This document shows positions 1 to 64,000 of a stretch of 64,000 bases of DNA, piece after piece (the first letter of the stretch is position 1; the number at the start of each line of letters is the position of its first letter). A program made the position numbers and the translations under genes. The notes under the pieces are model-generated. The model was not told the origin of the DNA. It did not search any database and was given only the letters and a program-made list of their open reading frames with translations. Origin of the DNA: a virus (Duplodnaviria; Caudoviricetes); IMG/VR virus record IMGVR_UViG_3300021387_000688, one strand, 5' to 3'.

Positions 1-441
1 TCTAAATTCTTGCCAGAAGATATTAAAAACAATTTCGATATTGACTGGGATGGTTATAATGTAAATATCGATGACAATGCAGAATGTGATTATGGTACGG
101 TAACTGGTAAAGACGGAATAGAAGGGGCTTACTTTGAGTTTACTAACAAATCTAATCCAGAAGAGAAATACTCTGTAACTTATGGGATTGTTGGTAACTT
201 CAGTACTTGGCAAACAGAAGATAGACCTTATGATAGAAACGGGGACCCAGGTGACCCAGGAGATATGGGTGATTATGAATTTACAGATTTCGATGACGAA
301 GCCACTCAGGAACCTATTTTGTTAAATGCAAATGAAGATGAAATTAATCCTACTACAGATGTAGAAAAAGCCATCTTTGATGCAGTAGTAGAATACTATA
401 GCGACCTTGAAAGTAGCATGGAAAATGGTTATTGGTTTTAA
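1..441 (+). CDS. acidic hypothetical protein, 5'-truncated
   Basis: Frame open from the window edge; D/E-rich like neighbouring virion-internal candidates. Confidence 0.7.
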   Translation, partial: SKFLPEDIKNNFDIDWDGYNVNIDDNAECDYGTVTGKDGIEGAYFEFTNKSNPEEKYSVTYGIVGNFSTWQTEDRPYDRNGDPGDPGDMGDYEFTDFDDEATQEPILLNANEDEINPTTDVEKAIFDAVVEYYSDLESSMENGYWF

Positions 442-471
442 TTGACTAAATAAAAATTATAGGAGAACTAA

Positions 472-2034
472 ATGAGAGTCTTAAAAGAAAATAGAGTAGT
501 AGATGCAGTAGTAGACTACGTATATGGTTTAACAAAAGACGATTTAATTTCTTTTGAAGAAGCTGATAACTTTATAAATCTGCTTGCTCAAGGTGAAGTA
601 GATGATGCAGATGAATATATAGTTTTTGATTGTGCAAACGGAAGCCCTCTTGGCAATGAAGACTTGGCGGTAAGGACTATCAAATCTTATCTTAAAGAAT
701 CAAAAAAACCTTCTAAGAAAAGAATAAAGGAATCTTTTGATAACCCTATAGATGAAATCATTATGCCTTATACTAATTGGTCATCTATACCACTCCGCTC
801 AGATGCAGATGCTATGATTGAAAATGCTAAAGAAGCTGCAGAAGAATTAAAGGCAAATGGATTTACTGCAGAAGAGGTAAAGGCGCATTTTGACGAAGAT
901 GGATATTATGATGCAGTAAATGGTGTAGCTGAAGGCAATGGTACATGGGATCGTGCATTTGCAAATTGCATTCTTGCTAATCTTAAAGAATCTAAAAAGA
1001 ACTCTAAGAAGAGAATGAAAGAAAATGCAAACCTTGATGATGTTTATTATGTAGTCCTCTCTTGCCCTATTCAGTGTGACGAATACGGAAATCCTGAAGA
1101 TTGGGGTGCCGTAGAATTATTTGATACCAACTATGCTAAGTTTGAAGCTAAGGCAAGAGAACTTGGAATGAATGAGGTTTGCTGGGATGATGGGGATGCA
1201 GAATCAGGACCTATTATTAAAGGATCTGGTATATTCTACGGACCAGTAGAAAAAATTAGAGATTTAGTAGATGAAGGTTTTGACATTGAAGTATATGAAA
1301 ATTGCCGGGATGAACAACCTTATGAATTAACTGGCCGCATCTATGATGTTAACTCTTTAGTTTACGATGCAAACGGACTTTTAGGTGAGGAAGAGGTAGA
1401 TGCTTTAGATGAAGACGATGTTACGCTTCGTTCAATTCCTTCTTACAAATCTTTAAGAGAATCTGAATTAGATGATTTAGTAAATAAACCATTCAGTGAA
1501 TTAGTTGAGGATTTCTTAAATAAATTGGTAGCTGACGGATTGTTGGAAGAAGATGTAAAAGAAATCTTCATTACAGATTTCAAGAGCTCTAATGAACCAG
1601 AAGATATCGACATTGATTTACTTTATGATGGAGTAGGTGCAGATCCTCACGATCCTGCCAATCAAGAAATGTTTGCAGAAATTGCAAAAATGATTGAAGA
1701 CGCTTATCAGTTTAAGGATGAATGGAATGGCATCGATGCTTCAGACATGATTGATGAAGATGATCCTTTATACGGCTATGGCGAAGAAGATTTATTAGAA
1801 TCTAAGAAGCCAACTAAAAAGGCTATCAAAGAAGACGCTATAGCTAAAGACAGGGTAGGTATAGAAATTAAATCCTCAACAAAGGGTTGGGTATGGGCTA
1901 GTAAAGATGGACTCAAACCAGGTGCACCTTTAGAGTATAAAAACGAAAAAGCTGCAAAGAGTTCTAAAGAATGGAAAACATTCTTAGATAAGTACGGTGA
2001 AGAAAACTTAAGAGTAAGTAAAGCATATAACTAA
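472..2034 (+). CDS. putative capsid-internal polyprotein with prohead-protease cleavage linkers
   Basis: SD AGGAG; acidic domains separated by LKESKKPSKKRIKES, LKESKKNSKKRMKEN, LLESKKPTKKAIKED; CTAAATA box at 445. Confidence 0.6.
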   Translation: MRVLKENRVVDAVVDYVYGLTKDDLISFEEADNFINLLAQGEVDDADEYIVFDCANGSPLGNEDLAVRTIKSYLKESKKPSKKRIKESFDNPIDEIIMPYTNWSSIPLRSDADAMIENAKEAAEELKANGFTAEEVKAHFDEDGYYDAVNGVAEGNGTWDRAFANCILANLKESKKNSKKRMKENANLDDVYYVVLSCPIQCDEYGNPEDWGAVELFDTNYAKFEAKARELGMNEVCWDDGDAESGPIIKGSGIFYGPVEKIRDLVDEGFDIEVYENCRDEQPYELTGRIYDVNSLVYDANGLLGEEEVDALDEDDVTLRSIPSYKSLRESELDDLVNKPFSELVEDFLNKLVADGLLEEDVKEIFITDFKSSNEPEDIDIDLLYDGVGADPHDPANQEMFAEIAKMIEDAYQFKDEWNGIDASDMIDEDDPLYGYGEEDLLESKKPTKKAIKEDAIAKDRVGIEIKSSTKGWVWASKDGLKPGAPLEYKNEKAAKSSKEWKTFLDKYGEENLRVSKAYN

Positions 2035-2037
2035 AAG

Positions 2038-2067
2038 AAAAGGAGGTCGCTAAGACCTCCTTTTTTT
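2038..2067. terminator. bidirectional intrinsic terminator
   Basis: AAAAGGAGGTC-gctaa-GACCTCCTTTTTTT between convergent genes. Confidence 0.9.
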
Positions 2068-2068
2068 A

Positions 2069-2605
2069 TTACAAATCAAAATAATGATTTAATTTAGATG
2101 TGCCATAGTTTTCATCATATGGGCTAAAATATTTCCAGTCCATATCTTTTATATCTTCTTTTTTCAAGCTTTCAATTTCAACAACTTTCATAATTGTATT
2201 AGAATCTGTAACATAAACGTATTTGCAGATTCTATTCTTTTCAGGAAAGTTATTCATTCCGTCACCTGGAAGATATCTCTCCCATTCTAAATATCCAGGC
2301 TTGTTTATAGAAGGAAAACGTAATTTCTTTGCAAACTTGATTCTATCTTTTTCAAAACAAAATCTGTTCTGGCGGAGAATGAAAGCTTCAAAAGTCTCCA
2401 TTGACTGCTTCTTTACATAACCTTTAAACAAATATTGCTGTTTAGGATTTACTTTATCATGGGTGTAATGATAAACCATACCGTCTTTGATCCACATATA
2501 ATGGTTAATACCCATGTTCCATTTTTTCGGAAGATGTATAATGTGCACGTTTTTCGGATCTTTAATTTTTGCTTTTAAAGCCTCGATCAAACAATTACTG
2601 TACAT
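2069..2605 (-). CDS. hypothetical protein
   Basis: 178 aa ORF with upstream purine-rich SD and CTATATT box. Confidence 0.75.
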   Translation of the reverse strand: MYSNCLIEALKAKIKDPKNVHIIHLPKKWNMGINHYMWIKDGMVYHYTHDKVNPKQQYLFKGYVKKQSMETFEAFILRQNRFCFEKDRIKFAKKLRFPSINKPGYLEWERYLPGDGMNNFPEKNRICKYVYVTDSNTIMKVVEIESLKKEDIKDMDWKYFSPYDENYGTSKLNHYFDL

Positions 2606-2672
2606 TATGTGCCCCCTGTACGATAATAATATAGAAAACCCCAGGGAATGGGGTTTCTAAAATGTGAGAAAA

Positions 2673-2987
2673 TTATGCTACTTTTTTAGCGTCAAAAACG
2701 TTAATATACTTTTCTCCAGGATTGTAAACTTTATTTAGATAAGTTTTTTGTAAACCTTTCTTTCCAGAACCCTCAATGTAAAGGCCTGCAGTATCTTTAG
2801 ATACTTTCAACATTGGGCCATAATGATCTGAAGGGTTTGGTTGGATTTCAAATTCTTTGTCTGAAAGTTTTTTGTAAGGGCGAATTCCCATAGCTTGTAC
2901 ATATTGAAGTCTTTTTGTTTCTTCAACTACATCATAGAAACGATAATAAACTCCGGCCTTGGTTTTAATTTCTGCTACGTAAATCAT
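2673..2987 (-). CDS. hypothetical protein
   Basis: 104 aa ORF, SD GAGGTG. Confidence 0.75.
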   Translation of the reverse strand: MIYVAEIKTKAGVYYRFYDVVEETKRLQYVQAMGIRPYKKLSDKEFEIQPNPSDHYGPMLKVSKDTAGLYIEGSGKKGLQKTYLNKVYNPGEKYINVFDAKKVA

Positions 2988-3009
2988 TTACCACCTCTTC
3001 TAATCGTCC

Positions 3010-3081
3010 TTAAACTACATAAGATTGTGCAATTGCAGCAATCGCTCCAATAGCCATGAGTACAATAATAGCTATTACCAT
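3010..3081 (-). CDS. small hydrophobic membrane peptide (23 aa, MVIAIIVLMAIGAIAAIAQSYVV)
   Basis: Not in ORF track; AGGAGG SD upstream of ATG at 3081; one TM-length hydrophobic stretch. Confidence 0.6.
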   Translation of the reverse strand: MVIAIIVLMAIGAIAAIAQSYVV

Positions 3082-3153
3082 ATGGGCCTCCTATTAACGA
3101 TAATAATATCGCTTCTTTTGGAATCCGAATTTACTAAAAAGACTAAATAATTT

Positions 3154-4845
3154 ATGGTATTAAAAGTATATAGAGTTGGTGATTTAGATAAATACCAAAG
3201 AAAAGCAGATTCAATGTATCAAATGTTTGGAAGAAGTACAGGTTACTTTGGCACTGGTTATTACTTTTGTACAAAGCCAGAATATTGTTGTACAATGACA
3301 AGAGAAAATGATCCTTTGTATAGACTTACATTAAAGGAAGGTATCAAACTTATAAAAGGTACTCAAAAATTACACGACAAATTAAAAGCTTGGAATGCTT
3401 TTATGATTAACTATCCTCGTCTCTTGAGTAAAGATTTAATCGATAAGGAAAAACGGTTTGCACATTATGCAATAGATTATTATACAGAGCGCCAACTTAT
3501 AGGTTCGAAATTAAAAGAGGATTTTGAAGTTTGGGGAGACTGGGCAGACAATTGGAAAGAATATCTTAGCCGAGAATATGGTATAAGAGAAATGATAAAA
3601 CGTGCAAAAGATATACCAGATTTGGAAGAGTTTGCAAATATATTAGAGAGTGACAAACCTGACTTTGATAGGATAGATGAAATCCAAAAAGAAAATGAAG
3701 ATTTATTTGATTACGAATATTTAAGTTCTATGAGAGATTTGGTTTTCGATGTTTTAGAACTTTTACCTATTCAATTGAATACAGATACGGAAACAATAAA
3801 AATGGCGGCTGATCATATTTACGAAACTTATGAAAGTTTTTATGAAAACGGAAGATTGAAACATGATTCGGATTTATCTGAAGACGATTCCTTTCCTACT
3901 CAATTGTTAAAGATTTTAGGATATGAAGGCGTTTGGCCAAGCAATGAATGTGACAATACAACTTATGGGGGAGTAATATTTGATTTAGAAAATTTCACTT
4001 ACGAAAGAATTGCAGACCACGCTAAAGATTATATTAAGAAAGATTTGAAAGAATCTACAGAAACATTAAAACAATTTAAAGTTTTATATCATGGTTCTAA
4101 AAATGGGGAATTAAGAAAAAATGAAAAACATAGCTACAATTGTTTGTATGTGACACCCGTTTTTGCTTATGCTGCAATGTACAGTACAGATTCTGATTCT
4201 ACACATGGTTGTGTTTTTGAAATGAAACCTGTTAGAGACTTAAACATTTTTGATGCAAATGATGAAGGGGCTTTAGAACAATTAAAAGCAAAAGTAGAAG
4301 AATTAAATCCTGAAAATACTTTAGTAAGAAGAATCAAATGGGAAGACTTGAAAACAAAAGATTGGAGTTCTGTTTGTTTCAAGCAAGATGAGGTAAGGGA
4401 TAAATTATTACTCGAATCTGTAAAAGCTTTAGGATATGATGGTTATATAAATACCGAGTGGGATGAAGATTGCGCTGAATGGTATGCTAGAGGGTTAGGC
4501 GGTTGCGGTAAAGTTGTAAATACAACTTCTATTGGAATATTTAATGAAGACCTTTTAGAGATAGTCGATGAGAAATATTTTGAAGATTATTCAGACGATG
4601 AGTTATTTAATGAATGCCATCAAGCCGATGAGGATTTGTTTATAACCTTTTTGCAGGATGAAGGTTTTGATGATTACTATTACGATAGTGAAGAAGAAGC
4701 TAAAAAATGGGCAGCCAATAACTTGCTATTCTTAGACGTAGATGAAGTAAATGATTTGGTTGACGAATATGCAAGTTATTCCGATAGGGAAGATGACTGG
4801 GATGAAGAGGAAGATGAAGAGGAAGATGAAGAGGAAGATGATTAG
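3154..4845 (+). CDS. putative virion-packaged protein with two ADP-ribosyltransferase-like (ART-PolyVal-type) domains
   Basis: Domain 1 VYR..FGTGYYF..LGYEGV; domain 2 LYHGS..LYVT..YAAMYS..LGYDGY; LKES linker; acidic tail. Confidence 0.55.
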   Translation: MVLKVYRVGDLDKYQRKADSMYQMFGRSTGYFGTGYYFCTKPEYCCTMTRENDPLYRLTLKEGIKLIKGTQKLHDKLKAWNAFMINYPRLLSKDLIDKEKRFAHYAIDYYTERQLIGSKLKEDFEVWGDWADNWKEYLSREYGIREMIKRAKDIPDLEEFANILESDKPDFDRIDEIQKENEDLFDYEYLSSMRDLVFDVLELLPIQLNTDTETIKMAADHIYETYESFYENGRLKHDSDLSEDDSFPTQLLKILGYEGVWPSNECDNTTYGGVIFDLENFTYERIADHAKDYIKKDLKESTETLKQFKVLYHGSKNGELRKNEKHSYNCLYVTPVFAYAAMYSTDSDSTHGCVFEMKPVRDLNIFDANDEGALEQLKAKVEELNPENTLVRRIKWEDLKTKDWSSVCFKQDEVRDKLLLESVKALGYDGYINTEWDEDCAEWYARGLGGCGKVVNTTSIGIFNEDLLEIVDEKYFEDYSDDELFNECHQADEDLFITFLQDEGFDDYYYDSEEEAKKWAANNLLFLDVDEVNDLVDEYASYSDREDDWDEEEDEEEDEEEDD

Positions 4846-5444
4846 TAATCTCTCTTAGAATATTCTAACTTAAAACGTTTAGGCAATTCATCTAAGCACT
4901 TCTCAAAACAATCTGGACAAACATTGTCTCTAGGTTTCAAATCAAAAGTTTTGCAAAACTTGGCTATATCTTTTGAGTTGTTATTTAAGTGTCTAGTTAC
5001 ACTTTGCACTGGAGTACCATAATCATCTTCATAAATAGAATCGCACCAAATGCAATGCTTAAATCTTTCTTCCTTTAAGCTTTTATCTTTTATTTTATCT
5101 TTGTAAGCCCAACCATATTGTTTTATAAACTTTTTAGGGTCTTTCAAAGATAAGTCTTTTATATCAGCATATATGTTATAGAATTTATTAACAGCAGAAT
5201 CTTTAGAGAGTTTACCATTTTTGAAATCATTATAAATCAATTCAACAATGTCTTTAGAGCCTACTTCTGCAGCCCAATCCCAGAAATCAAAGAAATCTAA
5301 TTTTTCCTTATTTCCTTTATTTAAGTCATCTAAAACTTTTGCAGTGCAGAAATCTATAAAACCATCATCGCTATGGTGACTTAATTTCTTTCCGAGGGGT
5401 TCAATGTCTTTATCTACGTATTTGGATTCATTAAAAGTTCTCAT
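4842..5444 (-). CDS. hypothetical protein with C-terminal Cys4 motif, possibly virion-internal
   Basis: FNES/LKEE motifs; CxxC..CxxC; CTAAATAATTC directly before ATG. Confidence 0.7.
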   Translation of the reverse strand: MRTFNESKYVDKDIEPLGKKLSHHSDDGFIDFCTAKVLDDLNKGNKEKLDFFDFWDWAAEVGSKDIVELIYNDFKNGKLSKDSAVNKFYNIYADIKDLSLKDPKKFIKQYGWAYKDKIKDKSLKEERFKHCIWCDSIYEDDYGTPVQSVTRHLNNNSKDIAKFCKTFDLKPRDNVCPDCFEKCLDELPKRFKLEYSKRDY

Positions 5445-5494
5445 GAATTATTTAGTGACTACTATATAATATATTATACTTAAAGAGGTTTTCA

Positions 5495-6442
5495 ATGAAA
5501 GAGAGACATATCACAGGTTATGAAGATGATCATGGAGTAAATCCTTTTGCATTCTTTGGGCAATCTGTAAATGAAAAAGATGCCCCTATAAAACTCATAT
5601 ACGATAATTTGGGGCTGGAATATGATTTGGAAGAGGCTATGTGGCCTTACATATTATTTACTCCTCATCGTAGTGCTAGGTTAGGTACTTACTGGGAAGT
5701 AGAACTTGGGGCTCCTGTATTTGAAAACGGGGGTACAACTCCCGTTATGAAATGTAGATATATTAAGCCACTTTCAACAAAGGCTGCTTGCGTAGTATAT
5801 GCAATGGCAGTATGTTGCCATGGAGTTGGTAACGACGCTATTAAAATTAAAAACAGATTCAGATCTGATATGTTCTGTGCACTTAAGATGGTAGCTCATT
5901 GTCAATATCCAGGAGGATTTGGAAAAGAAGGTTGGCACTCAGATTGGGATATCTCTTTTGTAAATATGTGCCCTACTTACTGGAAACGTATGGGATGGTG
6001 TGGTAACTTTACAAATTTGAAAAGATTATTAAATTATTTTGCACCCGTTGGTAGTAAAGTAAACGAACAGAGAATTATAACAAAAGGTAGAGAAACTAAA
6101 TGGACCAATTATGAAATGGATTCTAGTCTTTTTGAAGATTTCCAAAAAGAATTAAAAACTTTGATTCCTAATGCTCGTTGTACCCAAAATGTAGAAATAG
6201 AAGGAGATAAATTTGTCATAGAGGGGGAACATTGTAAAGTAGTTCTTACTTTTGAAGACAAATCTGGTCATCATTTACCAGACGATTCTTATAGATATCA
6301 AATACAGATTTATAACCGTAGACTCACTTTGAGTGAAGCTTGGATCGGTACAACCAAACAAGAATTTGATAGAGATAAGGCAGATGTTATTAAATACTTT
6401 ACAGAAACAAACTGGGAAGAAGCATTAGATAGTTTAGACTAA
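5495..6442 (+). CDS. hypothetical protein
   Basis: 315 aa ORF, SD GAGG. Confidence 0.8.
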   Translation: MKERHITGYEDDHGVNPFAFFGQSVNEKDAPIKLIYDNLGLEYDLEEAMWPYILFTPHRSARLGTYWEVELGAPVFENGGTTPVMKCRYIKPLSTKAACVVYAMAVCCHGVGNDAIKIKNRFRSDMFCALKMVAHCQYPGGFGKEGWHSDWDISFVNMCPTYWKRMGWCGNFTNLKRLLNYFAPVGSKVNEQRIITKGRETKWTNYEMDSSLFEDFQKELKTLIPNARCTQNVEIEGDKFVIEGEHCKVVLTFEDKSGHHLPDDSYRYQIQIYNRRLTLSEAWIGTTKQEFDRDKADVIKYFTETNWEEALDSLD

Positions 6443-6456
6443 GAGAGGGTTCAATC

Positions 6457-7110
6457 ATGAAATGTATTAGATGTGGTAGAAATGTTAGAACCTCAGCAGA
6501 AGAAAGAAACTTCTTTAGAGGGATGGGTTATTACTCTCCAATGTATTGGGTTAGGGATCAAGGCTTGGATGAAACTCTTTGCAAAGCAGAAGGTTTAGAT
6601 CCTAACGATAGTGAACACTTTTTATGCTTTGACTGTTATTACGATTTGATGGAAAAGCAAAGAGATGAGTATTTAAAAAATAAGGACTTCGGCCCAATTA
6701 AAATAAAAGGAACATTTAAGGAGTCTAAAAATCTTAAAGAATCTACTCAAGAGGAAAGGGACCAAGAAGCTAGAGATTTAATTGAAAGCCCTTATAACAA
6801 TCTTCAGGAAGAAGATTTTGAATGGCTTAGGGAAAAAGACGAAACTTTAGACTATTGGTGGAATCAAACTTATGAAATGGAATTTTTAGAAAAAAGTCTT
6901 TATGATGGACCTACTTATGCAGATTTAGATGAGTCTAAAGAAGTTTCTTTTGAATTTTCAAATAATGCAGATGCAGATGAATTTATAGACGATGTAAAAG
7001 CCAGATATCATTATCCAACTTTGAGAAATAAACATGAAGTAGATAAAGGAGGTATAACTCCTAGGGGCGGAAAAGTTTATTTCAAAGGTGCAATTGCAAG
7101 ACCTAGATAG
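6457..7110 (+). CDS. hypothetical protein with N-terminal Zn finger and KES motifs
   Basis: CIRC..CFDC; FKESKNLKES, LDES. Confidence 0.75.
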   Translation: MKCIRCGRNVRTSAEERNFFRGMGYYSPMYWVRDQGLDETLCKAEGLDPNDSEHFLCFDCYYDLMEKQRDEYLKNKDFGPIKIKGTFKESKNLKESTQEERDQEARDLIESPYNNLQEEDFEWLREKDETLDYWWNQTYEMEFLEKSLYDGPTYADLDESKEVSFEFSNNADADEFIDDVKARYHYPTLRNKHEVDKGGITPRGGKVYFKGAIARPR

Positions 7111-7118
7111 GTAAAAAG

Positions 7119-7144
7119 AAAGCCTCTCATTTGAGAGGCTTTTA
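7119..7144. terminator. bidirectional intrinsic terminator
   Basis: AAAGCCTCTCA-tt-TGAGAGGCTTTT. Confidence 0.9.
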
Positions 7145-7152
7145 TTAAAAAA

Positions 7153-7683
7153 TTAGTTTTCTTTATTAGAAAGGATTTTTGAAAGCTGTTCGACTTCTTC
7201 TCTTGTAAGGTATTTTCCGCCTTCTTTACGTCTAACAATTTTTTCAGAATCTTCAGTCTTGCAGAGTTTACTAATATTCAAAAGCATTGAACATGTTTCT
7301 CCATCTCCACCTACATTTTCGCAGTTGTCTGGCCAAGCACCGCATTCCAAATGACCTGGGCAAGGATAAGTAATTCTTACATAATCCCCTGCATTGAAAG
7401 GATCGAGTCCTTTTGAAGGGCTCTGAATACAACCTTTGATGTAATTCAGGAAGCATTCTGTCTCCCATTCTTCTTTAGTAAGATCTACACCAGTTTCTGT
7501 TGTATCAACGTGACCCTGATAATACAACCACCAGCCAATTTCTTTAAGAGAATGATTTGCTAGCTGGTCTTTTATAGTTTCAAAATACTTTTCATAATTG
7601 GCGCGCAAAGTTTGAGACTGATTCTTCAAACTTTCAGTTACACGATCATTTACAATGGAATTGTCTTTATTTTTCTTTTTCAT
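7153..7683 (-). CDS. hypothetical protein
   Basis: Start placed at ATG 7683 (ATGA overlap with upstream stop, SD GAGGTG). Confidence 0.75.
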   Translation of the reverse strand: MKKKNKDNSIVNDRVTESLKNQSQTLRANYEKYFETIKDQLANHSLKEIGWWLYYQGHVDTTETGVDLTKEEWETECFLNYIKGCIQSPSKGLDPFNAGDYVRITYPCPGHLECGAWPDNCENVGGDGETCSMLLNISKLCKTEDSEKIVRRKEGGKYLTREEVEQLSKILSNKEN

Positions 7684-8255
7684 ACAACCACCTCGAACCA
7701 ACTGCCTTTACCATCTCCAGTTGATTCATCTATTACTTCTTTATGGTAAACATAAGAACCTAATCCTCCAAAACCGTTAACGAAAGTTAAATCGTCTGGG
7801 GTTAAAGGATTACCTGTTGAATGAGCTCTGTAGATATGAAGCAATCGTTTCAAATCACTTCCTAAAAGATATCGCCCTGCTAGCATATCTGGACCGTTTG
7901 GCCAAACATATAAAAACAATTCTGCCTTACTTCTGTCAAGCCATCCTGGCAATCTTCTACCATTTCTAGTCTTACCATCTTCCAATGTTAGGCGATCATT
8001 CTTTCTACATTTGACTTGAACAGTATGTCCATTAACATAACAGTCAATGTCGAATTTAATGTCTTCATCTTCGGGGGCGGAAGAAACATTTGCAGCTTTT
8101 CCGTCAATGGAAAAGAATGTTTTACAAAGTTCTTCCTCCAATCCTTTATCGACATCTTTATCAGAGCAACGCCCTATATGGGGTTGTAATTGATTTAAAA
8201 CCCTTTCATATAGAGCGTGATCTACTTTTAGAGATTTCTGTTTGAATTTATACAT
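7680..8255 (-). CDS. PD-(D/E)XK nuclease-like protein
   Basis: LEE..EDIKFDID..TVQVKCR pattern. Confidence 0.5.
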   Translation of the reverse strand: MYKFKQKSLKVDHALYERVLNQLQPHIGRCSDKDVDKGLEEELCKTFFSIDGKAANVSSAPEDEDIKFDIDCYVNGHTVQVKCRKNDRLTLEDGKTRNGRRLPGWLDRSKAELFLYVWPNGPDMLAGRYLLGSDLKRLLHIYRAHSTGNPLTPDDLTFVNGFGGLGSYVYHKEVIDESTGDGKGSWFEVVV

Positions 8256-8491
8256 TACTTCTGTGCCTCGAGGAGCTGAATAATCTTTTCCTGGTTTTCA
8301 AGAATCTTTTCCTGATTCTCAAGAATCTTTTCATTCTGGTTGTGAATTACAACAAAATTATGAGTTTCCATTCCCCGATGGATTGTATTGTAATATGGAT
8401 CAGTTTTCTCCTCTTCGTAGAGGAGGACTGAACAGCTAGACAGAATTGCTACTGCTGCAACCACCGAAATAACTGCGATTATCTTCTTCAT
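8255..8491 (-). CDS. small lipoprotein with heptad-repeat coiled coil
   Basis: Signal peptide ending LSSC; repeated EKILENQ. Confidence 0.7.
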   Translation of the reverse strand: MKKIIAVISVVAAVAILSSCSVLLYEEEKTDPYYNTIHRGMETHNFVVIHNQNEKILENQEKILENQEKIIQLLEAQK

Positions 8492-8578
8492 AATGTATCT
8501 CCTTTATGTTAATATTATAGGAAAAATATGGACTATTTTTTACGAAAATCGAACTTATTATTGTTATAAGGAGGATAT

Positions 8579-9334
8579 ATGTATACAGTGAATATTGGTA
8601 GCAAATTGCTACCATGGTCTCAACGTAAATCTAAATACGTACATATCCAAAAAGGAAAGAAAGGTTCTAACAAGATTGATTGGACCTGTGTTTGCAACGT
8701 ACACGCTCTTTGCAACTGTTTAGAGTATTCAAACTGGCAATTACCTACAGACATTGAATATTCTAGGGCACCCGATGCATTAGCAAATAACATCATTAAG
8801 GAATGTTTGAAACCTAACAGTTGGTTTAAGAAAAATTATCCTACAGAATTCCAAGCTTGGTACGATGGAAATCCAGAAGCTTATACTCCATTAGAGTTGC
8901 ATGCAGTATTAGCTCATTACGTAAGTGAATGGGTGGGTGATCCAGACGCAGATGTTTTCAAATCAAATCTTAATATTAGAGACATTATAAAGCAATTATA
9001 TGAAAAAGGAATTGCTTTAGCTGCTTCTGTTAAGTGGGGCGGATTGATTGGCCACATTATAACTATTGTAGGATTCGAAGCAGAATCTGAAGAAATGTTA
9101 AAAGAATGGCTTTACGGATTTGAAAGCAACGTTAAGACTACTGATGTTATCAAAAACATTATCATTGATGACCCATGGGGATTCTATGATGAAAAAACAG
9201 ATAAGTATGATGGTACCAAATCTGGAAATGATAACAAAATAACTACAAAGTATTTCTGGGAACATATGAAAGATGTTAATAATAAGAATTTCAAAATGGC
9301 CCATATCTTTAAGAAACCAAACTTAGTAGTTTAA
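8579..9334 (+). CDS. C39-like cysteine peptidase
   Basis: WSQR..CNVHAL, GHIITIVGF, IIIDDPWG (Cys-His-Asp). Confidence 0.7.
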   Translation: MYTVNIGSKLLPWSQRKSKYVHIQKGKKGSNKIDWTCVCNVHALCNCLEYSNWQLPTDIEYSRAPDALANNIIKECLKPNSWFKKNYPTEFQAWYDGNPEAYTPLELHAVLAHYVSEWVGDPDADVFKSNLNIRDIIKQLYEKGIALAASVKWGGLIGHIITIVGFEAESEEMLKEWLYGFESNVKTTDVIKNIIIDDPWGFYDEKTDKYDGTKSGNDNKITTKYFWEHMKDVNNKNFKMAHIFKKPNLVV

Positions 9335-9340
9335 CAAAAG

Positions 9341-9368
9341 AAAAGGATTCCTTTTTGGAATCCTTTTT
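9341..9368. terminator. bidirectional intrinsic terminator
   Basis: AAAAGGATTCC..GGAATCCTTTTT. Confidence 0.85.
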
Positions 9369-9371
9369 ATT

Positions 9372-9833
9372 TTAGTTTTTCAATTCTTCTCTTATTTCCA
9401 TTAGAAGTTTACCTAAATGATTCTCTCCAACCCCTTCGCAAACTCCCCAATAAACATCATGCCAGTAATTGCCTTCAACTATTTCTTCGTCTCCAGTCTG
9501 CAGGAGTTTTTCTTGCAATTCTGGATGGTTACTATCAAACTTAAGATGAAGTATTCGTTTCATTAACATTAGTTTTTTATAACCATTCCAATCCTTTACT
9601 TCCTGAGAGGTCATATTTTCTTTACGACCTTGTTTTTTAGATGCATAAGCAGTCAACCCTATATAAGCAGAAGGGTTTTTACTTTTACCTGCTTGGTACA
9701 AAGCTTCGGAAGTGTTTGCAGTTAATTCTCCTTTGCCAATAGAATCAATCCCATTGTAACAAATATGAAGAGGGGGGTCAACTACATAAAAATTAGAAAG
9801 GAATTCATATTCGCCTTCAAAACTATTTATCAT
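9372..9833 (-). CDS. NADAR family protein (YbiA-like)
   Basis: FLSNFY, TSEALYQAGK, LLQTGDEEIVEGNYWHDVYWGV, GENHLGKLLMEIR. Confidence 0.92.
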   Translation of the reverse strand: MINSFEGEYEFLSNFYVVDPPLHICYNGIDSIGKGELTANTSEALYQAGKSKNPSAYIGLTAYASKKQGRKENMTSQEVKDWNGYKKLMLMKRILHLKFDSNHPELQEKLLQTGDEEIVEGNYWHDVYWGVCEGVGENHLGKLLMEIREELKN

Positions 9834-10233
9834 TTGTTGGTATTTGCTCCATTATTTTCTTATTCAATTCGATTCGCTTATTGAAGAGTTCATCGATGTG
9901 GCGCTTAAAGATTTTTTTACTAAGTGCAAACATTTCATCATACTCCTCTTCATTAAGATCATCTTCAGTCAAGCAAAGATCGAAAGGTCTATTATCCCCA
10001 ACCAATTTCATATAAAATTTTGCACCAAAAGTCTTTTCTCCCTTTAGATCTAAAAAATCCCCTAGGTTTTTAATTTCTTCGTTTACCTCATCGAGCTGCT
10101 TAAAAAGAGAAGCCTTTTTTCTAACACTACCCAACTTATTGGCAAATTCGTCTCCGAACAAAACACGTGTTTGTTCTACAACACTGTCTTTTTCAATTTC
10201 TTTATTTTTAGGCATTTTCTTTCCTTTTAACAT
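9823..10233 (-). CDS. hypothetical protein
   Basis: ORF in tightly packed operon. Confidence 0.75.
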   Translation of the reverse strand: MLKGKKMPKNKEIEKDSVVEQTRVLFGDEFANKLGSVRKKASLFKQLDEVNEEIKNLGDFLDLKGEKTFGAKFYMKLVGDNRPFDLCLTEDDLNEEEYDEMFALSKKIFKRHIDELFNKRIELNKKIMEQIPTNDK

Positions 10234-10236
10234 TTT

Positions 10237-10467
10237 TTATACCTCCCTATACACGGTGACTTTAATTACTTCTCCAGTCTCTTCATTCTTCTGGCAGTAT
10301 ACAAAATCTTTGCCATCATTGTTTGCTTCAAAGAAATTGTACATATATGTACAAAGATTTCGCAGGCTATTAAATACTCCATTTGTTTGTCCTTTTCCTA
10401 ATCCTGGCAAGCAAAAACTTTCCATATCCAATTCCTCCAAATCTTCTTTCTTTGGTGTTTTAGCCAT
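10237..10467 (-). CDS. hypothetical protein
   Basis: ORF in operon, SD AAGGA. Confidence 0.7.
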   Translation of the reverse strand: MAKTPKKEDLEELDMESFCLPGLGKGQTNGVFNSLRNLCTYMYNFFEANNDGKDFVYCQKNEETGEVIKVTVYREV

Positions 10468-11128
10468 TTATCAATCCTTTAATTTTTTCAATTTCATAAT
10501 TCAACTTATCTTTAATCTTTGAATCATCGATTAAAGTAAACCTATCTTTATAATCAGGTTTAAGAAGTTCAATATCCATTAATGTCAATGCATCAAAAGT
10601 TATACTACTTTTAATCATCATAACGTTTTCAGTAAACGAAGTATGCAGCCAAAGAGAACCATCTCTAATAAAATCATCGCTTCCGATTTTGAAATAAATG
10701 TGAGTAACAGCTCCGTCAAAATACTCATACCACCTATTCTTTTCAAACGAATCAAAAAGGTTTACTTCTTTTGTTTTATTTTCTAGGCGGGTATTTATTC
10801 GTTCAAGTTCCTTTTCCAACCTCTCTTTTTCTGCAAGAAGTTTTTTAGCCTCTTCATCCTTATAATCGTAATGAATGTAATATACAGAATCCGGAGAGGT
10901 TTCTTTTGCTGACTCACTCATCCAATCTATTTTTGGAACAGGGCGAGACTGTTGTTCTTCTTCATATTTACGTTTAGCTTTAGCCATTTCTCTTTCTTCT
11001 ATTTGTCTACCCATTTCTTTTTTAACTATTTTATCCAATTCGGTTTCTACAGAAGGGTGTTCACATTCTCCTATTTTTCCAGGATAAAATTTTCCATATA
11101 TTGTCATCCCTTCAACTTTCTTTTTCAT
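10460..11128 (-). CDS. hypothetical protein
   Basis: SD AGGAG; C-terminal part resembles 11749-12249. Confidence 0.8.
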   Translation of the reverse strand: MKKKVEGMTIYGKFYPGKIGECEHPSVETELDKIVKKEMGRQIEEREMAKAKRKYEEEQQSRPVPKIDWMSESAKETSPDSVYYIHYDYKDEEAKKLLAEKERLEKELERINTRLENKTKEVNLFDSFEKNRWYEYFDGAVTHIYFKIGSDDFIRDGSLWLHTSFTENVMMIKSSITFDALTLMDIELLKPDYKDRFTLIDDSKIKDKLNYEIEKIKGLING

Positions 11129-11748
11129 TATTCTCCTGAGCCGTTATAAGCTTCTTCTATTTCCTTAAACAGTTTTTCTACAATCTGCTCAATTCTGTGA
11201 TCGTCGGAATCTCTTGTTTGTTCGTAGAACCAATCCATAACCCCTGAAAGTCCAAAAACCTTTGGCATATTAATCAACTCGCAACTATACCAACCTGCTT
11301 TTCCTTTAATAACTCCAACTCTATTCAACCATTTTATAAATTGCCTTGTAATAAGATTTGAAGCTATATCCTTTGAAAGTGCATTTGTTATCCATTCGTA
11401 GTTGTTCTCAGTTTCGATATAAGAAAGTTCATCACTAAAACTTACAGTATATGGGGTAATATCTAATTCTGTAGAAGTGTGCTCCAATTCCAAAACATAT
11501 CTATGATCTTTATGTTCAATAGATTTTACCCTATTGTAAGTATGCATCAAAGTGTTTCCATCTTTACTATAAACGTAAATGGTGCGATTATATTTTGGCA
11601 TTTCTTTATCGTAGTTGCTTTCACTCATTTTCTTTTCCTCTTGTTCTTTATAATATCTTTGGGCTTCGTCATATCTTTTTCTATTTTCTTCTGCTTCTTT
11701 ATTCCATCTTTGTTTAGCCCTAAGCATTTCATCATTTACTTCACCCAT
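11128..11748 (-). CDS. hypothetical protein
   Basis: SD AGGAGG; coupled to neighbours. Confidence 0.8.
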   Translation of the reverse strand: MGEVNDEMLRAKQRWNKEAEENRKRYDEAQRYYKEQEEKKMSESNYDKEMPKYNRTIYVYSKDGNTLMHTYNRVKSIEHKDHRYVLELEHTSTELDITPYTVSFSDELSYIETENNYEWITNALSKDIASNLITRQFIKWLNRVGVIKGKAGWYSCELINMPKVFGLSGVMDWFYEQTRDSDDHRIEQIVEKLFKEIEEAYNGSGE

Positions 11749-12249
11749 CTACTCCTCCTTTAATAATACCATTATTAAAGGATTGGTTTTATTTCCATTT
11801 TGTATTGTTTTAGAAGTATCTACTTCTCCTTTAATAGTGTTTGCCAAATCCACGCACACTTTAAAGTATTCGCTTTGAGAAATAGGATGAAGATTTTTAG
11901 TGGCATCCTTATCTCCTAAAACTACAAAAGAGAATTTCTCTACAGGTACATATTCAAAAGCCCCGTTATCAAATACATGAATTACGGTAGGCACTTCCAA
12001 TTTGTCTTCTACTATTTTACAACTTTCTGTAAACTTGAAATAATTCTTTGTACCGAAACCAGATTCCAAGCAGTAGTAATTGCCTACAGACAATCCTCTA
12101 ACTAAAGCTTCTCCGGCCCTTGTCTGCATTTCCATTTCAATAACAGTTAATTTGTTTTGTAAAACTTTTTTAAGATAATCTAAATCTTCCATTGTCAAAG
12201 TATCTAATTGTTTTGCCAAATCCAAATTAAGATCAAGTTTATTCATCAA
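11749..12249 (-). CDS. hypothetical protein
   Basis: ORF in operon. Confidence 0.8.
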   Translation of the reverse strand: MMNKLDLNLDLAKQLDTLTMEDLDYLKKVLQNKLTVIEMEMQTRAGEALVRGLSVGNYYCLESGFGTKNYFKFTESCKIVEDKLEVPTVIHVFDNGAFEYVPVEKFSFVVLGDKDATKNLHPISQSEYFKVCVDLANTIKGEVDTSKTIQNGNKTNPLIMVLLKEE

Positions 12250-12802
12250 ACCACCCCATGTACATTAGAATATGCTTCTTTGCATCTTTATATCCATTAT
12301 TTCCATACTCCCCAGAAGTAAGAATTGGGTATTTACGATTGATTAAAAATGTTTGAGAAGGTAGACCATAGTTTTTTACAAAACACGCAGCATGTATTAA
12401 GCTACTTGATTCTATCATATCCTCAACATCTATACCTGTTTCACCAAATACAGTGAAGTCTAGATTTTCTGTGTAATAACTTACTAAAGATTTTTTACAT
12501 AAAGTACATTCCACATCATTCAATTCTGTATATTCATAATAACCTAAACATACAAACCAATCTACATTCTCGTTTATGAATTTAACTACTTCCGGGTCTT
12601 TCAAAAACTTGTAATTAGGATTGGTATTAAAAAGACAAACCAATTCTTTTTCCTTTGTAATTGCAAAACCGGAAAGTTTATCTTCTGTCAAGTAAAAATC
12701 CCAGTCGGTTCGGGGTTCATAATAACCTACAAAGGCCCGATATTTTATATTTGCATTTACAAACACTGTTGTAAATATTGCCGGAGTAGTTTTTTCCAAC
12801 AT
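12239..12802 (-). CDS. hypothetical protein
   Basis: SD AGGAG. Confidence 0.8.
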   Translation of the reverse strand: MLEKTTPAIFTTVFVNANIKYRAFVGYYEPRTDWDFYLTEDKLSGFAITKEKELVCLFNTNPNYKFLKDPEVVKFINENVDWFVCLGYYEYTELNDVECTLCKKSLVSYYTENLDFTVFGETGIDVEDMIESSSLIHAACFVKNYGLPSQTFLINRKYPILTSGEYGNNGYKDAKKHILMYMGWFDE

Positions 12803-13720
12803 TTACTTAATCTCCTTAAAAAGATTTTCTCTATCCTCTTTTGTTTTATATTGAGACAACCAAACTGCATTTACCTTATCGGTTGAGTCGTAAGCAGTCC
12901 ATTTTGGATTTCTATCATCCCAAAACATCATGTCATGAAGGATATCTTTTATTTCATCCTCTTTACTTTTTCCGTCTTCCATATAAACGCCAAGTCTGAG
13001 AATTTCATCAACCCAATCTGTAATCAACTTTGTAATGTAGATTTTTACTTCATTTCGATTGGCGACTTCTACACGGTTAAAATCTACTAAAGGTACATCG
13101 TCTCCGGCCAATACTGTTTTATGAATTTCATCCGTTGTAAAAGTATTACCAATAATGTATAAAGTATCGGAATCATATTCCCCATAACAATGAGGACTTC
13201 TAACTAACCTTGCAGAGAAAATTTCTTCAGAATGGAAGGCAGGAGTATTATATTTTTGAAGAGAAATACTTTCAAAAGTTTTAAGCATTTCCATAAACAA
13301 ATCTACAGTTTGTGCAATAGTACCCATAGGATTCTGGTACCATTTATCTTTTGCAAAGATTTCCTTATCAGGGTCTTCTGGAAGACCGTTTGGCAAAACC
13401 CAATCATATACATCATGGGTCAAAATAGCTATGGCCAATTCTACTAATGGTTTGTAAGTAAAGGTCTCTCTAAAAGTTTTTTCTAATTCAAAAATTGTAC
13501 ATTCTGTTTTATTTGCATAACCTGAAAATCTAACAGAATGCTTTACAGTTTTCGAAAAAGGATATTTTTTAATAATGAAATTATAAGACCAGTAATCTTT
13601 TTCTCCGTCTTCGTGAGTTTTTTGAAATTGAACTAAAGTAACACTTGCATTTTCTAATGCCTTTAAGAAATCTAACAATGCCTGAAAAATTCCTGAATCA
13701 TATTTAGTAACTCCGTCCAT
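12803..13720 (-). CDS. hypothetical protein
   Basis: Start placed at ATG 13720 (SD AAGGAG, TAATG overlap). Confidence 0.8.
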   Translation of the reverse strand: MDGVTKYDSGIFQALLDFLKALENASVTLVQFQKTHEDGEKDYWSYNFIIKKYPFSKTVKHSVRFSGYANKTECTIFELEKTFRETFTYKPLVELAIAILTHDVYDWVLPNGLPEDPDKEIFAKDKWYQNPMGTIAQTVDLFMEMLKTFESISLQKYNTPAFHSEEIFSARLVRSPHCYGEYDSDTLYIIGNTFTTDEIHKTVLAGDDVPLVDFNRVEVANRNEVKIYITKLITDWVDEILRLGVYMEDGKSKEDEIKDILHDMMFWDDRNPKWTAYDSTDKVNAVWLSQYKTKEDRENLFKEIK

Positions 13721-13977
13721 TATGATCTCCTTATCCAATCCTCTGTTTTTTCAGGATAACCTTTATATGTCATAACTTCTTTCAATTGAAGATTCTTTTC
13801 AATAATTTCTTTCAATTCTTTTGCAGGTTTGTCTACCCAATATCTTTGGTTTCTACCAGTAGTTATAATAGAACAATCTTTCATTCCTCTCTGGTAAGGT
13901 TCAACTAATACAATATCCTGTGCTGCTACATAAAATGTCTTTACTGTAGAGTGCGTATCCTGATGTGCTTCAATCAT
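13720..13977 (-). CDS. hypothetical protein
   Basis: SD GGAG. Confidence 0.7.
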   Translation of the reverse strand: MIEAHQDTHSTVKTFYVAAQDIVLVEPYQRGMKDCSIITTGRNQRYWVDKPAKELKEIIEKNLQLKEVMTYKGYPEKTEDWIRRS

Positions 13978-14001
13978 TTAAGATTCTCCGTTTGTTTCTC
14001 T

Positions 14002-14283
14002 TTAGTTATGGCATCGTCCATAACTAACCCCTCTATCAAAAGCTAACTTCGCGATCATTTTTTCTCTAGGAGAAAGGGGTTCTTCAAAACCTTCCTCCAT
14101 ATCTTTAATCCAACTCTTAATTACATCTTTTTCTTGATGTTCTTTTTCTTCTTTAAACTCTTGCATCATTTCCATAAAGTCAGAAATATTTTGTTGCATT
14201 CTTTTTGCCTCTATATGTGCACGGGCTTCCTTTATTTTGAGTTGTCTTTTAAATTCTTTATAAGAGTCTTCTTTTTCTTTCAT
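14002..14283 (-). CDS. hypothetical protein
   Basis: ATGA overlap with upstream gene. Confidence 0.7.
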   Translation of the reverse strand: MKEKEDSYKEFKRQLKIKEARAHIEAKRMQQNISDFMEMMQEFKEEKEHQEKDVIKSWIKDMEEGFEEPLSPREKMIAKLAFDRGVSYGRCHN

Positions 14284-14645
14284 TCTTGATTTACCACATA
14301 TTTATAAGATTCCCCAAATCCGTTTTCTTCATGATCCGAATGATTTGGAAGGGTTCTTACTAGACCATATTCTTCAAATACAATACAAGGACTGCATTCG
14401 CAAGGTTGAACTTCTTTACAATAATCGGGATCGAAAAATCCTGCACCTACCATATAATCCCCGCGTCTTCGATAAGTACCTTTTGTTCCAGGTTTTTCAG
14501 GAGGGATATATTCTTCATCATGATTTATAGCAGTGCGAGGTTCAAAATGTTCCTCTACAACATAATAACTATGATACTTACCATCTACTCGAAAATCCGG
14601 TTGCTGAAATTTACCTACGTATACTTTTAGTTTTCCTGTTTTCAT
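14280..14645 (-). CDS. hypothetical protein
   Basis: SD GAGGA. Confidence 0.75.
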   Translation of the reverse strand: MKTGKLKVYVGKFQQPDFRVDGKYHSYYVVEEHFEPRTAINHDEEYIPPEKPGTKGTYRRRGDYMVGAGFFDPDYCKEVQPCECSPCIVFEEYGLVRTLPNHSDHEENGFGESYKYVVNQE

Positions 14646-14668
14646 AAATCCTCTTGTAAATAATATCG

Positions 14669-15139
14669 TTAGAAAGCAGAACCAAGTTTACGAATATATT
14701 TTCCTTTTTTAGGCTCAACAACCTCTTCTGTTTTTGGATTCCATTTTACTTTCTTAGGAACATACTCTACTCTTAATTGGGTTTTAGATTGCATATTGCA
14801 ATCGGAAGATTCGCTTCCAAACCAAGTTCGTAAATGTTTGTCCCAATGCCAATTACAAGAAGGACATTCAAGGGTTGCATAGATTCCATTATTAGAATGG
14901 ATTTCATCTCCAAAATAACCTCCCTTAGAATAGTTGGTTACCATAAACTGCTTTGCAACATAAACTTCTTTGAAAAGTTTTTTACATTTTGGACAACGTA
15001 TTGCATCTTTAAGCAGGTTAGTCATGGAGTTTGCTTTCCTTCGAAGGTCTTTTAATTCCTTCTTTTCAATTTCATCAATCCTCTTTTTAGTTTCTTTTAG
15101 TTCCTGTTTAACAGTTTTTTCATCAATCTCTTTTATCAT
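14669..15139 (-). CDS. Zn-ribbon hypothetical protein
   Basis: CPKC..CPSC. Confidence 0.75.
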   Translation of the reverse strand: MIKEIDEKTVKQELKETKKRIDEIEKKELKDLRRKANSMTNLLKDAIRCPKCKKLFKEVYVAKQFMVTNYSKGGYFGDEIHSNNGIYATLECPSCNWHWDKHLRTWFGSESSDCNMQSKTQLRVEYVPKKVKWNPKTEEVVEPKKGKYIRKLGSAF

Positions 15140-15142
15140 AAC

Positions 15143-16405
15143 CTAATCCTCTTCCCATAAATGTTCATCTTCATCTTCTTCAAAATCTTTTGCTACTATT
15201 TTCTTTTGCTCTGTAGTTGCATTCAATTCATTTAATACCTTGGCTGTATTAGGAGGAAGTCTAACAACATCTTCAATAAAAGTCTTAATCAAATGTGCCT
15301 TAAGCGCTTCTTTGAAATTATTTGCTACCCATGGAGTATCTCTCAAAGACATTCTTGCAAGCATCAATACATCGGCATTCTTAAAATAAGCATCTGTTAT
15401 TGCTTCTCCATTTTCTTTTACAACAATCTTAATTTCATTTACAAGGCCTCTTGCTATTAAATAATTACCAAGATCTGAACGGGTTCTTGAATCTGAGTAT
15501 TCTTTGACTAATACATCTGCTTTAGCTTTAGACCAATTTACTGTAATGTCAACAACTTCACTGTTCCAATCCTTATGGGCTTGAATTACTTCATGATAAC
15601 AGAATTGGGTAAGATGAGAATGATTTTTTAGAAAATCTTCAGTATCATCCCGTACTATCTGATTAAACTGGGCCTGTACGTTAACCATTGTGTTTTCTTT
15701 TAGAAGTGCACCTTTCGAATGTTCTTCCATAGCCTGAATCCATTTCTCATAAGAATCTATATAAGTTGTACCTCGAGGATCAAAAGATTGTAAGAGCTTT
15801 CCATCCCTCCAAATCTTGAATCCGATATTAGCTATTTTATTACCCAGGTACTGCCCTTTCAAGTCTACGTCATTAGATTTGAAATGGTATTCTACTTGCA
15901 CGGCTGTTCCGTTTAAGTATGCCATAACAAACTCGATATGATTGGCAGAATCATAAACATGCGTACTAATAGTAAAATCTATTGTGAAGGCTTCAATCAC
16001 TCTATCAAATGCAAAATCTTTAATAGTTTTACTTACTTCCTCTCCAAGGGTTGGCGGGGTTGCTTTTCTTTTATTTTTAACAATGTACTTAGTTTCTGCT
16101 TTATTACAATCCTTTCGGATATTGTCAATAGTTCTTGCAGCATCATCTCCATCTTTAAAATTTTCTGCTTCATAAAAATTGAAGTAATAAGGATAATAAA
16201 CAGCCCCTGCATTTACTTTCACCTTTACCCCTACTTTAACAATCAATGAATAAAAACTTGCCCTACCGTTTTTTACTTTTGTCCATAGATCCCTATATTC
16301 ATATCGGTCTCTTAAAGACAACATGATTTCGTAATCAGTGTCGCAAAGGTTCCAAGCGTTCTTGCAAAAAGTTTTTTCAAAATGATATAATTCAGGTGTT
16401 TTCAT
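15143..16405 (-). CDS. hypothetical protein, local paralog family
   Basis: C-terminal LPPNTAKVLNELNATTEQK; start placed at ATG 16405. Confidence 0.8.
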   Translation of the reverse strand: MKTPELYHFEKTFCKNAWNLCDTDYEIMLSLRDRYEYRDLWTKVKNGRASFYSLIVKVGVKVKVNAGAVYYPYYFNFYEAENFKDGDDAARTIDNIRKDCNKAETKYIVKNKRKATPPTLGEEVSKTIKDFAFDRVIEAFTIDFTISTHVYDSANHIEFVMAYLNGTAVQVEYHFKSNDVDLKGQYLGNKIANIGFKIWRDGKLLQSFDPRGTTYIDSYEKWIQAMEEHSKGALLKENTMVNVQAQFNQIVRDDTEDFLKNHSHLTQFCYHEVIQAHKDWNSEVVDITVNWSKAKADVLVKEYSDSRTRSDLGNYLIARGLVNEIKIVVKENGEAITDAYFKNADVLMLARMSLRDTPWVANNFKEALKAHLIKTFIEDVVRLPPNTAKVLNELNATTEQKKIVAKDFEEDEDEHLWEED

Positions 16406-18624
16406 TATCCTCTCCATTCAATATCTCTACCATATACTTTATAAATTTCAAGCAATATCTTTCTTTTGATTGCTTTTGCTTTAAAAATATCTTCAAGGTA
16501 ATCATCCATTACTTGAACAAACTTACCTTCGTTTTCATCGCACTCCCCGTAAGAAGTATTATGCAATTGTTCTCCTCGTCTGTCAATGGTAAGCTGCCAT
16601 GAGTTCAAAGACCTAAAGTCCTTCATGCAAAGCCTTACGATAAAATTATAGTCTTCTGTTGAAAACTCAATTCTATAGCATGAAGGTCTAAAATGTTCTG
16701 GAGGAAAATTAATACAACGATGCAAATCAAAATTAAGAAGATTTAATTCCTTCATTGCATTTTCAACCATTTTTTCTTCTGTAATGGCGTCAATTGTTCC
16801 TTTATAAAAAGGGTTTAATTTACACACTATTTCAAAATCTTCAGCCACCTTAGCTTTCTGCTCATTTGTGGCGTTCAATTCATTCAATACTTCTTTTGTA
16901 TTAGGAGGAAGTTTGAAATCTTCTTTCCAGTAAAGTTTAACTAATTCGCTTTTTACAAATTCCAATAACCCAGTTGCAGAATTTACATCCATCTGTTTTT
17001 TAACATCTTTAACAAATTCACCATCTTCCATTCCGGTTCTTGTATAATCAATTACCTTAGGATTCTTAGGAAGTGCGCATTTAAGACTCCAGTTACCGTG
17101 AATCCATTTTAAGAGATGACTTCCGAGGTCATCTTTCGTAATATCTAAAGTCGGGTAATATTTAACTCTACTACGGAACCATTGACGTGCAGCGTCTTCC
17201 ATATACTTGTTATCAAAATCGATTCTAACCGTAGCATCCCCATAAAGGGTTGTAGTAGGAGACACAAAAGGCATCATAAAAGTATACTGAATATGACTTT
17301 CTTCTAGAGTTTTTCTCATCCATTCTTTCATAGCTGCTTTTACTTCTTCGGCACGTCGTTCATTTCTCTTTTTCCTAGCCTCTTCATATTCTCTTTCATC
17401 ATTCTTTACGGCCCAACCATTGTATTCGTTTTTAAGTTTTTCAAGTATATTGAATCTAAAATCATCCCAGAAATCTTCGTAATTATTAACAATGTTAAAG
17501 ATATCCCTCATCCTTGGGAAGAAGTTTGCTAGCGATCCCTGATATGGAAGATTTGGAAACTTTTTATCACAAATGCTAGAGATGCTAATATGATCAAAAA
17601 CGTCCCAAACATTCAATCCGCAAAAAGTAATGCCCTGAGGGTGCAAATCAATTTTTAATTTAAACTCTTTTTCTTCTCCGGAGAAGCCCTTAAAAGAAAT
17701 TTCTGCATAGCATTCAGGTTCACTACATTCTACAAAATCTATGTGAAGAGAATCTTTATAATATTCAATATGAGTTGGCCACAATCTTTCTATTTCTTCT
17801 TCTCTCCATTCATGGAATTTGTTAACTTCAAGTAAAGATACTTGATACAAGAATTCCTCAACTACTTTCGGTGCATCCATCTTATTCCAATCATTGCCTT
17901 CATAATCTTGCCAAAGCTGCACCAACTTCTTTTTCAAAAAACAAATATTATCCCCTTTACAAATTGTATAAGGAGGGAACGCATTACTATTAATATTCCA
18001 ATACATCTTTCCTGCAAGTGCTTCAAAGGAATTATGCAGCGTATCGCAAGACTGTTTTTTATTCAATTCAATTACCATACTCACGTCAAAGTAAATTGAA
18101 TTTATAAAAAATCCACCATGTACATGCTCTTCCATAGCTCTGCACTTATCTTCATCTGTACCAGAAGTGTAATTGAAAGATACTTGCCAATTTCTTTCAT
18201 CGTAAAGAGGTTCAACAATTTTAGGTTCAGAATTGGTCAACCTGTCATGGTAATTTTTTATTTCAACTTTTAAAGTCTCTATCATTTTGATCCAAAGGTA
18301 AGAAGATAATGGAGTTACATTATCTTTACTGAGCTTCTGCATTTTAAGACCTTTCCAGATTTTTGCATCAATATCTTTATTAAACTTTATATAAAGTTTT
18401 TCTTTACGGGCTGAATCACAAAGGGATTCAAAAACTACTGCATTAGAGTTTTTCTTGTAAAAACTTATTTCAAGCTTCATTGTTTCGATAGCTTTATTAT
18501 CCCATTCTTCAATCAAACCAGATTCCATAGAATCTATTGTTTCTACAACCCAATGTACAGAGGCTATTTGCCTTGCCCAGTATCCTAAATCTTCTAATCC
18601 TTCAAAGTGTAAATTATAATACAT
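16405..18624 (-). CDS. hypothetical protein, local paralog family
   Basis: 739 aa; LPPNTKEVLNELNATNEQK. Confidence 0.85.
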   Translation of the reverse strand: MYYNLHFEGLEDLGYWARQIASVHWVVETIDSMESGLIEEWDNKAIETMKLEISFYKKNSNAVVFESLCDSARKEKLYIKFNKDIDAKIWKGLKMQKLSKDNVTPLSSYLWIKMIETLKVEIKNYHDRLTNSEPKIVEPLYDERNWQVSFNYTSGTDEDKCRAMEEHVHGGFFINSIYFDVSMVIELNKKQSCDTLHNSFEALAGKMYWNINSNAFPPYTICKGDNICFLKKKLVQLWQDYEGNDWNKMDAPKVVEEFLYQVSLLEVNKFHEWREEEIERLWPTHIEYYKDSLHIDFVECSEPECYAEISFKGFSGEEKEFKLKIDLHPQGITFCGLNVWDVFDHISISSICDKKFPNLPYQGSLANFFPRMRDIFNIVNNYEDFWDDFRFNILEKLKNEYNGWAVKNDEREYEEARKKRNERRAEEVKAAMKEWMRKTLEESHIQYTFMMPFVSPTTTLYGDATVRIDFDNKYMEDAARQWFRSRVKYYPTLDITKDDLGSHLLKWIHGNWSLKCALPKNPKVIDYTRTGMEDGEFVKDVKKQMDVNSATGLLEFVKSELVKLYWKEDFKLPPNTKEVLNELNATNEQKAKVAEDFEIVCKLNPFYKGTIDAITEEKMVENAMKELNLLNFDLHRCINFPPEHFRPSCYRIEFSTEDYNFIVRLCMKDFRSLNSWQLTIDRRGEQLHNTSYGECDENEGKFVQVMDDYLEDIFKAKAIKRKILLEIYKVYGRDIEWRG

Positions 18625-18627
18625 TTT

Positions 18628-18906
18628 TTACCCCGCATTAAATGAACTCAATATAATTGTTGGTTCATTGTATTTTGTTGTTGTTCCAATCTCTTTGACT
18701 GTATACTTTTGATAAGATCTTCTTTCAAAATTATCTTCTCTTTTAAATCTTTGACCTACAATATAAGAATGTGTTTCCTGGTCCCAGATGTCGTTTCCGT
18801 ATTCAGCTAAGTCTTTTGCTTGCGACAGGGATTCAGCTGCAACAATTGCGCTATCAAAATCGTCGTAATCTACATCTGTTAAAGATATCTTAAAAAGTTT
18901 AAGCAT
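18628..18906 (-). CDS. hypothetical phage protein
   Basis: SD AGGAGGT; DYDDFDSAIVAA..ILSSFNAG. Confidence 0.8.
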   Translation of the reverse strand: MLKLFKISLTDVDYDDFDSAIVAAESLSQAKDLAEYGNDIWDQETHSYIVGQRFKREDNFERRSYQKYTVKEIGTTTKYNEPTIILSSFNAG

Positions 18907-19321
18907 TTATATCCACCTCCTTTAATTCTGTAAATTCTTTTATATGTTCTTCATCTACTACAAAAAGTTTTTTACCATCGCACATCAACCAATCATTATG
19001 GAAAAGATATAATGTACCTTCGTAATCATGTGTCCAAGTTCCATCATGATTGTCAAAAGATGTTCCGGCTTGTACAACCATTACTTCTAAAGATTTTTCG
19101 ATTTCTTCTATTGTTTGAGAGATTTGATGGTTTCGGTCAAATGCAATTTTACTATGACCAAATACTGCTTTTAATGCAGTTCCAAAAGAGAGTTGAGTCA
19201 TTATTTTAATGTCGTCAACTATGAAATCCGCAAATTCCCATTCCATAGATTCCTTTACATCTTTACCTGTAAAGCAAGCCCCATGGTACAGAACTTTATC
19301 TTTCATGAATAGTTTTGTCAT
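18899..19321 (-). CDS. hypothetical protein (predicted leaderless)
   Basis: CTATATT-N6-ATG. Confidence 0.8.
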   Translation of the reverse strand: MTKLFMKDKVLYHGACFTGKDVKESMEWEFADFIVDDIKIMTQLSFGTALKAVFGHSKIAFDRNHQISQTIEEIEKSLEVMVVQAGTSFDNHDGTWTHDYEGTLYLFHNDWLMCDGKKLFVVDEEHIKEFTELKEVDINA

Positions 19322-19358
19322 GCTAATAATATAGAAAATTGAAGGGATTAATATTTCA

Positions 19359-19580
19359 TTAAAGAGATAAGATTTGAATTAATTTTATATCTTGGATTCG
19401 GATTCCTTCTTCATTTCCAATATCTAAAAAGTCACCCCAATCCTCATCAGAAAAGCACCCATGCCCATAGCAGCCTCCATCGGGTCTGCATTTAAGGCAA
19501 GGGTTTTTAGAGAAGTATTTAATTTTTTCTACATTAAGGACATCCGAAGTCCCGTTTTTGTATTTTACTAATATCCTCAT
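19359..19580 (-). CDS. hypothetical protein
   Basis: ATGA overlap. Confidence 0.65.
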   Translation of the reverse strand: MRILVKYKNGTSDVLNVEKIKYFSKNPCLKCRPDGGCYGHGCFSDEDWGDFLDIGNEEGIRIQDIKLIQILSL

Positions 19581-20767
19581 GATTCACGAGCTTTCTTAAG
19601 AGCATTCGCAATAATATTTACCTGATCTTCTGTTGCATCCAAAGTTGCCAATATTTCAGATACTTCCTTTGGCAAAACTTGATTACTGTACATGCCATCT
19701 AATACTTTAGTAGTTTCATTTATCCAATCTTTATCGATCTGAAAGTTTGAATCTAATGTCAAGTTTCTCAATACAACAGTTGAAAGATTATGCCAGTTTC
19801 TAATAGATTTTGCATCCAAAATCATATGGAAGGAATCATTCAACATTGAAGATATTTCAATAGTTGGATGGAAATATTTGAAGATATAATTTCCAATACC
19901 GAACAATTGGCTTGATTTTTCGTATTTCTTTATAAGGGCTTTAGCTTCCCCTTCTGTCCAAGAAGTGACTACTTTGTAGTTAGCCATCTGGTAAGTAATG
20001 TATTTGACTGTCAAATCTTTTGACGCTTCAAGTTCTGCCACTCCTTTAATCTTATTGAAATAATTTCTAGCTATCTGGTTTGCAACTTCATAAGGAGTAG
20101 AATTGAATTCATTAAGTCTACTCAGTCCATCTGCCAATTCCGAAATCATTGCAGTTAAGTTTTTTCCAAATGGGCAAAATACCTTTATAATTCTATCCCC
20201 TGGTCCCGTCAACTTGAACCCAATATGAGTTACTGTAGTTTTATCTTCAAAATAAGTTTCAAACTTCAACTTGTAAGTATTGCACAACTTGCAATCGATA
20301 TCCAAAACCTTATAATCCCTATTCCAATTTTTACCTGTAATTTCTAAAGATACAGTCAATTCTTTTTTCTCCTTTTCAAACAGCAACGGGAACAATGTTG
20401 TTCTTATTTTACTCTCTAAAATCTTACTTAATGCAGGCATAATCTTATTATAAGAAGTTTTTCCTTCATCTTTTATACCCAGGCTTTTACAAGCCTTGTG
20501 ACCCATAGCAACAATGGCTCCTATAAAGTCACCCCAATATTCATTGTCATTAACTTTATACCATTTAGATGCGAATTCTTCTGTTCTTCCAAAAGGCATA
20601 GTTATAATAACAACTCTGGCTTTTTCTAGAGGTGTAGGATCAAATGCTACTCTAAGATTATCGATGTGATTTGTATTGTGTTGAATTTCAAATTCTGCTT
20701 TCCAAATACCTTCATTATAAAAAGGAAGCAATTCGTCGTACTCTGCAAATTCTATTACAATTTTCAT
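19577..20767 (-). CDS. hypothetical protein, local paralog family
   Basis: Similar to 15143-16405; LPKEVSEILATLDATEDQ. Confidence 0.85.
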   Translation of the reverse strand: MKIVIEFAEYDELLPFYNEGIWKAEFEIQHNTNHIDNLRVAFDPTPLEKARVVIITMPFGRTEEFASKWYKVNDNEYWGDFIGAIVAMGHKACKSLGIKDEGKTSYNKIMPALSKILESKIRTTLFPLLFEKEKKELTVSLEITGKNWNRDYKVLDIDCKLCNTYKLKFETYFEDKTTVTHIGFKLTGPGDRIIKVFCPFGKNLTAMISELADGLSRLNEFNSTPYEVANQIARNYFNKIKGVAELEASKDLTVKYITYQMANYKVVTSWTEGEAKALIKKYEKSSQLFGIGNYIFKYFHPTIEISSMLNDSFHMILDAKSIRNWHNLSTVVLRNLTLDSNFQIDKDWINETTKVLDGMYSNQVLPKEVSEILATLDATEDQVNIIANALKKARES

Positions 20768-21417
20768 TATTCTTTTCCTTCTTCAATAATATATGCATAA
20801 GCTCTTACAAGCCAATCTTTTTCGAAGTTGTCTGTATAGAATATTTTCTTATGACCTTCTTTCTGTCCCCAGATTTCTCTAGAGAAATACTTTTTAGGTT
20901 TTACCCGGCACTGTTTTTCATATTCTTTATATTCTGCTTTTTCTTTTTTGGACATAGCTTTATATTCAAAACCGTTCCATTCTTTCTTGAAACAATCTTT
21001 ACAAAGATTTGCAATCCATCCACCTGTCTGCCAAATAATATGATTGCCTTTTGAATCTCTAGGAACTTTTCCACAATGCTGGCAAGTTACAGAAGAAAGC
21101 ATGTGAAGAATGGATTCTGCTTCTTGCATCCCGTCTGTATATCCTGAAAGAGAAACCCTTAGCGTACCGTACTTTTCTTTTGTATCGTAAATAGCAAAAT
21201 CCTTTTTAGCGGCATCAGGAAGCTTATCATACTCTTTAAAGATTTCTTGCATAAATCTCTTCCAAAGCTTTTCCCAACCGCAACCATCCCAGGCAACATA
21301 CCAGTTGTGCTCTAGATCCTCTTCTTCGGTTTTGAAAGATTTTTCTCCGGAGAAAACATTTCGATAAGTGAGGAAAGGATACTTCTCAAGAAGTTTTTTC
21401 ATTTCTTCTTTTTCCAT
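20767..21417 (-). CDS. hypothetical phage protein
   Basis: GW..KEKYGTLR..TCQHCG..GWIANLC pattern. Confidence 0.8.
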   Translation of the reverse strand: MEKEEMKKLLEKYPFLTYRNVFSGEKSFKTEEEDLEHNWYVAWDGCGWEKLWKRFMQEIFKEYDKLPDAAKKDFAIYDTKEKYGTLRVSLSGYTDGMQEAESILHMLSSVTCQHCGKVPRDSKGNHIIWQTGGWIANLCKDCFKKEWNGFEYKAMSKKEKAEYKEYEKQCRVKPKKYFSREIWGQKEGHKKIFYTDNFEKDWLVRAYAYIIEEGKE

Positions 21418-21418
21418 T

Positions 21419-21640
21419 TTAATGCCCCTTTGAAAATTTTTCTGCTTGAGGGAAGTTTATATCTCCAGCTTCAGGTATTGGTACTCCTTTGAAAACTAGC
21501 ATTTCGTTTTCTGTACCACAATATAATTCCTTTGTTTCATTATTAAGGTAAAGTTCCCCGTCCCTGAGTTTTTCAATATTTTCTTTCTTCAAGTAGGTTT
21601 GAAAACCTTTTGTAGTTCCTCTTGCAATTCTAACTGTCAT
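21419..21640 (-). CDS. hypothetical protein
   Basis: ORF in operon. Confidence 0.7.
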   Translation of the reverse strand: MTVRIARGTTKGFQTYLKKENIEKLRDGELYLNNETKELYCGTENEMLVFKGVPIPEAGDINFPQAEKFSKGH

Positions 21641-21643
21641 TTT

Positions 21644-21883
21644 TTACAACCTTACAATGTTTGTAATATAGGTGCTAACATTGTCATAAAATTCGACATC
21701 GGTTTCTAAGAATTCTTTTGCAAGTTCCGTTTCTAGAGATTCCAACCAATTGTATACTTCATCTTCAGATTCCATATCAGTTGGAATCTCTTTTACAACG
21801 CGTCTATGTAATTCATGGCGCTGCATCAAATCAGATTTTGCGGACCAATAAATTGTATAATAAATAATTACAAACTTCTGCAT
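21644..21883 (-). CDS. hypothetical protein
   Basis: Start placed at ATG 21883 (SD GGAGG, TAATG overlap). Confidence 0.7.
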   Translation of the reverse strand: MQKFVIIYYTIYWSAKSDLMQRHELHRRVVKEIPTDMESEDEVYNWLESLETELAKEFLETDVEFYDNVSTYITNIVRL

Positions 21884-22713
21884 TAGAGTTCCTCCCAATT
21901 AACAATGAAAGAACCATATTGTAAAATTCCTGGGCAAGGAATCATACAAGGGCCACTTTTGAATTCAACTTCTTTTACTTCGTAACCTTTATTTGTTAAC
22001 CAAGTGGCTAAAGATTTTGCAAATTCGTTTGGATTTCCTTTAATACAATTTTTATCTACAAGTACATGGAAACCACCGTTTGTAGAAACAACCATTCCTT
22101 TTAAGTTTACAAAAATCTTTGATTCTTTAAAGAAAGGTTTAATATAAACATCCTTAACTGTAGTTCTATCGAAGGTTTCAAGATTCTCAATATCAATATC
22201 AAAATCGATCCACTTTGTGCGGTTACATTCCATTCGTTCTGAACGGAAATCTGAATTTGTATGTGCAAGCTGGTTTTTACCATCTGCTCCACCATCATTA
22301 GACAATACGATATTCTTTTGGATATCATTAACAGCAGAGAGATGCTTTAAAGCAACTTTTCTTTCATCTGAAGGGTTGCAGCAAATAAATGTAGTCATTG
22401 CTTTCTGAGGGAGCGCGATTTCGTTTTCAGTACCTCTATTGAAAGTTAAACATTTAATAGGTACTTCAAGTTCGTACATTTTCTGAAGAGCGTTTTCTGA
22501 ATTAACTCTGCATCCGTCAGAACCCCGAATTGTTTTTGTTAAGTAAACCTCTCGGTTTCTTGCACCTAGCATTTTTCTTTCTTCGTCTGTAAGTTTCTTA
22601 GAACGGAATGCGGTATTTACAAGATATGTTTCGTAAGGAAAAATATCCCCTAATCTTTCGAGAAATGTTAAAAATTGATTTTCATCTACTAATACTTTGT
22701 ATGTTTCGCTCAT
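21883..22713 (-). CDS. AEP/prim-pol-like protein (predicted leaderless)
   Basis: WIDFDID and STNGGFH resemble AEP motifs I and II. Confidence 0.45.
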   Translation of the reverse strand: MSETYKVLVDENQFLTFLERLGDIFPYETYLVNTAFRSKKLTDEERKMLGARNREVYLTKTIRGSDGCRVNSENALQKMYELEVPIKCLTFNRGTENEIALPQKAMTTFICCNPSDERKVALKHLSAVNDIQKNIVLSNDGGADGKNQLAHTNSDFRSERMECNRTKWIDFDIDIENLETFDRTTVKDVYIKPFFKESKIFVNLKGMVVSTNGGFHVLVDKNCIKGNPNEFAKSLATWLTNKGYEVKEVEFKSGPCMIPCPGILQYGSFIVNWEEL

Positions 22714-22739
22714 GTAAATAATATAGAAAAAATAGGAAT

Positions 22740-23099
22740 CTACTTTTTCTTAAAATCTACATAAACTTCATATCTAACTTCATCTTTATACCAATGTACT
22801 ACTTTTTCACTAATAGTTCTGTCCAAATTATTTTCTTTACAGAATCGTTTAATAACATTAAAAACTGTAGTCATGGCTTCCGATTCCTTATAGAAATCAG
22901 GGTGACAAATATATTTTACGCGCATGCAATTGTATTGCTCGTAGTATATTGTAATTACTTTAACGTCTTTTGCAGTCTCATGGCTTTCTGGAAAAACATT
23001 TCCCAAATCTGTTATCTTAGGCTCTAAATTACTTTTTGGTACAGAGAAAGCAAATACGCACATTAAATACATTAATATGATGCAAATTCTCTTTTTCAT
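22740..23099 (-). CDS. secreted hypothetical protein
   Basis: Signal peptide MKKRICIILMYLMCVFAFS. Confidence 0.75.
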   Translation of the reverse strand: MKKRICIILMYLMCVFAFSVPKSNLEPKITDLGNVFPESHETAKDVKVITIYYEQYNCMRVKYICHPDFYKESEAMTTVFNVIKRFCKENNLDRTISEKVVHWYKDEVRYEVYVDFKKK

Positions 23100-23110
23100 A
23101 GGGTCACCTC

Positions 23111-24085
23111 TTACACCATTGTTACTGGTATAGCTCTTAACGTTCTTTGGTTTTCTTCTCCTTTACTCTTAAATGTTTGCAACAACTTTACTATTGGTTT
23201 AGGGAATAAACTAAAGTCGTATTTTCTTTTCATAAAAGACCTAATCATCATTGAACTGAAGCATGCACTAAATTGAGTGGCTTCTTCTTCAGTCTTTCCA
23301 TAGGCAATACTGTAATCGTGTAATTGTTTAACTAGAAAATTTAGTTCAATAACTCTTACAGGGGCCTCATCTAAAACATGCGCCAATTCCTTCATAACAG
23401 GGGAAGCGTCTTTAAGAAGTCCTTTTGGAGGAGTCAATAAAATATTTTCTTTACGATGCTTGAACAAATTGTCTATCTTAATAAATAATACTTTTCTGTG
23501 GGACCAATACTTTCTAAAATACACAATTACCAAATTGGTCCAAGCAATTAAAACTATTAACAACCCCATCAACCCTATTACAAAAGAATGGTGAGTTTCT
23601 AGACTTAAATAATAGTTTGGATTTGTTTCATCTGGAAGAATCAAATAATCCAAAATCATATAAGCCACTATATATACGCAATCTAATACTTGGTACATCA
23701 TAAAGTGGCCTCCATATATATTACCATTCTTTAAATCAAATATTTTTACAAACAAAAACATTCCAATACTTATAACATACATAAGTATTTGGGATGCTAC
23801 TTTAATATGTTGTCCATATATACTTATACTTCCTGAAAAGTACATAGCTGCTAAACAAGCATCTAAACTTAAGAATAAGTAAAACACTCCCAGTAAGAAA
23901 TGTCTTAAGTTTGCATTCCATACCTTATCCATAACTATGTGTAAGAACATTCTACTAAACAATATAAATACTAAACACAAAGAAATTGTAGCGTTCATAA
24001 CTTCGTTAGTAAAGTCTGGGTACGAATGTTTAACTATCATGTTGGTTAGAAAGTATCCGATTAATGCTAACATCTCAACAATCAT
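23111..24085 (-). CDS. multi-pass membrane protein with C-terminal soluble domain
   Basis: About 6 hydrophobic segments. Confidence 0.8.
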   Translation of the reverse strand: MIVEMLALIGYFLTNMIVKHSYPDFTNEVMNATISLCLVFILFSRMFLHIVMDKVWNANLRHFLLGVFYLFLSLDACLAAMYFSGSISIYGQHIKVASQILMYVISIGMFLFVKIFDLKNGNIYGGHFMMYQVLDCVYIVAYMILDYLILPDETNPNYYLSLETHHSFVIGLMGLLIVLIAWTNLVIVYFRKYWSHRKVLFIKIDNLFKHRKENILLTPPKGLLKDASPVMKELAHVLDEAPVRVIELNFLVKQLHDYSIAYGKTEEEATQFSACFSSMMIRSFMKRKYDFSLFPKPIVKLLQTFKSKGEENQRTLRAIPVTMV

Positions 24086-24884
24086 AAAGCCACCTCAAAT
24101 CTTTAAAGGAGAATGCATTGATAGATAAAGTTACCAACTGGGCAACACGTATAAGCAAGAATGGTCCCATTAATAACATCTTGTAAAGGTCTTGCAAATC
24201 TCCAAATCTAGTAGGGTCTAAATTAACCATAATAGATAATAAATAACTGAAAGGTATTACGATCGCACTAAAAGCTATAAATACCGTCCAAGTATATAAA
24301 AGGTTTCTACAACCTGTAGAATGCTTGCATAAAAGTATCATGCTTGTTAGAGATATAAGGGTCCCCAATAAAGGACCTGTACCTACATAAATCAAGTATA
24401 TGGACAAAGGAATCATGCCTATCATTAAAGCTTGTATAAATGATATTACAGAACTTCCTATATAAATGGCCAATTTTGAAACTTTATTATCTCTTTGTTT
24501 TTTAGCTACATCCCCTGTATAAAAGTTTGTAGTAGGATTATCCATTGCAGTCTTATAGCAGAAAATCATTAAACAGGGAAAAGAACTCATAAAGAAAATA
24601 TTTTTGAAATAGTCGACTAAAATAGGGTTGAATTTTGGGCGACACATTATATCAATAGGTCCTTCGAAATAAAGATTCTTTATTAAATGTATTATTACGT
24701 AAATCAAATAAAACAATGCAAAATGGAAATAAAACCAATAACCTTCTTTAATATTTTTCTTTTTGAAGCCCCTAATAATTATCGTACTTATAAAGATTTT
24801 CATGAATAAGAAAGCTGCGGCTAATCCTTCCAACATTAAAATTATTGTTTTTGGTTGTACTGGGAAATCAATAAATGATATCAT
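24075..24884 (-). CDS. multi-pass membrane protein (about 7 TM)
   Basis: Start placed at ATG 24884 (SD AGGAGG, TAATG overlap). Confidence 0.8.
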   Translation of the reverse strand: MISFIDFPVQPKTIILMLEGLAAAFLFMKIFISTIIIRGFKKKNIKEGYWFYFHFALFYLIYVIIHLIKNLYFEGPIDIMCRPKFNPILVDYFKNIFFMSSFPCLMIFCYKTAMDNPTTNFYTGDVAKKQRDNKVSKLAIYIGSSVISFIQALMIGMIPLSIYLIYVGTGPLLGTLISLTSMILLCKHSTGCRNLLYTWTVFIAFSAIVIPFSYLLSIMVNLDPTRFGDLQDLYKMLLMGPFLLIRVAQLVTLSINAFSFKDLRWLYDC

Positions 24885-25744
24885 TATTGGCCTCCTGCTA
24901 CAGAGTTTGGAGGAATAGTAGATTGGTCTTCTATCCAAGTACTTGGCATCAACTCATGGATTCTGGTATCTGTAAAGTATACTTTCAAAGCATTATTGAT
25001 TTTTAAGTTAAATGATTGATTGTTTTCATGTACTTCGTGTAAATACTTAACAGCTTCGTCATGCGCGAATTCCAAAGAATCTACAATGGTCTTTTTGAAC
25101 AAATCTTTCCTGTCATCCAAACTTGCTAATATTGCTTCTGAAGAGAAAGAAACTTTGTTTCCTTCAGAAGATACTGTAGCTAATAAACTTTGCAACTCTT
25201 GCCTTACTTTAGGGTAAGAAGTAGATATGAAAGGACGGTTTTGTTCAATCACAGCGTCCTTTGTTTTTTCAGCTAACCTATCTTGTACGCATATATGTCT
25301 TAAACCTGATAATACAATTTTCTCCAAACAATATTTAACTAATACTCTAACAATGGAAGCTTCCCCGTGGCATTTTTCCTGATAAGATTCCAATATGAAA
25401 GTTAACAACATATCGAAGTTATCTTTTATCTGAGACATTTGCGCATCAAACAACTGCTGTCTTTTTTCACTATTAGAATAACCTGCTTGAATAGAAAAGT
25501 TTACAACTTGGTTTATAGTAGAAAAGAATTTCGTTACATTAGCTGCATCATCGTCATTATTATTAGAAGGAATAGCATCCTTAGGGGGCTTATCCTCTCC
25601 AAAATCCACAGGCCCTATTTTCTTTGCGCGTTTGGCTAATATGATAATTCCCACCACTAACGTTACGACTAGTATACCTAAGAATGCTACTAGGGTTGCA
25701 ACAAGGACTGGGTGGTTAAGTAATTCTGTTAAAAATGAGTCCAT
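24884..25744 (-). CDS. single-TM membrane-anchored protein
   Basis: N-terminal TM followed by KRAKK. Confidence 0.8.
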   Translation of the reverse strand: MDSFLTELLNHPVLVATLVAFLGILVVTLVVGIIILAKRAKKIGPVDFGEDKPPKDAIPSNNNDDDAANVTKFFSTINQVVNFSIQAGYSNSEKRQQLFDAQMSQIKDNFDMLLTFILESYQEKCHGEASIVRVLVKYCLEKIVLSGLRHICVQDRLAEKTKDAVIEQNRPFISTSYPKVRQELQSLLATVSSEGNKVSFSSEAILASLDDRKDLFKKTIVDSLEFAHDEAVKYLHEVHENNQSFNLKINNALKVYFTDTRIHELMPSTWIEDQSTIPPNSVAGGQ

Positions 25745-25850
25745 CTAAACGTTCCCCATGTCTTTAATTAGTTAATTCAAAAATATTACAAAGTTTCGAG
25801 TTTAATATTTTTTCTATTGGGTCTAATTATATTTCAGAGACGTACTAGGA

Positions 25851-26465
25851 ATGGGTAGAATAAATAAGATTGAGAATATCATATCCTACAGCATATTACT
25901 ATTTGGCGTTATGGCAAACTTATTGGGTTTCGTAACTTGTTTTAATCATTTCGATCCTACTAATATTGACCACATTGCCAATATGCTATTCTCGGGTTCA
26001 AGTTTTATAATAGTATTATTATTTACTATTTTAGCATTCCTCATCCCTTCTAAAATTACCACATTCACTTATTTCATGATTTTATTTACAGCCTTCACTT
26101 CTTTCCCAACAATATTGTTTACCAGTAAAGGATTAGCATTCATCCCTTACTTAGGAATACAAGGAGTGTTATTTGGAATCACTTCAAAAGGGAAAACTAG
26201 AAATCTAATCATAGGTGTTTTACCTTTAATATTAGATATTGTTTTAATGTATCTTAAAGTTAGGATGGAAATAAACTTAGGGGATGATGGGCAGTTGAAA
26301 AGCCATTTACTTACATTGTCGATGGGAATTTCTACAAGTTATTTATTCAACTTATTTGTAACCTTTGTTTCCATGAAAGGTATTTACACTGCGGACAAAG
26401 ATAAGTACTTAAATATTTCAAAATCTCTTCCGGGCTTCAAGAGCCCTTTGGAAGATAAGAGTTAA
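25851..26465 (+). CDS. multi-pass membrane protein
   Basis: About 6 hydrophobic segments. Confidence 0.8.
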   Translation: MGRINKIENIISYSILLFGVMANLLGFVTCFNHFDPTNIDHIANMLFSGSSFIIVLLFTILAFLIPSKITTFTYFMILFTAFTSFPTILFTSKGLAFIPYLGIQGVLFGITSKGKTRNLIIGVLPLILDIVLMYLKVRMEINLGDDGQLKSHLLTLSMGISTSYLFNLFVTFVSMKGIYTADKDKYLNISKSLPGFKSPLEDKS

Positions 26466-27106
26466 ACCATATCAAAAAGAAATCCTTCATTGGCGGCCTG
26501 ATTCAAAACCTGTTGCATTGCATCTGGTGCATTAGGATCAACGTTGCAAATATTAAACATTGTTACTGCATTTCTATCATCCTGACATAACTGCATAATC
26601 TGCTGGCCGAGAGTATTCCAATATGCAGGGGTTTGACCTTTAATATCAGCTTCCGCAAAAAGTAATTTATTTTCAGAGTTACACATTTCTGAAGTTTTCT
26701 TACCAGTAAACAATTTGATAAGTTCAGAAAATCGTTTAGGGTCTGTAACCTTTACCAACTTTTTATAAGAGGTTGGAGCGGCTTTAGTATTCTTTCTAGC
26801 TTTCTTCCACTCCATAAATTCTTTCCATTCATTATTCTGTGCAGATAAGTAAGCTTCTAAATCCTCTGGATGAGTTGCATAGAAATGAGTTTTCTCTTTA
26901 TCATAAACAAGGTTGCCTTTCTTATCCAATGCAGTGAAATAAATTTTAGGCTTACAATCTTCCTTCACTGGCTCTGTAGGCTTATGATAAAGAGAATCAA
27001 TGAATCCCATAATTTCAGGACCGACTTCCTGTTCTTCGAATTTGCTTCTTATATAAGAAAAAGCTTCATTATAACCTTTCTCAAAATCTGTTTCTTCTTT
27101 CTTCAT
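26462..27106 (-). CDS. hypothetical protein
   Basis: SD GAGGA. Confidence 0.8.
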   Translation of the reverse strand: MKKEETDFEKGYNEAFSYIRSKFEEQEVGPEIMGFIDSLYHKPTEPVKEDCKPKIYFTALDKKGNLVYDKEKTHFYATHPEDLEAYLSAQNNEWKEFMEWKKARKNTKAAPTSYKKLVKVTDPKRFSELIKLFTGKKTSEMCNSENKLLFAEADIKGQTPAYWNTLGQQIMQLCQDDRNAVTMFNICNVDPNAPDAMQQVLNQAANEGFLFDMV

Positions 27107-27107
27107 T

Positions 27108-27497
27108 TTATTCCTCGTTAGTACTATTGGCGTTACGAATTATTTCTGCATCATCTACGATTTTCAATTTCCAATCTTTTCGCTGAGCCATCTTTTTGTA
27201 AATATCCTTTTTGTTTTTCTTATAAAGATATTTAAAAGTTTTATATGCAGCTTTGGTGCAAGTAATTGTTACAGCATCTATTTCAGAAGAACCAAACTCG
27301 CAAGGAGCCTTGAATCGATCTGAATAAAATACTACCAAACCTACATACTTACGATAAGTAGGTAGGTATTTAAAATGAGGATAGTTAATAAACAAATCCT
27401 CCAGTGATGTGTATTTACCTTTAGTAATTGCTATTACTATTTCATTCAAAGGTGCAGTAGGTTTTGAAAACTTTGTAGCCCATTTTGCTAATGCCAT
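27108..27497 (-). CDS. hypothetical protein
   Basis: SD AGGAG. Confidence 0.8.
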   Translation of the reverse strand: MALAKWATKFSKPTAPLNEIVIAITKGKYTSLEDLFINYPHFKYLPTYRKYVGLVVFYSDRFKAPCEFGSSEIDAVTITCTKAAYKTFKYLYKKNKKDIYKKMAQRKDWKLKIVDDAEIIRNANSTNEE

Positions 27498-27509
27498 ATA
27501 TTCTCCTTT

Positions 27510-28226
27510 TTATTTTACGTTACGGAAAGAAATCTTTTTATCGAATCCATGGTTTACAGCCTTGTCAACATCTGTTAAACCCTCACTCTCTTGGTCGACG
27601 TCATTGTGTTGAGCAATAAGCCATTCCTCAATTGCATAATAAGCGTCCCAAGCAGGTACATATTTTGGAATCCAAGTATTTTTAAGGATAGGTACTTTGT
27701 AAGGACCGCCCCCGAAAACATCCTTAAACTTCCAGTTTGCAATGTTACCTGTTTTGTACTCATTGAGGATAAATTCCTCATTCTTTTTAGAGGCGTTATA
27801 ATTTTTCCAATCTTTCCAAGTATTCAATTTCCAATTGTCAAACTCAAAAAGATTTGTTTTGATATAAACAAACTCAATAGGATTTTGATGAGTTACATTA
27901 TATTCTTTACGAGTTGCTATCAACTCTGCATTCCAATCGAATCCTGGTTTCAAAAAGGTGCCCATTACGTTACGTGTCCATCGATTTGGATCTGCCCAGA
28001 TTTTGAAAATGTAAAGATTGAATCCAATCCAAACTCCTACAACGGCCCCTTGAGGACAACCATCTGTAAGACTAGATACAAAGTTCTCAATACCTCTCCC
28101 ATTGTAATTTTGGCCCTGCTCAATCATGTCCATGTCACGTCGGTCAAAAGTAATGTCGTCTCCGTCGTAACCATCTTTATATCCTATGTAATCGTAATAG
28201 TCTTTCTCTTTGCATAAAATACGCAT
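27510..28226 (-). CDS. hypothetical phage protein
   Basis: Start placed at ATG 28226 (SD GAGGT); KDYYD..HGFDKKISFR. Confidence 0.8.
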   Translation of the reverse strand: MRILCKEKDYYDYIGYKDGYDGDDITFDRRDMDMIEQGQNYNGRGIENFVSSLTDGCPQGAVVGVWIGFNLYIFKIWADPNRWTRNVMGTFLKPGFDWNAELIATRKEYNVTHQNPIEFVYIKTNLFEFDNWKLNTWKDWKNYNASKKNEEFILNEYKTGNIANWKFKDVFGGGPYKVPILKNTWIPKYVPAWDAYYAIEEWLIAQHNDVDQESEGLTDVDKAVNHGFDKKISFRNVK

Positions 28227-28281
28227 AATTGTAACCTCTCTAATAATATAGAAAATATTGGAATACAATTTTGCCAAAAAG

Positions 28282-28307
28282 AAAGCCCCTTATGATAAGG
28301 GGCTTTT
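28282..28307 (-). terminator. intrinsic terminator
   Basis: AAAGCCCCTTAT/ATAAGGGGCTTT. Confidence 0.85.
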
Positions 28308-28309
28308 AA

Positions 28310-28624
28310 TTACTCCTGTTCTGTAGGTGCAGCTGGAGGAATCATTGTCAAGAAGCTTCCATCCTCAGGTGCTTCATAATTCCATCCCTCATCGTACATT
28401 TCGTGAACCATCTTTTCAAAGATTTCTTTTCTCTCTTTAGAGAAATTAGATTCTGGATAGTAGATAGTAACGCACTTAGTAGCATCAGGGTTTTTCAAAG
28501 AAGGAAGATCGATTGGCATGTTTACCATTTCTTCTTTCAACTGTTCCATTGAAGGTCCGTTATCTGCGATCCTACCTTCAAGCTCTCCAGGTTTAACTTC
28601 TGTCCATTCAATTGCAATTCTCAT
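28310..28624 (-). CDS. hypothetical protein
   Basis: SD AGGAG. Confidence 0.75.
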   Translation of the reverse strand: MRIAIEWTEVKPGELEGRIADNGPSMEQLKEEMVNMPIDLPSLKNPDATKCVTIYYPESNFSKERKEIFEKMVHEMYDEGWNYEAPEDGSFLTMIPPAAPTEQE

Positions 28625-28661
28625 AAGAATGAACTCCTAATAAAAATAAGATAATAGAGGG

Positions 28662-29279
28662 TTAACAACCCATATTCTTTAAAACCTCTAAAGGTTTCTT
28701 AGTTTTCTTCATGTAACAATCTGCACATAAACAAGAATATTGTCCATGGTCAATTACAGATTTCTTTCCGTTAAAGTCTCCTGTATCTCCGCTGTAATAA
28801 GAATACTGCGCAGGTTTACCACACTTCATGCAAATGGCTACGTCCTTTTCGATAGCATCCATAAATGGAAGAATTTCAATACTTGTAGGAAATAATTCTG
28901 CTGACCAAGAATATATAATACCTGCAAATACTAAAGGAATCTTTGAATACTTTGAAGCGTTATAATCATAAAAGAATTGGCGCTTAAAAGGAATCATAAA
29001 GAATTCGTCTATAAAAATACATTCTGGATCAACCCAATTATCCTTCAAAAGTGAAAAAATCTCTTCTGGTTTTTCAATTTGAAAAGAATGTACATAAGGA
29101 GATTCCTTCAATTCTTTCATTCGTAAGGAAGTAGTACTTTCGTGACTGCCTCCCCTATCATCCATTTTAGGTTCGAACCAGGCAATATGTTTTTTGGCCA
29201 AAACATATTTTTCAAGTTTACCTACTAACTTTGTAGTTTTACCTGAAAACATTGGGCCTGTAATAAGAGTACAATACAT
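28662..29279 (-). CDS. tdk: thymidine kinase
   Basis: ITGPMFSGKTT, IFIDEF, CxxC..CxxC. Confidence 0.93.
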   Translation of the reverse strand: MYCTLITGPMFSGKTTKLVGKLEKYVLAKKHIAWFEPKMDDRGGSHESTTSLRMKELKESPYVHSFQIEKPEEIFSLLKDNWVDPECIFIDEFFMIPFKRQFFYDYNASKYSKIPLVFAGIIYSWSAELFPTSIEILPFMDAIEKDVAICMKCGKPAQYSYYSGDTGDFNGKKSVIDHGQYSCLCADCYMKKTKKPLEVLKNMGC

Positions 29280-29282
29280 TAA

Positions 29283-29846
29283 TTATTCCTCCACTTTTAT
29301 ATCAGGGAAAGGACCGTACAATTCAAATATAACCATATCAGGCCTTAATTGAAAGTTTCTAACTTCGTATTGCATTTTATGAGCGAGGCAATCTACAAAC
29401 ATCTTAACTTGATATTCGTGGCAATGCATACCCCAGTTAGTTTTCATATTGATAGGTATCCTGTTTAGCTTAATTTCTTCTGGAGCAGAAACAGCAATAT
29501 CCTTTCCTTTTGGCTTTGATAAATTATAGGCATTGGATACGATGTCTGCAATAGAATTCGCCATATCCGTTGCATCTAAAGGTTTAGGGGCTTTCTTAGC
29601 TTTAGAAACAGCGGCATCTTTTCTAGCAAGTCTTTTAGAAGCTGCTTCTGCTATAGTCTCCTCTTCTTTTTTATCTTCTACCTCTTCTACCTTTTTGGTA
29701 GATTTTTTTAACGTAGTGTCCTTTTTGGTAGTTGTCTTTTTTGTTTTTGTTGCAGTAGGTTTCTTCGAACCAGTTCCAGTAACCTTCTTCTCTTTCTCTG
29801 AAGGCTTTTTGGACTTCGAGGTAGTTGACTTTTTTGTGACAGCCAT
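29283..29846 (-). CDS. protein with Lys/Thr-rich basic N-terminus
   Basis: SD AAGGAG; K/T/S low-complexity N-terminus. Confidence 0.75.
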   Translation of the reverse strand: MAVTKKSTTSKSKKPSEKEKKVTGTGSKKPTATKTKKTTTKKDTTLKKSTKKVEEVEDKKEEETIAEAASKRLARKDAAVSKAKKAPKPLDATDMANSIADIVSNAYNLSKPKGKDIAVSAPEEIKLNRIPINMKTNWGMHCHEYQVKMFVDCLAHKMQYEVRNFQLRPDMVIFELYGPFPDIKVEE

Positions 29847-30267
29847 TTATTAAATCTCCTTTAATTTGAGTAGGATTTCTTATTTCCTTATGTACCCGGT
29901 TTAATGATTCTTCCGGTTGATCCCAACCCATTAATAAATCATCTACTTTAACAGCCAATACGTCATTTACCTTATCGTAGGTTTCTTTATTCCAAACGCA
30001 TTTTATTTTTCTGGCAGGAATTAAATCACATTCTACTTTATAGAATGGTATATAAAGCGGATTAGTTTTTTGTTTATAATTCCTAATGAGTTTACCAATT
30101 TTAGAATCAGCGGAATGTTCTAAATCTAATATGTAATCTTTCAAAGGGAGTGGATAACTTTTATATCCATCTCCTTTGAAATACATAATGGCGTCCCATA
30201 ATTCTCTGTTTTTGATTTTATGGATAATTGCGTAAATTCTATTAGGAATCCATTTTCGTAATTTCAT
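29671..30267 (-). CDS. hypothetical protein (predicted leaderless); 3' end overlaps next gene
   Basis: CTATAAT-N6-ATG; 176-nt overlap with 29283-29846. Confidence 0.65.
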   Translation of the reverse strand: MKLRKWIPNRIYAIIHKIKNRELWDAIMYFKGDGYKSYPLPLKDYILDLEHSADSKIGKLIRNYKQKTNPLYIPFYKVECDLIPARKIKCVWNKETYDKVNDVLAVKVDDLLMGWDQPEESLNRVHKEIRNPTQIKGDLINGCHKKVNYLEVQKAFREREEGYWNWFEETYCNKNKKDNYQKGHYVKKIYQKGRRGRR

Positions 30268-30286
30268 ATTGGTATTATAGAAAAGA

Positions 30287-31042
30287 TTACATCCAAACGT
30301 CCATTTTTTGGAAACATCTGTTAACAGGTTCGTAGGATTCCCCGGCTTTACTACCGTACATATCTATAGGGTATACACCATTACGTAATTGGTTTCTTCC
30401 CCATCTTCCAATATTATGGAACATTGTAACACCCACATTATAAGCTATGTACGCGTCCCTCATTTTAGTAAACTCAGAAGTTCTGGTTATATAACCATAG
30501 TATTTATCATAATGTGTTAATATTCTATTATAATACCAGAAACCTACTTCGAGATTCAATGCAGGGTCTAACATATCTTCTATAGTGTAAGTCGTACTAT
30601 GTACTTCATTATACTCTCTTAAACAAACGGGAGTAACTTGAGTTACACCCCAAGCATCCCCTGTTTTATTATGGGCATTGATTTTAAAATCAGATTCTAC
30701 ATGGCATATAGAAAAACCTTCTGATATTTTTAGATTGTTTCGAATTGCGGCACTTATGATTTCATCTACTAACCAATCAACTGTTTCTGCGTTGTATGAT
30801 CCCCAAGATGCTTTTGTAGCTTCGTTAATCTTGTCTGCATAATTTACATTAACTACTAAAGGGGTATTGAATGTTATTTCATCGTTTGCAATAATTACTA
30901 AAGAATTTTCAATATTTATTTTTGGTTCAGGTGTTGATACTTTTCTAATTGCTGCGTCTACTCCAAATACTATAAATCCTAAGAACAAACAAATACCCAA
31001 TACGTAAAGTAACTTTTTTAATAATTGTTCTTCTTTTTTCAT
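30287..31042 (-). CDS. membrane-anchored lytic transglycosylase (SLT domain)
   Basis: ICHVESDF, AWGVTQV, IAYNVG; N-terminal TM. Confidence 0.85.
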   Translation of the reverse strand: MKKEEQLLKKLLYVLGICLFLGFIVFGVDAAIRKVSTPEPKINIENSLVIIANDEITFNTPLVVNVNYADKINEATKASWGSYNAETVDWLVDEIISAAIRNNLKISEGFSICHVESDFKINAHNKTGDAWGVTQVTPVCLREYNEVHSTTYTIEDMLDPALNLEVGFWYYNRILTHYDKYYGYITRTSEFTKMRDAYIAYNVGVTMFHNIGRWGRNQLRNGVYPIDMYGSKAGESYEPVNRCFQKMDVWM

Positions 31043-31096
31043 GTCTGTAAATAAATTACTTGCGCAAAATATTCTCCTTTATTAAATACTTTCTAT

Positions 31097-31507
31097 TTAA
31101 TTAGTTTTTGGTGCAGATTCTTCTAACTTCTGTTTACCTGCTTTCTTTGCTGCAGGAGTGGGTATATAAGTAAGACATTGCAAAAACTTTACAAATTCCC
31201 CTACACTTGTTTCTACAATTTCTGGGTCTCCCGGCATTGCTACTTTTACAGTATTCTTAGAGTTGTATTTAATGAAACGATAAGTCTGTCCATGAGTCTT
31301 ATCCACTACATGCAATACATGCCTTATGTCGTCCCTGTTTCCAGAAGTTACTACATTACTTGTATGCAAGAATGCAAAATTACCTGACAATGCTTCTTCA
31401 TCTACTTCTGTTATTCCGTTAAAAATCTTCATATGTTTTCCTCCTACTTTCCAACTACGAAATCGATCTTTAAAATATCTACTTGTTATTAATGGTACTT
31501 TCTTCAT
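31097..31507 (-). CDS. hypothetical protein
   Basis: SD AGGAG. Confidence 0.75.
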   Translation of the reverse strand: MKKVPLITSRYFKDRFRSWKVGGKHMKIFNGITEVDEEALSGNFAFLHTSNVVTSGNRDDIRHVLHVVDKTHGQTYRFIKYNSKNTVKVAMPGDPEIVETSVGEFVKFLQCLTYIPTPAAKKAGKQKLEESAPKTN

Positions 31508-32495
31508 TTGTATCTCCTACGTCTTCGTACCAATCTGCTGCTTTGTTTACATAATAGGCAACCTTTCTCAAATCCTGGATTGCCTTCTCTCCTTTTGTTT
31601 TGGCTTTTTCATCCCCAAACTTTCTACCACAACGAAGTACATATTTTAATGCGTCTCCCATTGCCCAAGAAGCCCTAGGATTCAAATTCAAATATTCAAG
31701 GATTGAAGTAATAATTTCCCAAGCCTCTAATTCTACTACATTTCCATTTCTATCTTTCAAAGGAATGTTTTGATAATGAGGGGCCTTCTGTACAATCTCT
31801 CCTCCATCATTTTTTGTATAAGGTCTAACATCTGCGCCCGTTGAAATTTCGGCCTTCAAATCTGTAAAAGGATTTCCACCTTTATCTATACAATCTTTTA
31901 CCTGTTGCAAAGTTTTCTCATAAGAGAGTTCTTTTACTTTCTTTCTTTTTTCTTCTGCCATTGCCTTTGATTCCTCCATCGAGCAGGGTTCAAATCTTTT
32001 ACCATCATAAAATTCGCAAATGCCTTTATAATTTACACATCTATAAACTTTAGGGTCGTTATGCATTTCTAAGAAATAATGCTCCATGGTGTCAAGCATG
32101 CTTTTAATAAAAGCTTCCCCATAGGCTTCATCAAATCTGGCAGAATAGTTTTCATACAAGCATTTAACTACGTTGTAATTTAAAATCCATAAATTGCGCC
32201 AAGCTTCTTCTATACTAACCTTTTCATTAGGAAGTGGACTATCGAGGCAATGATTCATCCAATGGTTCAATTTCTTTTCCATGAATTGTCTAAAGCCTAT
32301 GGCATCTATTGGAGATAAGCATTTTAATATTTTTTCACTTGCTTCTATTAAATAAGAAGGTCTAGTATTGTCCCAGATTTCAAGTAAACTTCCGTAATTG
32401 TAAGTTGGTTTTGGAATAATTTTTTCTGGTACTTCCCAAGGATAACGTTGACCATAAAAAGTACAGATTACTTCTATATTATCTTCTTTTGACAT
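31479..32495 (-). CDS. DUF3310 (T7 gp1.7/SaV-like) domain protein
   Basis: APHY..EAWEII..GDALKYVLRCGRK..QDLRKVAYYV. Confidence 0.75.
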   Translation of the reverse strand: MSKEDNIEVICTFYGQRYPWEVPEKIIPKPTYNYGSLLEIWDNTRPSYLIEASEKILKCLSPIDAIGFRQFMEKKLNHWMNHCLDSPLPNEKVSIEEAWRNLWILNYNVVKCLYENYSARFDEAYGEAFIKSMLDTMEHYFLEMHNDPKVYRCVNYKGICEFYDGKRFEPCSMEESKAMAEEKRKKVKELSYEKTLQQVKDCIDKGGNPFTDLKAEISTGADVRPYTKNDGGEIVQKAPHYQNIPLKDRNGNVVELEAWEIITSILEYLNLNPRASWAMGDALKYVLRCGRKFGDEKAKTKGEKAIQDLRKVAYYVNKAADWYEDVGDTNEESTINNK

Positions 32496-32566
32496 AATAT
32501 TATTATAGAAAACATTTTTTACAAAAAGACGAAAATGTTGTTTCCAGGTTTGCCTATATTATTAAC

Positions 32567-32953
32567 ATGAGAAATATTTTTGCTAACAGAGTTTATGAAT
32601 TCAATCAAACAAAATTGCATCGCCGAGAAGTACAAAGAATTGCTAAAGAACTTGGCTATTCTTTCCCAATGCACGATTTTGTTAAAATGATTAACATCTT
32701 AATCTTTGGAGACAAAATTGCAACTAAACTTCATCGCCAGTTTTCATCTCATCATAAACATATGTACAGCGATGGAATAAATACATGGTACGATATTCCT
32801 AATAAAATTGAAGCTGCAATTGATTGGGAATCAGCTCGTTTTACAAAACCTGACAAGCCTCTCAATGCTTATGATACTTGGGTAAAATATTATCCAGATA
32901 TTCCAATGGAATCAACTTTAAGACTTTTAGGCTTTTGGCCGGAGGTAAAATAA
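32567..32953 (+). CDS. hypothetical, possibly HD-like protein (predicted leaderless)
   Basis: HD..HRQFSSHH..IDWES; CTATATT-N6-ATG. Confidence 0.7.
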   Translation: MRNIFANRVYEFNQTKLHRREVQRIAKELGYSFPMHDFVKMINILIFGDKIATKLHRQFSSHHKHMYSDGINTWYDIPNKIEAAIDWESARFTKPDKPLNAYDTWVKYYPDIPMESTLRLLGFWPEVK

Positions 32954-33105
32954 TGACTATTGTAATTTCAAAAGATAAAAACGGTAAGCAGGTATGTAAA
33001 TACAAAGCAGCCAATGGCTTGATTTTTAACTACAAAGATCACTGCATTATGTATGAAAATAAATACATGGTTTTCTATCCCTGTAAGAAAGGAAAGAATA
33101 AATGA
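32953..33105 (+). CDS. small hypothetical protein
   Basis: SD GGAGGT, TAATG overlap; start placed at ATG 32953. Confidence 0.6.
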   Translation: MTIVISKDKNGKQVCKYKAANGLIFNYKDHCIMYENKYMVFYPCKKGKNK

Positions 33106-33686
33106 GTAAAGAAATTCTATTAACAGTTTTACAATGGATGGCAACAATATTTGGATTGTTGCAGGGCCTCTTAATCCTCTTAAAAAGAAAGGAAAATTGG
33201 ACTTTCCTTTTAGCTCAAAGCGTGACTTATATGGTTTGGGCTTTGGGTTCTAATCTTTACGCAGATGTATTAGAACAAAGTGTTTACATTGTTCTTTCTA
33301 TTTTAGGATTTTCTATTTGGTATCAAAAGTTTAGAGGAAAATTCTTTGATACAAAAATACATCAAATAAGTTTTGCAAATGCAGTTGTAAGTACTGGTGT
33401 AATGGGAGTGTTGACTATAATCTTCTATTTCTGGTTGTTAAAAACAAATGACCCTTATCCAGAAATGGATGCAATTACAACTGTAATTGGATTCGTAGCT
33501 ACTTTCCTGATGGCTCGAAAGGTTGTAGAATGTTGGGTATTTTGGTTAGTAAGTGATATACTTGGATGTATAATTTATTTTGATATGGCGGCTCCAGGTT
33601 TAACTATCTTAAACTTTGTTTGGATATTTATGGCTATTGGTAGCTTCATAACTTGGTATAAGGCTTCAAAGGAGGTAAAAGAATGA
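33102..33686 (+). CDS. pnuC: PnuC family nucleoside/vitamin transporter
   Basis: 7 TM; PEMDAITTV..ATFLMARKVVECWVFWLVSD. Confidence 0.9.
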   Translation: MSKEILLTVLQWMATIFGLLQGLLILLKRKENWTFLLAQSVTYMVWALGSNLYADVLEQSVYIVLSILGFSIWYQKFRGKFFDTKIHQISFANAVVSTGVMGVLTIIFYFWLLKTNDPYPEMDAITTVIGFVATFLMARKVVECWVFWLVSDILGCIIYFDMAAPGLTILNFVWIFMAIGSFITWYKASKEVKE

Positions 33687-34195
33687 TAGTTTATTTCGGA
33701 GGAAAGTTTCCATTTCGTTATAAGGATTTTTCAAAAGAAGCTTTAGAACAAGACTATCGTGCAACTTTAATAGGTGTAGATAAATTGATGAATGAACCTT
33801 TGAACCATCCAGATGTTAAGCCTGGAGTAACTTATGCAGGTCCTTTCTATTTTTACGAGGATGGAATAACTGCAGATAAGGTAGTAGAAAGAGAGGCCTT
33901 TGCAGTTGCTAACGCAGATGCTTGTGTTTTCCTTTTAGACGACGATGCAGCTGTTCCTGGAACTGTTACAGAAATTATCAATGCTTCTATACATCATAAA
34001 GCTGTTTACATTTTCTATGTACGGAAGGATTTAGATAAAGGAGAACCAGAAAGAACTATTACTTCTCCTCTTTGGTATCCTATTTTATTTGCCAACAGAT
34101 TTAATAAAGATAGGACTTGGCTTTTTGCTTTTAATTCTTTTGAAGAAGCAAAAATATCATTGTTAAACTTTGTAAACGATTGCTTGGGGGCTTAA
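33683..34195 (+). CDS. nucleoside 2-deoxyribosyltransferase-like protein
   Basis: VYFGG, AGPF, ADACVF, PGTVTEI. Confidence 0.65.
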   Translation: MIVYFGGKFPFRYKDFSKEALEQDYRATLIGVDKLMNEPLNHPDVKPGVTYAGPFYFYEDGITADKVVEREAFAVANADACVFLLDDDAAVPGTVTEIINASIHHKAVYIFYVRKDLDKGEPERTITSPLWYPILFANRFNKDRTWLFAFNSFEEAKISLLNFVNDCLGA

Positions 34196-34660
34196 ATGAA
34201 TATTTATATTGCTTCACCTTTACATACACCTGAATGTAAAAAAGAAATTCAGACGGTTGTAGATTACTTAAGAAATAGAGGGGAAAATGTTTACGCCCCT
34301 ATGGAATTAAAAATTCCAAATGCTTGGGATTTACCTAATCAGGTTTGGGCTAAGAAAGTATACGATAATGACATTGCGCAATTAAATAAAGCAGATTTGA
34401 TTGTTTGTATTTATCGTGGCTTTAAGTTTGCTGGAGGTACAGGTACTGCTTGGGAACTTGGTTATGCAGTTGCTTCTGGAAAAGATGTAATTGTTCTTTG
34501 TACAGACATTGAATCTAAACAATCTTTAATGATTATTAACAGTGCTCTAGTTGTAGAGCCTTATGAAGATTATGAAAAGGCTTTTGAAGAATACCTTGAA
34601 TATAAGAAAGGCAATATCATGACGCCTTATATAAATCCTAGACTACAAGATCAGTCATAA
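34196..34660 (+). CDS. nucleoside 2-deoxyribosyltransferase/Rcl-like N-hydrolase
   Basis: IYIASP, NDIAQLNKAD, GTAWELGYAVASGK. Confidence 0.85.
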   Translation: MNIYIASPLHTPECKKEIQTVVDYLRNRGENVYAPMELKIPNAWDLPNQVWAKKVYDNDIAQLNKADLIVCIYRGFKFAGGTGTAWELGYAVASGKDVIVLCTDIESKQSLMIINSALVVEPYEDYEKAFEEYLEYKKGNIMTPYINPRLQDQS

Positions 34661-34664
34661 AAAT

Positions 34665-34689
34665 AGCCTCCTAGAAATAGGAGGCTTTT
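34665..34689. terminator. bidirectional intrinsic terminator
   Basis: AGCCTCCTA-gaaa-TAGGAGGCTTTT. Confidence 0.9.
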
Positions 34690-34707
34690 ATTTTACCTAT
34701 TTAAGAA

Positions 34708-36288
34708 TTATGCACATACACGAGGGATTACATACATTCTTACCCATTTAGAAATCAACTTCTTCATCATATTGTCTTTTACTGTTGGATCTGCATCGTT
34801 GATACCAGTACCTGTTTCTTCAAACAAAGCGTCATCTACCAATCCTAAATATGCATCTGTTAAGTCAGATACTAAACGGAACTCAAGACCACCCTTCTTA
34901 AGAGTTATTCTCTTTCCGAAGATTGACAATCTCTTGTTTGCAGCTTCAATGATGTTTGTCATTGCTAACATGATAAGAGCTTTTGTATTGCTAATATCTT
35001 CTGGGTTCCATGCACCCTTAATTTCGATCTTTGCAATGATGTCTCCTAAACGAATCATATACTCTTCTGGAGTAAGGTGTAATTCATAGTAGTCACATCT
35101 TGAAAGGATGGCTGGGTTAACCTGAGTTGTTACCAAGTTAGATACGAAAATGATCTGTGCGTTGTAGTCCCAATCTGAAGGAAGTTTTTCCTTATCTACA
35201 GTATCCAACATTGTTTCTTCGTCACTATCTTCATTTCCACCAAAGTCCAAATCTAAGTCTAAATCTGCATCTTCATCTTCTGCTTCGAAAAGTTTGTTAC
35301 CTTTGTGAGCTGCATTTTCTTTCATAGCATCAAGGAACTTCTGAGCTTTAGCTTGAATAGTTGGAGAAATATGTACGTGGTGTCTATCTGGGTCCATTGC
35401 ACCCTTCAACATGTTAGATACGTTCATATCAACGTCTCTCATGATCATTGTATCACAGTCGTCCAAAATTACAACGTCTTTATCTTTTGTAGTCCACAAG
35501 AAGTAAGCTACAGCTGACTGGTTTGTACCAATAGAACCTGTAATGGTTTCTGTGTCGCCCATTCCCAATTTGTCAAGTGTTTCACGCAAGATATAAGATT
35601 TACCAATACCTGCATCACCCATCAACAAGAAGTAGTTCTTAGAAGATTTCTTCTGTAATACTCTTCTTAATTTACCATTGATAGAACGATACTTATCTCT
35701 TACTGCATCTGCTGCGTTGTAAGCAATTTCAGTACCTGCATCAATCATATCCATGAAACTCCTAAGAGATTCAGATGGTTCTTCTACTGGAGCTACTGGT
35801 TCGAATATCTTAGCTGCGGCGGTTGCTCCATTTGAATACTGACGATACTTTGTATTGAATGTGCCTCTTGGTGTGTTAGCGGCTGCGTCATCTCTTCCAT
35901 TCTGCTGACACCAATCAAGGAAGTCTTCATAAGACTGAGCTCCGCCCTGTGCAATATAAGCTTTAACAGCTTCAGATGTTCCTACACCTTCTTTCAAAGC
36001 TCTGCTTCTTTTTACAGATTCTGCCAATTCACCTGTTGTATCATCAAGATCGTCTTCACTTACATCCATCTCAATGTTTGCATCTGTAAAGAATTCATTT
36101 GGAACTGGTGGAAGGTCCATAGTCTGGATGTTATCCAAAAGTTCACGAGCTGGCTTAACGAGTTCAGCGAATGTTAAGTTTTCACCTTCAGATTCCCTGA
36201 TAAGTCTCTTAGCTCTCTTTACAGCTTCTTTATAATTCTTGAGACCTAACTTTTTCAAGTTTGTGTTTTTATTTTTAGTTACTCTCAT
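34708..36288 (-). CDS. AAA+ ATPase with N-terminal x-x-E cleavage-like motifs
   Basis: Walker A GDAGIGKS, Walker B VVILDDCD, IIFVSN, AILSRC; LIRES, LAES, LKEG. Confidence 0.8.
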   Translation of the reverse strand: MRVTKNKNTNLKKLGLKNYKEAVKRAKRLIRESEGENLTFAELVKPARELLDNIQTMDLPPVPNEFFTDANIEMDVSEDDLDDTTGELAESVKRSRALKEGVGTSEAVKAYIAQGGAQSYEDFLDWCQQNGRDDAAANTPRGTFNTKYRQYSNGATAAAKIFEPVAPVEEPSESLRSFMDMIDAGTEIAYNAADAVRDKYRSINGKLRRVLQKKSSKNYFLLMGDAGIGKSYILRETLDKLGMGDTETITGSIGTNQSAVAYFLWTTKDKDVVILDDCDTMIMRDVDMNVSNMLKGAMDPDRHHVHISPTIQAKAQKFLDAMKENAAHKGNKLFEAEDEDADLDLDLDFGGNEDSDEETMLDTVDKEKLPSDWDYNAQIIFVSNLVTTQVNPAILSRCDYYELHLTPEEYMIRLGDIIAKIEIKGAWNPEDISNTKALIMLAMTNIIEAANKRLSIFGKRITLKKGGLEFRLVSDLTDAYLGLVDDALFEETGTGINDADPTVKDNMMKKLISKWVRMYVIPRVCA

Positions 36289-36345
36289 TTCGATTCTCCT
36301 TAAAATCCTTTTTAATCTAAAAGTTGGCTTTCGCCAACTTTTTTA

Positions 36346-38640
36346 TTATCTGAACATCTCTGCTAAGCTCTCAGGAGCATCGCCGCGGTTGTTATTGATG
36401 CTTTCGCGTTCAATTTCAGCTTCTTCGCTCAACAAGTCGTTAGAGAACAAGTACTTGTCCTGAGCTTCTCTTAATGTCTTAGAGTTTCCGATGGACTCTT
36501 TCAACTCTGCATTTCCGTCAATTCTATCAAGGAATGTAGAGATTTCATCTGACTCTTTGAACAAGTTGTCTCCGTGGAGTGTTGCACCATCGATTGTATG
36601 AAGTGCCCTTCTTTCATTTCTTTCGGCAATCTTTCTAGCACGGTTCATGTGATCAAGACGAGCTTCACTTACTTTCTGTTTTGCACCAGATACTCTAACT
36701 TTAGAGCTCAATTGTTCAATTGTCTTATCTGCTTCTTCAAGCAAAGACTGTAATTGTTCATTCTGTTCTCTAAGCTTTCTGTTCTTTGCGATAACATCAT
36801 TTTTAGCTCTTTCAGCCAAGATTCTATCGTGATTTGCAGTTTTCAAAGACTCGCTCATTTCATTCAACTTAGATCTTAAATTATTAACTCTTGTTGTAGC
36901 CTTGTCTAAGCTTTCATGTAATTCAACGTTTTTCTTTCCAGTAGAGATTGCAGAAAGATGAGCCTTTCTCAATTTCTCATTAAGAGTAGATTCTACATCT
37001 TTGAAGTTCTTTACAGATTCCTGCAAGCCCTTGTTCTTTGATTTCAACTCTTTGATTTCATTTTCCTGGATGTAGTTTTCTTTAGCTTCTTCAGTCATTG
37101 AGTTTACTTTGTCTTCATAAAGTGCCTTATACTTTTCAGCTTCTTTTGTAGCCTTATTCAAACACTCTTCCAAAGCTCCAAAGTCTTCAATCTTTTCTCT
37201 AATACCATGTAACTTAGAAAGATTAGAGATTTCTAATTCTTCACAAAGTTCACGTGCTTCAAAACCTTCCTGAATAGCTTTAGAAGTATCTTTCATAATA
37301 GAGTCAATTGTATTCTGGATTGTTTCGTTCAATGTCTTCTTAGATTTAACTCCAAGAGATTCTTTCTTCAATTTTGCAATTAATGATTCTAATTCATTAA
37401 TCTTTTCTTCCCACAATTTATTAGACTTCTGCCCGATAGTCTTAACTGCTTCATTATAGTGGTCTACAAGAAGTTGTTCAGAAAGAGTTGTTTCCTCTTC
37501 TTCAGATTCTTCCTCATCGCCATCGTCGCCATCGTCGCTATCCTCATCGTCTTCAGGATCGTCTTCTTCTAACTTCTGACCTTTGTCTTTTGGCTCGTCA
37601 TCGTCATCAGAGTTTTCTTCAACTTCTTCGTCATCGTCATCTGTATCATAAACATCTTCTGGAATTTCTACAGACTTAACTCCATCGAATTTTTCAGATT
37701 CTTCACCTACATAGTGATCTTCAAATTCGCCAACATCGATCTCTTCGAAATCATCTGCATCATCTTTATTCTTAAGTTTATCTTTCAAAACGTCTTTAAC
37801 GTCATCGAAGCTCTCAAATTCTTTTGTAGAGTCGTCATCGAAAGTAATCTTGAATACAGATTCATTAAGAGGCTTTTTTGTACTCTCAGTTACTTTAGTT
37901 TTCATATTATTATTCTCCTTTGATTCTCTTTTATAAACAAGATCTTTATGATCTCCATAAACACCTTGGCTTGGATTTAATACTAAATCTGCCAATCTTT
38001 CAATTTCATAATCATTTGGATCTACTGTGATTCCGTCTGCTAAGAAATCGCCATAACCTGAAGAACTAAAACCAATACGTCCACCGCGAGCGATAATCTG
38101 TAATGCAAGTTCTCCTCCAAGACCTACAAATGAACCGATACCATATACTATGCCAGCTTCTTCATCAATGAAGGCGTCCAACCAAACAATTGACTGTAAC
38201 ATAAAGTCACCGTCATCATCGTCTGCAGGATGGTTTGCTAATCCTGTTCCGCCTTTCCAGATGTCTTTCTGTTTCTCTATTACGTTCTTCCACAAGTCAA
38301 GACCATATACACGACCATTAAGGTTTGGTTCTTCTTTTGTATTAATCTTAGATACAGGGAATTGCCATAATTGGAAATCAACATCCAAGCCTTGAGACAT
38401 CAAATCTTGAACAATACTATCTGCTACTGAAGGGTCTAGTTCAGACTCTTTCAACAAAGTAGATTCGCGCAGAGTTTTTCTAAGAGCATCTGGATTAACA
38501 GATTCCCTTAAAGACTTCTTTTTAGAAGTACCCATTGTCTGTTTGAAGGATTCTACAAGAGGTTGATATTTAGGCTCGTTGGTAACGTTCTTATAGAGGG
38601 AACGAGGGAATGAACACCTTTCTACCAAGTGTTGTCTCAT
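36346..38640 (-). CDS. T4 gp21-like prohead core protease fused to acidic/coiled-coil scaffold
   Basis: NLNGRVYG, NHP, IGFSSSGYG, DLVLNPS; long coiled-coil C-terminus. Confidence 0.85.
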   Translation of the reverse strand: MRQHLVERCSFPRSLYKNVTNEPKYQPLVESFKQTMGTSKKKSLRESVNPDALRKTLRESTLLKESELDPSVADSIVQDLMSQGLDVDFQLWQFPVSKINTKEEPNLNGRVYGLDLWKNVIEKQKDIWKGGTGLANHPADDDDGDFMLQSIVWLDAFIDEEAGIVYGIGSFVGLGGELALQIIARGGRIGFSSSGYGDFLADGITVDPNDYEIERLADLVLNPSQGVYGDHKDLVYKRESKENNNMKTKVTESTKKPLNESVFKITFDDDSTKEFESFDDVKDVLKDKLKNKDDADDFEEIDVGEFEDHYVGEESEKFDGVKSVEIPEDVYDTDDDDEEVEENSDDDDEPKDKGQKLEEDDPEDDEDSDDGDDGDEEESEEEETTLSEQLLVDHYNEAVKTIGQKSNKLWEEKINELESLIAKLKKESLGVKSKKTLNETIQNTIDSIMKDTSKAIQEGFEARELCEELEISNLSKLHGIREKIEDFGALEECLNKATKEAEKYKALYEDKVNSMTEEAKENYIQENEIKELKSKNKGLQESVKNFKDVESTLNEKLRKAHLSAISTGKKNVELHESLDKATTRVNNLRSKLNEMSESLKTANHDRILAERAKNDVIAKNRKLREQNEQLQSLLEEADKTIEQLSSKVRVSGAKQKVSEARLDHMNRARKIAERNERRALHTIDGATLHGDNLFKESDEISTFLDRIDGNAELKESIGNSKTLREAQDKYLFSNDLLSEEAEIERESINNNRGDAPESLAEMFR

Positions 38641-38738
38641 TATATTACCTATAGACTATTGTACGTTGAATTTCTCGAATACATCGGATATTACAATATT
38701 AAATTAATTAGCGCAATGATTCTATAACTAAATAATTC

Positions 38739-39263
38739 ATGTACGAAAGCATAGAAGTTGAACAAGTTCATACCATGAGGCCTATTAATCCTGTTTGGGA
38801 AATGAAACAAACTATGAAGACTTTTGAAGAATTACCGACCAATTTAGTTTATAAAGCCGTTACTACTTCTAAATGTGGTTTAGGAAAAACTCAAGGGCAG
38901 AAAGGAGAGTACCATGGAATGTATTTTGATAGCTATTGGGAGTTTGCTTTCTATTTATACTTCTGTGAAATTAAAGGACATTCAGTTGTAAGAAATACTC
39001 AAGACTCTTTTGAATATATAGATGAGAGTGGTAAAGCCGCTAGGTTCTTTCCTGACTTTAAAGTTGATGGGGCCTATCATGAAATAAAAGGTATTTACAG
39101 ACCTAATGATATGTTAAAAAGAGATGCTACTATTGGTTTAGTAACTTTCTGGGGGCCTCAAGAAATGAGACCTATCTTAAAAGCTGTTTATGCTTATGAC
39201 CCGAAGTGGAAAGAAAGATATCAAACAGTATTGCCTCATAAAATTGCTTATGGTAAAAAATAA
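38739..39263 (+). CDS. TnsA-N/PD-(D/E)XK endonuclease (T4 gp4 head-completion-like)
   Basis: FDSYWE..FFPDF..HEIKG. Confidence 0.65.
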   Translation: MYESIEVEQVHTMRPINPVWEMKQTMKTFEELPTNLVYKAVTTSKCGLGKTQGQKGEYHGMYFDSYWEFAFYLYFCEIKGHSVVRNTQDSFEYIDESGKAARFFPDFKVDGAYHEIKGIYRPNDMLKRDATIGLVTFWGPQEMRPILKAVYAYDPKWKERYQTVLPHKIAYGKK

Positions 39264-39284
39264 GGGAGCTATTCGCTCCCTTTT
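39262..39284. terminator. intrinsic terminator
   Basis: AAGGGAGC-tattc-GCTCCCTTTT. Confidence 0.85.
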
Positions 39285-39287
39285 ATT

Positions 39288-41846
39288 TTATGCTATTTCA
39301 CAACAAGCATATTCGTAACAATCTTCAATTGGTACATCTGCATGTTCTCTTCGTGCTTCATAGTCTGCCATTCTTGATTGTGCAGCTCCTGTATTTGCAT
39401 CTCCGATATATCCGCATACACGACGCCTAATGAACATTTGAGAGGTATCTCTGTTTCTACATGCTGGACATTCCCAAACACGTTTACCATTATCTTTTAC
39501 AAGTTTGATTACTCCTCTAAATCCACAACGATAACAAATATCTCTCTTTACATTAATCTCGCAATAAAGGATGTGGTCGTACATAAAGCTTACCATGTCT
39601 TCTACAGCTTTCAAGTTGTTAGACATGTCTGGCAATTCAATATAAGAAATTGCACCACCAGTTGACTTATCCATCATCTTTGATTCTATACAGATCTTGT
39701 CTGCCCAAAGAACATTTGCAGCTGGGTCAATATGATAACTATTAGTTACATAATCGTGATCTGTAACACCTTCTACTACACCGAAGTCTCTCTTCAATGC
39801 ATCGCTAAACTTCTGTACCAAATTCTCTTCTGGAGTACCATATGTAGAAGTGTTCAACCATGAATTAGGATCTTTAGGGTCCATCAATCTTGTATGCCAT
39901 TCCTCATGTTTCTTATTGAAGAAGTTTAAGATTTCATTTGCAAATGACTGATCTTCTGTAAGTTTCTTTCCTGTCATGTAAAGTTGTGTTTCCCACAAAC
40001 CTACATATCCTAAAGAATAAGTACAGCGTGGACCTACAATAAAATGATTCCAATTTTCATTATCTTGTAATCTCATCAATCCACCAAATTGTCTCAACAT
40101 TGGAGCAGCATCACTTGGCGCATCTTTCAATGATTCGTATCTCTTTACTAAAGCTCTATAAGCAAGTTCACAACGTTGATCAAGTATTCTCCAGAACTCG
40201 GCTTTGTTACCATGAGACTCAAGTGCAATGTGAGGAATATTTAATGTTACTACACCGCCATTAAATGCTCCCCAGAACTTAGGTCTACATACGAGTTTGA
40301 TTCTACCATTCTCTTCTTCGAAGTGATCAATCTCGTTAACGTCTCCCTTATAGTAACCTTCATTTCTTAAGAACATTCTATACTTAAGGCCTTTTGGATC
40401 TGTCTTAGAAAGTTCATAAAGACCCTTAACGGTAATTACATCTTTATAACCTCTGTTAAACTTAACTGTTTCATCGTCATAAAGTGCAGGAGGGGTAAAC
40501 TGAGTAAAGAAACTTCTACAACCCATACATGGCCAAGAGTAATCTACGTGTTTAACTTTCTTTTGAATTTTTGAAGAAATAAAATCTGGTGCCATTGTTT
40601 TAGCAGCACTTTCTGCAGCCAACTTTGTCAAGTACCAATTTGGAGTACCTTCCTGATAGTTACTCTCATCCAAGAAGTAAAGTAATTTAGGGAATACAAC
40701 AGGCACAAGATTTCCATGCCTATCAGGCAATCCTTTAATGCGCTGTCTTAAAACTTCTTCAAATACTTTCTTAGTATCTTCTTCCCATTGTTTGTCCCCT
40801 TCACAATCTTCAAGATTCATAGACATTGAAATGAAAGGAGTCTGTCCATTAGAACAAAGAATAGTAAGTACTTGGTACTGGAATGTTTTAACACCGTTTG
40901 CAATTTCACGGTTAACTCTAATTTCAACTCTATGTTTAAATTTATTTAACCTGTTTTCTGGAATCTTATTAGCCAAGATTTCATAAACTTGATCTACTGT
41001 AATATCATCAATGTTATAAGACAATACTTCATATTGATCGATATCCCCTTCATACATATCGTACTTAGGCCCAATAATAAAGAAGTCTTCCAATTCACCT
41101 TCATCCAAAAGTTCATTGATAAATCTCATACGAGAAATGTTTACAGATTTTGCAATATGAGCCCAAGACATTGTTTGCCCCCCATATTGCTGTCCAGATA
41201 CTTGTGGCGCAACTTGAGAAGCTAAAGTACAATCTGTTACGAAACCTTTAGTTGTTCTATGGATAGGAGTACCATTTAATTCAAAACCATTTTCGAAGGC
41301 ATCTTTCATGTAAACTAAACAACAGTTTGACATCTTCTGTAAAGGAGAATAGTCCATGTCATGCCAATGTATGATACCTTTATTATGAGCTTCTACTATA
41401 TCTTTTGGCAATTTCTTTTTACCAATTGATTTACAACATTCTCCTGCAATATAATCTCTCTGAACGGAAAGTACACGAGGATTTTTATTTGCATTATCCT
41501 GCTTAACTGCCTCGTTTGTGTAATCACAGGTAGTCATTATCTTTTCTTCTGTTTCTGTATATTTCTTTTGAGCTTTCTTATTTTCACGGAATGTAATAAA
41601 TGAATTTGCAACTTCGAAATAGTTGAAATTCATAAAAGCGTCCCTAATCTTATCTTGAATAGTTTCTACAGAAACTGTACCAAATTGGGAAAGAGATTTC
41701 ATTACGAAATCAAACACTTCTTGTATTTTTTCATCTGATGGGATTCTATCCGTACCTAGAACTGAATTATTTGCGAGACGGATTACTCGCATGATTTTTT
41801 CGGCAGAGAAGTCCTCTTCTTGCCCATTGCGTTTAATTATTTTCAT
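39288..41846 (-). CDS. nrdD: class III anaerobic ribonucleoside-triphosphate reductase
   Basis: ATP cone IIKRNG, HWHDMDY, NCCL, QYGGQT, CMGCRS, YVTNSYH, RRVCGYIG. Confidence 0.97.
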   Translation of the reverse strand: MKIIKRNGQEEDFSAEKIMRVIRLANNSVLGTDRIPSDEKIQEVFDFVMKSLSQFGTVSVETIQDKIRDAFMNFNYFEVANSFITFRENKKAQKKYTETEEKIMTTCDYTNEAVKQDNANKNPRVLSVQRDYIAGECCKSIGKKKLPKDIVEAHNKGIIHWHDMDYSPLQKMSNCCLVYMKDAFENGFELNGTPIHRTTKGFVTDCTLASQVAPQVSGQQYGGQTMSWAHIAKSVNISRMRFINELLDEGELEDFFIIGPKYDMYEGDIDQYEVLSYNIDDITVDQVYEILANKIPENRLNKFKHRVEIRVNREIANGVKTFQYQVLTILCSNGQTPFISMSMNLEDCEGDKQWEEDTKKVFEEVLRQRIKGLPDRHGNLVPVVFPKLLYFLDESNYQEGTPNWYLTKLAAESAAKTMAPDFISSKIQKKVKHVDYSWPCMGCRSFFTQFTPPALYDDETVKFNRGYKDVITVKGLYELSKTDPKGLKYRMFLRNEGYYKGDVNEIDHFEEENGRIKLVCRPKFWGAFNGGVVTLNIPHIALESHGNKAEFWRILDQRCELAYRALVKRYESLKDAPSDAAPMLRQFGGLMRLQDNENWNHFIVGPRCTYSLGYVGLWETQLYMTGKKLTEDQSFANEILNFFNKKHEEWHTRLMDPKDPNSWLNTSTYGTPEENLVQKFSDALKRDFGVVEGVTDHDYVTNSYHIDPAANVLWADKICIESKMMDKSTGGAISYIELPDMSNNLKAVEDMVSFMYDHILYCEINVKRDICYRCGFRGVIKLVKDNGKRVWECPACRNRDTSQMFIRRRVCGYIGDANTGAAQSRMADYEARREHADVPIEDCYEYACCEIA

Positions 41847-42027
41847 ATGTCCACCTTCTATTACAACTCCTACTAACTCACATGCATTATATGGATCCGG
41901 TTAGTATTCATTGTTTCAATGTTCGTTTTCAATTAGTGTAAAACATTATAGAGAATGTACATGTGTAAAGGTTTAACATTTTTTCGAAACTTTGTAAAAT
42001 CTTTTTCTATAATAAAGACAATAAATA

Positions 42028-42139
42028 AAAAAGAAGGTTTGTTATCTGCTACTGTTTGCACCGGTGCTATAGCAAACTAGTAGTTAGATAACGCTTTAAG
42101 GGTTGATATTCCGTAAGGCGTATCAACCCTTTCTTTTTG
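42028..42139 (+). promoter_or_regulatory. structured 5' leader (two hairpins in a closing stem)
   Basis: Hairpins 42041-42092 and 42099-42130, flanked by AAAAGAAGG/CTTTCTTTT. Confidence 0.55.
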
Positions 42140-42156
42140 TACTTAGGAGTTGGATT

Positions 42157-43797
42157 TTGCAGTCTGAAGTTAAATTAACAAGATTGACTACATATGCGAA
42201 TATGGACTATGATGTTATTCAGAATACGGTCGCATTGGCAAAATTTAAAACAATCGAAGATAAGAAATTACCTCAAAATATAACAGAGTTTAGACCTTTA
42301 CTGGCAACTGCAGTAAGTGAAATGTGCGTAGAAGATACTTCATATGATGCTAAAACAAAAGCAGTTGAAACTAAAGAATTACCTCTTGATAGAATTTACT
42401 GCCATCCAAGTAACAATCTTCTTAAAGAAATTGTACAATTGAGTACAGATTGGTATTATAAAGAGTATACAGATAGGTTTAAAGTAGAAAATCCTTTAAA
42501 TGAAAATGTAGTAGAAGGATTGAAAGAATTAAGAAAATGTTGTTTTAATGTGCACGCCCAAGATGTTGATAAGTTTGTTTTGTATTTACTTAAGGGCGTA
42601 AAGTATATTCAGGATTTTGGTAAAACTGGAATTAACAATTCGGGATATCAAAAAGCACTTTTTATTACTTCAAACGTAATGCGTAATGGTAAATCTTCTA
42701 TTATTCAAAGAGTAAGAGAAGGTGCTGAAAGAGCCGGTTATATGACTGAAAGAGATTTAAGAGCTCCATTAGGTTCTTTTGAAAATCCTAAATCAACTTC
42801 CGATGTACATTTAGCTACCGTAGAAGAGATGCGTTATGATAAACAGATTTCTGTAGGAACTGTAATGCATTGGCTTCGTCATGAAATGTTTGATTATTCT
42901 GAAAAGTATGTAATGAAGACTTCTCTTCCTAGTAGAGCTTTTATCCTTGCAGCTGGAAACGGTGAACCATGGGCTAAAGGAGACCCATGTTGGGATATAG
43001 TTCATACTATATCTATGAGGATTGAAGACTTGTTAAATGAAGGAGGAGAAGTAGCAGATATTGTTAAGCGCGGGCAGAATGTACACCTTGAAAAACTTTT
43101 CAGATCTAACAATATTGACAAGGCTATAAAAACTCTTGAGGAGATTGTAAATAACAAAGAAGATGTTAATGTTCCTAAAAATGACTTAACTGAAATAAGA
43201 AGTATTCCTTTTGTAGCTCAATTAATTGATGTTATTCAAACAATGAAAGAGTGCACTATTGATTGGAGCGGAGTATCTATTTCTAAATTGAAAAGGATTT
43301 GGAGGGAGATCGGTAAACCAGAATGGGATGCTTTGAAAATTCAGCAGTTGGGTCGTGTATGCAATAACTTATATTCTAAACGTATTATTAAAAAATGTTC
43401 TAAAGATACGCAAGATGAATATAAGAAATGGGATTTAACTGCTTTGTTAAATTATACAATTGATGACCTTTCTGATAACTCACAGGTTAATGAATCTGCT
43501 TTGGATGAGTTCTGGGCTACACAAAAAGCTTGGGATGAGTTGATTAAGAAAGTAGAAGAAGGGGTTAATATTAGAAACTTGGTATTTGTTATTAAAGATG
43601 ATTTACAAAGTTTAACCGCGGATATAGAAATGCCTTCTAAAGCTTTAGAGTTTTTAGAAAGTGAAGGAAATAAAGTTAACCTAATGACTATTTTGGATAA
43701 AGGTCTTGCTCAGTTTACGGATATACCAATAAATTGGCCGCCAGACTTAATAGATAGAATAAGGAGGATTTTCGTAAATGAATACTTCTTGGAGTGA
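42157..43797 (+). CDS. SF3 (D5/VirE-like) helicase-type NTPase
   Basis: ALFITS..RNGKS, LATVEEM, FILAAGN; start placed at TTG 42157 after AGGAG. Confidence 0.6.
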   Translation: MQSEVKLTRLTTYANMDYDVIQNTVALAKFKTIEDKKLPQNITEFRPLLATAVSEMCVEDTSYDAKTKAVETKELPLDRIYCHPSNNLLKEIVQLSTDWYYKEYTDRFKVENPLNENVVEGLKELRKCCFNVHAQDVDKFVLYLLKGVKYIQDFGKTGINNSGYQKALFITSNVMRNGKSSIIQRVREGAERAGYMTERDLRAPLGSFENPKSTSDVHLATVEEMRYDKQISVGTVMHWLRHEMFDYSEKYVMKTSLPSRAFILAAGNGEPWAKGDPCWDIVHTISMRIEDLLNEGGEVADIVKRGQNVHLEKLFRSNNIDKAIKTLEEIVNNKEDVNVPKNDLTEIRSIPFVAQLIDVIQTMKECTIDWSGVSISKLKRIWREIGKPEWDALKIQQLGRVCNNLYSKRIIKKCSKDTQDEYKKWDLTALLNYTIDDLSDNSQVNESALDEFWATQKAWDELIKKVEEGVNIRNLVFVIKDDLQSLTADIEMPSKALEFLESEGNKVNLMTILDKGLAQFTDIPINWPPDLIDRIRRIFVNEYFLE

Positions 43798-44056
43798 TCT
43801 AGAGTTAGACATTATCCATGCTACAGCTGATAGATTATTTAAAAATTATTCAGATTATGAATCTACTGATCCCCTTTCTGTTTTAGCTATTAGAAAGGCT
43901 TTAGCAACAACTGTTAAAGAATTTACACTAAAAGATGAGGAGGGGAATGTAGTAGATTTAACTAAAGAATTTGCTCATCCTTCTGAATATCTTATTAATA
44001 CTATCAAAGAGGTTTGGACTTCTTTGATTAAAAATTCCCCTTGCCCCGCAAATTAA
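43778..44056 (+). CDS. hypothetical protein
   Basis: SD AGGAGG. Confidence 0.75.
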   Translation: MNTSWSDLELDIIHATADRLFKNYSDYESTDPLSVLAIRKALATTVKEFTLKDEEGNVVDLTKEFAHPSEYLINTIKEVWTSLIKNSPCPAN

Positions 44057-44121
44057 TAATGCAAAAAAATAGTCCAGATTAAACACCTGGACTATTATTT
44101 TGGTTTAAATTAAAACATGTT

Positions 44122-44406
44122 TTAGACAAGGTCCAAGTTAGACCAGAAAGACTGAATAACTAGCATATTTCTAGTTGAATCTACTGAAACAGTTGTAGCT
44201 GCATACGGTTTAGATACATCTGCTGGTGGTTCAGTTGTAGGCTGATTTCCTAAAAACTGCATTTTGAAAGGTTCAAACATTTCCATTTCAACATAGTTTC
44301 CTGCCCCTACATCTTTAATAGTGGCAATAAGATCTGTTCCTTCATAAACTGCCCATTCACATGGCAAGTCTGTATTTTGAAGAACATTAGTAACTTCTAA
44401 TCTCAT
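44122..44406 (-). CDS. hypothetical protein
   Basis: SD GGAGG. Confidence 0.75.
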   Translation of the reverse strand: MRLEVTNVLQNTDLPCEWAVYEGTDLIATIKDVGAGNYVEMEMFEPFKMQFLGNQPTTEPPADVSKPYAATTVSVDSTRNMLVIQSFWSNLDLV

Positions 44407-44452
44407 AAATATTTTTCCTCCATATAATAATATAGTTTTTTAAGAAATGTAT

Positions 44453-44712
44453 TTTTCAGACCAGGTCTGAAAAATAGGTCTGAAAATTAACCGACTTAAT
44501 TCTTTGTATTATATAGAGTTAGGTTTTTCGAAAAATCAGGTCTGAAAATGGGTCTGAAAAATTAGGAGGATTAATTCCTTATATTATAAAGAGTTAGGGA
44601 GGGTGGCACTATTTTTCAGACTTTTCAGACCTAAATTTCAAAAACTAGTAAAGGATTTTATATTAGCTAAAACTTTTTCCAACCGGTCTGAAAAGTCTGA
44701 AAAGTCTGAAAA
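44453..44712. repeat. iteron-like array of GTCTGAAAA (7 direct, 3 inverted); candidate replication origin
   Basis: Direct at 44465, 44478, 44540, 44552, 44686, 44695, 44704; inverted at 44453, 44613, 44622. Confidence 0.85.
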
Positions 44713-44782
44713 ATTCTTTCACTTTTTTGAAAGACGAGGGAGAACAAAGTTTATATTATACTATGTTAAGGAGAAAAATAAA

Positions 44783-45214
44783 ATGGCTCAAATAAATCCA
44801 AAAAAGATTTTAGCAGATAAAGTTTTTATCCCTGCTGAAAATTGGGACCCAGAAAAGCAAATTCAGCAAGTAGGAATTGATGTTACTCTTAAGCTAACAG
44901 AACCTTACGAACTTAAACCTCTATCGTTTGTTAACTTAGATATTAATGAAGGTGTGGACCTTCCAGATAACATTTATTCTACTTTGAATATTCGTTCTTC
45001 ATTTTCAAGAAAAGGTATATTCCAGAGTTCAGGAATATACGATCCTGGCTTTCATGGCACATGTGGTTTATCGCTTTACAATTTGTCAAATAAGCCAATC
45101 ATCTTTGAACCAAATCAGAGAATAGCTCAAATGGTGTTCTTCGATGCAGATGCTGCTTCGGTTTATGACGGTCATTACAATCACACAGACTCAAGTGAGT
45201 CACAATACAAATAA
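44783..45214 (+). CDS. dCTP deaminase/trimeric dUTPase family
   Basis: QQVGIDVTL, RSSFSRKG, YDPGFHG, RIAQMVF; start placed at ATG 44783 (SD AAGGAG). Confidence 0.88.
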   Translation: MAQINPKKILADKVFIPAENWDPEKQIQQVGIDVTLKLTEPYELKPLSFVNLDINEGVDLPDNIYSTLNIRSSFSRKGIFQSSGIYDPGFHGTCGLSLYNLSNKPIIFEPNQRIAQMVFFDADAASVYDGHYNHTDSSESQYK

Positions 45215-45225
45215 GGAGTTTAATT

Positions 45226-45432
45226 ATGTCAAATATTTCACCTAACAAAAAGTATGTTCTTATTCCACGCGCTGAAGAAAAAGATATGTTGAATAGCAGA
45301 TTGGTTTTTGGTAGAGATTTACTTGAAAGTACAAAGAATGAGGCCGAATGTTCTATTGCACTTGAACGCGGAGATAGGACTATTAACTACAAAGGAAATG
45401 ATTATTTCTTAGACGAAGCATTCGAGGAATAG
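45226..45432 (+). CDS. hypothetical protein
   Basis: SD AAGGAG. Confidence 0.7.
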   Translation: MSNISPNKKYVLIPRAEEKDMLNSRLVFGRDLLESTKNEAECSIALERGDRTINYKGNDYFLDEAFEE

Positions 45433-45433
45433 A

Positions 45434-45700
45434 ATGAACATCTTGACCAGGCTTTTAGATTTCATAAAGAGTAGAAACAAAATTCCAAATGCTGAAAAGG
45501 CAGAAATGGAAAAGTTTATTAGTCAACTCTTAATAGAAGAAAAAATTCAAACTCTCTCAAAACATCAGAAATCTCTAGAAGCCTGGGCCAAGGAGATTTA
45601 TAAGATGATTAAAAATCATCCTGAAATCGATGAAGAGACTGCAATCAATTATATATTATATACATTCGGTTGCATATTGAATAAGGAGAATAAATGTTAG
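45434..45700 (+). CDS. hypothetical protein
   Basis: SD GAGGA. Confidence 0.7.
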   Translation: MNILTRLLDFIKSRNKIPNAEKAEMEKFISQLLIEEKIQTLSKHQKSLEAWAKEIYKMIKNHPEIDEETAINYILYTFGCILNKENKC

Positions 45701-46491
45701 TATCCCACGAAGTTCCTAAAGCACTTTTGAGTAAAAGTAGAGATTGGAATGATTACGATTATGCACTTTTACATTTAAAACCAAATAAAAAATATTGGGA
45801 CTTTTATAAAGAAAGTGTAGGATTAGGAAGAAAAGTATTACTCGATAATAGTGCATTTGAATTAGGTGCAGGAATGAGTAATGAGAAGTTAGCAGAAGGA
45901 ATTGAAGATTTACATCCAACTTGGTATGTAGTACCAGATACTCTTAATGATTTGCATAAAACAGTTTCATCTTGGGAGTCATGGGAAAAAGATTTTGGCG
46001 GAAAGTATAAAGGTGCTATTGGATGTATCCAGGGTTCTACTTATGAAGAAGTAATTGAATGTTATAAATACTTTTCAGATAAAGCAGATAAAATTGCAAT
46101 TCCTGTAGCTGCAGTAAACTATGCAGATAATATGTTCGAAGGAATTGACAGTGCAACTAAAATACTTGAGCGTAGATGGTTAGGAAGAACTTTCCTTATT
46201 AGAGATTTAATGAATAGAGGTATTTGGAATTTTGATAAACCTCATCATTTGTTAGGTTGTACACAAGCCATTGAATTTAGAGATCCAATTTATCAATATC
46301 CATGTTTTGATACCTTAGATACTTCTAATCCAATTGTAGCTGGATTGGAGGGAGAACCTTATAATCAATTTGGATTACAGAATAAGTCTAAAACAAAACT
46401 GGCAGACTTGATTGAAGCAAAACCAACTGATGAGCAATTAGCTCTTATAGAAGGTAATGTACAAATCTTTAAACACATTATCGGAAGATAA
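45694..46491 (+). CDS. TGT-fold, DpdA-like 7-deazaguanine transglycosylase
   Basis: LLDNSAFE, VVPD, CIQG, HHLLG, LDTS; near queD/queE. Confidence 0.7.
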   Translation: MLVSHEVPKALLSKSRDWNDYDYALLHLKPNKKYWDFYKESVGLGRKVLLDNSAFELGAGMSNEKLAEGIEDLHPTWYVVPDTLNDLHKTVSSWESWEKDFGGKYKGAIGCIQGSTYEEVIECYKYFSDKADKIAIPVAAVNYADNMFEGIDSATKILERRWLGRTFLIRDLMNRGIWNFDKPHHLLGCTQAIEFRDPIYQYPCFDTLDTSNPIVAGLEGEPYNQFGLQNKSKTKLADLIEAKPTDEQLALIEGNVQIFKHIIGR

Positions 46492-46501
46492 GGAGACGTT
46501 T

Positions 46502-46720
46502 ATGGAAACAATATATTGCGTAGTTAATATTTTTTCTGTAGAGGATGGAAGAAAAGTTAAAGTAACTTTTGATGAACCCGCAGATGTAAATGTTTTGAAC
46601 GATATATCTGAATATTTTAGATGTCAGTTAGATTCTTTACAATTGGGCACATATGAAGTATGTTACAATTGTAACACTAGCGATATTAAGATTCAAAGAT
46701 ATATTTCAAAAGCACTTTAG
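46502..46720 (+). CDS. hypothetical protein
   Basis: Start placed at ATG 46502 (SD AAGGAG). Confidence 0.7.
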   Translation: METIYCVVNIFSVEDGRKVKVTFDEPADVNVLNDISEYFRCQLDSLQLGTYEVCYNCNTSDIKIQRYISKAL

Positions 46721-46847
46721 TAAAAGATAATTTAGCAGGACAGTAGAAGATCTCACCTTCTATTGAAAGTTACATATCGGACTTTCTAACTGCTTTATCG
46801 CTAATTAATACAGTGCCGTGAGAAGCACTTAAAAGGAGAATAACGAT

Positions 46848-47492
46848 ATGTTTAATTATGTTCTTAAAGAGGGTTTAACCCTACCTACCAATTTAGAAAA
46901 ATTCTATTACATTTATGAGATTAAAAATCTAAAAAATGGGAAAACTTATATAGGTAAACATGTAAGTAAAAAATTACCAGACAATTATTTTGGAAGCGGT
47001 ATTTATCTTAAAAATTCTATTAAAAAACATGGAATAGAAAATTTTCAAAAAACCATTTTAGATTTTGCAGAAAACTTAGAAGAATTAAGTAAGAAAGAAA
47101 AAGAATGGATAACCATATACAAATCTCAAGGAAAAGCAGAATTTAATCTTACTCAAGGGGGAGAAGGTGGAGATACTTTATCTCAACGTAGAGAAGAAGA
47201 TAATCTAAAACGTTCTCAATCCTTGAAAGAATATTGGACGCCAGATCATATAAGTTCTAGAAATAATAAAATATTCCAAACATGGAATTCTAAAACAGAA
47301 AACGAATTGAGAACTTTTAGAAAGAACCATAGTAAATATTTATATAAGCGAAAAGGGGTTGAAGAACCTTTTATGACTTTAAGGGAGATATCTGAATTAA
47401 CAGGGTTATCAGTTCATTGTATAAATATGGCTGCAAAAAATAACTCTACTACTAGAAATGGATTAATTTTTGAACGTACTTTGAAATCATAA
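46848..47492 (+). CDS. free-standing GIY-YIG homing endonuclease (Seg-like)
   Basis: YIYEIKN..NGKTYIGKH, YFGSG, FNLTQGGEG. Confidence 0.9.
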   Translation: MFNYVLKEGLTLPTNLEKFYYIYEIKNLKNGKTYIGKHVSKKLPDNYFGSGIYLKNSIKKHGIENFQKTILDFAENLEELSKKEKEWITIYKSQGKAEFNLTQGGEGGDTLSQRREEDNLKRSQSLKEYWTPDHISSRNNKIFQTWNSKTENELRTFRKNHSKYLYKRKGVEEPFMTLREISELTGLSVHCINMAAKNNSTTRNGLIFERTLKS

Positions 47493-47506
47493 TCTATAAT
47501 TATATC

Positions 47507-48034
47507 ATGTATAAAATAACAACAGATATAGAATTGCCAATAGCTCACTGCTTATACAGAGGAGCTTACTCAGGTTTGTGTTGCGGTAATGTTTACCGCG
47601 ATTCAAAGAACGATGGAGAAAAAGATAGATACGAATTAGGAGACAAAGTATTACCGGTACTACACGGTCATAATTATTTTGTCACAGTATCTCTTTCGTC
47701 AGAAGAACTAGACAAAAATGGAATGATAGTAGACTTCAAAAAGATGAAAAAAATAATTCATTCGTATTTTGATCAATTTGATCATTCCATGATTCTTACC
47801 CCAGACAATCCTTTAGTTGAAGTTTATAAAAAGAACTTCAAAGAAAACGGGATAGAATTTGAAAGATCTAGAATTTTTGTATGGGATGAAAATCCTACTG
47901 CAGAATACATGTCTCAGTATTGGTTCGAAAAAATGAAAGAATCCTTTATTAATGAAGGACTTAAATTGACACATCTCGCAGTAACTGTAGAAGAAACTTC
48001 AAAAAATTCAGTAACATATGAAGAGGATTTGTAA
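47507..48034 (+). CDS. queD: 6-carboxytetrahydropterin synthase
   Basis: AHCL, LHGHNY, GMIVDF, FDH, NPTAE, VEET. Confidence 0.92.
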   Translation: MYKITTDIELPIAHCLYRGAYSGLCCGNVYRDSKNDGEKDRYELGDKVLPVLHGHNYFVTVSLSSEELDKNGMIVDFKKMKKIIHSYFDQFDHSMILTPDNPLVEVYKKNFKENGIEFERSRIFVWDENPTAEYMSQYWFEKMKESFINEGLKLTHLAVTVEETSKNSVTYEEDL

Positions 48035-48804
48035 TGATTAGGTACAACGAAGAAAAGAAAGCTAATGAAATCTGTTTGATTAATATTTTCAAATCAATCG
48101 ATGGAGAAGCTTTTCATGCAGGACAACCAACAGTATTTGTAAGAACATTTGGATGCAATCTTAGATGCCCTTTCTGTGATACAAAGGAGTGTTGGACAGA
48201 AGAAAACTTCAATAAAGTTTATGAAGGTAAATTGAATTTGTCTTGGATGACGGCAGATGAGATTATTACAAAAGTTGAAGAAATGGAAAAAGATTTTCCT
48301 AATAAGTCAATTTGTTTGACAGGCGGAGAACCTTTGCTTCCTGAAAATGATCCAGTAACATTTGATCTTGTAAAAAAACTTATTTCATTACATTATGCAG
48401 TTAACGTAGAAACAGATGGCGCAGTAGATTATAAACCTTGGAAAGAAAGGTTTACAAAAATTACAATGAAGGACTATTATGGAAACCGCGAAGGTCTTTC
48501 ACTTATTACAGATTGGAAACTTCCTTGTTCAAAAATGAATAAGAAGATGATTGAATCAAATCTTTCAATATTGGATGAGTTTGATGTAATTAAATGTGTT
48601 ATTACAGATGATCCTGAAGATTGGAAAGAATTTGAAAGGATTTGTAAATCTGGAACAAAAGCAAAACTTTATTTGAGTCCATGTTTTGGTGACGTTACAA
48701 TGAGTAAGATTCCTGAATTTGTAATAGCGCATCCAGAATATCGTATAACGGCGCAGTTACAACAACACAAGTTCTTCTGGTCACCTAGTACCAAGGATGT
48801 TTAA
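48034..48804 (+). CDS. queE: 7-carboxy-7-deazaguanine synthase (radical SAM)
   Basis: FKSIDGE, GCNLRCPFCDT, TGGEP, VETDG, QLQQHK. Confidence 0.92.
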   Translation: MIRYNEEKKANEICLINIFKSIDGEAFHAGQPTVFVRTFGCNLRCPFCDTKECWTEENFNKVYEGKLNLSWMTADEIITKVEEMEKDFPNKSICLTGGEPLLPENDPVTFDLVKKLISLHYAVNVETDGAVDYKPWKERFTKITMKDYYGNREGLSLITDWKLPCSKMNKKMIESNLSILDEFDVIKCVITDDPEDWKEFERICKSGTKAKLYLSPCFGDVTMSKIPEFVIAHPEYRITAQLQQHKFFWSPSTKDV

Positions 48805-48850
48805 ACATCTTTTATTGATGCCCTCCAGTAAATCTAACTTTTAGATTCCA

Positions 48851-48878
48851 AAGCTCCTTCGAAAGAGGGGGCTTTTTT
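48851..48878 (+). terminator. intrinsic terminator
   Basis: AAGCTCCTTC-gaaa-GAGGGGGCTTTTTT. Confidence 0.85.
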
Positions 48879-48921
48879 ATTTTTACCATTACCTTACTAT
48901 ATTAAAGTAGAAGGAGAACAC

Positions 48922-49686
48922 ATGAGAAAGAATATTTGCGAATATGATGATTACTATCCAAAACCTCAAGCTGTTAATAATCCATTAAAGATTATTGAAG
49001 GACCTGACGGTAGAATTATTGACTATTGGCTTATTGATCCAATCGAAGATTTGAATGATTATATAGATTTTCTTAGAGAAGTAGATAATGCAAAAACTAC
49101 AGATACTATAAGAATCCATATCAATTGTTACGGAGGAGATGGTACTGTTGCTTATAACATTGTAGATGCTTTAAGAGAAAGTAGGGCCCAAATTGATATA
49201 CGTATTGAAGGAGCTTGTGCTTCTGCTGCAACCCTTATTATGTTAGCAGGTAATACTTGGTTTATTTTACCACACTCTTATGTAATGGTTCATTCATGGC
49301 ATGGATGGATTGCAGGTAAATGGGCTGAACAAAAAGCTAGATTCCATTACGACGAAGATGTATGTGAAAAGCAATTTAGAGAAATCTATAAAAACTTTAT
49401 GACAGATGAAGAAATTCAACTTTGTTTGGATGGTAAAGATTATTACTTTGATGCAAATGAAACTTTGAAACGTTTGCAGAATTATCAAGCAGATTTAGTA
49501 GCTAAACAAGAGGCTGTGGATAGAGTACAAGCAAAGTACAATGACTTGATGAAGAAAGAAGTTCAAGCAATTCTTGCAGGAGAAGCTTCTACAGAAGAGG
49601 AAAAGAAACCAAAACCAAAAGATAAAGAAAAAACTAAAAGTATAGTATCCGCGATTTCAGCGAAAGTAAAGAATACTAAAAAGTAA
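48922..49686 (+). CDS. ClpP-like serine protease
   Basis: IHINCYGG, GACASAATLI, VMVH. Confidence 0.88.
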   Translation: MRKNICEYDDYYPKPQAVNNPLKIIEGPDGRIIDYWLIDPIEDLNDYIDFLREVDNAKTTDTIRIHINCYGGDGTVAYNIVDALRESRAQIDIRIEGACASAATLIMLAGNTWFILPHSYVMVHSWHGWIAGKWAEQKARFHYDEDVCEKQFREIYKNFMTDEEIQLCLDGKDYYFDANETLKRLQNYQADLVAKQEAVDRVQAKYNDLMKKEVQAILAGEASTEEEKKPKPKDKEKTKSIVSAISAKVKNTKK

Positions 49687-49690
49687 TAGC

Positions 49691-49717
49691 AAAGGCTCCT
49701 AAAAAGGAGCCTTTTTT
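49691..49717 (+). terminator. intrinsic terminator
   Basis: AAAGGCTCCT..AGGAGCCTTTTTT. Confidence 0.85.
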
Positions 49718-49764
49718 ATTGCAGGAAACCCTTTTCTATATTTTTTTAATTAAAAGGAGCAAAA

Positions 49765-50985
49765 ATGGCTAAAGAAAAGAAAACAAATGCTACAGCAGAT
49801 GACGACTTTGATAAACTCTTAGGTTCTGTAGAAAAAGAATTCGGTGCAGTTTATTCAGGAGAAGCTGCGGCTATTCAGGATGAATATATTCTTTTGGATG
49901 CCCCACGTTTGGCTTGGGCATACGGTGGTAAACTTAAGTTGAATGCTATCCATCGTCTTAATGGTAAAGAGTCTGGTGGTAAAACAACTTTGGCAACTTA
50001 CCTTTGCGGTCAATGTCAGAAACGCAAGTTTGAAAAAGAAGGTAATTATAAAAATGCACACGTGGTTATCATTGATAACGAGCATACATTCGATGTAGTA
50101 CATGCAAAGGATTTAGGATTACTTCTTAATGATCCTATGACAGGAAAGCCTCTTGTACATATCCTTCGTAATAAATATGTAGAAGACCAGTGCGCGGCTT
50201 GGGAAAAGATTGTAGAGTCTGGAAGAATATGTGCTTCTATTTACGACTCCGATGCAGCCGCTATTAACAAAGCAGAGTTCGATAACGAAATTGGTAAAGC
50301 AAACTTCGGTGCTGGTGCAAAGGCAAACGGTGTAGTTATTAAGAGAATGAACTGGTATGTAGATACTTTCAAGACCCCTTTGTTCTGGATTTCACAGGAA
50401 CGTGCAAATCAGGAATTGATGGCCCACTTGCCAAAACCAACAGGAGGTGAAGCTGTAAACTTCTATCCATCTACTCGTTTCCGTGTAACTCCAAAAGAGT
50501 TTATTACAAAGAGTGGAGAGATTGTAGGTATTACAATGAAGATTAAGAACTACAAGAATAAGACAGGTATTCCATTCCGTGAATGTTTATTGGATGTTTA
50601 CTTCAAAGACGGTCCAGATTATACTCATGGTATTAATGGAGAAGGTCAGTATCTTGATATGTTACTTGAACTTGGAATTATTGCACAGCACGGCGGATGG
50701 TATTATTTATGGGAAGACCAGCCAGATAAGCTTGTTAAGATGCAGGGATGGGGCGGGGTTCAGAATTGGTTTAATGAACACCCAGATGTATTCCAGGATT
50801 TCAAAACAATGGTAAATGAAAAGATGTCTGGATATGATAGTGCACTTGATAAGAATACTGTAGAGGTAGACGAGGAAGCTGAATTCCAGAAGGAGCAGAA
50901 AGAAGCTTTAGCAAAACGTGAAGCCGCTCAGAAGGAAGTAGAAAGTAGTGAAACCAGTAACGAAGTAGAAAATATTGAGGAGTAA
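49765..50985 (+). CDS. recA: RecA/UvsX-like recombinase
   Basis: GKESGGKTT, IDNEH, IYDS, ISQER, TGGEA, KNK. Confidence 0.9.
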   Translation: MAKEKKTNATADDDFDKLLGSVEKEFGAVYSGEAAAIQDEYILLDAPRLAWAYGGKLKLNAIHRLNGKESGGKTTLATYLCGQCQKRKFEKEGNYKNAHVVIIDNEHTFDVVHAKDLGLLLNDPMTGKPLVHILRNKYVEDQCAAWEKIVESGRICASIYDSDAAAINKAEFDNEIGKANFGAGAKANGVVIKRMNWYVDTFKTPLFWISQERANQELMAHLPKPTGGEAVNFYPSTRFRVTPKEFITKSGEIVGITMKIKNYKNKTGIPFRECLLDVYFKDGPDYTHGINGEGQYLDMLLELGIIAQHGGWYYLWEDQPDKLVKMQGWGGVQNWFNEHPDVFQDFKTMVNEKMSGYDSALDKNTVEVDEEAEFQKEQKEALAKREAAQKEVESSETSNEVENIEE

Positions 50986-51023
50986 CCACTATCTATAATT
51001 AAATAAAAAGTAGGGGGCTGTGT

Positions 51024-51164
51024 ATGGGATACGAGTCTGCGGATGATGAATTTAATTTGTATGGAGTCATTGCTTCTGACGAAGTGGATGACGATAACTA
51101 TAATGAATCAGCCGAGGCTATGACCTTCGACCCTACTGAAGAATTATTAGACGAAGCAATTTAA
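51024..51164 (+). CDS. small acidic protein (46 aa)
   Basis: Not in ORF track; CTATAAT box and G-rich SD upstream; MGYESADDEF..LLDEAI. Confidence 0.6.
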   Translation: MGYESADDEFNLYGVIASDEVDDDNYNESAEAMTFDPTEELLDEAI

Positions 51165-51205
51165 TTACAAATTGCGCTAATTATAAACATTAAGGAATTA
51201 AGGCT

Positions 51206-51307
51206 ATGAAAAACGTATTGAACAGGAGTTTAGTATTATTACAACAACAAATAGCCATAACTTTGCCTTTATATAGAAACAGATATTATTGGAGAGATAA
51301 GGGGTGA
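51206..51307 (+). CDS. putative attenuator leader peptide (33 aa) of the tRNA array
   Basis: MKNVLNRSLVLLQQQIAITLPLYRNRYYWRDKG; AAGG/AAGGA upstream; codons match downstream anticodons. Confidence 0.8.
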   Translation: MKNVLNRSLVLLQQQIAITLPLYRNRYYWRDKG

Positions 51308-51343
51308 GTTGATTCCGAGAGAGTTTAGAATTCAACACCCCTT
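51299..51343 (+). promoter_or_regulatory. putative antiterminator hairpin
   Basis: AAGGGGT 51299-51305 pairs with ACCCCTT 51337-51343; GTTGA 51308-51312 with TCAAC 51332-51336. Confidence 0.75.
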
Positions 51344-51367
51344 TAGAGAAATCTAAAGGGGTTTTTT
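51337..51367 (+). terminator. intrinsic terminator (attenuator)
   Basis: ACCCCTTTAGA-gaaa-TCTAAAGGGGT followed by T run. Confidence 0.92.
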
Positions 51368-51432
51368 ATTGGTAGAAAATTTCTAATCTTTTTAGATAAA
51401 AAAGGATCGGGGATTAGCTATATTGAAAAAGT

Positions 51433-51643
51433 CAGTTAATTAATAATTGATAACAATCAAACAAAAGATCCTTACTGAAGTAGGTCGAGTAACTGAGGTA
51501 ACGTTTAGTAAGTGAAAGAATGAGGGCAGTTAAGACTGAGGTAGATACGATCATGAAATAACCGATGTATAGGCGGTGTAAAGATGATTGTTGAAGGTTG
51601 GATGCAGACGGCAGCGATAAATGCATCAGAGTTTGATTATCTG
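51433..51643 (+). ncRNA. unidentified structured RNA (about 210 nt)
   Basis: Ends pair; TAACAATCA 51451 with TGATTGTTG 51585; begins just after CTATATT box at 51418. Confidence 0.55.
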
Positions 51644-51728
51644 GGTAGGTGTGCCGAATGGTTTGAAGGCAGCGGACTGTAAATCCGTGACATTAGAAAC
51701 ACTGGGGGTTCGAATCCCTCCCTGCCCA
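51643..51728 (+). tRNA. tRNA-Tyr(GTA)
   Basis: Cloverleaf, GCGGA-CTGTAAA-TCCGT, long variable arm. Confidence 0.95.
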
Positions 51729-51732
51729 TCAT

Positions 51733-51815
51733 GCGTTCATGACCGGAGATGGCATCGGGCCTGACTGTAAATCAGGTGTATTCGTACATGGGGAGTTCGA
51801 GTCTCTCAGGGCGCA
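51733..51815 (+). tRNA. tRNA-Tyr(GTA), divergent second copy
   Basis: CCTGA-CTGTAAA-TCAGG; weak acceptor stem. Confidence 0.85.
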
Positions 51816-51855
51816 CTTTTGATCTTTGGCATTATTAAGGAAGGATTTTCTTTAT

Positions 51856-51941
51856 GCACTCGTGGCGGAACTGGTAGACGCCCAGGACTTAAAATCCTGT
51901 GTCGGTTAAACGGCGTACGGGTTCGATTCCCGTCGGGTGCA
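51856..51941 (+). tRNA. tRNA-Leu(TAA)
   Basis: CAGGA-CTTAAAA-TCCTG. Confidence 0.95.
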
Positions 51942-52060
51942 CTAATAGTTGCGGCTACACAACTTAAAAAGATACAACCGATCGAAGGGAACTGAGTATG
52001 TCCTTGTTAACGTTGTTATGTAGTGTTTGAAGGTTGCTGCAAACCGCACCTTCGTTTTAT

Positions 52061-52134
52061 GGTCCCGTAGCTTATCTGGATAAAGCATTTGCCTTCTAAG
52101 CAAAGGATTGGGGGTTCGAGTCCCTCCGGGATCA
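52061..52134 (+). tRNA. tRNA-Arg(TCT)
   Basis: TTTGC-CTTCTAA-GCAAA. Confidence 0.95.
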
Positions 52135-52143
52135 CTATTTTAT

Positions 52144-52214
52144 TCTCCCGTGGTGTAGCGGTCGCACATGAGGTTTTGATCCTTACAGGCTGGGTTCGAG
52201 TCCTAGCGGGAGAA
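52144..52214 (+). tRNA. tRNA-Gln(TTG)
   Basis: TGAGG-TTTTGAT-CCTTA. Confidence 0.93.
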
Positions 52215-52220
52215 CTACAG

Positions 52221-53051
52221 GGTTGGTTTCCGATCCTATTAAAAGATAAACGGTGAATACATAAGCCGTGAAAGTCATATTCGTAAAGGTATGGCGGTGG
52301 GAATTTATTTTCCACTCTACGTGAAAACAATGCATCTAACTTGTGATGGCGTTGACCGACGGCAAGTGCTGAGGTTGATAGTTGCAAGGCTCGGTAGTCG
52401 ACGAGCTTGGTTCAAGTTGAGAAGTTGCTTTCTTAATAGCAACTTTGACTACAAGAATGACAGAAGGTGTATTTATCCTCTAAGAAAGAATTGCAAGTTC
52501 CCATAGAGAGGATAACGAACAACGGTAGGTTCTTCAAAGAAATGAGGAGAATTGAAGTCAGTAGATCGAGTAGTTTTTGCAGACGAAAGTAGAAAGGTGA
52601 AGTTTTCTAAACCAGTCAAAAGCTGGCAAGGAACAAGCTAGACCTCATCTTTCAAGGTAGTCAACCGAAATTCTTATGATTAACTCAGTTGGATAGAGTA
52701 ATTGCCTCCTAAGCAATCTGTCGTAGGTTCAATTCCTACATCACAAGCAAAAGTGTCTAGCACAGCCAAATGAAAATGGCGTTATCCAGGTGAAATATAC
52801 TGGCTTGGTGAGTACCGCAAGGAAAGTCAAGAATGGAATGAAGTAGTCAACTGGTAAGAGCCCGCAAGCTCTTCAGGCCGCAAGCCGCTAGGGATGAAAA
52901 AGGAAATTATAAGTTTGGTTGTAGTGAGTTCGACAACACTCTTTAAGTTGTTCGCCATGCGTTCTACTATCAGAAATGGTAGTGTGATTGAAGTTCCGAA
53001 AGGGATTAAAATGAACGTTGTTTAGGTCAATAAATCTCAGCCTTTTCATTT
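52221..53051 (+). ncRNA. large structured RNA, GOLLD-like, with embedded tRNA
   Basis: About 830 nt; 5' domain closed by 52221-52231/52656-52666; 52893-52903 pairs with 53041-53050; many GNRA hairpins; tRNA in linker. Confidence 0.6.
52674..52747 (+). tRNA. tRNA-Arg(CCT)
   Basis: ATTGC-CTCCTAA-GCAAT. Confidence 0.9.
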
Positions 53052-53055
53052 TTTT

Positions 53056-53127
53056 CAATCTGTAGTTTAACGGATAGAACTTCAGCCTCCTAAGCTGAAA
53101 GTGCGAGTTCAATTCTCGCCAGGTTGA
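53056..53127 (+). tRNA. tRNA-Arg(CCT), second copy
   Basis: TCAGC-CTCCTAA-GCTGA. Confidence 0.92.
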
Positions 53128-53129
53128 CT

Positions 53130-53270
53130 ATATAGCATAAGTTGTTCCTATTAAGAGCATGACTAAAATCTGCTGGCAATGCGCCGTATGGGTTCGACTC
53201 CCATCGATCCTCTAAAGGGGATTGTGGTGGAATGGTAGACACGGCAGACTCATTATACAACCCGCTATAT
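53130..53270 (+). tRNA. circularly permuted tRNA-Leu (TAA or CAA) in paired flanks
   Basis: 3' half 53161-53211 precedes 5' half 53218-53250. Confidence 0.8.
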
Positions 53271-53277
53271 TTTTTAT

Positions 53278-53350
53278 AGGTCCTTAGTGTTAACGGTTAG
53301 CACGACAGTCTCCAAAACTGTTTGTGAGGGTTCGAATCCTTCAGGGCCTG
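53278..53350 (+). tRNA. tRNA-Trp(CCA)
   Basis: ACAGT-CTCCAAA-ACTGT. Confidence 0.95.
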
Positions 53351-53516
53351 AAACTGAATGGGTAGCCACTGAAAAGTAAATAGACTGTTTATGAAGTAGG
53401 GGTCCAAACAGAGCTTGTCGCTGATTACATATCAAAGAGTTATTAGTCTAGTCAACTAGATTCGGAGATGGTTTGAAGCTAAACAGGATGACAAAGGGCG
53501 AGTCCTGATTTTTTAT

Positions 53517-53600
53517 CGTTCGGTGGCGGAATTGGTAGACGCACTGGACTCAAAATCCAGCGGTGGCAACACCATGAGGGTTCGATTCCCTCCCGGACGA
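53517..53600 (+). tRNA. tRNA-Leu(CAA)
   Basis: CTGGA-CTCAAAA-TCCAG. Confidence 0.95.
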
Positions 53601-53730
53601 CTCAAATCCCTCTTCCTAAAGTTGGGAGAAAAAGTAACTTTCGGATAGCGGTACAGCCGCATCTTTTTTCTATCCAGTATGAAAGTTATGAGGACGGTGA
53701 AAGGCTCCCGTCCATTTTTTTAAGGAAAAG

Positions 53731-53872
53731 AAATTGCACAGAGTGTTCCTATTATTGCTTTGGGAGCCCTGGGTTGTAGGTTCGAGTCCTACCCTGCCAA
53801 CTATTTCAAAAAGTTAAAAACTTTGGCAGGTAGCTCAACTGGTAGAGCAAGGATTTTTACACTTCGCAATTT
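53731..53872 (+). tRNA. circularly permuted tRNA-Pro(TGG) in paired flanks
   Basis: 3' part 53757-53800 precedes 5' part 53824-53852; rejoined stem AGGGC-TTTGGGA-GCCCT. Confidence 0.85.
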
Positions 53873-53879
53873 TTATATA

Positions 53880-53947
53880 TGAGGTTTAGCTTAGACTCGG
53901 TTAAAGCAACGTGCACAGAAAGGAGGTTCGATTCCTTCTAACCTCAA
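53880..53947 (+). ncRNA. tRNA-like element lacking an anticodon arm
   Basis: TGAGGTT/AACCTCA acceptor, GCTT/AAGC D stem, GGTTCGATTCC T arm. Confidence 0.65.
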
Positions 53948-53949
53948 GC

Positions 53950-54398
53950 AAAGCCGTAGGGAGTAGGATAACTCTTTAGCTTATAGGTTCAGTACTAACC
54001 TGTGAACTAATCACTCCCGAACTAGGTACAGGAACGAAAACTGAAGTGGGGAAGAAGCGGAGGTTGGATACTGTGGTAATCCTAGAGCATGTGAAAGTAG
54101 GAGAGTTGACTTTGGAGAGTGCCAACTTAATGTTCAACCCTGATCCAAGTATCTCTTCCCTTATAGGAAGGGTACGAAAAATGCATTGGATAGAATTAGA
54201 TGCTCCTACATATAAAAAATGACGATTATCGCACACGAGATGATCAAAAAGGTGCAACAACGGTGGGGAAAGCCCATGCCGGTTAAAAGAGCAGATCTGC
54301 GCGATGTCCTTCGACGGTATCTGCCGTAAGAGGGTAGGGGAACCTTGTAGACAAGGGACTGAAGGGGTGTACTCGATCCGAAAAGTTATCTTTTTTTT
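53950..54398 (+). ncRNA. unidentified large structured RNA (about 430 nt)
   Basis: GATAACT 53967 pairs with AGTTATC 54384; GC-enriched, multiple hairpins, T run at end. Confidence 0.6.
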
Positions 54399-54402
54399 TA
54401 TT

Positions 54403-54492
54403 TCAGGATAATTCCTGCAAGGTCCGCGGATGTAGGAAATGGAAACCTTATAGATCAATAAGGAATAGGACGTTCGAATCGTTTGATCCTGA
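54403..54492 (+). ncRNA. atypical tRNA-like cloverleaf
   Basis: TCAGGAT/ATCCTGA, CCTGCA/TGTAGG, CCTTAT/ATAAGG, T loop TTCGAAT. Confidence 0.55.
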
Positions 54493-54750
54493 CTTCACAA
54501 CAGCTGGTGACAATTATCCAGGAACACTTAGAGTCCGCTAAGGTTAGCTGCAACTAACTGGATGCTCAATGTATAGCAAAGACTGTGCAAAGATGACTGG
54601 AAGAAAGAGACACGTGGAAGGGTGTCGGGTAACTTTGCTACCTCCATAACGAGAAACCCGCCGTGATTTGCAGTCAACGATACAGTTTCTCTACTTCCAA
54701 TTTTTGGAGTGATCCATATCGGATTATTAGACATTAAGTCTGAAACATAT

Positions 54751-54833
54751 TGGAGCGTATCTCAGCTGTCTTATAAACAGTCCGGTATAATTCGAGTAAT
54801 TGGTGGATGAGGGTTCAACTCCCTCCGCTCCAA
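54751..54833 (+). tRNA. D-armless tRNA-Ile(TAT)-like RNA with long variable region
   Basis: TGGAGCG/CGCTCCA; GCTGT-CTTATAA-ACAGT; GAGGG-TTCAACT-CCCTC. Confidence 0.7.
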
Positions 54834-54922
54834 CTATATGTAATGATATCATTACAGGAATAAGATAAAATGGACTACCCCAACATAATCGCGATATGTG
54901 GGTAACGAAAGAGTAGTCAAAA

Positions 54923-54994
54923 TCCGCCGTAGCTCATCTGGTCAGAGCAGCTCTTTTTAAGGGTATGTAGTGGGTTCGACCCCCACCGGTGGTT
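54923..54994 (+). tRNA. degenerate tRNA, probably Lys(TTT)
   Basis: Normal D and T arms; 4-bp anticodon stem GCTC-TTTTTAA-GGGT; 1:72 mismatch. Confidence 0.6.
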
Positions 54995-54997
54995 TAT

Positions 54998-55294
54998 ATG
55001 GAAAATGCACAGCCAAGAATTAAGTTTAAAAACTTTTGGCTTTGGTTTAAAGATCAAGTAATGCGTAAAAGGGCTTTCTATAATTTCTTTATAAGTAGAA
55101 ATGCTTGGGGAGCTTTTTCTATCAACTCCCACATCAGAGCAAGTACAGGGCAACCAAAAGTAACTTACAATACAGTAGAATCTGCGTTAAGGGCCGCAGA
55201 GAGTATGAGTAAAAAATATAACAAACATTTTTCAACTTATAAATGTTTGTTCTGCGATGGTTACCATGTAGGAAAAAATAGAGATAATAAATAG
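54998..55294 (+). CDS. small basic protein with C-terminal YxCxxCxGYH motif
   Basis: Start placed at ATG 54998; YKCLFCDGYHVG. Confidence 0.7.
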   Translation: MENAQPRIKFKNFWLWFKDQVMRKRAFYNFFISRNAWGAFSINSHIRASTGQPKVTYNTVESALRAAESMSKKYNKHFSTYKCLFCDGYHVGKNRDNK

Positions 55295-55322
55295 GAGTAG
55301 TTAACAACTACTCCTTTTTTTA
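55293..55322 (+). terminator. terminator closing the tRNA array
   Basis: AGGAGTAGTT-aac-AACTACTCCTTTTTTT. Confidence 0.9.
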
Positions 55323-55367
55323 TGCAAATTAAAACTTTTCTACTATATAATTAATAGGAGAATTTAT

Positions 55368-56789
55368 ATGCGTAAGAATTTATTTAAAGAAGCAATACCG
55401 GCAGAAAGGGACCGTAGAGCCGCAGGGGTAAAATACCGCGATTCAAGTGTAATAGATATGCTTCATGTTGAGGATGATACTTCCGGAGCTGCTACTGCTA
55501 AATTGATTTCTTTCTTAAAGAAAGAAAAATTCAGCGAATACCAAGATTATTTTCGAAAAACAATCAAGCTTTTTGGAGAAAACTATGATGTATATGTTCC
55601 TTATGTATATAAAAAAGGAACATTTACAGTAGTTAGATGGTTTATCGAACCTGGCAAGTACAATAGAACTGCATGGGCGGAATGGTATAATGATGAAGAG
55701 GATTGGGAATATCTTGATCCATCTTTCGCAAAAATCGTTGAGAGATATGGTCTAAAAAGAATGAAGGCTTACATAGGGGATGATCCTTACTATGGTTTAG
55801 GACTTCGTATGCAGAATACTGAAATGACTTCTAATGATTTTGTTAATAAATTGTTAGTGGTTTATAATAAACTTGAAAAGGTAAAAGATAGTTACAATAC
55901 AACTAGTCAAATGGATGATAGAGAATACTACACATATAAAGGCAAGTTACCAAATAACAACCTTCAAATAAACGTATTCTATGTAGACGGAGAAAATGGT
56001 TGTACAATTGAATATGATTGTGAAGTATTAGGTGAAGATCTTAAATGCTATGTTGAATCTGAAAATTCTGCAGTCGGTCTAGATCTTAACGAACCTTCTG
56101 TAACAAAACCTTTCTTTGAGGTTTTAGCTGAAGAAGGAATTATTGAAGAGGAAGATGTAGATTCTTTAGCTGAAGAATTTGATAATGGGCCAACTTATAA
56201 TTATCTTCAAATTTTTGATGTAAGTGATTGGCCAAAGTATTTTGAAATGGTAGGGGAATTCTTAAAAGCAGAGGGTTATATAACTGAATACAATGTAGAA
56301 GCTAGTAGAGCCGTAAACTCTCGTAGAAAGAACCGTATTAAGAACAATCCAAATCTTAGACAGCAGTACGAATCCAGAATTTCTAAAATCTCAAGAAGAA
56401 TGAGAGAAGCAGAAGAAGATTGGGATGACCTTGGATACGATGATTCAGATGCAGGTGTAGAAGATTGGGATGATCCTAATGAAGCTTTAGATGGTGAAGA
56501 TTATTTCACTTATGATGATCCTGATTATACAGGAATGAATTCTGGGGAAAGAGCTTATGACCATTACGATTCTGATATGGAAGATGTAATTGCAGATTCA
56601 ATGCCAACCCGTAAAAAGGGATTAGGTATTGGAAAGAAAAGAGGAGACTCTTCATATTTCAATAAGGATTATTTAGACGCCCCAGATATGTGGGATGAAA
56701 ATGGAGACAATGTTCCTGAAGAAATTGAATGGAAGTTGACTAAAAAAGTTGCAGAATCTAAAAAACCTTTCAAAACAAGATTGTATTAA
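55368..56789 (+). CDS. acidic putative capsid-internal protein
   Basis: LFKEA, YESRISKISRRMREAE, VAESKK motifs; SD AGGAG. Confidence 0.6.
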   Translation: MRKNLFKEAIPAERDRRAAGVKYRDSSVIDMLHVEDDTSGAATAKLISFLKKEKFSEYQDYFRKTIKLFGENYDVYVPYVYKKGTFTVVRWFIEPGKYNRTAWAEWYNDEEDWEYLDPSFAKIVERYGLKRMKAYIGDDPYYGLGLRMQNTEMTSNDFVNKLLVVYNKLEKVKDSYNTTSQMDDREYYTYKGKLPNNNLQINVFYVDGENGCTIEYDCEVLGEDLKCYVESENSAVGLDLNEPSVTKPFFEVLAEEGIIEEEDVDSLAEEFDNGPTYNYLQIFDVSDWPKYFEMVGEFLKAEGYITEYNVEASRAVNSRRKNRIKNNPNLRQQYESRISKISRRMREAEEDWDDLGYDDSDAGVEDWDDPNEALDGEDYFTYDDPDYTGMNSGERAYDHYDSDMEDVIADSMPTRKKGLGIGKKRGDSSYFNKDYLDAPDMWDENGDNVPEEIEWKLTKKVAESKKPFKTRLY

Positions 56790-56808
56790 TAAATAAATTC
56801 TCCAAAGT

Positions 56809-56836
56809 ACCCTCTATCATTGATAGAGGGTTTTTT
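56809..56836 (+). terminator. intrinsic terminator
   Basis: ACCCTCTATC..GATAGAGGGTTTTTT. Confidence 0.88.
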
Positions 56837-56875
56837 ATTGGCCCCTCTACTATTTTATAGAAAAAGGAGTCTAAT

Positions 56876-57211
56876 ATGGAAAAGGTAGATTTGATTAAAG
56901 AGATTATGGATAGTAATCTTAAAGACGAAACAAAGTTAGAATTGGTAAAAACTTTGATGCTATCTAAAGATGAAGCCACCACTCAGCCCCTCCAAATGCC
57001 TTACGTTATAAGAGAAGTTTATAAAGAAGTTCCAAAACCATGGTGGAACGAAATTACTTGCGGAGATAGTACTTCTAAGAAAACAAATCCTTTAGAACTT
57101 TGGGATGACAGTGGTTGGTGGCAGCAACACTTGAAAGATGCGCAAGCAGATGTAGAATCTATCCTTCATCCTAATGCTACTTGGGGAATTAATACGGTAG
57201 TAAGTTGCTAA
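56876..57211 (+). CDS. hypothetical protein
   Basis: SD AAGGAG. Confidence 0.75.
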   Translation: MEKVDLIKEIMDSNLKDETKLELVKTLMLSKDEATTQPLQMPYVIREVYKEVPKPWWNEITCGDSTSKKTNPLELWDDSGWWQQHLKDAQADVESILHPNATWGINTVVSC

Positions 57212-57218
57212 TTATTTC

Positions 57219-57689
57219 ATGAATGAATGGCAATATAATAAAGGATCGTTTCAAGGATTCTGGTATCTTAGAGATGGAACAATAATTGAATTAGGTGAAG
57301 GAGAAGAACATCTGGAATACTTTCTTCACAATTATAAAGAATTTGGAGTAACCGATCAAGAAATAGAAGACATTTGTAATATTAAAGGAATTACCCTTGA
57401 TTGGGAATTACATCATTTTATGGAAATGTCTGAACGAGAAGTTGACTTCCTTTGCCTGGCACTCAAAAAAGGAAATCTAAGAGTTAGATTATATGATTGT
57501 TTTAACGATCCTTATATTTCTATAGAATATTATGGTCAACGAAATAAAAAATACGTTTGCAATTGTTTAATAGATATGGAAGGGGAATATTTTAGTAAAG
57601 TCCACCTTCCATATTATTTTTATGATTACGAATCCGATTCTGGAATTGATATAAAATCAATAGACAAAGCTATTGTTGAGTTTGCGTAG
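57219..57689 (+). CDS. hypothetical protein
   Basis: CTAATTATTTC-ATG. Confidence 0.75.
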   Translation: MNEWQYNKGSFQGFWYLRDGTIIELGEGEEHLEYFLHNYKEFGVTDQEIEDICNIKGITLDWELHHFMEMSEREVDFLCLALKKGNLRVRLYDCFNDPYISIEYYGQRNKKYVCNCLIDMEGEYFSKVHLPYYFYDYESDSGIDIKSIDKAIVEFA

Positions 57690-58191
57690 GACTCCAAGAA
57701 GCCCACAAAGTAGATTCAGCTCTGTAAATTCTTTCTCGCCATTCATCCCCTTTCAAATTATCTATTTGATACAGGTCTTCATGTTCTGTCACATACTGTT
57801 TAACTTTTTCATCCCAATTAGATTCATTGGCCTTCAAAATATCTTTAATATGGCTGTCCCAAATAACAGGGTAGCAATGAGGATTAATAATATGACAGAT
57901 TTTAGAAATTGCAGAAATCTGTCTACCTACTCCCATTCCTATATCTGGCCCACTAAAGATATTTAATTCTCCAGCCGGTATTTCATAACGATGCTGTACC
58001 AACCAATCACAAGTTGCTTTTCTAAGAGAACCCTTTCTTACAGCCCAACCATTACCTCTATCAGCTACAGCCTGAAAAAGTAAACTCATTGTTTTATCAT
58101 TAGCTGTATGCCAATTACTAAAGAGAACATCAAAGCTTTCTTTTTTCCAATTTACAGATCCTTCAATTGAAGGGTTAATTGCTTCACTCAT
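57670..58191 (-). CDS. hypothetical protein (predicted leaderless), possibly HhH glycosylase-like
   Basis: ISAISKICH..P..YPVIWDS; CTATATT-N6-ATG. Confidence 0.65.
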   Translation of the reverse strand: MSEAINPSIEGSVNWKKESFDVLFSNWHTANDKTMSLLFQAVADRGNGWAVRKGSLRKATCDWLVQHRYEIPAGELNIFSGPDIGMGVGRQISAISKICHIINPHCYPVIWDSHIKDILKANESNWDEKVKQYVTEHEDLYQIDNLKGDEWRERIYRAESTLWASWSPTQTQQ

Positions 58192-58275
58192 GTTAGTAAT
58201 ATAGTTTTCAATTTTTTACCTTTTTCGAAATTATAGTTCCGGGTTTAAGCTATAATATTAGCAAGAGGTGCAAAT

Positions 58276-58995
58276 ATGAATATAGTTAAAACCCTTACTG
58301 AAAACAGAATTAAAGACATCCCTGACTTCCACCGTGTACCTGCTCATGATTTTAGGGACGACGGAAGTACCTTCACCTGCTGGGTATATAAAGGAGTACC
58401 TATGACTCAGTGCCGTGGAGGTGGACGAACATATCTTTGTCTCAGAACAGACTACATTCCGACTTTGAAAAAGGATGGACTTTCAGATCTTGAATTTAAT
58501 ATCCCTTACGACTTCTGGCACGATAACAAAGGAAAAGACGTTGAAGATGTATTTAACGGGGTGCCAGAATTTGATTTTGATCAGCTTCTTAAGAATGTAG
58601 ATACTCTTATCGAACAAATCAAAACTGTAACTGCAAAATTCAACAAAATTGAAATTGAAGAATTCCCAATTGAAGAGCAGTGCTGGAAAGAAGCAAAATT
58701 CCTCAACGATTTCACAGAAGATATTAAAACAAAATTCAACTGGATGGAAGCATCTAACTACGATACAGATCGCTTTAAGGATTATTGGAAATCTCTTAAG
58801 AGATATGCAGAGCAGGCTAACAAACATGCATTTGCATACCGCATGGGTGAAGTTTCAAAGCGCGTGGCTTTTGAAGACAGTAACAGACTTGCAAAGTATG
58901 GTTATGTTACTACTCAGATTACTGATGATGAATTTTACATCAAATCACTTAAAGAAATGGTAGAAAAATATAAATATAAAGGAGTAGCCGCATGA
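58276..58995 (+). CDS. hypothetical protein
   Basis: CTATAAT box, SD GAGGTG. Confidence 0.8.
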   Translation: MNIVKTLTENRIKDIPDFHRVPAHDFRDDGSTFTCWVYKGVPMTQCRGGGRTYLCLRTDYIPTLKKDGLSDLEFNIPYDFWHDNKGKDVEDVFNGVPEFDFDQLLKNVDTLIEQIKTVTAKFNKIEIEEFPIEEQCWKEAKFLNDFTEDIKTKFNWMEASNYDTDRFKDYWKSLKRYAEQANKHAFAYRMGEVSKRVAFEDSNRLAKYGYVTTQITDDEFYIKSLKEMVEKYKYKGVAA

Positions 58996-59243
58996 ATTTT
59001 GTAACCAATAAAGTCAAGAAATCTTTGGGAAATTATATTATTTCTCATTATTCAGATCTTAACAAGTGCCGTACTAAGGAAGATGTTAAAAACTTTGTAT
59101 TGGCGGGAAAAACAGAAGTCAATGAAGAATACATTGATTCCTTTGTAATTCCTACAATTGATAAACAGCCTAGCGTAGCTAGAGCTATTGATTTTGTTGG
59201 ACGCAACCTTGTGTTGGCTGGTGAAAATATGAGGGCCTATTAA
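58992..59243 (+). CDS. hypothetical protein
   Basis: SD AAGGAG, ATGA overlap. Confidence 0.75.
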   Translation: MNFVTNKVKKSLGNYIISHYSDLNKCRTKEDVKNFVLAGKTEVNEEYIDSFVIPTIDKQPSVARAIDFVGRNLVLAGENMRAY

Positions 59244-59244
59244 T

Positions 59245-59610
59245 ATGAAACTTGAATTTGGAAAATACACAGAAGTTACAAAACTTGCTAAGAAATTAAA
59301 TTCTCCACTCTTCGGATGTTATGAAAAAGTTTACATTTGTCCAGATACACTGAATTGGTGGCTGTCATGTATTCAGAAAGACATCAATGAAGATTATGAA
59401 GAATGCCCAGGTACCTATCTTGTAGAAAGAGATAAAATCGATTATCCAAATTATGACAGAATTCAGGATGCTTATCTTAATGAAGAAACGGTTTCTGAAG
59501 TACTTGAGGAATGGGCTTGCGAAACTTGGGATTCTGAAGAAACATCTTCTCTTGAAGAAGCTGTCGAAATAGTAGATGGTGGTTATGGAATCATTCCGGA
59601 GGAAGACTAA
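59245..59610 (+). CDS. hypothetical protein
   Basis: ORF in operon. Confidence 0.75.
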   Translation: MKLEFGKYTEVTKLAKKLNSPLFGCYEKVYICPDTLNWWLSCIQKDINEDYEECPGTYLVERDKIDYPNYDRIQDAYLNEETVSEVLEEWACETWDSEETSSLEEAVEIVDGGYGIIPEED

Positions 59611-59942
59611 TGGATTTTACTTTGATGGGAGAAGAATTCCACGTTCGTACAGATAATCTTAAATCTGTTGAACGCTATGGAAATGCAGTAAAGGTTGAAT
59701 ATAAAGACGGTTCCTACAATATTTGGGAAGCTAAGAATATCTATCAGGTAAATAAAATCAATCTTTTAGAGATTGTTTTGAAAGCTTTGATGATTGGTTA
59801 TACCCAAGGCCGCAACGATCTTTATGACGAAGGTAAAGTTATTACAAAAACAATTCAGCAGAAGATTGATGCTTATGACGAATTGGTAGAAGAACTTGAA
59901 CCAAATCCTTATAAAGAATACCACGAAATTAAAATATCATAA
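59610..59942 (+). CDS. hypothetical protein
   Basis: SD GGAGG, TAATG overlap. Confidence 0.75.
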   Translation: MDFTLMGEEFHVRTDNLKSVERYGNAVKVEYKDGSYNIWEAKNIYQVNKINLLEIVLKALMIGYTQGRNDLYDEGKVITKTIQQKIDAYDELVEELEPNPYKEYHEIKIS

Positions 59943-60023
59943 AACATTCGTTGAATGTGAAAATAAGATTATTGGAATGTGAGTCAGCACGAAAGGACGT
60001 TAAACTGTTGTTGGAGTTTGCAT

Positions 60024-60968
60024 ATGGCAAAGATTGAATTTGGTTTTTCACAGAAGGATGCTTACGATTTCGTTATTAAAACTGAAACTCGGAAGACTAC
60101 AAAAGAAAATGGAATGACTGTAACTGAAAAGTTACGTAAGCCAATTTATAAAAACCCCGAGATTGATATGTGGGGTTATACAGATCGAATAACTGCAGAA
60201 AATGCACCTTCAGTTCTTAAAAATGTAGAGTACTTTACTGCCCCAAATCCTTTTGGAAAGTACGGACTCGGCCACAAATATGAACCTTATGGATGGACAT
60301 TGCCAATGGCTATATTGGCTTTCAAGAAAGGTTATATTGATGGATTCCTTTCTCATAAGGGCGGACTTTTTGGATCATTTGGCCAATTATCTACTGAAGG
60401 TATTATCATTGTTGACCCAATCCAGCGCATCAAAGTTCGTGAATGGATTGAAGAAGAATATAAAGGTTTCTTCGAAAACTGTAAAGAAGAAGACTTTGCA
60501 TATTCTTTAACAAAGTCTTCAGGGATGAGTTCAAGAATTGGAATGAGCCTTAAAGAAAAGTCTGTAGATGAATTAAAAGAAAACCTTATGAAAGATAAGG
60601 ACTATTCTGCAGAAAACTTCTTCCAAACAGATCGTGAAAAAGAGGCAGTTGAAACTTATGGTTTCTATAAAGTATTTGATGCTCTTGCAAACCTTCTTTA
60701 CTATGATACAGATTTGGTAAGCATTTGGGGTGTACGTACAGCAAGGCCCCTTTTGTTTAATTCTCTTAAAGAAGCAGAGGATTTCAAAGTTCAGTACAAA
60801 GAATGGGAAACAATCTACCGCGATGAATCTAAGGCAGAATGTAATATCATTCCTGTAAATGAAAAGTTTGATGAATATCTTGAGGAACTTCGTAAACCTG
60901 CAAGAGACAAGCTTGAAGAGGAAGTTCAGAAAAGAATTGAAGAAGAAAGAGCCGCTCGTTTAGCCTAA
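60024..60968 (+). CDS. hypothetical protein
   Basis: Start placed at ATG 60024 (SD GGAG). Confidence 0.8.
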   Translation: MAKIEFGFSQKDAYDFVIKTETRKTTKENGMTVTEKLRKPIYKNPEIDMWGYTDRITAENAPSVLKNVEYFTAPNPFGKYGLGHKYEPYGWTLPMAILAFKKGYIDGFLSHKGGLFGSFGQLSTEGIIIVDPIQRIKVREWIEEEYKGFFENCKEEDFAYSLTKSSGMSSRIGMSLKEKSVDELKENLMKDKDYSAENFFQTDREKEAVETYGFYKVFDALANLLYYDTDLVSIWGVRTARPLLFNSLKEAEDFKVQYKEWETIYRDESKAECNIIPVNEKFDEYLEELRKPARDKLEEEVQKRIEEERAARLA

Positions 60969-60990
60969 TTATCATAAAGGAGAATTGCAA

Positions 60991-61401
60991 ATGTATACTT
61001 TTGTAAACTTTGATGATCTTGTTAATGAAGATAATGAAATTGAAGCCCCAGAGGGATTGAAAGATTTATTAGATGAACTAGTAAATAACAATTATGCAGA
61101 AGACTTGTTCGGTACCTGGTGGGAAACAGGAGATGGCGACGAAGAAGATTGGCTTATAGAGAAAGGTATCGAAGTCAAAACCATGAAAGAAATTCTTGAT
61201 GAAGACCCAGATGCTCGATTCGGCTTCTCTTATGGATCTCCTGATCAACGTCTTGATGTAACTAATGCATCTGGATATATTGAAGATATGGGTGCAGATC
61301 GTGAAGAGTATGGAGTAACGGCAGAAGATCTTGGCATCGAAGATGATGACTGGGATGAAGATTATGACGATGAAGAGTATGATGAGGATGAAGACGAGTA
61401 A
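60991..61401 (+). CDS. highly acidic hypothetical protein
   Basis: SD AAGGAG; CTAATTA box at 60965. Confidence 0.75.
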   Translation: MYTFVNFDDLVNEDNEIEAPEGLKDLLDELVNNNYAEDLFGTWWETGDGDEEDWLIEKGIEVKTMKEILDEDPDARFGFSYGSPDQRLDVTNASGYIEDMGADREEYGVTAEDLGIEDDDWDEDYDDEEYDEDEDE

Positions 61402-61618
61402 TTGTAAACTATTACCGGATAATAGATCCTGCTTCGAAAAAGCTTTGGAAGGAATGGAAAAATTGGTAAAACAATATAATGTAACTTTCCTTCCCGTTGG
61501 TGGGTATGATCAAGATTTAGAGGAATTGAAAAGAAAAGCCCTTAAGGAAGATCGTTCCTCAAATCCTTATGAACGTATACCTAAAGAAGCTTTAGATATA
61601 ATTTCTAGACCTTGGTAA
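61388..61618 (+). CDS. hypothetical protein (start uncertain)
   Basis: Fills the gap before the terminator. Confidence 0.5.
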   Translation: MKTSNCKLLPDNRSCFEKALEGMEKLVKQYNVTFLPVGGYDQDLEELKRKALKEDRSSNPYERIPKEALDIISRPW

Positions 61619-61622
61619 AATA

Positions 61623-61647
61623 AAAGCCTCTCACTAAGAGAGGCTTT
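61623..61647. terminator. bidirectional intrinsic terminator
   Basis: AAAGCCTCTC-actaa-GAGAGGCTTT. Confidence 0.88.
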
Positions 61648-61651
61648 CTTT

Positions 61652-63040
61652 TTACTTAAGTTCGTAACTTACATCTTTTTGAATGATTTCTACATTCTTA
61701 AATCCATTTGTATTTAGATATTTTTGCAAGAAGTCTTGAGCCTCTTTATCACCATGTACTAAGAAAATCTTTTTAAGTTTAGAAGTATCAATTTTCTTTA
61801 ACCATTCTACTTGCTCTTCAAAATCTGCATGAGAAGAAAATGCACTTAAGCTTTGAACCTCTGCATTTAATTTATGCTCATCTCCTTCAATATTTACAAT
61901 AGGATTCTTTTCAAGAATATCTCTACCTAAAGTACCTTCTCCTTGATAACCAACTAACAATATAGTATTACGAGGATTAGAAACTCCAAACTGTAAATGA
62001 TTGATGATACGGCCACCTTCACACATACCTGAACTTGCCAATACAATACAAGGCTTTCTACTTCTGGCAACTTCAACACTTTCTTTGAAATCATTTACGC
62101 AATGTAAACTACCTACAGAGAATGGGTTCTTACCTTTACTTACAAAGTTGTTTTGAATATTTTCATTGAAACATTCTGGGTGAATATTAAATACACCTGT
62201 AGCATTAACAGCCATTGGAGAATCAATATATACAGGTATTCTAGGTATCTTCTCTTCTCTCATTAAGTTCTTCAAATAATAAACTAACTCTTGTGCACGT
62301 TCAATTGCAAAGGTAGGTATAATAACTTTACCACCTCTTTCAATAGTTCTGTTTATAATATTTGCAAACTCTTTTAATGCCAATCCCGCATCTTGGTGTT
62401 TGCGATTTCCATAAGTACTTTCCATTACGATGTAATCTGGTGCAGGGAAAGAAGTCTCCGGAGGATTAGTAATAGGGTTGTTAGCTCTACCCAAATCTCC
62501 TGTAAACAAAATATGCATTGGCGTTTTTAACAAACCGAAAAACTTTTTTCTTTTGATTTCTAAATCTACTAAAGCAGATCCTAAGATATGACCCGCATCG
62601 TAAAAAGTAATTTTTACATTATCATTAAGATGTTTCTCTTTATGATAGAAGTGACATCTAAATTGATTAATAGTTTTTACAACATCACTTTCTTCATAGT
62701 AAGATCCGAGCTTTTCATGTTTTTGAATTTTAGCAGAGTCTAGCATTATGATAGAAGATAAATCTCTCGTGGCTGGAGTAGATCTAATCTTTCCTTCATA
62801 ACCTTCTTTTACAAGTTTAGGTAATAGACCACAATGGTCAAAATGTGCATGGGTTAGAATGATTGTTTCTATATCTTTTATATCTATAGGACAAACAAAA
62901 TCTTTATTCTTTTGCTGATCTTCTTGATTGCCTTGCCATGCACCGTAGTCAATCAAGATATATTTATCATCTAATTTCAAAAAATGCTTAGACCCTGTAA
63001 CTTCGCCTACCGCACCAAAACTTTTTAATTCTACCTTCAA
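61652..63040 (-). CDS. MBL-fold beta-CASP ribonuclease
   Basis: EVTGS, LTHAHFDHCG, AGHILGS, FTGDLG, MESTYG, SGMCEGGRI, FSSHAD, LVHG. Confidence 0.95.
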   Translation of the reverse strand: MKVELKSFGAVGEVTGSKHFLKLDDKYILIDYGAWQGNQEDQQKNKDFVCPIDIKDIETIILTHAHFDHCGLLPKLVKEGYEGKIRSTPATRDLSSIIMLDSAKIQKHEKLGSYYEESDVVKTINQFRCHFYHKEKHLNDNVKITFYDAGHILGSALVDLEIKRKKFFGLLKTPMHILFTGDLGRANNPITNPPETSFPAPDYIVMESTYGNRKHQDAGLALKEFANIINRTIERGGKVIIPTFAIERAQELVYYLKNLMREEKIPRIPVYIDSPMAVNATGVFNIHPECFNENIQNNFVSKGKNPFSVGSLHCVNDFKESVEVARSRKPCIVLASSGMCEGGRIINHLQFGVSNPRNTILLVGYQGEGTLGRDILEKNPIVNIEGDEHKLNAEVQSLSAFSSHADFEEQVEWLKKIDTSKLKKIFLVHGDKEAQDFLQKYLNTNGFKNVEIIQKDVSYELK

Positions 63041-63075
63041 GTTGAACTCCTGTAGTAAATTAAGTTTTAATGTAT

Positions 63076-63336
63076 TTAGTCTACTTCCTCTAATAGGTTC
63101 AATTGTTTCTTACATAAACAATCTTTTACAAAATTATAGTAAGCTCTACATTCTTTAAGTACTTCTTTTTTACAGCTTTCTGTGAATGCGAAATTACGAG
63201 AACTTATGACCCAACCGGTTGGGTCTAAAGCTATAACGACATGCATAGTTTCTGTCATTTCCGCTATCAGAGCAGTCCCGGCAGAATACTTATGAGATGT
63301 GATTAATTTCTTACCGAAGTTTAATATGTTCTGCAT
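63076..63336 (-). CDS. hypothetical protein
   Basis: 86 aa ORF co-oriented with neighbours. Confidence 0.65.
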   Translation of the reverse strand: MQNILNFGKKLITSHKYSAGTALIAEMTETMHVVIALDPTGWVISSRNFAFTESCKKEVLKECRAYYNFVKDCLCKKQLNLLEEVD

Positions 63337-63350
63337 TCTTAAAAAATTAG

Positions 63351-64000
63351 CTAAGCCTCCAATCCTACAAAGTCATCATCCATTCCTATTAAACCATTCA
63401 ACGGAACTGATTGAGGCTCTGGAAGATCTTCTGATTCATTGATTTGACGATTATTCAAATCTTCAGCATTACCTGTTTCTGTGGCTAATGGTAAAGTTTC
63501 ATTTTCCCAGATAGGTGTCGTAAACTTAAGAGGTATAGTATTGAAACCTCCATTAATGTCCCTTGCAACAAACATTACTTCATATTCACTGTTAGGGAAC
63601 ATGTCAGGAAGTATAACATGGTTAACGTGACAATCTGTAACATAAATTGCTTGATGACCAGGAATTATAATATCGGTTCTATACCAATATTGATTAGTAG
63701 CCGGCTTAGTTATGAAATCTATATAAACATCTACCTTGCCAGTCTTTGGATCAACTACAGTTTTATCTGCATTATATTTTAACCTATTAAATTGAATTTG
63801 TACAGGTTGATTAAATAAACCTTCCAACATTTCTACCGCCATTGTAGAAGGGATTACAGATGCAATTTGCTTAAATGTTTTCTCATCGCAATCCTTATAT
63901 TGTAACCCACTTAACAATTCTGCTTGTCTTATAGCTACTTCATTTAAAGTAGCTTCTGGGGTATAGCAGTTTTTGAATCCTAATAGTTTTTCTGTAAAAG
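63351..64000 (-). CDS. 5'-truncated protein with possible fibronectin-III-like domain
   Basis: Frame open to the window edge; LPDMFPNSEYEVMFVAR. Confidence 0.6.
   Translation of the reverse strand, partial: FTEKLLGFKNCYTPEATLNEVAIRQAELLSGLQYKDCDEKTFKQIASVIPSTMAVEMLEGLFNQPVQIQFNRLKYNADKTVVDPKTGKVDVYIDFITKPATNQYWYRTDIIIPGHQAIYVTDCHVNHVILPDMFPNSEYEVMFVARDINGGFNTIPLKFTTPIWENETLPLATETGNAEDLNNRQINESEDLPEPQSVPLNGLIGMDDDFVGLEA

Follow-up and report, generated by a model that had tools for sequence, protein, structure and literature searches.

The closest described counterparts of the element considered here are the leader-peptide attenuators of enterobacteria, such as trpL, hisL, pheL, thrL and the leaders of ilvGMEDA and ilvBN, for which Rfam holds Trp, His, Leu, Thr and Phe leader families. 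In the trp, his, thr and ilv leaders, a short open reading frame (ORF) rich in the monitored codons is combined with a terminator and a mutually exclusive antiterminator. In addition, a ribosome standing at the leader stop codon masks the antiterminator strand in leaders of the trp/his type, and a single leader senses several amino acids in the case of ilv and thr. A second class of systems, the T-box riboswitches of Firmicutes, works without translation: uncharged tRNA is bound directly, through the T-box sequence and a specifier codon. Finally, the tRNA arrays of phages have been studied, notably in T5 and in mycobacteriophages, and are viewed either as compensation for codon usage or as a counter-defence against host systems that cleave tRNAs; this work addresses the function of the tRNAs, not the control of their transcription.

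As read here, the phage locus described below resembles the enterobacterial leaders in all the respects just listed, and it is like the T-boxes in that the state of tRNAs would decide between the terminator and the antiterminator ahead of translation-related genes, and so the extent of read-through. It differs from the T-boxes in possessing an ORF with a Shine-Dalgarno site and in lacking any T-box match, even in permissive Rfam searches. Regarding the enterobacterial leaders, these regulate biosynthetic enzymes, whereas the phage element precedes tRNAs and other non-coding RNAs; moreover, its match to them operates at the level of isoacceptors and codons (TTR not CTN, AGR not CGN, ATA not ATY), it covers eight amino acids, and it is phage-borne. 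The Rfam Trp, His, Leu, Thr and Phe leader models give no plus-strand match at E values up to 10, and the sole match to any leader family, Phe_leader near the second leader discussed below, lies on the wrong strand and scores 27.9 bits against a gathering score of 55.

We judge it likely, without being certain, that the element is a working ribosome-mediated transcription attenuator heading the first tRNA and non-coding RNA cluster of this phage; that the ORF is translated and that it controls read-through are inferences. The logic itself is known, being that of the trp, his, thr and ilv leaders, and the structural criteria derived from them are met save for the protector hairpin. What is new is the tRNA and non-coding RNA target, the multi-codon barcode at isoacceptor level, the use of one leader per block, and the phage setting. 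The original prediction, which knew of no such description for a phage tRNA array, agrees with the outcome of full-text literature searches, which brought up no account of leader-peptide control of tRNA genes.

The window, i.e., the whole stretch of 64,000 nucleotides that was analysed, is phage DNA with a GC content of 34%, and it encodes an anaerobic ribonucleotide reductase, a radical-SAM protein, a Clp-like protease and a RecA-like protein. Its source is an uncultured jumbo phage of the gut, because metagenome contigs with near-identical sequence reach 389 kb. The features of the locus, together with those of the second leader of the same phage, are collected in Table 1.

Table 1. Position and properties of the features discussed; positions refer to the window, except where contig L019 is named.
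Feature	Position	Strand	Remarks
RecA gene	49765-50985		upstream of the leader ORF
46-codon acidic ORF	51024-51164		between RecA and the leader ORF
Candidate sigma-70-type promoter	51076-51104	+	CTGACG, 17 nt, TATAAT; 10/12; best plus-strand site of an 8-kb scan
Motif TTGCGCTAATTATA	51172-51185	+	sole exact match in the window
Shine-Dalgarno-like AAGGAA	51192-51197	+	8-9 nt upstream of the leader ATG; read from the sequence
Leader ORF (leader 1)	51206-51307	+	33 codons (ATG + 32 sense), then TGA at 51305-51307
Antiterminator hairpin	51299-51343	+	-15.4 kcal/mol; fold of the transcript up to 51347
Intrinsic terminator	51337-51368	+	11-bp stem (51337-51362), GAAA loop, T6 tail; -17.5 kcal/mol
Presumed regulated unit	51642-54995	+	ORF-free cluster of tRNAs and GOLLD-like RNA; ARAGORN, Rfam
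Second tRNA-Tyr(GTA)-like gene	51733-51815		degenerate; directly after tRNA-Tyr; Rfam 31 bits, just above the gathering score
GOLLD-like RNA	52592-53043		Rfam RF02032, full model matched; E 1.5e-25; 97.8 bits, short of the gathering score (150)
Circularly permuted tRNA-Pro(UGG)	53752-53875		YrlA (Y RNA-like) match below threshold, 43.8 bits against a gathering score of 69
Atypical tRNA-Ile(UAU)	54741-54834		83-94 nt, long extra region; Rfam 35.4 bits; ARAGORN at lowered threshold only
Leader 2	L019 19367-19540		38-codon ORF ending in TGA; AAAGGAG Shine-Dalgarno site

The leader ORF is preceded by its Shine-Dalgarno-like sequence at a distance of 8-9 nt, and a second AAGG (51200-51203) is too near the start codon. 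Its codon content had been described as TTA four times, TTG twice, AGA three times, AGG once, CAA three times in succession, TAT three times, ATA twice, and TGG, AAA, AAG and CCT once each; the recount agrees and gives 22 of the 32 post-start codons. It is also true, as had been remarked, that every Leu codon is TTR (6/6), every Arg codon AGR (4/4) and every Ile codon ATA (2/2), and that the nearby RecA gene makes free use of other codons, with CTT occurring 13 times, CGT 8 times, ATT 18 times and CAG 14 times. As a side observation, the genes of the window favour TTA, AGA and CAA on average while RecA is heavy in CTT, CGT, ATT and CAG, which suggests gene classes of differing codon usage, possibly early versus late, and would bear on when the phage needs its tRNAs.

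The enrichment check called for by the original prediction was carried out against a background frequency of 0.275, obtained from the 17,072 codons of 66 long ORFs of the window. With the codon set of that prediction, the 22/32 of the leader compare with 27.5% expected (binomial p 1.4e-6); the leader ranks first among 166 short ATG ORFs of the window, and 22 is the maximum across 127,810 windows of 32 codons in all six frames. A strict set, restricted to verified anticodons with standard wobble and leaving out Pro, gives 21/32 against a background of 0.281 (p 1.1e-5), and with this set a score of 21-22/32 is also attained elsewhere in the 75 kb, at about six places, namely Lys/Tyr/Leu-rich stretches within real genes. 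The bias of the leader is present at two independent levels, one being amino-acid composition (21/32 against 0.371, p 0.001) and the other synonymous choice, for which resampling with the peptide held fixed gives p 8e-4.

These other high-scoring windows, together with the tendency of AT-rich DNA to favour TTA, AGA, AAA, TAT and ATA codons, leave room for the view that the hairpin at 51337 is an ordinary operon end that terminates the transcript of RecA and the 46-codon ORF, and that the small ORF is a chance or unimportant one whose codon match and complementarity are coincidental. No terminator separates the operon of these two genes from the leader, as this view would have it, and gene callers left the leader ORF uncalled on related contigs. 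We nevertheless regard an ordinary operon end as unlikely on account of four observations, which concern the terminators, the stop codons, the second tRNA block and the comparison of strains and which are given with the respective results.

The RNA structures at the end of the leader are those that had been proposed. The strong terminator claimed at 51337-51367 is present, its T-run extending to 51368, and the claimed pairing between AAGGGGT(GA)GTTGA, at 51299-51312, and TCAACACCCCTT, at 51332-51343, is found as well: AAGGGGT pairs with ACCCCTT and GTTGA with TCAAC, and the two helices enclose an inner stem-loop. AAGGGGT comprises the final two sense codons of the leader and the first base of its TGA, so that the stop codon falls inside the deciding strand. 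ACCCCTT, on the other side, forms the first seven of the eleven bases of the terminator 5' arm and is thus common to the antiterminator, and AAGGGGT recurs as the end of the terminator 3' arm. Because of this common segment and this recurrence, terminator and antiterminator are mutually exclusive. The antiterminator can form before the terminator 3' arm has been transcribed, and it prevails in folds of the nascent transcript.

Competition for the 5' arm sets the terminators in front of the tRNA blocks apart. When the 16 strong terminators found in 75 kb are ranked by competing pairing, the two that precede tRNAs take the first two places, with ddG values of -17.1 kcal/mol for leader 2 and -9.1 kcal/mol for leader 1, and the next terminator reaches -3.5 kcal/mol (n=16). 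The competing energy of leader 1 is attained by 1.4% of dinucleotide shuffles of the upstream 70 nt (P 0.014 only), and that of leader 2 by 0 of 1000 shuffles (P < 0.001). That the two outliers are exactly these terminators, and that in both copies the stop codon lies within the antiterminator strand, speak against a mere operon end.

The sole hint of a 1:2 protector hairpin of the trpL kind is CCUUUAU:AUAAGGG, a weak pairing over 7 bp that contains G-U pairs and appears in one minimum free energy fold, and it is not convincing. Since no clear hairpin of this kind is seen, untranslated transcripts should read through, and the phage element would thereby differ from trpL in its default state.

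The cluster that follows, which is the presumed regulated unit, contains genes for tRNA-Tyr, a Tyr-like element, Leu-UAA, Arg-UCU, Gln, Arg-CCU (two copies), Trp, Leu-CAA, an atypical Ile-UAU, Lys and a permuted Pro-UGG. Nine tRNAs are called by ARAGORN, namely Tyr-GTA, Leu-TAA, Arg-TCT, Gln-TTG, Arg-CCT (twice), Trp-CCA, Leu-CAA and Lys-TTT. The tRNA set of the original prediction stands in so far as ARAGORN finds all of it except two members: Ile-TAT, which requires a lowered threshold or Rfam, and Pro-TGG, whose gene is permuted. When the halves of the latter (about 53818-53847 and about 53750-53806) are rejoined, ARAGORN calls a tRNA-Pro(tgg). The degenerate Tyr-like gene receives no ARAGORN call.

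No credible ORF is found from 51400 to about 55000, and 3' of the cluster come a 98-codon ORF and a strong terminator (55293-55315). A tRNA-Arg(CCT) gene, at 52674-52747, is embedded in the GOLLD-like RNA, and this RNA may be co-regulated with the tRNAs because it lies inside the unit 3' of the attenuator.

The same phage presents the same architecture a second time, at its next tRNA block about 10 kb past the end of the window. There, GAGCCTTA overlaps the TGA of leader 2 and, by pairing with the 5' arm of a GAAA-loop terminator of 11 bp, begins a hairpin of 14 bp, and the tRNAs encoded 3' of it are Val-TAC, Glu-TTC, Asp-GTC, Ala-TGC, Pro-TGG and Ile-GAT. Leader 2 is unrelated in sequence to leader 1, and its codon set differs from that of leader 1, consisting of Val, Ala, Glu, Asp, Pro and Ile-AUY codons that fit its own block. 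Leader 1 contains 21 codons of the first set and 3 of the second, and leader 2 contains 5 and 20, respectively; for the two leaders and two sets, this specificity of leader for array has a Fisher p of 2.3e-6. Even the Ile codons track the arrays, with ATA, ATA in front of Ile-UAU and mostly ATT or ATC in front of Ile-GAU. Taken alone, leader 2 is enriched only modestly (20/37, p 0.0035) and does not stand out from the six-frame windows, and its scan statistic is unremarkable because acidic and Ala/Val-rich protein segments score higher. If the hairpin merely ended an operon, the same coincidence would therefore have to have arisen in two places of one genome, and the codon sets, although opposite, would both have to suit the array next to them. 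We also observed that an oddly shaped tRNA-Ile(GAT)-like element, resembling the atypical tRNA-Ile(UAU), starts at about 20390, where L019 ends.

Comparison of strains shows which parts of the locus are kept. In a strain contig (L001), the genes for the Clp-like protein, RecA and the 46-codon ORF diverge by 5.0-5.8% from their counterparts in the window, and only 2 differences fall in the 204 positions from 51165 to 51368, with 0/70 in the antiterminator and terminator. The stretch from leader to terminator thus shows about one fifth of the divergence of the flanking genes, which again disfavours an unimportant ORF at an operon end. The sole change within the leader ORF turns TTA into TTG, a codon that is still cognate to the Leu tRNAs of the array. 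As an aside, the ORF-free spacer that separates the terminator from the first tRNA (51369-51641, about 270 nt) diverges between strains, unlike the leader region, at a near-neutral level (12/273 in L001, or 4.4%).

For leader 2, two contigs (L021 and L019) differ by 4.5-5.2% in the flanks, by 1/70 in the upstream region and by 0/59 in the switch, and the ORF itself has undergone five substitutions, three of them replacements, and the in-frame insertion of 3 nt (GAT). Frame and structures are kept and the peptide is not, which fits a leader peptide and not a functional micro-protein. The idea that the small ORFs encode such proteins, e.g., membrane or regulatory peptides, and that their composition resembles the tRNA sets by chance, appears to us scarcely credible: both ORFs do carry a Shine-Dalgarno site, and their frames are unbroken in every strain examined, yet the two peptides are unrelated to each other and have no Pfam match, and the three replacements and codon insertion in leader 2, next to invariant non-coding flanks, are the opposite of what purifying selection on a protein leaves behind.

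The complete absence of differences in the competing hairpins, 0/70 and 0/59, makes them the best-conserved part of the locus, and it would suit a genuine terminator/antiterminator switch that is set by an RNA-binding protein of phage or host, by direct tRNA binding in the manner of a T-box, or by an antisense RNA, the ORF being incidental. A resemblance to the PyrR-binding attenuator (RF00515) points in this direction and remains below threshold, with 26.3 bits against a gathering score of 54 and an E value of 0.17, so that this identity was rejected; no Rfam family reaches its threshold, and there is no T-box match. A switch of this kind leaves unexplained the match of codon sets, the isoacceptor specificity, the Shine-Dalgarno sites, the in-frame indel of leader 2 and the placement of the stop codon inside the antiterminator strand in both copies, and we consider it very unlikely.

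The attenuator reading, which we prefer, can now be held against its known models point by point. An ORF with ribosome-binding site and start codon stands on the same strand as the genes to be regulated, its translation being inferred; the ORF is enriched in codons that report on the regulated pathway; an intrinsic terminator lies between the leader and these genes; an antiterminator excludes that terminator; and the stop codon is placed within the deciding strand. The attenuation logic that had been inferred is thus supported by every check that the sequence allowed, with regard to the Shine-Dalgarno site, codon match down to isoacceptors, terminator, competing hairpin, stop placement, strain conservation and the presence of a second copy.

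In the mechanism that we propose, transcription would enter from upstream and the 33-codon leader would be translated. Were TTR, AGR, CAA, TAT, ATA, AAR and TGG codons decoded fast, the ribosome would reach the TGA and cover the AAGGGGT-GA-GTTGA strand; with this strand covered, the terminator hairpin would form and RNA polymerase would halt at 51368. A ribosome lagging within approximately the first 27 codons would instead leave the strand free to pair with TCAAC-ACCCCTT, which would take most of the terminator 5' arm, and once this arm was occupied the polymerase would continue into the tRNA genes. If no ribosome were loaded, read-through into the tRNA genes would be expected likewise. The phage thus probably makes these tRNAs only when ribosomes decode the leader codons slowly. 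Because the products are the very tRNAs that read the leader codons, the circuit would amount to negative feedback on the decoding capacity for this codon set, and each tRNA block would stand behind a 'barcode' leader of its own.

Translation of the ORF, the response of read-through to decoding speed and the natural cause of tRNA depletion are all inferred. Depletion may be brought about by a mismatch of codon usage with the host or by tRNA-cleaving host defences, both of which are inferences. As in the arrays of the T5 and mycobacteriophage type, U34 tRNAs (Lys-UUU, Gln-UUG, Arg-UCU, Leu-UAA) abound in the present one, which also includes Tyr; U34 tRNAs and tRNA-Tyr are typical targets of anticodon nucleases and also typical readers of AT-rich codons. 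A host anticodon nuclease as the trigger is an attractive inference and no more, for which there is no evidence here, and simple feedback on the decoding speed of AT-rich codons accounts for the design equally well.

If the attenuator is real, it represents a new use of a classical device, in which decoding speed feeds back directly on tRNA synthesis, and it would account for the dosing of the large tRNA arrays of jumbo phages. The correspondence between leader codons and array anticodons would supply a sequence signature that predicts which tRNAs form one regulatory unit, as well as a handle on the timing of expression of GOLLD-like RNAs. Moreover, the sensing of tRNA depletion by a phage, whether caused by codon mismatch or by anticodon nucleases, becomes testable with short synthetic constructs despite the unknown host. 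A bolder extension, which we think rather unlikely, is that large phages carry a modular, multi-channel sensor of tRNA supply, with one codon-barcode leader for each block, which gauges how fast each codon set is decoded on its own and turns on replacement tRNAs and the co-transcribed GOLLD-like RNA just when the host tRNAs in question are scarce or cut by host anticodon nucleases; if true, it would be an inducible counter-defence as well as a homeostat.

How transcription reaches the leader rests on weaker indications. The candidate sigma-70-type promoter, a consensus match only, lies within the end of the 46-codon ORF, about 100 nt 5' of the leader start, and sigma-70-like sites in the region show no excess over shuffle expectation. 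No sigma-70-like plus-strand site is found between 51368 and 51642. The two promoter-like boxes previously pointed out, CTAATTA (51177) and CTATATT (51418), both exist, and an unrecognised promoter 3' of the terminator, e.g., at the CTATATT box, cannot be excluded. A copy of TTGCGCTAATTATA identical in 12 of 14 positions, TTGCACTAACTATA, precedes leader 2, an occurrence with an estimated chance of about 0.07, and the pair may represent a phage promoter element, which from the letters alone is suggestive only. Since the window shows no enrichment of the motif TTGCNCTAANTATA, no claim of a promoter class is made.

Searches for further instances in relatives were of limited yield. No diverged relative with the same locus was recovered, so that data on covariation of leader and array across species are lacking for leader 1. 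In the contigs that carry RecA relatives of 60-72% identity (L002-L011), RecA is followed by other genes and not by an array; the contigs of two relatives of the downstream gene (L015, L016) end about 460 nt upstream of it, inside the array; and a 59%-identical relative of the gene that precedes leader 2 is without an array. Compared by DNA, GenBank phages gave nothing but tRNA matches, and by protein only RecA relatives below 30% identity, with no match for the 473-aa neighbour. In IMG/VR, neither RecA nor an alignment of this neighbour retrieved any relative, JGI metagenomes returned an identical contig only, and GTDB genomes no match. Contigs of this phage and its relatives were seen to break repeatedly inside tRNA arrays (the end of the 389-kb scaffold, L014, L015 and L016), and arrays and leaders are accordingly under-represented in assemblies. 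Separately, genes of IS605-type TnpB/OrfB occur near RecA in related jumbo-phage contigs (L007 4535-6170; L009 and L010 1-918), one of them with a Y1 transposase.

A cultured and unrelated phage, Caulobacter phage phiCbK, was examined over positions 47000-60000 of JX100813 (L024). Its genome paper mentions neither attenuation nor leaders. In front of three tRNA blocks (L024 1082-1167, 2541-2770 and 4342-4503), small ORFs are followed by rho-independent terminators annotated in GenBank. One of these ORFs, leader A, shows no codon enrichment, and the other two are enriched solely for the codons of their own block, with 21/44 (p 5e-5) and 11/31 (p 0.018), which counts in favour of the attenuator reading. 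The 21/44 belong to gp083 (45 aa), which is enriched in the Pro, Lys, Leu and Ser codons of its block. A 32-codon ORF is located directly 3' of a promoter-like site, TTGACA...TAGGGT, and ahead of the Phe/Val/Ile/Gln/Gly block.

Follow-up and report, generated by a model that had tools for sequence, protein, structure and literature searches.

A conserved RNA module around permuted phage tRNA genes, linked to a protein of about 600 residues and to RtcB, points to a possible new system of tRNA splicing or RNA repair in phages and Bacteroidota

Two tRNA genes in a phage genome of ~398 kb, of which a 64 kb stretch was analysed (hereafter the window), are circularly permuted, and each is enclosed by a copy of the same covarying RNA module. 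This module is apparently undescribed and widespread in phages and Bacteroidota, where it is found as a stand-alone hairpin, as a clamp around other small RNAs and as an insert in the anticodon arm of tRNA genes. Together with a protein of ~600 aa encoded next to it (protein X) and the frequent presence of RtcB, it suggests a new tRNA-splicing or RNA-repair system in these phages and bacteria. The full-text literature searched yielded no account of the module or of protein X, none of phage or bacterial tRNAs that are permuted or spliced by proteins, and none of an RtcB-linked small RNA in Bacteroidota.

The two permuted tRNA genes of the window

In both enclosed genes the order is 3' half, linker and 5' half, and the module strands lie outside them, as listed here.

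Copy 1
53130-53136, + strand: P1 5' strand ATATAGC, pairing with 53264-53270; P1 covaries across the family
53137-53140, + strand: junction J1/2, ATAA (family consensus A-N-A-R)
53141-53145, + strand: P2 5' strand GTTGT, pairing with 53257-53261
53146-53153, + strand: single-stranded octamer TCCTATTA, same letters in both window copies
53154-53163, + strand: variable spacer from the octamer to the 3' exon
53164-53213, + strand: tRNA-Leu 3' exon, positions 34 to 73 (ARAGORN on the rejoined halves); start uncertain by 1-2 nt, GACT being duplicated at the junction
53214-53216, + strand: AAA loop closing the acceptor stem (from the sequence)
53217-53250, + strand: tRNA-Leu 5' exon, positions 1 to 33 (rejoined halves)
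53251-53256, + strand: A/U-rich linker CATTAT, its last base being the conserved U
53257-53270, + strand: P2' ACAAC (53257-53261), CC, and P1' GCTATAT (53264-53270) (from pairing)

Copy 2
53731-53746, + strand: P1 AAATTGC (53731-53737), J1/2 ACAG, and P2 AGTGT (53742-53746) (from pairing and fold)
53747-53756, + strand: octamer TCCTATTA (53747-53754) and a 2-nt spacer, TT
53757-53800, + strand: tRNA-Pro(UGG) 3' exon, positions 30 to 73 (unique join)
53801-53823, + strand: linker loop closing the acceptor stem (from the sequence)
53824-53852, + strand: tRNA-Pro 5' exon, positions 1 to 29 (rejoined halves)
53853-53872, + strand: linker ATTTTT, P2' ACACT (53859-53863), TC, and P1' GCAATTT (53866-53872)

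The leader and the trailer correspond to 53130-53153 and 53256-53270 in copy 1, and to 53731-53754 and 53858-53872 in copy 2. Each pair forms a P1 of 7 bp and a P2 of 5 bp, separated by an internal loop of 4 nt on one side and 2 nt on the other, with the octamer following P2. The leader and trailer strings quoted in the original prediction are all present where it had placed them, and its reading of the helices is borne out: two pairs differ between the P2 helices of the two copies and three between the P1 helices, all of them compensated, while the octamer is unchanged. Both copies fit every position of the module consensus, GTTCCTATTA has two perfect matches in the 64 kb window, namely copies 1 and 2, and the minimum-free-energy fold of 53729-53874 contains P1 and P2 of copy 2 (z = -2.5).

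When rotated, copy 1 becomes a tRNA-Leu, for which ARAGORN gives the anticodon UAA, CAA being equally possible because of the GACT duplication. The AAA loop is the sole stretch in which copy 1 differs from its near-identical relative L159, which has ATG there. Copy 2 is a flawless tRNA-Pro(UGG) only if 53852 (tRNA position 29) is joined to 53757 (position 30), the one join that yields a 5-bp anticodon stem and a 7-nt loop with U33 and G37. The Val call made by ARAGORN on the rejoined copy 2 contains a mismatch and was rejected. The module occupies an intron-like place in the anticodon arm, between positions 29 and 30 in tRNA-Pro and at about 33/34 in tRNA-Leu. Neither permuted gene was detected by ARAGORN run on the window, nor by Rfam at gathering level. 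Assembled contigs of four metatranscriptome runs, compared with 51600-55000, showed no back-join of 53250 to 53164 or of 53852 to 53757, the joints listed in them being cross-matches between T loops; as such contigs are blind to small RNAs, this counts neither for nor against splicing. Exact scans of the metagenome collection for the spliced junctions of the window tRNA-Pro and of the tRNA-Met of the bacterial locus L140, whose predicted join is G29 to G30, gave no match.

A widespread and covarying RNA module

A scan of viral contigs for the octamer followed by a T loop returned 19 matches, eight of which are true relatives, and a scan for GCANARNNNGTTCCTATTA returned at least 117 loci. A script requiring GTTCCTA, a complementary ACNNN and a P1 of 5 bp then yielded, among the matches listed, 89 copies (81 distinct) from 37 viral loci, while reversed sequences used as a control gave 8. 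Bacterial genomes gave 24 loci with ~19 true modules, mostly in Flavobacteriaceae, Saprospiraceae, Muribaculaceae and other Bacteroidales, plus Fibrobacter. The resulting consensus is P1(..GC) A-N-A-R P2(NNNGU) UCCUAU(U/A)(A) [insert] N5-U P2'(ACNNN) YC P1'(GC..), that is, an outer stem P1, the A-N-A-R junction, an inner stem P2 (NNNGU), UCCUAUUA and an insert. R1, a covariance model made from the compact copies, does not span inserts of 100 nt and mis-aligns copy 1 of the window, and therefore the long-insert copies were found by the script.

Positions outside the selection filter are conserved at 81-88%: the first and third positions of J1/2 are A, and the fourth is a purine, in 69 of the 81 distinct copies (85% each), the base before P2' is U in 71 (88%), the C of the 3' loop YC is present in 81% and the P1 closing pairs C-G and G-C in 78-88%. 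Since copies were selected for pairing, the percentage of paired positions is circular; the compensatory counts and the leader-swap comparison are not. Of 419 leader-only matches in the fetched loci, 79 are followed downstream by a partner that can pair with their own P1 and P2; swapping the leaders among loci lowers the number of complete modules to 10.8 +/- 3.3. Aligned with MAFFT, 34 compact copies show 106 cells in which both sides of a pair have changed, as compared with 33 +/- 5 in shuffles, and the covariation score is 0.664, as compared with 0.208; none of 500 shuffles reaches the observed value of either measure, and all covariation measures collapse once the partners are slid by 1-3 columns. 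P1 covaries, as do three of the five pairs of P2. The flanks of the two window genes are indeed one shared covarying RNA module, as had been proposed from these two copies, and at the level of the family both the leader swap and the shuffles place the pattern well above chance.

That the module is a DNA-level repeat, such as a recombination site or the end of a mobile element, or a coincidence is therefore a very remote prospect: it is repeated, at times in tandem, within mobile genomes, as such an element would be, but copy-specific compensatory changes keep the pairing, the module always lies on the strand of the tRNA and of X, and its conserved positions are strand-specific and single-stranded. 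The octamer shows no consistent complementarity to J1/2, the insert or the trailer linker. The exact complement of the octamer, TAATAGGA, occurs at 55352-55359 in the ribosome-binding region of the open reading frame starting at 55368, and was treated as chance because near-matches occur at shuffled frequency.

Four genomic settings

The commonest form of the module (setting a) is a stand-alone hairpin of ~60 nt with an A/U-rich loop of 16-30 nt, often in tandem runs of 2-9. In setting (b) the module clamps a small T-arm-like hairpin and a GNRA hairpin, as at 4041-4122 of L140 and in the viral locus L012. In setting (c) it encloses complete tRNA-like RNAs, P2' starting 5-6 nt after the CCA; three of the four cases carry a tetraloop instead of an anticodon loop (L003 at 3619, L005 at 1499 and L129 at 7624), and such RNAs cannot decode. 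Setting (d) comprises interrupted true tRNAs, which are either permuted (both window copies, L010, L011, L012, L038 and L086) or intron-bearing. In the intron form the module is an insert of 45-60 nt in which P1 is reduced to 2-3 bp closed by a loop (viral L001, L003, L005, L018, L129 and L133; bacterial L140 and L149), and these genes appear in the Rfam output as tRNAs of 110-119 nt. The non-permuted, intron-like versions that the original prediction had suggested looking for do therefore exist, e.g. at 3733-3846 of L003 and 3857-3970 of L140. As worded, however, the original prediction is not supported in one respect, since the module is not specific to permuted tRNAs: most copies are stand-alone hairpins of ~60 nt in tandem upstream of the gene for X, and others clamp anticodon-less tRNA-like RNAs.

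For 18 interrupted genes the exons were rejoined on paper by removing 3-8 nt before P2' in combination with 0-14 nt after the octamer, and ARAGORN was run on every product. For 17 of the 18, one or more products have a 5-bp stem and a 7-nt loop with U33 and R37, and the rejoining that gives a perfect arm is unique for copy 2 of the window and for the gene at 1076 of L010. The interruption sites are 28/29, 29/30, 32/33 and 33/34. Between them the rebuilt genes carry a range of anticodons, for Leu, Pro, Met, Thr, Glu, Gly, Lys, Val, Gln and Ser, and the homologues in L003 (Glu-UUC) and L005 (Glu-CUC) differ in the wobble base only. The linker before P2' measures 5-8 nt, most often 6, and the spacer after the octamer 0-10 nt. 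A strict 6-nt ruler for the end of the 5' exon fitted the first six cases and was abandoned when later ones gave linkers of 5-8 nt; with linkers and spacers of such variable length, no simple ruler fixes the cut sites. For annotators, the module provides a rule that finds tRNA genes missed or miscalled by current finders.

Linkage to protein X and RtcB

In nearly all the bacterial loci 2-3 tandem modules are located 0-200 nt upstream of a same-strand open reading frame of 585-650 aa, protein X, which belongs to no Pfam or NCBIfam family. A hidden Markov model built from the bacterial proteins identified X in 18 viral loci, in 17 of which a module is directly upstream on the same strand; in these 17, as in the bacterial loci, 0-150 nt separate the end of the modules from the X reading frame. 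Of 23 viral records with modules, 18 encode X, among them all five that are at least 90% complete, and the five records without it are fragments of 3-9%. In an even draw of 141 Bacteroidota genomes, two encode full-length X and a third gave a weak partial match (E 1.3e-7); R1 matches exactly the two genomes with full-length X, leaving 139 with neither, and the module adjoins X in both. X is therefore a sporadic, horizontally moving gene. It has more than 1,300 homologues, the best-listed 120 of which share 67-98% identity and are all named hypothetical, with Zobellia and Chryseobacterium strains among its carriers, and it is abundant in viral clusters.

AlphaFold models of X show a helical N-terminal domain and a TerD-like beta-sandwich (residues 377-536; Z 10.1 to 2qz7 and 9.7 to 2kxt). 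For the N-terminal domain Foldseek gave no usable match against the PDB, the highest VIA Z being 5.1, and the Atlas returned only the viral clusters of X itself; matches of the full model to the botulinum complex (TM 0.09) were discarded as noise. No recognisable nuclease fold emerged from the structure comparisons. The invariant residues of the N-terminal domain are His, Tyr, Thr, Arg and Asn, and none of them is acidic, a set that, from conservation in the sequences, would suit RNA binding or RNA cleavage without a metal ion.

In three loci of Flavobacteriia (L143, L142 and L135) rtcB is the next gene upstream of the modules, and L143 also has a divergent WYL regulator. RtcB is encoded in six of 17 viral records; the complete phage G008 carries an interrupted tRNA, yet has no RtcB of its own, and across the viral records interrupted tRNAs do not strictly follow the presence of a phage-encoded RtcB. 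A host RtcB-type enzyme could serve instead. Within the 64 kb window and the 10 kb that follow it in the ~398 kb phage, neither X nor RtcB is encoded. The open reading frame at 55368-56789 was considered as a divergent X and rejected (hhalign probability 1.5%), and the RecA-like protein of the phage has no relatives in IMG/VR.

The position of tandem modules in the 5' leader of X, on the same strand in 17 of the 18 viral loci and in the bacterial loci, is what would be expected of a cis-acting operator by which X controls its own mRNA, the copies in phage tRNAs merely tethering or titrating the protein. However, where X is distant, as for the copies of the window and of L003, the module is equally conserved and is placed precisely in the anticodon arms of tRNAs; a pure operator needs no such placement, which counts against this explanation and makes it improbable. 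The original prediction had proposed a dedicated processing signal, and among its options a binding site for a phage nuclease or ligase. The genetic tie of the module to a dedicated protein and to RtcB fits such a binding site, and a processing signal is a putative role for it.

A possible splicing pathway

Handle-directed splicing, in which the module would be a handle recognised by X and excised from tRNA precursors, with ligation by an RtcB-type enzyme, is put forward here with somewhat less than even confidence on the basis of gene arrangement and RNA sequence. The precursor would fold with its tRNA body formed, the acceptor stem closed by a loop and the anticodon arm held by P1 and P2. 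Cuts would be made in the two single-stranded linkers beside P2, by X or by a nuclease recruited by X, and an RtcB-type ligase of the phage or of the host would join the exon ends to give a circle. The acceptor loop would then be opened by RNase P and, after 3' trimming and CCA addition, a normal tRNA would result. Handle excision followed by 3'-5' ligation is the most economical account of setting (d) taken together with the RtcB linkage. An unspliced branch of 50-140 nt in the anticodon stem or loop would not fit the ribosome.

Several observations count against splicing. Most modules are stand-alone hairpins, with nothing to splice, and cutting and joining the anticodon-less tRNA-like RNAs would give only a circle. 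The variable length of the linkers, which leaves the cut sites without a simple ruler, and the lack of a recognisable nuclease fold in X, of RtcB in G008 and of both genes in the window and the next 10 kb of the ~398 kb phage also weigh against it. A stable Y-RNA-like particle, or autoregulation of X, is the better fit for settings (a) to (c). Both views can coexist, with one handle and one protein serving several cargo RNAs.

Cleavage by the module itself has also to be weighed. As an autonomous small ribozyme it would cleave, or cleave and rejoin, the linkers, RtcB would seal the ends and X would be a helper only. Its small size, with some 18 nucleotides conserved, would suit a ribozyme, as would its tandem copies in loci of phages and of the conflict type, a habit of many small ribozymes, and the linked ligase needs 2',3'-cyclic phosphate and 5'-OH ends. 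Against this, no Rfam ribozyme model matches contiguous compact copies even at E values up to 10, the bases around both inferred cut sites are not conserved, the distances from site to helix vary, two cuts would be needed, and no pseudoknot or tertiary covariation was seen. Models for hammerhead, twister, twister-sister, pistol, hatchet, hairpin and HDV-like ribozymes gave nothing at E up to 10 in 1100-1950 of L012, and known small self-cleaving ribozyme models had no match in the window. The remark in the original prediction that no known ribozyme consensus fits thus holds at the level of Rfam families, and a self-cleaving module is judged a shade less probable even than the operator.

Returning to handle-directed splicing, its broader form would be that Bacteroidota and many large phages have their own protein-dependent tRNA splicing, in which a sequence-specific intron module of ~45 nt would be excised by X, acting as a new endonuclease, and the exons joined by RtcB, maturing intron-bearing and permuted tRNAs alike; this is a tentative proposal, held a little less firmly than the excision of the handle as such. 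If true, the bacterial and phage world would here have its first permuted tRNA genes and its first tRNA introns that do not splice themselves, and the pathway may mask phage tRNAs from host anticodon nucleases until they are needed. To our knowledge, bacterial RtcB has so far been without a clear natural substrate, the tRNA introns of bacteria have been thought to be only self-splicing, and permuted tRNA genes have been known only from few algae and archaea.

Comparison with known systems

Circularly permuted tRNA genes of Cyanidioschyzon merolae, prasinophytes and some archaea are mentioned in PMC3673656 and PMC4238349. As in these genes, the 3' half lies upstream of the 5' half with a short linker between them and the leader pairs with the trailer, a circular intermediate is expected that is then opened by RNase P and 3' processing, and intron-bearing and permuted versions coexist. 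The leader and trailer of the algal and archaeal genes form a sequence-free bulge-helix-bulge that is cut by EndA. The module differs in being conserved in sequence and in lacking a bulge-helix-bulge, as well as in its hosts, which are bacteria and their phages. Its exon ends fall in linkers of 5-8 nt and 8-18 nt beside P2, not in two 3-nt bulges, and the conserved 4-bp central helix of the bulge-helix-bulge was not found in module copies. EndA (PF01974) is absent from 17 module-bearing viral records in a search that found the archaeal controls; as far as we know, bacterial hosts are not expected to have it either.

The archaeal and eukaryal tRNA introns removed by an endonuclease and RtcB share with the module the short, protein-type inserts in the anticodon arm, non-canonical positions included, and the linkage to RtcB. 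Unlike them, none of the 18 genes tested is interrupted at the canonical 37/38 site, the intron is conserved in sequence and structure, and the endonuclease is only putative. Introns of the archaeal or eukaryal type are not described in Bacteria in the literature searched. The group I introns of bacteria and phages likewise interrupt bacterial-type tRNA genes in the anticodon region. They are, however, longer than 200 nt, with P1-P9 and a guanosine-binding site, whereas the module insert measures 45-60 nt, and the group I model RF00028 gave no match even at E up to 10.

Among Rfam families YrlA (RF02553) comes nearest; it matches 53752-53875 of the window with 43.8 bits, in an alignment to copy 2 that spans positions 1-114, and relatives in L012 with 40.4 and 33.8 bits, below the gathering score of 69; the model does not match copy 1, and no module locus tested reaches the gathering threshold. 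YrlA RNAs are bacterial Y RNAs that occur with Ro60/Rsr in rsr-yrlBA-rtcBA operons (PMC4201824; PMC7790460). In both YrlA and the module the two ends of the RNA pair into a closing stem that contains an asymmetric internal loop, and the tRNA-like domain is ordered T arm, acceptor-like hairpin and D arm; in both, several small RNAs lie beside an RNA-binding protein and RtcB, and both are found in phages and bacteria. The conserved nucleotides of the module are instead the A-N-A-R / YC loop and the UCCUAUUA octamer, its partner is an unrelated protein of ~600 aa with a TerD-like domain rather than a TROVE protein, and many of its copies either contain complete, rejoinable anticodon loops or lie within real tRNA genes. 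The TROVE domain (PF05731) is absent from five related viral records, a complete genome of 424 kb among them, where controls were found, and from the 20 window open reading frames scanned. With neither EndA nor TROVE/Ro60 in the related phages, nothing of those kinds explains the RNAs otherwise.

The module might nonetheless be the X-binding stem of unspliced non-coding RNAs that form a stable particle analogous to YrlA/YrlB with Ro60, the tRNA-shaped insert serving as an effector, or as a decoy, to attract or divert enzymes that act on tRNA, RtcB and anticodon nucleases among them. The sub-threshold YrlA matches of copy 2 and of the two L012 relatives, the shared arrangement of T arm, acceptor hairpin and D arm within the closing stem, and a layout of rtcB, small RNAs and an RNA-binding-type protein that mirrors the rsr-yrlBA-rtcBA operons (PMC4201824, PMC7790460) all speak for such a particle, which is the best fit for the stand-alone modules and for those around anticodon-less tRNA mimics. 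It leaves unexplained that 17 of 18 genes rebuild 7-nt loops with U33, R37 and varied sense anticodons, that homologues differ at the wobble base only, and that the module is also a short insert in otherwise ordinary tRNA genes; as an account of the whole it is thus considered rather unlikely, if well ahead of the operator and the ribozyme. The module and X, which lie beside rtcB and tRNA arrays and interrupt tRNAs that are otherwise perfect, offer a concrete candidate, open to experiment, for a particle that splices or repairs tRNAs in bacteria and phages. On the more conservative reading it would be a second class of Y-RNA-like ribonucleoprotein, built on a protein other than Ro60.

Source phage and near-identical copies

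The window is part of a phage of approximately 0.4 Mb from ruminant gut samples (L160, an ENA contig of 397 595 bp), and both of its modules recur as near-identical copies in four additional assemblies. The sole internal difference between copy 1, which surrounds the permuted tRNA-Leu, and these copies is found in the acceptor-closing loop, where AAA is replaced by ATG.

Further elements of the window

51733-51815, low-scoring tRNA match of 83 nt (31 bits)
52214-52833 (to 53012), non-coding stretch of the tRNA array with exact matches to RNA-library contigs
53881-53946, tRNA-like element directly 3' of copy 2, the module around the permuted tRNA-Pro(UGG) (26.8 bits; tRNA cut-off, 29)
53957-54377, second RNA-matched non-coding stretch of the array
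54751-54833, low-scoring tRNA match of 83 nt (35 bits)
61652-63040 (-), beta-CASP/RMMBL (RNase J/CPSF-type) ribonuclease gene

No tRNA was called by ARAGORN in the element adjacent to copy 2, which seems to be devoid of a normal anticodon arm, nor in either of the 83-nt matches, which may be additional unusual or interrupted tRNAs. The two RNA-matched stretches, for which the contigs came from three or four RNA libraries with ends alike between runs of separate studies, are devoid of long ORFs and match no Rfam family; they may be unknown long structured phage RNAs. The ribonuclease gene lies approximately 8 kb from the array. In the ribosome-binding region of the ORF at 55368-56789, TAATAGGA (55352-55359) is the exact complement of the conserved octamer UCCUAUUA, a match that was rejected as chance because near-matches are as frequent as in shuffled sequences.

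Variants and genomic setting in other loci

In L129, a locus from another genome, the module ((-), approx. 4668-4760) is inserted between the 7-nt acceptor 5' strand and the T arm, so that the product is a minihelix-like RNA with neither D nor anticodon arm. The viral record G014 contains a 787-aa open frame (29014-31233 (-)) matching the RtcB model only at positions 1-77 and 154-425; this interrupted match suggests that the ligase gene carries a putative intein-like insertion.

Long tRNA arrays, of 17-19 genes, precede the module-X locus, X being the approximately 600-aa protein encoded beside the modules, in two Flavobacteriaceae:

L140 1562-3347, tRNA array
L155 3016-4734, tRNA array

This arrangement is similar to the cyanobacterial 'L-arrays', described as stress-induced and co-regulated with RtcB (PMC8421152).

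What the first reader, a model, noticed from the sequence alone, without database searches (positions are those of the whole stretch)
53731..53872. Circularly permuted tRNA-Pro(UGG) gene
Seen: the anticodon loop, T arm and acceptor 3' strand (53757-53800) come before the acceptor 5' strand and D arm (53824-53852). Rejoined, they give a clean cloverleaf: acceptor TGGCAGG/CCTGCCA, discriminator A, D stem GCTC/GAGC and anticodon stem AGG|GC-TTTGGGA-GCCCT, with the break at position 29/30. The 3' part is followed by the same A-CTA trailer as several intact tRNAs here. Established: permuted tRNAs are known from some unicellular algae and an archaeon, where they mature through a bulge-helix-bulge and a circular intermediate. 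I see no canonical BHB here. Inference: a bacterial-phage version with another maturation route, or a two-piece tRNA. Standard tRNA scanners would miss it.
Basis: partly seen in the sequence, partly recalled or inferred. Interest (0 to 1): 0.9.

Follow-up and report, generated by a model that had tools for sequence, protein, structure and literature searches.

The report
Permuted tRNA-Pro on a handle RNA
The back-to-front proline tRNA is real, but it is one of many tRNA-derived "cargos" on a conserved RNA handle that giant phages and some bacteria encode beside a large unannotated protein, so it is more likely a tRNA mimic in an undescribed RNA-protein particle (a counterpart of Ro60/Y RNA) than an ordinary tRNA gene.

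Summary
Observation confirmed. 53757-53800 (3' part) followed by 53824-53852 (5' part) rejoin into a perfect tRNA-Pro(UGG). The locus is identical in three independent assemblies and is invisible to ARAGORN and to Rfam at curated thresholds.

The flanks are not a BHB. They form a conserved, covarying "handle": clamp helix, A-N-A/C bulge, 6-bp helix, then an invariant UCCUAU strand. The window has a second unit (Leu-like, 53130-53270), and this phage has at least 8.

The same handle occurs 7-15 times per genome in unrelated huge phages and in Chryseobacterium. Its cargo may be:
- a permuted tRNA, with the junction always at 29/30 when it falls in the stem;
- an anticodon arm or a T-arm minihelix;
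- a CCA-ending tRNA mimic, or almost nothing.
As a closed hairpin it also sits inside normal tRNAs.

In 72 of 80 viral loci, handle units lie directly upstream of a ~600-700-aa unannotated protein (new helical domain plus TerD-like domain). In Chryseobacterium the order is RtcB, handle RNAs, this protein. No Ro60 or splicing endonuclease was found. This phage also has two ordinary tRNA-Pro(UGG) genes.

Best reading: a Y-RNA-like particle RNA with a tRNA-Pro body. Cutting and religation into a real tRNA is not excluded.

This scan earlier noted a different handle beside Ro60-like genes, and a permuted tRNA-Asn, in other phages.

The parts
53731..53737 (+). Pro unit: clamp helix, 5' strand (AAAUUGC; the last two bases are the invariant G-C)
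   Evidence: Pairs with 53866-53872. GC/GC is invariant in 52 units and the outer pairs covary.
53738..53740 (+). Pro unit: A-N-A bulge (ACA), opposite the single C at 53865
   Evidence: The bulge is A-N-A in 48 of 52 units and the opposite C is invariant.
53741..53746 (+). Pro unit: inner 6-bp helix, 5' strand (GAGUGU)
   Evidence: Pairs with ACACUU at 53859-53864. The variable positions are 95% paired against 59% when partners are shuffled.
53747..53756 (+). Pro unit: invariant single strand UCCUAU plus a 4-nt linker (UAUU)
   Evidence: UCCUAU is present in all units found. The linker is 3-7 nt in most units.
53757..53800 (+). tRNA-Pro body, positions 30-73: anticodon hairpin with loop UUUGGGA, variable loop, T arm, acceptor 3' strand, discriminator A
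53801..53823 (+). 23-nt loop closing the acceptor stem; it starts with the CUA trailer shared with intact tRNAs of the array
   Evidence: By analogy with M. smegmatis YrlA, it could be opened by RNase P and 3' processing (inferred).
53824..53852 (+). tRNA-Pro body, positions 1-29: acceptor 5' strand, D arm, AGG of the anticodon stem
53853..53858 (+). Pro unit: 6-nt U-rich linker (AUUUUU)
   Evidence: The 5' body part ends 5-7 nt before the inner helix in all tRNA-bearing units.
53859..53872 (+). Pro unit: inner helix 3' strand (ACACUU), bulge C, clamp 3' strand (GCAAUUU)
53130..53270 (+). Second handle unit of the window, with a permuted class II tRNA-Leu(UAA)-like body. Clamp AUAUAGC/GCUAUAU, bulge AUA/C, inner helix AGUUGU/ACAACC, UCCUAU. 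3' part about 53164-53212, 5' part 53218-53250.
   Evidence: The junction lies in the anticodon loop; the ~6-nt linker rule gives the loop CUUAAAA.

Best explanation
The locus is a gene for a small modular RNA of a family I could not find described. It has a conserved handle and a tRNA-derived body, here a complete but circularly permuted tRNA-Pro(UGG).

Shown:
- Leader and trailer pair into the handle: a 7-bp clamp ending in G-C/C-G, an A-N-A bulge opposite one C, a covarying 6-bp helix, and an invariant unpaired UCCUAU.
- The handle is read as RNA from the tRNA strand.
- It recurs in many unrelated huge phages and in Chryseobacterium with interchangeable cargo.
- It is encoded directly upstream of one conserved protein of ~600-700 aa, made of a new helical domain and a TerD-type beta-sandwich.

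Inferred:
- The handle is the docking site of that protein, as the Y-RNA stem is for Ro60.
- The tRNA body folds into an L-shape whose acceptor stem is closed by a 23-nt loop. RNase P, 3' trimming and CCA addition may open this loop, as happens to M. smegmatis YrlA.
- The body, which keeps an intact anticodon loop, acts as a tRNA mimic. It would be a bait, tether or decoy for enzymes that bind or cut tRNA-Pro, in the conflict over tRNA damage and repair. That is the setting suggested by the RtcB-handle RNAs-partner operon of Chryseobacterium and by the RNA ligases of these phages.
- It is not needed as a decoder, because the phage has two ordinary tRNA-Pro(UGG) genes.
For: - **Handle is real and RNA-level.** 52 units have 29 distinct inner helices. 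The variable positions are 95% paired against 59 +/- 2.7% when shuffled, with 10 G.U pairs against 1 A.C, and the bulge and UCCUAU are invariant.
- **It recurs.** There are 7-15 copies per genome in four huge-phage records and 2 in a fifth, against 0-3 for the reversed pattern. One of these genomes, G001, shares only 5 of 120 ORFs with this window.
- **Cargo that cannot become a tRNA.** This includes anticodon arms, D plus anticodon arms, T-arm minihelices, tRNA-like bodies with a GNRA-capped or collapsed anticodon stem and an encoded (A/G)CCA, and near-empty units.
- **Partner gene, protein-first search.** Homologs occur in 5 of 5 handle-bearing records. In 72 of 80 viral loci encoding it, handle units lie within 1.5 kb upstream on the sense strand (183 units; antisense control 5), and the last unit usually ends 11-50 nt before the gene. 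The same is seen in distant members L114, L116-L118.
- **Partner gene, RNA-first search.** It lies directly downstream in loci found by the RNA pattern alone (L012, L017, L021, L022, L105).
- **Bacterial operon.** Chryseobacterium has WYL regulator, RtcB, handle RNAs, partner, in two genomes.
- **Same topology as YrlA.** The match covers the full model at 43.8 bits, E 6e-9. YrlA is cut by RNase P and receives CCA in vivo.
- **Redundant as a decoder.** Two ordinary tRNA-Pro(UGG) genes lie at L201 13484-13556 and 14451-14525, and an intact tRNA-Leu(UAA) at window 51856 duplicates the permuted Leu.
- **Weak point on charging.** The permuted body has U1-A72, while both ordinary genes keep C1-G72. 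From my own knowledge, G72 is an identity element for bacterial ProRS.
Against: - No RNA-protein binding has been shown; the link is by gene neighbourhood only.
- The partner gene was not found in this window or in about 29 kb beyond it. The other ~300 kb of this phage could not be read.
- The halves rejoin without a missing or extra base. The junction is at 29/30 in nine different tRNAs. The 5' part always ends 5-7 nt from the helix. That is what a precise cut-and-seal system would need.
- The body keeps a canonical anticodon loop, which YrlA lacks.
- Insert-type units sit in otherwise normal tRNAs, one of which (Pro-GGG in G001) has an anticodon not otherwise encoded there.
- RNA ligases are present in 4 of 5 handle-bearing records and in this phage.
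Confidence: 0.5

Rival explanations
1. Cut-and-religate maturation into a working tRNA-Pro. The handle marks the two linkers for removal, either by the partner protein, by a host RNase, or by exonucleolytic trimming back to the helix ends. An RNA ligase (RtcB or an Rnl type) then seals the nick at 29/30. The resulting circle, or loop-closed molecule, is opened by RNase P and 3' processing and receives CCA. In function this would be a bacterial-world counterpart of BHB splicing.
For: - Rejoining is exact, and the junction and linker rule is constant across nine tRNA identities and both topologies. The same rule gives canonical loops for the units whose junction lies in the loop.
- After trimming, the junction is a nick inside a continuous helix. 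From my own knowledge, that is the substrate of Rnl2-type ligases.
- RtcB, Rnl1 and Rnl2 genes occur in handle-bearing phages. An RNA_ligase-family gene lies about 17 kb past the window in this phage.
- RtcB sits next to the handle RNAs in Chryseobacterium, and an Rnl2 gene sits next to the partner gene in L115.
- The CUA trailer is shared with intact tRNAs.
- The T stem of an insert-type tRNA shows a compensatory change between L010 and L011.
Against: - Most units carry cargo that cannot become a tRNA, or almost none.
- The distance from UCCUAU to the 3' part varies from 3 to 12 nt, so the cut is not set by the handle alone.
- No splicing endonuclease was found in the five handle-bearing IMG/VR phage records, and no known nuclease fold was recognised in the partner protein.
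- RNA ligase genes lie within 3 kb of the partner gene in only 5 of 80 viral loci.
- The Pro and Leu anticodons are already supplied by ordinary genes.
Confidence: 0.28
2. Two-piece tRNA. The acceptor loop is opened and the handle or linkers are removed without ligation. The two pieces stay together through the acceptor stem and the 3 + 2 bp of the anticodon stem, and they work in translation.
For: - M. smegmatis YrlA exists in vivo as two associated halves after RNase P cleavage.
- The break lies in a stem, not in the anticodon loop, for nine units.
Against: - Units whose junction lies in the anticodon loop (Leu, Ser, Arg, Pro-GGG) could not decode without ligation.
- The same objections from non-tRNA cargo and from redundancy apply.
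- I know of no precedent for a nicked anticodon stem working on the ribosome.
Confidence: 0.07
3. A classical YrlA-type Y RNA bound by a Ro60 (Rsr/TROVE) protein encoded elsewhere in this phage.
For: - The match to Rfam YrlA covers the full model but is below threshold.
- Some jumbo phages carry TROVE with a tRNA-like partner RNA (PMC7824862).
Against: - The score of 43.8 is below the gathering score of 69 and comes from the tRNA-like part; the stem region aligns with gaps.
- The GNCGAA(N)G Ro-binding motif (PMC4201824) is absent.
- TROVE was found in 0 of 5 handle-bearing records, including a complete 424-kb genome.
- The handle is instead linked to a different protein.
Confidence: 0.05
4. 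An inert relic: decayed halves of tandem tRNA genes, or copies of a selfish hairpin element that inserts into tRNA genes, with no function for the phage.
For: - The handle behaves like a repeat with many copies and some nearly empty units.
- Exact rejoinability would follow automatically from an insertion event.
Against: - All stems of the tRNA body are intact although the body is only 62-64% identical to its paralogs.
- The same Pro(UGG) 29/30 design occurs in an unrelated phage with compensatory changes (L179).
- The handle shows strong covariation and invariant unpaired bases.
- The position relative to the partner gene is fixed in 72 of 80 loci.
Confidence: 0.05

Closest known systems
YrlA Y RNAs with Ro60/Rsr (Rfam RF02553; Chen et al. 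2014, PMC4201824), including the Salmonella rsr-yrlBA-rtcBA operon
   Same: - The 5' and 3' ends pair into a protein-binding stem.
- The rest is a tRNA-like module in permuted order (T arm, loop-closed acceptor stem, D arm).
- The RNA genes lie beside the gene of the protein partner, and there is a link to RtcB.
[quoted passage not shown]
   Different: - The handle has a different sequence and shape, with no GNCGAA(N)G motif.
- The partner is not a TROVE protein. It is an unannotated helical plus TerD-like protein.
- The body here keeps a complete anticodon hairpin and joins the handle at a nick at 29/30, rather than through both strands of the anticodon stem.
- The cargo is far more varied: tRNA sub-domains, near-empty units, and the handle as a hairpin inside normal tRNAs.
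- The Rfam score is below the gathering threshold.
Circularly permuted tRNA genes of Cyanidioschyzon merolae, some green algae and Thermofilum pendens
   Same: The 3' part is encoded upstream of the 5' part on one strand with a short spacer joining the acceptor ends. Rejoining gives a canonical cloverleaf.
   Different: - There is no bulge-helix-bulge, and no splicing endonuclease was found in the five handle-bearing IMG/VR phage records.
- The junction is flanked by a conserved handle that also carries non-tRNA cargo.
- Ordinary genes for the same anticodon are present.
- No RNA evidence for circular intermediates exists here.
'Enigmatic introns' in tRNA genes of Lak megaphages (Devoto et al., bioRxiv 10.1101/356790)
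   Same: Short, highly conserved inserts in tRNA genes of huge gut phages, with no Rfam class. One 'intron' itself looks like a tRNA. This resembles the insert-type and nested units seen here.
   Different: The link was not tested. I could not reach the Lak sequences or their Table S6, so identity with this handle is only a lead.
Handle RNAs with tRNA-derived cargo beside Ro60-like (DUF2828-vWA) genes in giant phages
   Same: A conserved clamp-plus-motif handle, interchangeable tRNA-derived bodies including scrambled tRNAs, and arrays in front of one protein gene.
   Different: The handle motif differs (CAGCAA type against A-N-A/C bulge plus UCCUAU) and so does the partner protein. DUF2828 and TROVE were not detected in the genomes carrying this handle.

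Membership tests
Circularly permuted tRNA genes (algal/archaeal type) | 3' half encoded upstream of the 5' half on the same strand; rejoining gives a canonical tRNA | tested here: met
   ARAGORN calls tRNA-Pro(UGG), and the best junction is unique at 29/30.
Circularly permuted tRNA genes (algal/archaeal type) | Leader and trailer form a bulge-helix-bulge motif around the junction | tested here: not met
   the strands next to the junction (AUUUUU and UCCUAUUAUU) do not pair. The flanks form a 6-bp helix, a 3x1 bulge and a clamp instead.
Circularly permuted tRNA genes (algal/archaeal type) | Splicing endonuclease (EndA/Sen) available to cut the BHB | tested here: inconclusive
   PF01974 was found in 0 of 5 handle-bearing phage records, including a complete genome, while the archaeal controls rang. 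This phage's whole genome and its host could not be searched.
Circularly permuted tRNA genes (algal/archaeal type) | Circular intermediate and a mature, charged tRNA | not testable with these tools
   This needs RNA data.
YrlA / bacterial Y RNA (RF02553) | Terminal stem plus a tRNA-like module in the order T arm, closed acceptor stem, D arm | tested here: met
   the alignment covers model positions 1-114.
YrlA / bacterial Y RNA (RF02553) | Score at or above Rfam's gathering threshold | tested here: not met
   43.8 bits against 69. The Leu unit gives no hit. Other permuted units score 40.4 and 33.8.
YrlA / bacterial Y RNA (RF02553) | Ro-binding motif GNCGAA(N)G in the stem | tested here: not met
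   The motif is as given in PMC4201824. The leader reads GC-ACA-GAGUGU-UCCUAU.
YrlA / bacterial Y RNA (RF02553) | Ro60/Rsr (TROVE) gene nearby or in the genome | tested here: inconclusive
   None among the window's proteins. TROVE was found in 0 of 5 handle-bearing records. DUF2828 was found in 0 of 5, but the control was silent. The rest of this phage's genome was not readable.
UCCUAU-handle RNA family (defined here) | Clamp ending in G-C/C-G, A-N-A bulge opposite one C, covarying 6-bp helix closing with G-C and U-A, then unpaired UCCUAU | tested here: met
   Window 53731-53756 with 53859-53872.
UCCUAU-handle RNA family (defined here) | tRNA body joined with its 5' part ending 5-7 nt before the helix, and the junction at 29/30 when it lies in the stem | tested here: met
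   the 5' linker is 6 nt, the linker after UCCUAU is 4 nt, and the junction is 29/30.
UCCUAU-handle RNA family (defined here) | Partner gene (helical plus TerD-like protein, P0124 family) in the same genome, usually just downstream of a unit | tested here: inconclusive
   There was no profile hit in the window or in L199, L201 and L202, which reach about 29 kb beyond it. About 300 kb of this phage went unread. The gene is present in 5 of 5 other handle-bearing records.

The most novel reading that the evidence does not exclude
The UCCUAU handle is the recognition element of a protein-guided RNA cutting-and-rejoining system of phages and Bacteroidota. In function it would be a bacterial-world counterpart of archaeal BHB splicing. 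The partner protein, or an enzyme it recruits, would excise whatever lies on or around the handle, and RtcB or Rnl ligases would seal the ends. This would turn permuted and interrupted genes into working tRNAs and other cargos into small circular RNAs.
Probability: 0.25. Interest if true: 0.95.

Novelty: new variant of a known kind. Interest (0 to 1): 0.8.

Why it matters
Permuted tRNA genes are known only from a few algae and one archaeon, and protein-dependent tRNA splicing is thought to be absent from bacteria and their viruses. This locus shows that huge phages carry complete tRNAs written back to front, and that they do so inside a widespread RNA-protein gene module that has not been catalogued. 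The handle has no Rfam family. Its partner protein has no Pfam family, although it forms about 1,400 clusters at 50% identity.

- **If the module is a Ro60/Y-RNA-like particle,** it is a second, independent invention of the "protein handle plus tRNA mimic" design. It is tied to RtcB in a culturable bacterium, *Chryseobacterium*, which makes it directly testable.
- **If it cuts and rejoins RNA,** it would be a new route of tRNA maturation.

It may also explain the "enigmatic introns" reported in megaphage tRNAs, and it flags tRNA-like genes that standard annotation either misses or miscalls.

Tried and rejected
- **Assembly artefact:** rejected. The locus is identical in L001, L199 and L200. 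L003 is chimeric at this spot and was not used.
- **BHB or archaeal-type splicing:** no motif in the flanks, and no PF01974 hit in the five records.
- **Group I intron, or a permuted intron-exon arrangement:** the flanks are only about 25 nt, and Rfam finds no intron.
- **Known small ribozymes:** no Rfam hit at E up to 10. The resemblances I recalled to the hairpin-ribozyme loop and to the FRT site are not supported by the variable positions, so I dropped them.
- **DNA-level recombination site:** unlikely, because the helices tolerate G.U but not A.C.
- **Classical Ro60 partner:** TROVE 0 of 5. DUF2828 0 of 5, but its control was silent. Ro60 and Rsr appear only at Z 4.2 and 3.7 in the fold search, which is noise.
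- **The 473-aa protein just after the array (55368-56789) as the partner:** no similarity to the P0124 family.
- **N-terminal domain of the partner:** no convincing solved or Atlas relative (best Z 5.3).
- **Relatives of this phage in IMG/VR:** not found through its flanking proteins or the exact Pro pattern. There is no close phage in INPHARED.
- **Whole-genome access:** the phage's own genome could not be searched, as no genome is held and there is no handle for the ENA contigs.
- **Anticodon census in G001:** ambiguous. One anticodon is unique and two are redundant.
- **A looser handle pattern:** it gave mostly noise in AT-rich DNA and was not used for counts.

Full report
**1.

- In a phage tRNA array (about 51.6-55.0 kb of the window), 53757-53800 encodes tRNA positions 30-73: the anticodon hairpin GC-UUUGGGA-GC, CCU, the variable loop, the T arm, the acceptor 3' strand and discriminator A.
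- After a 23-nt spacer, 53824-53852 encodes positions 1-29.
- Joined in tRNA order, ARAGORN calls a 74-nt tRNA-Pro(UGG), and the minimum-energy fold is the cloverleaf.
- In genomic order, ARAGORN and Rfam at gathering thresholds are blind to it.
- A scan of all possible trims gives one best junction, 29/30.
- The locus is base-identical in independent assemblies from other samples (L001; L199 and L200), so it is not an assembly artefact.

**2. The flanks are a conserved handle**

- Leader and trailer form a 7-bp clamp (AAAUUGC/GCAAUUU), a bulge ACA opposite a single C, a 6-bp helix (GAGUGU/ACACUU) and an unpaired UCCUAU. Linkers of 4 and 6 nt lead to the body.
- The same design, with compensatory changes, flanks a permuted tRNA-Leu(UAA)-like body at 53130-53270.
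- A pattern built from the leader plus a T loop hit 14 IMG/VR contigs.
- The core motif occurs 15, 12, 7, 8 and 2 times in five of those records, against 0-3 for the reversed pattern.
- Over 52 units with 29 distinct inner helices, the variable positions are 95% paired against 59 +/- 2.7% after shuffling partners. G.U outnumbers A.C by 10 to 1, so the structure is read as RNA from the tRNA strand. The bulge A-N-A/C, the G-C clamp pairs and UCCUAU are invariant.
- Rfam 15 has no family for the handle.

**3. Cargo and topology vary**

With the handle open and the cargo closed, the cargo can be:
- a bare anticodon arm (Asn, Phe, Cys and others);
- a D arm plus an anticodon arm;
- a T-arm minihelix;
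- a whole tRNA-like body in normal order, whose anticodon loop is replaced by a GNRA tetraloop or collapsed, and which ends in an encoded ACCA or GCCA;
- a whole permuted tRNA (Pro, Leu, Lys, Met, Asn, Thr, Ser, Arg);
- almost nothing (11-22 nt).

With the handle closed as a ~40-nt hairpin, it interrupts otherwise normal tRNA genes.

The junction follows a rule:
- Whenever it falls in the anticodon stem it is at 29/30, or 28/29 where a repeated base makes it ambiguous. This holds in nine units with different identities.
- The 5' part always ends 5-7 nt before the inner helix.
- Applying that rule to units whose junction lies in the loop gives canonical loops, such as CUUAAAA for the window's Leu unit.
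- An unrelated phage (L179) has another permuted tRNA-Pro(UGG) with the same 29/30 junction and compensatory differences.

**4. What the handle is linked to**

- The locus matches the full length of Rfam's YrlA model at 43.8 bits (E 6e-9), below the gathering score of 69. The score comes from the tRNA-like part.
- YrlA RNAs have the same topology. They bind Ro60/Rsr through a GNCGAA(N)G stem, lie next to rsr and rtcB, and in *M. smegmatis* are cut by RNase P and receive CCA (PMC4201824).
- Here the Ro motif is absent. Neither TROVE nor DUF2828 was found in five handle-bearing records, one of them a complete 424-kb genome (the DUF2828 control was silent).
- A scan of bacterial genomes found the handle in two *Chryseobacterium* genomes and a *Ktedonobacter* MAG.
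- In *C. culicis* DSM 23031 the order is: WYL-WCX regulator (divergent), RtcB, a tRNA-like gene with a handle insert, three near-empty handles, then a 584-aa protein with no Pfam family. The order is conserved in the second genome.

That protein (P0124) is the key:
- Homologs occur in 5 of 5 handle-bearing phage records, directly after a unit in three of them.
- The family has about 1,370 clusters at 50% identity and is annotated only as hypothetical.
- 202 IMG/VR contigs encode it. Of the 80 loci fetched, 72 have handle units within 1.5 kb upstream on the sense strand (183 units, 1.6 per kb), against 5 units antisense and 23 downstream. The last unit usually ends 11-50 nt before the start codon.
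- Distant members from unrelated metagenomes show the same, including variant handles such as UCCUUU and A-U clamps.
- The link is reciprocal. Loci found by RNA alone have the gene just downstream.
- An AlphaFold model (pLDDT 93) shows a helical N-terminal domain with no convincing solved relative, and a TerD-type beta-sandwich with Foldseek probability 1.0 and Z about 10.
- No nuclease, ligase or Ro60 fold was recognised.

**5. Enzymes for rejoining**

- No archaeal-type splicing endonuclease was found.
- RtcB, Rnl1-type and Rnl2-type ligases are present in 4 of 5 records, and all three types occur in the complete genome.
- They lie within 3 kb of the partner gene in only 5 of 80 viral loci.
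- This window encodes no RNA ligase, only a beta-CASP RNase at 61652-63040.
- Walking along a 397.6-kb contig of the same phage found an RNA_ligase-family gene about 17 kb past the window.

**6. This phage in particular**

- Beyond the window lie further tRNA arrays with six more handle units: one near-empty, a normal-order mimic with an encoded GCCA, a hairpin, an Asn arm, a permuted initiator-like tRNA and a Phe arm.
- They also hold two ordinary tRNA-Pro(UGG) genes. The permuted body is only 62-64% identical to those two genes. It has U1-A72 where both of them keep C1-G72.
- The intact tRNA-Leu(UAA) at 51856 likewise duplicates the permuted Leu.
- The partner gene was not found in the window or in about 29 kb beyond it. 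The rest of the genome could not be read, so whether this phage has the gene is open.

**7. Interpretation**

- The family-wide evidence best fits a modular particle RNA, the logic of Ro60 with Y RNA carried out with a different handle and protein. That evidence is a conserved handle with invariant unpaired bases, cargo that often cannot become a tRNA, and a dedicated neighbouring protein gene.
- The tRNA-Pro body would then be a mimic offered to enzymes that bind or cut tRNA-Pro, in the setting of tRNA damage and repair. I give this 0.5.
- The main rival (0.28) is that the handle directs removal of the linkers and a ligase seals 29/30 to give a real tRNA. The exact and constant junction, the nick-in-helix geometry, the insert-type tRNAs and the ligases speak for it. 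The non-tRNA cargo, the variable 3' linker, the redundancy with ordinary genes and the lack of a recognisable nuclease speak against it.
- The two readings are not exclusive, because the particle could itself be the processing machine.
- A two-piece tRNA, a classical Ro60 Y RNA and an inert relic are less likely.

**8. Literature and earlier notes**

- I found no paper describing a permuted tRNA gene in a phage.
- Devoto et al. reported unexplained conserved "introns" in megaphage tRNAs, one of which looks like a tRNA. These may be insert-type units, but I could not test that.
- The jumbo-phage review PMC7824862 mentions only TROVE with a tRNA-like partner.
- First-reader notes of this scan had already seen the covarying frame and other copies in this genome. 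I confirmed several of them.
- Follow-ups on other phages described a different handle next to Ro60-like genes, which prompted my search for a partner protein.

Noticed in passing
window 53881-53947 (+): Eight bases after the Pro unit lies a tRNA-like gene with good acceptor, D and T arms but only about 12 nt where the 17-nt anticodon arm and variable loop should be. It scores 26.8 bits against Rfam tRNA, just under the threshold of 29. It is another non-decoding tRNA mimic, without a handle.
   Followed up: partly
window 51733-51815 and 54751-54833 (+): Two weak Rfam tRNA hits (31.0 and 35.4 bits) that ARAGORN misses. The first is a second Tyr(GUA)-like class II gene. The second has a long insert between the D and T arms.
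   Followed up: no
window 52216-52673 and 53950-54750 (+): Long ORF-poor, GC-raised stretches inside the tRNA array with no Rfam match. They may be large structured RNAs.
   Followed up: no
window 53733-53737 and 53754-53758 versus 53866-53870: AUUGC occurs twice in the leader, and both copies can pair with GCAAU of the trailer. Infernal used the inner copy when aligning to YrlA. This could be an alternative conformation or a coincidence.
   Followed up: no
L100 821-6009 (Chryseobacterium culicis DSM 23031, NZ_FNWQ01000004.1) and L099: A conserved chromosomal module: WYL-WCX regulator, RtcB, a tRNA-like gene with a handle insert whose anticodon arm is a 6-bp stem with a 5-nt loop, three near-empty handle units, then the 584-aa partner protein. 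It is a culturable system for testing the family.
   Followed up: partly
L201 16396-16520: A handle unit in this same phage carrying a normal-order tRNA-like body with a collapsed anticodon loop (CCCAC-UAA-GUGGG) and an encoded GCCA. ARAGORN miscalls it tRNA-Leu(UAA).
   Followed up: partly
L202 about 16830-16903: ARAGORN reports a tRNA with a four-base anticodon (ACUU) among the Lys tRNAs of the next array. It may be a frameshift-suppressor-like tRNA or a mimic.
   Followed up: no
window about 54237-54764: Three large independent assemblies of this phage (389,096, 397,595 and 397,621 bp) end inside this tRNA array. This suggests either the physical genome ends or a repeat that breaks assembly.
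   Followed up: no
L201 18232-19982: A GGDEF-domain gene lies next to the RNA_ligase-family gene in this phage.
   Followed up: no
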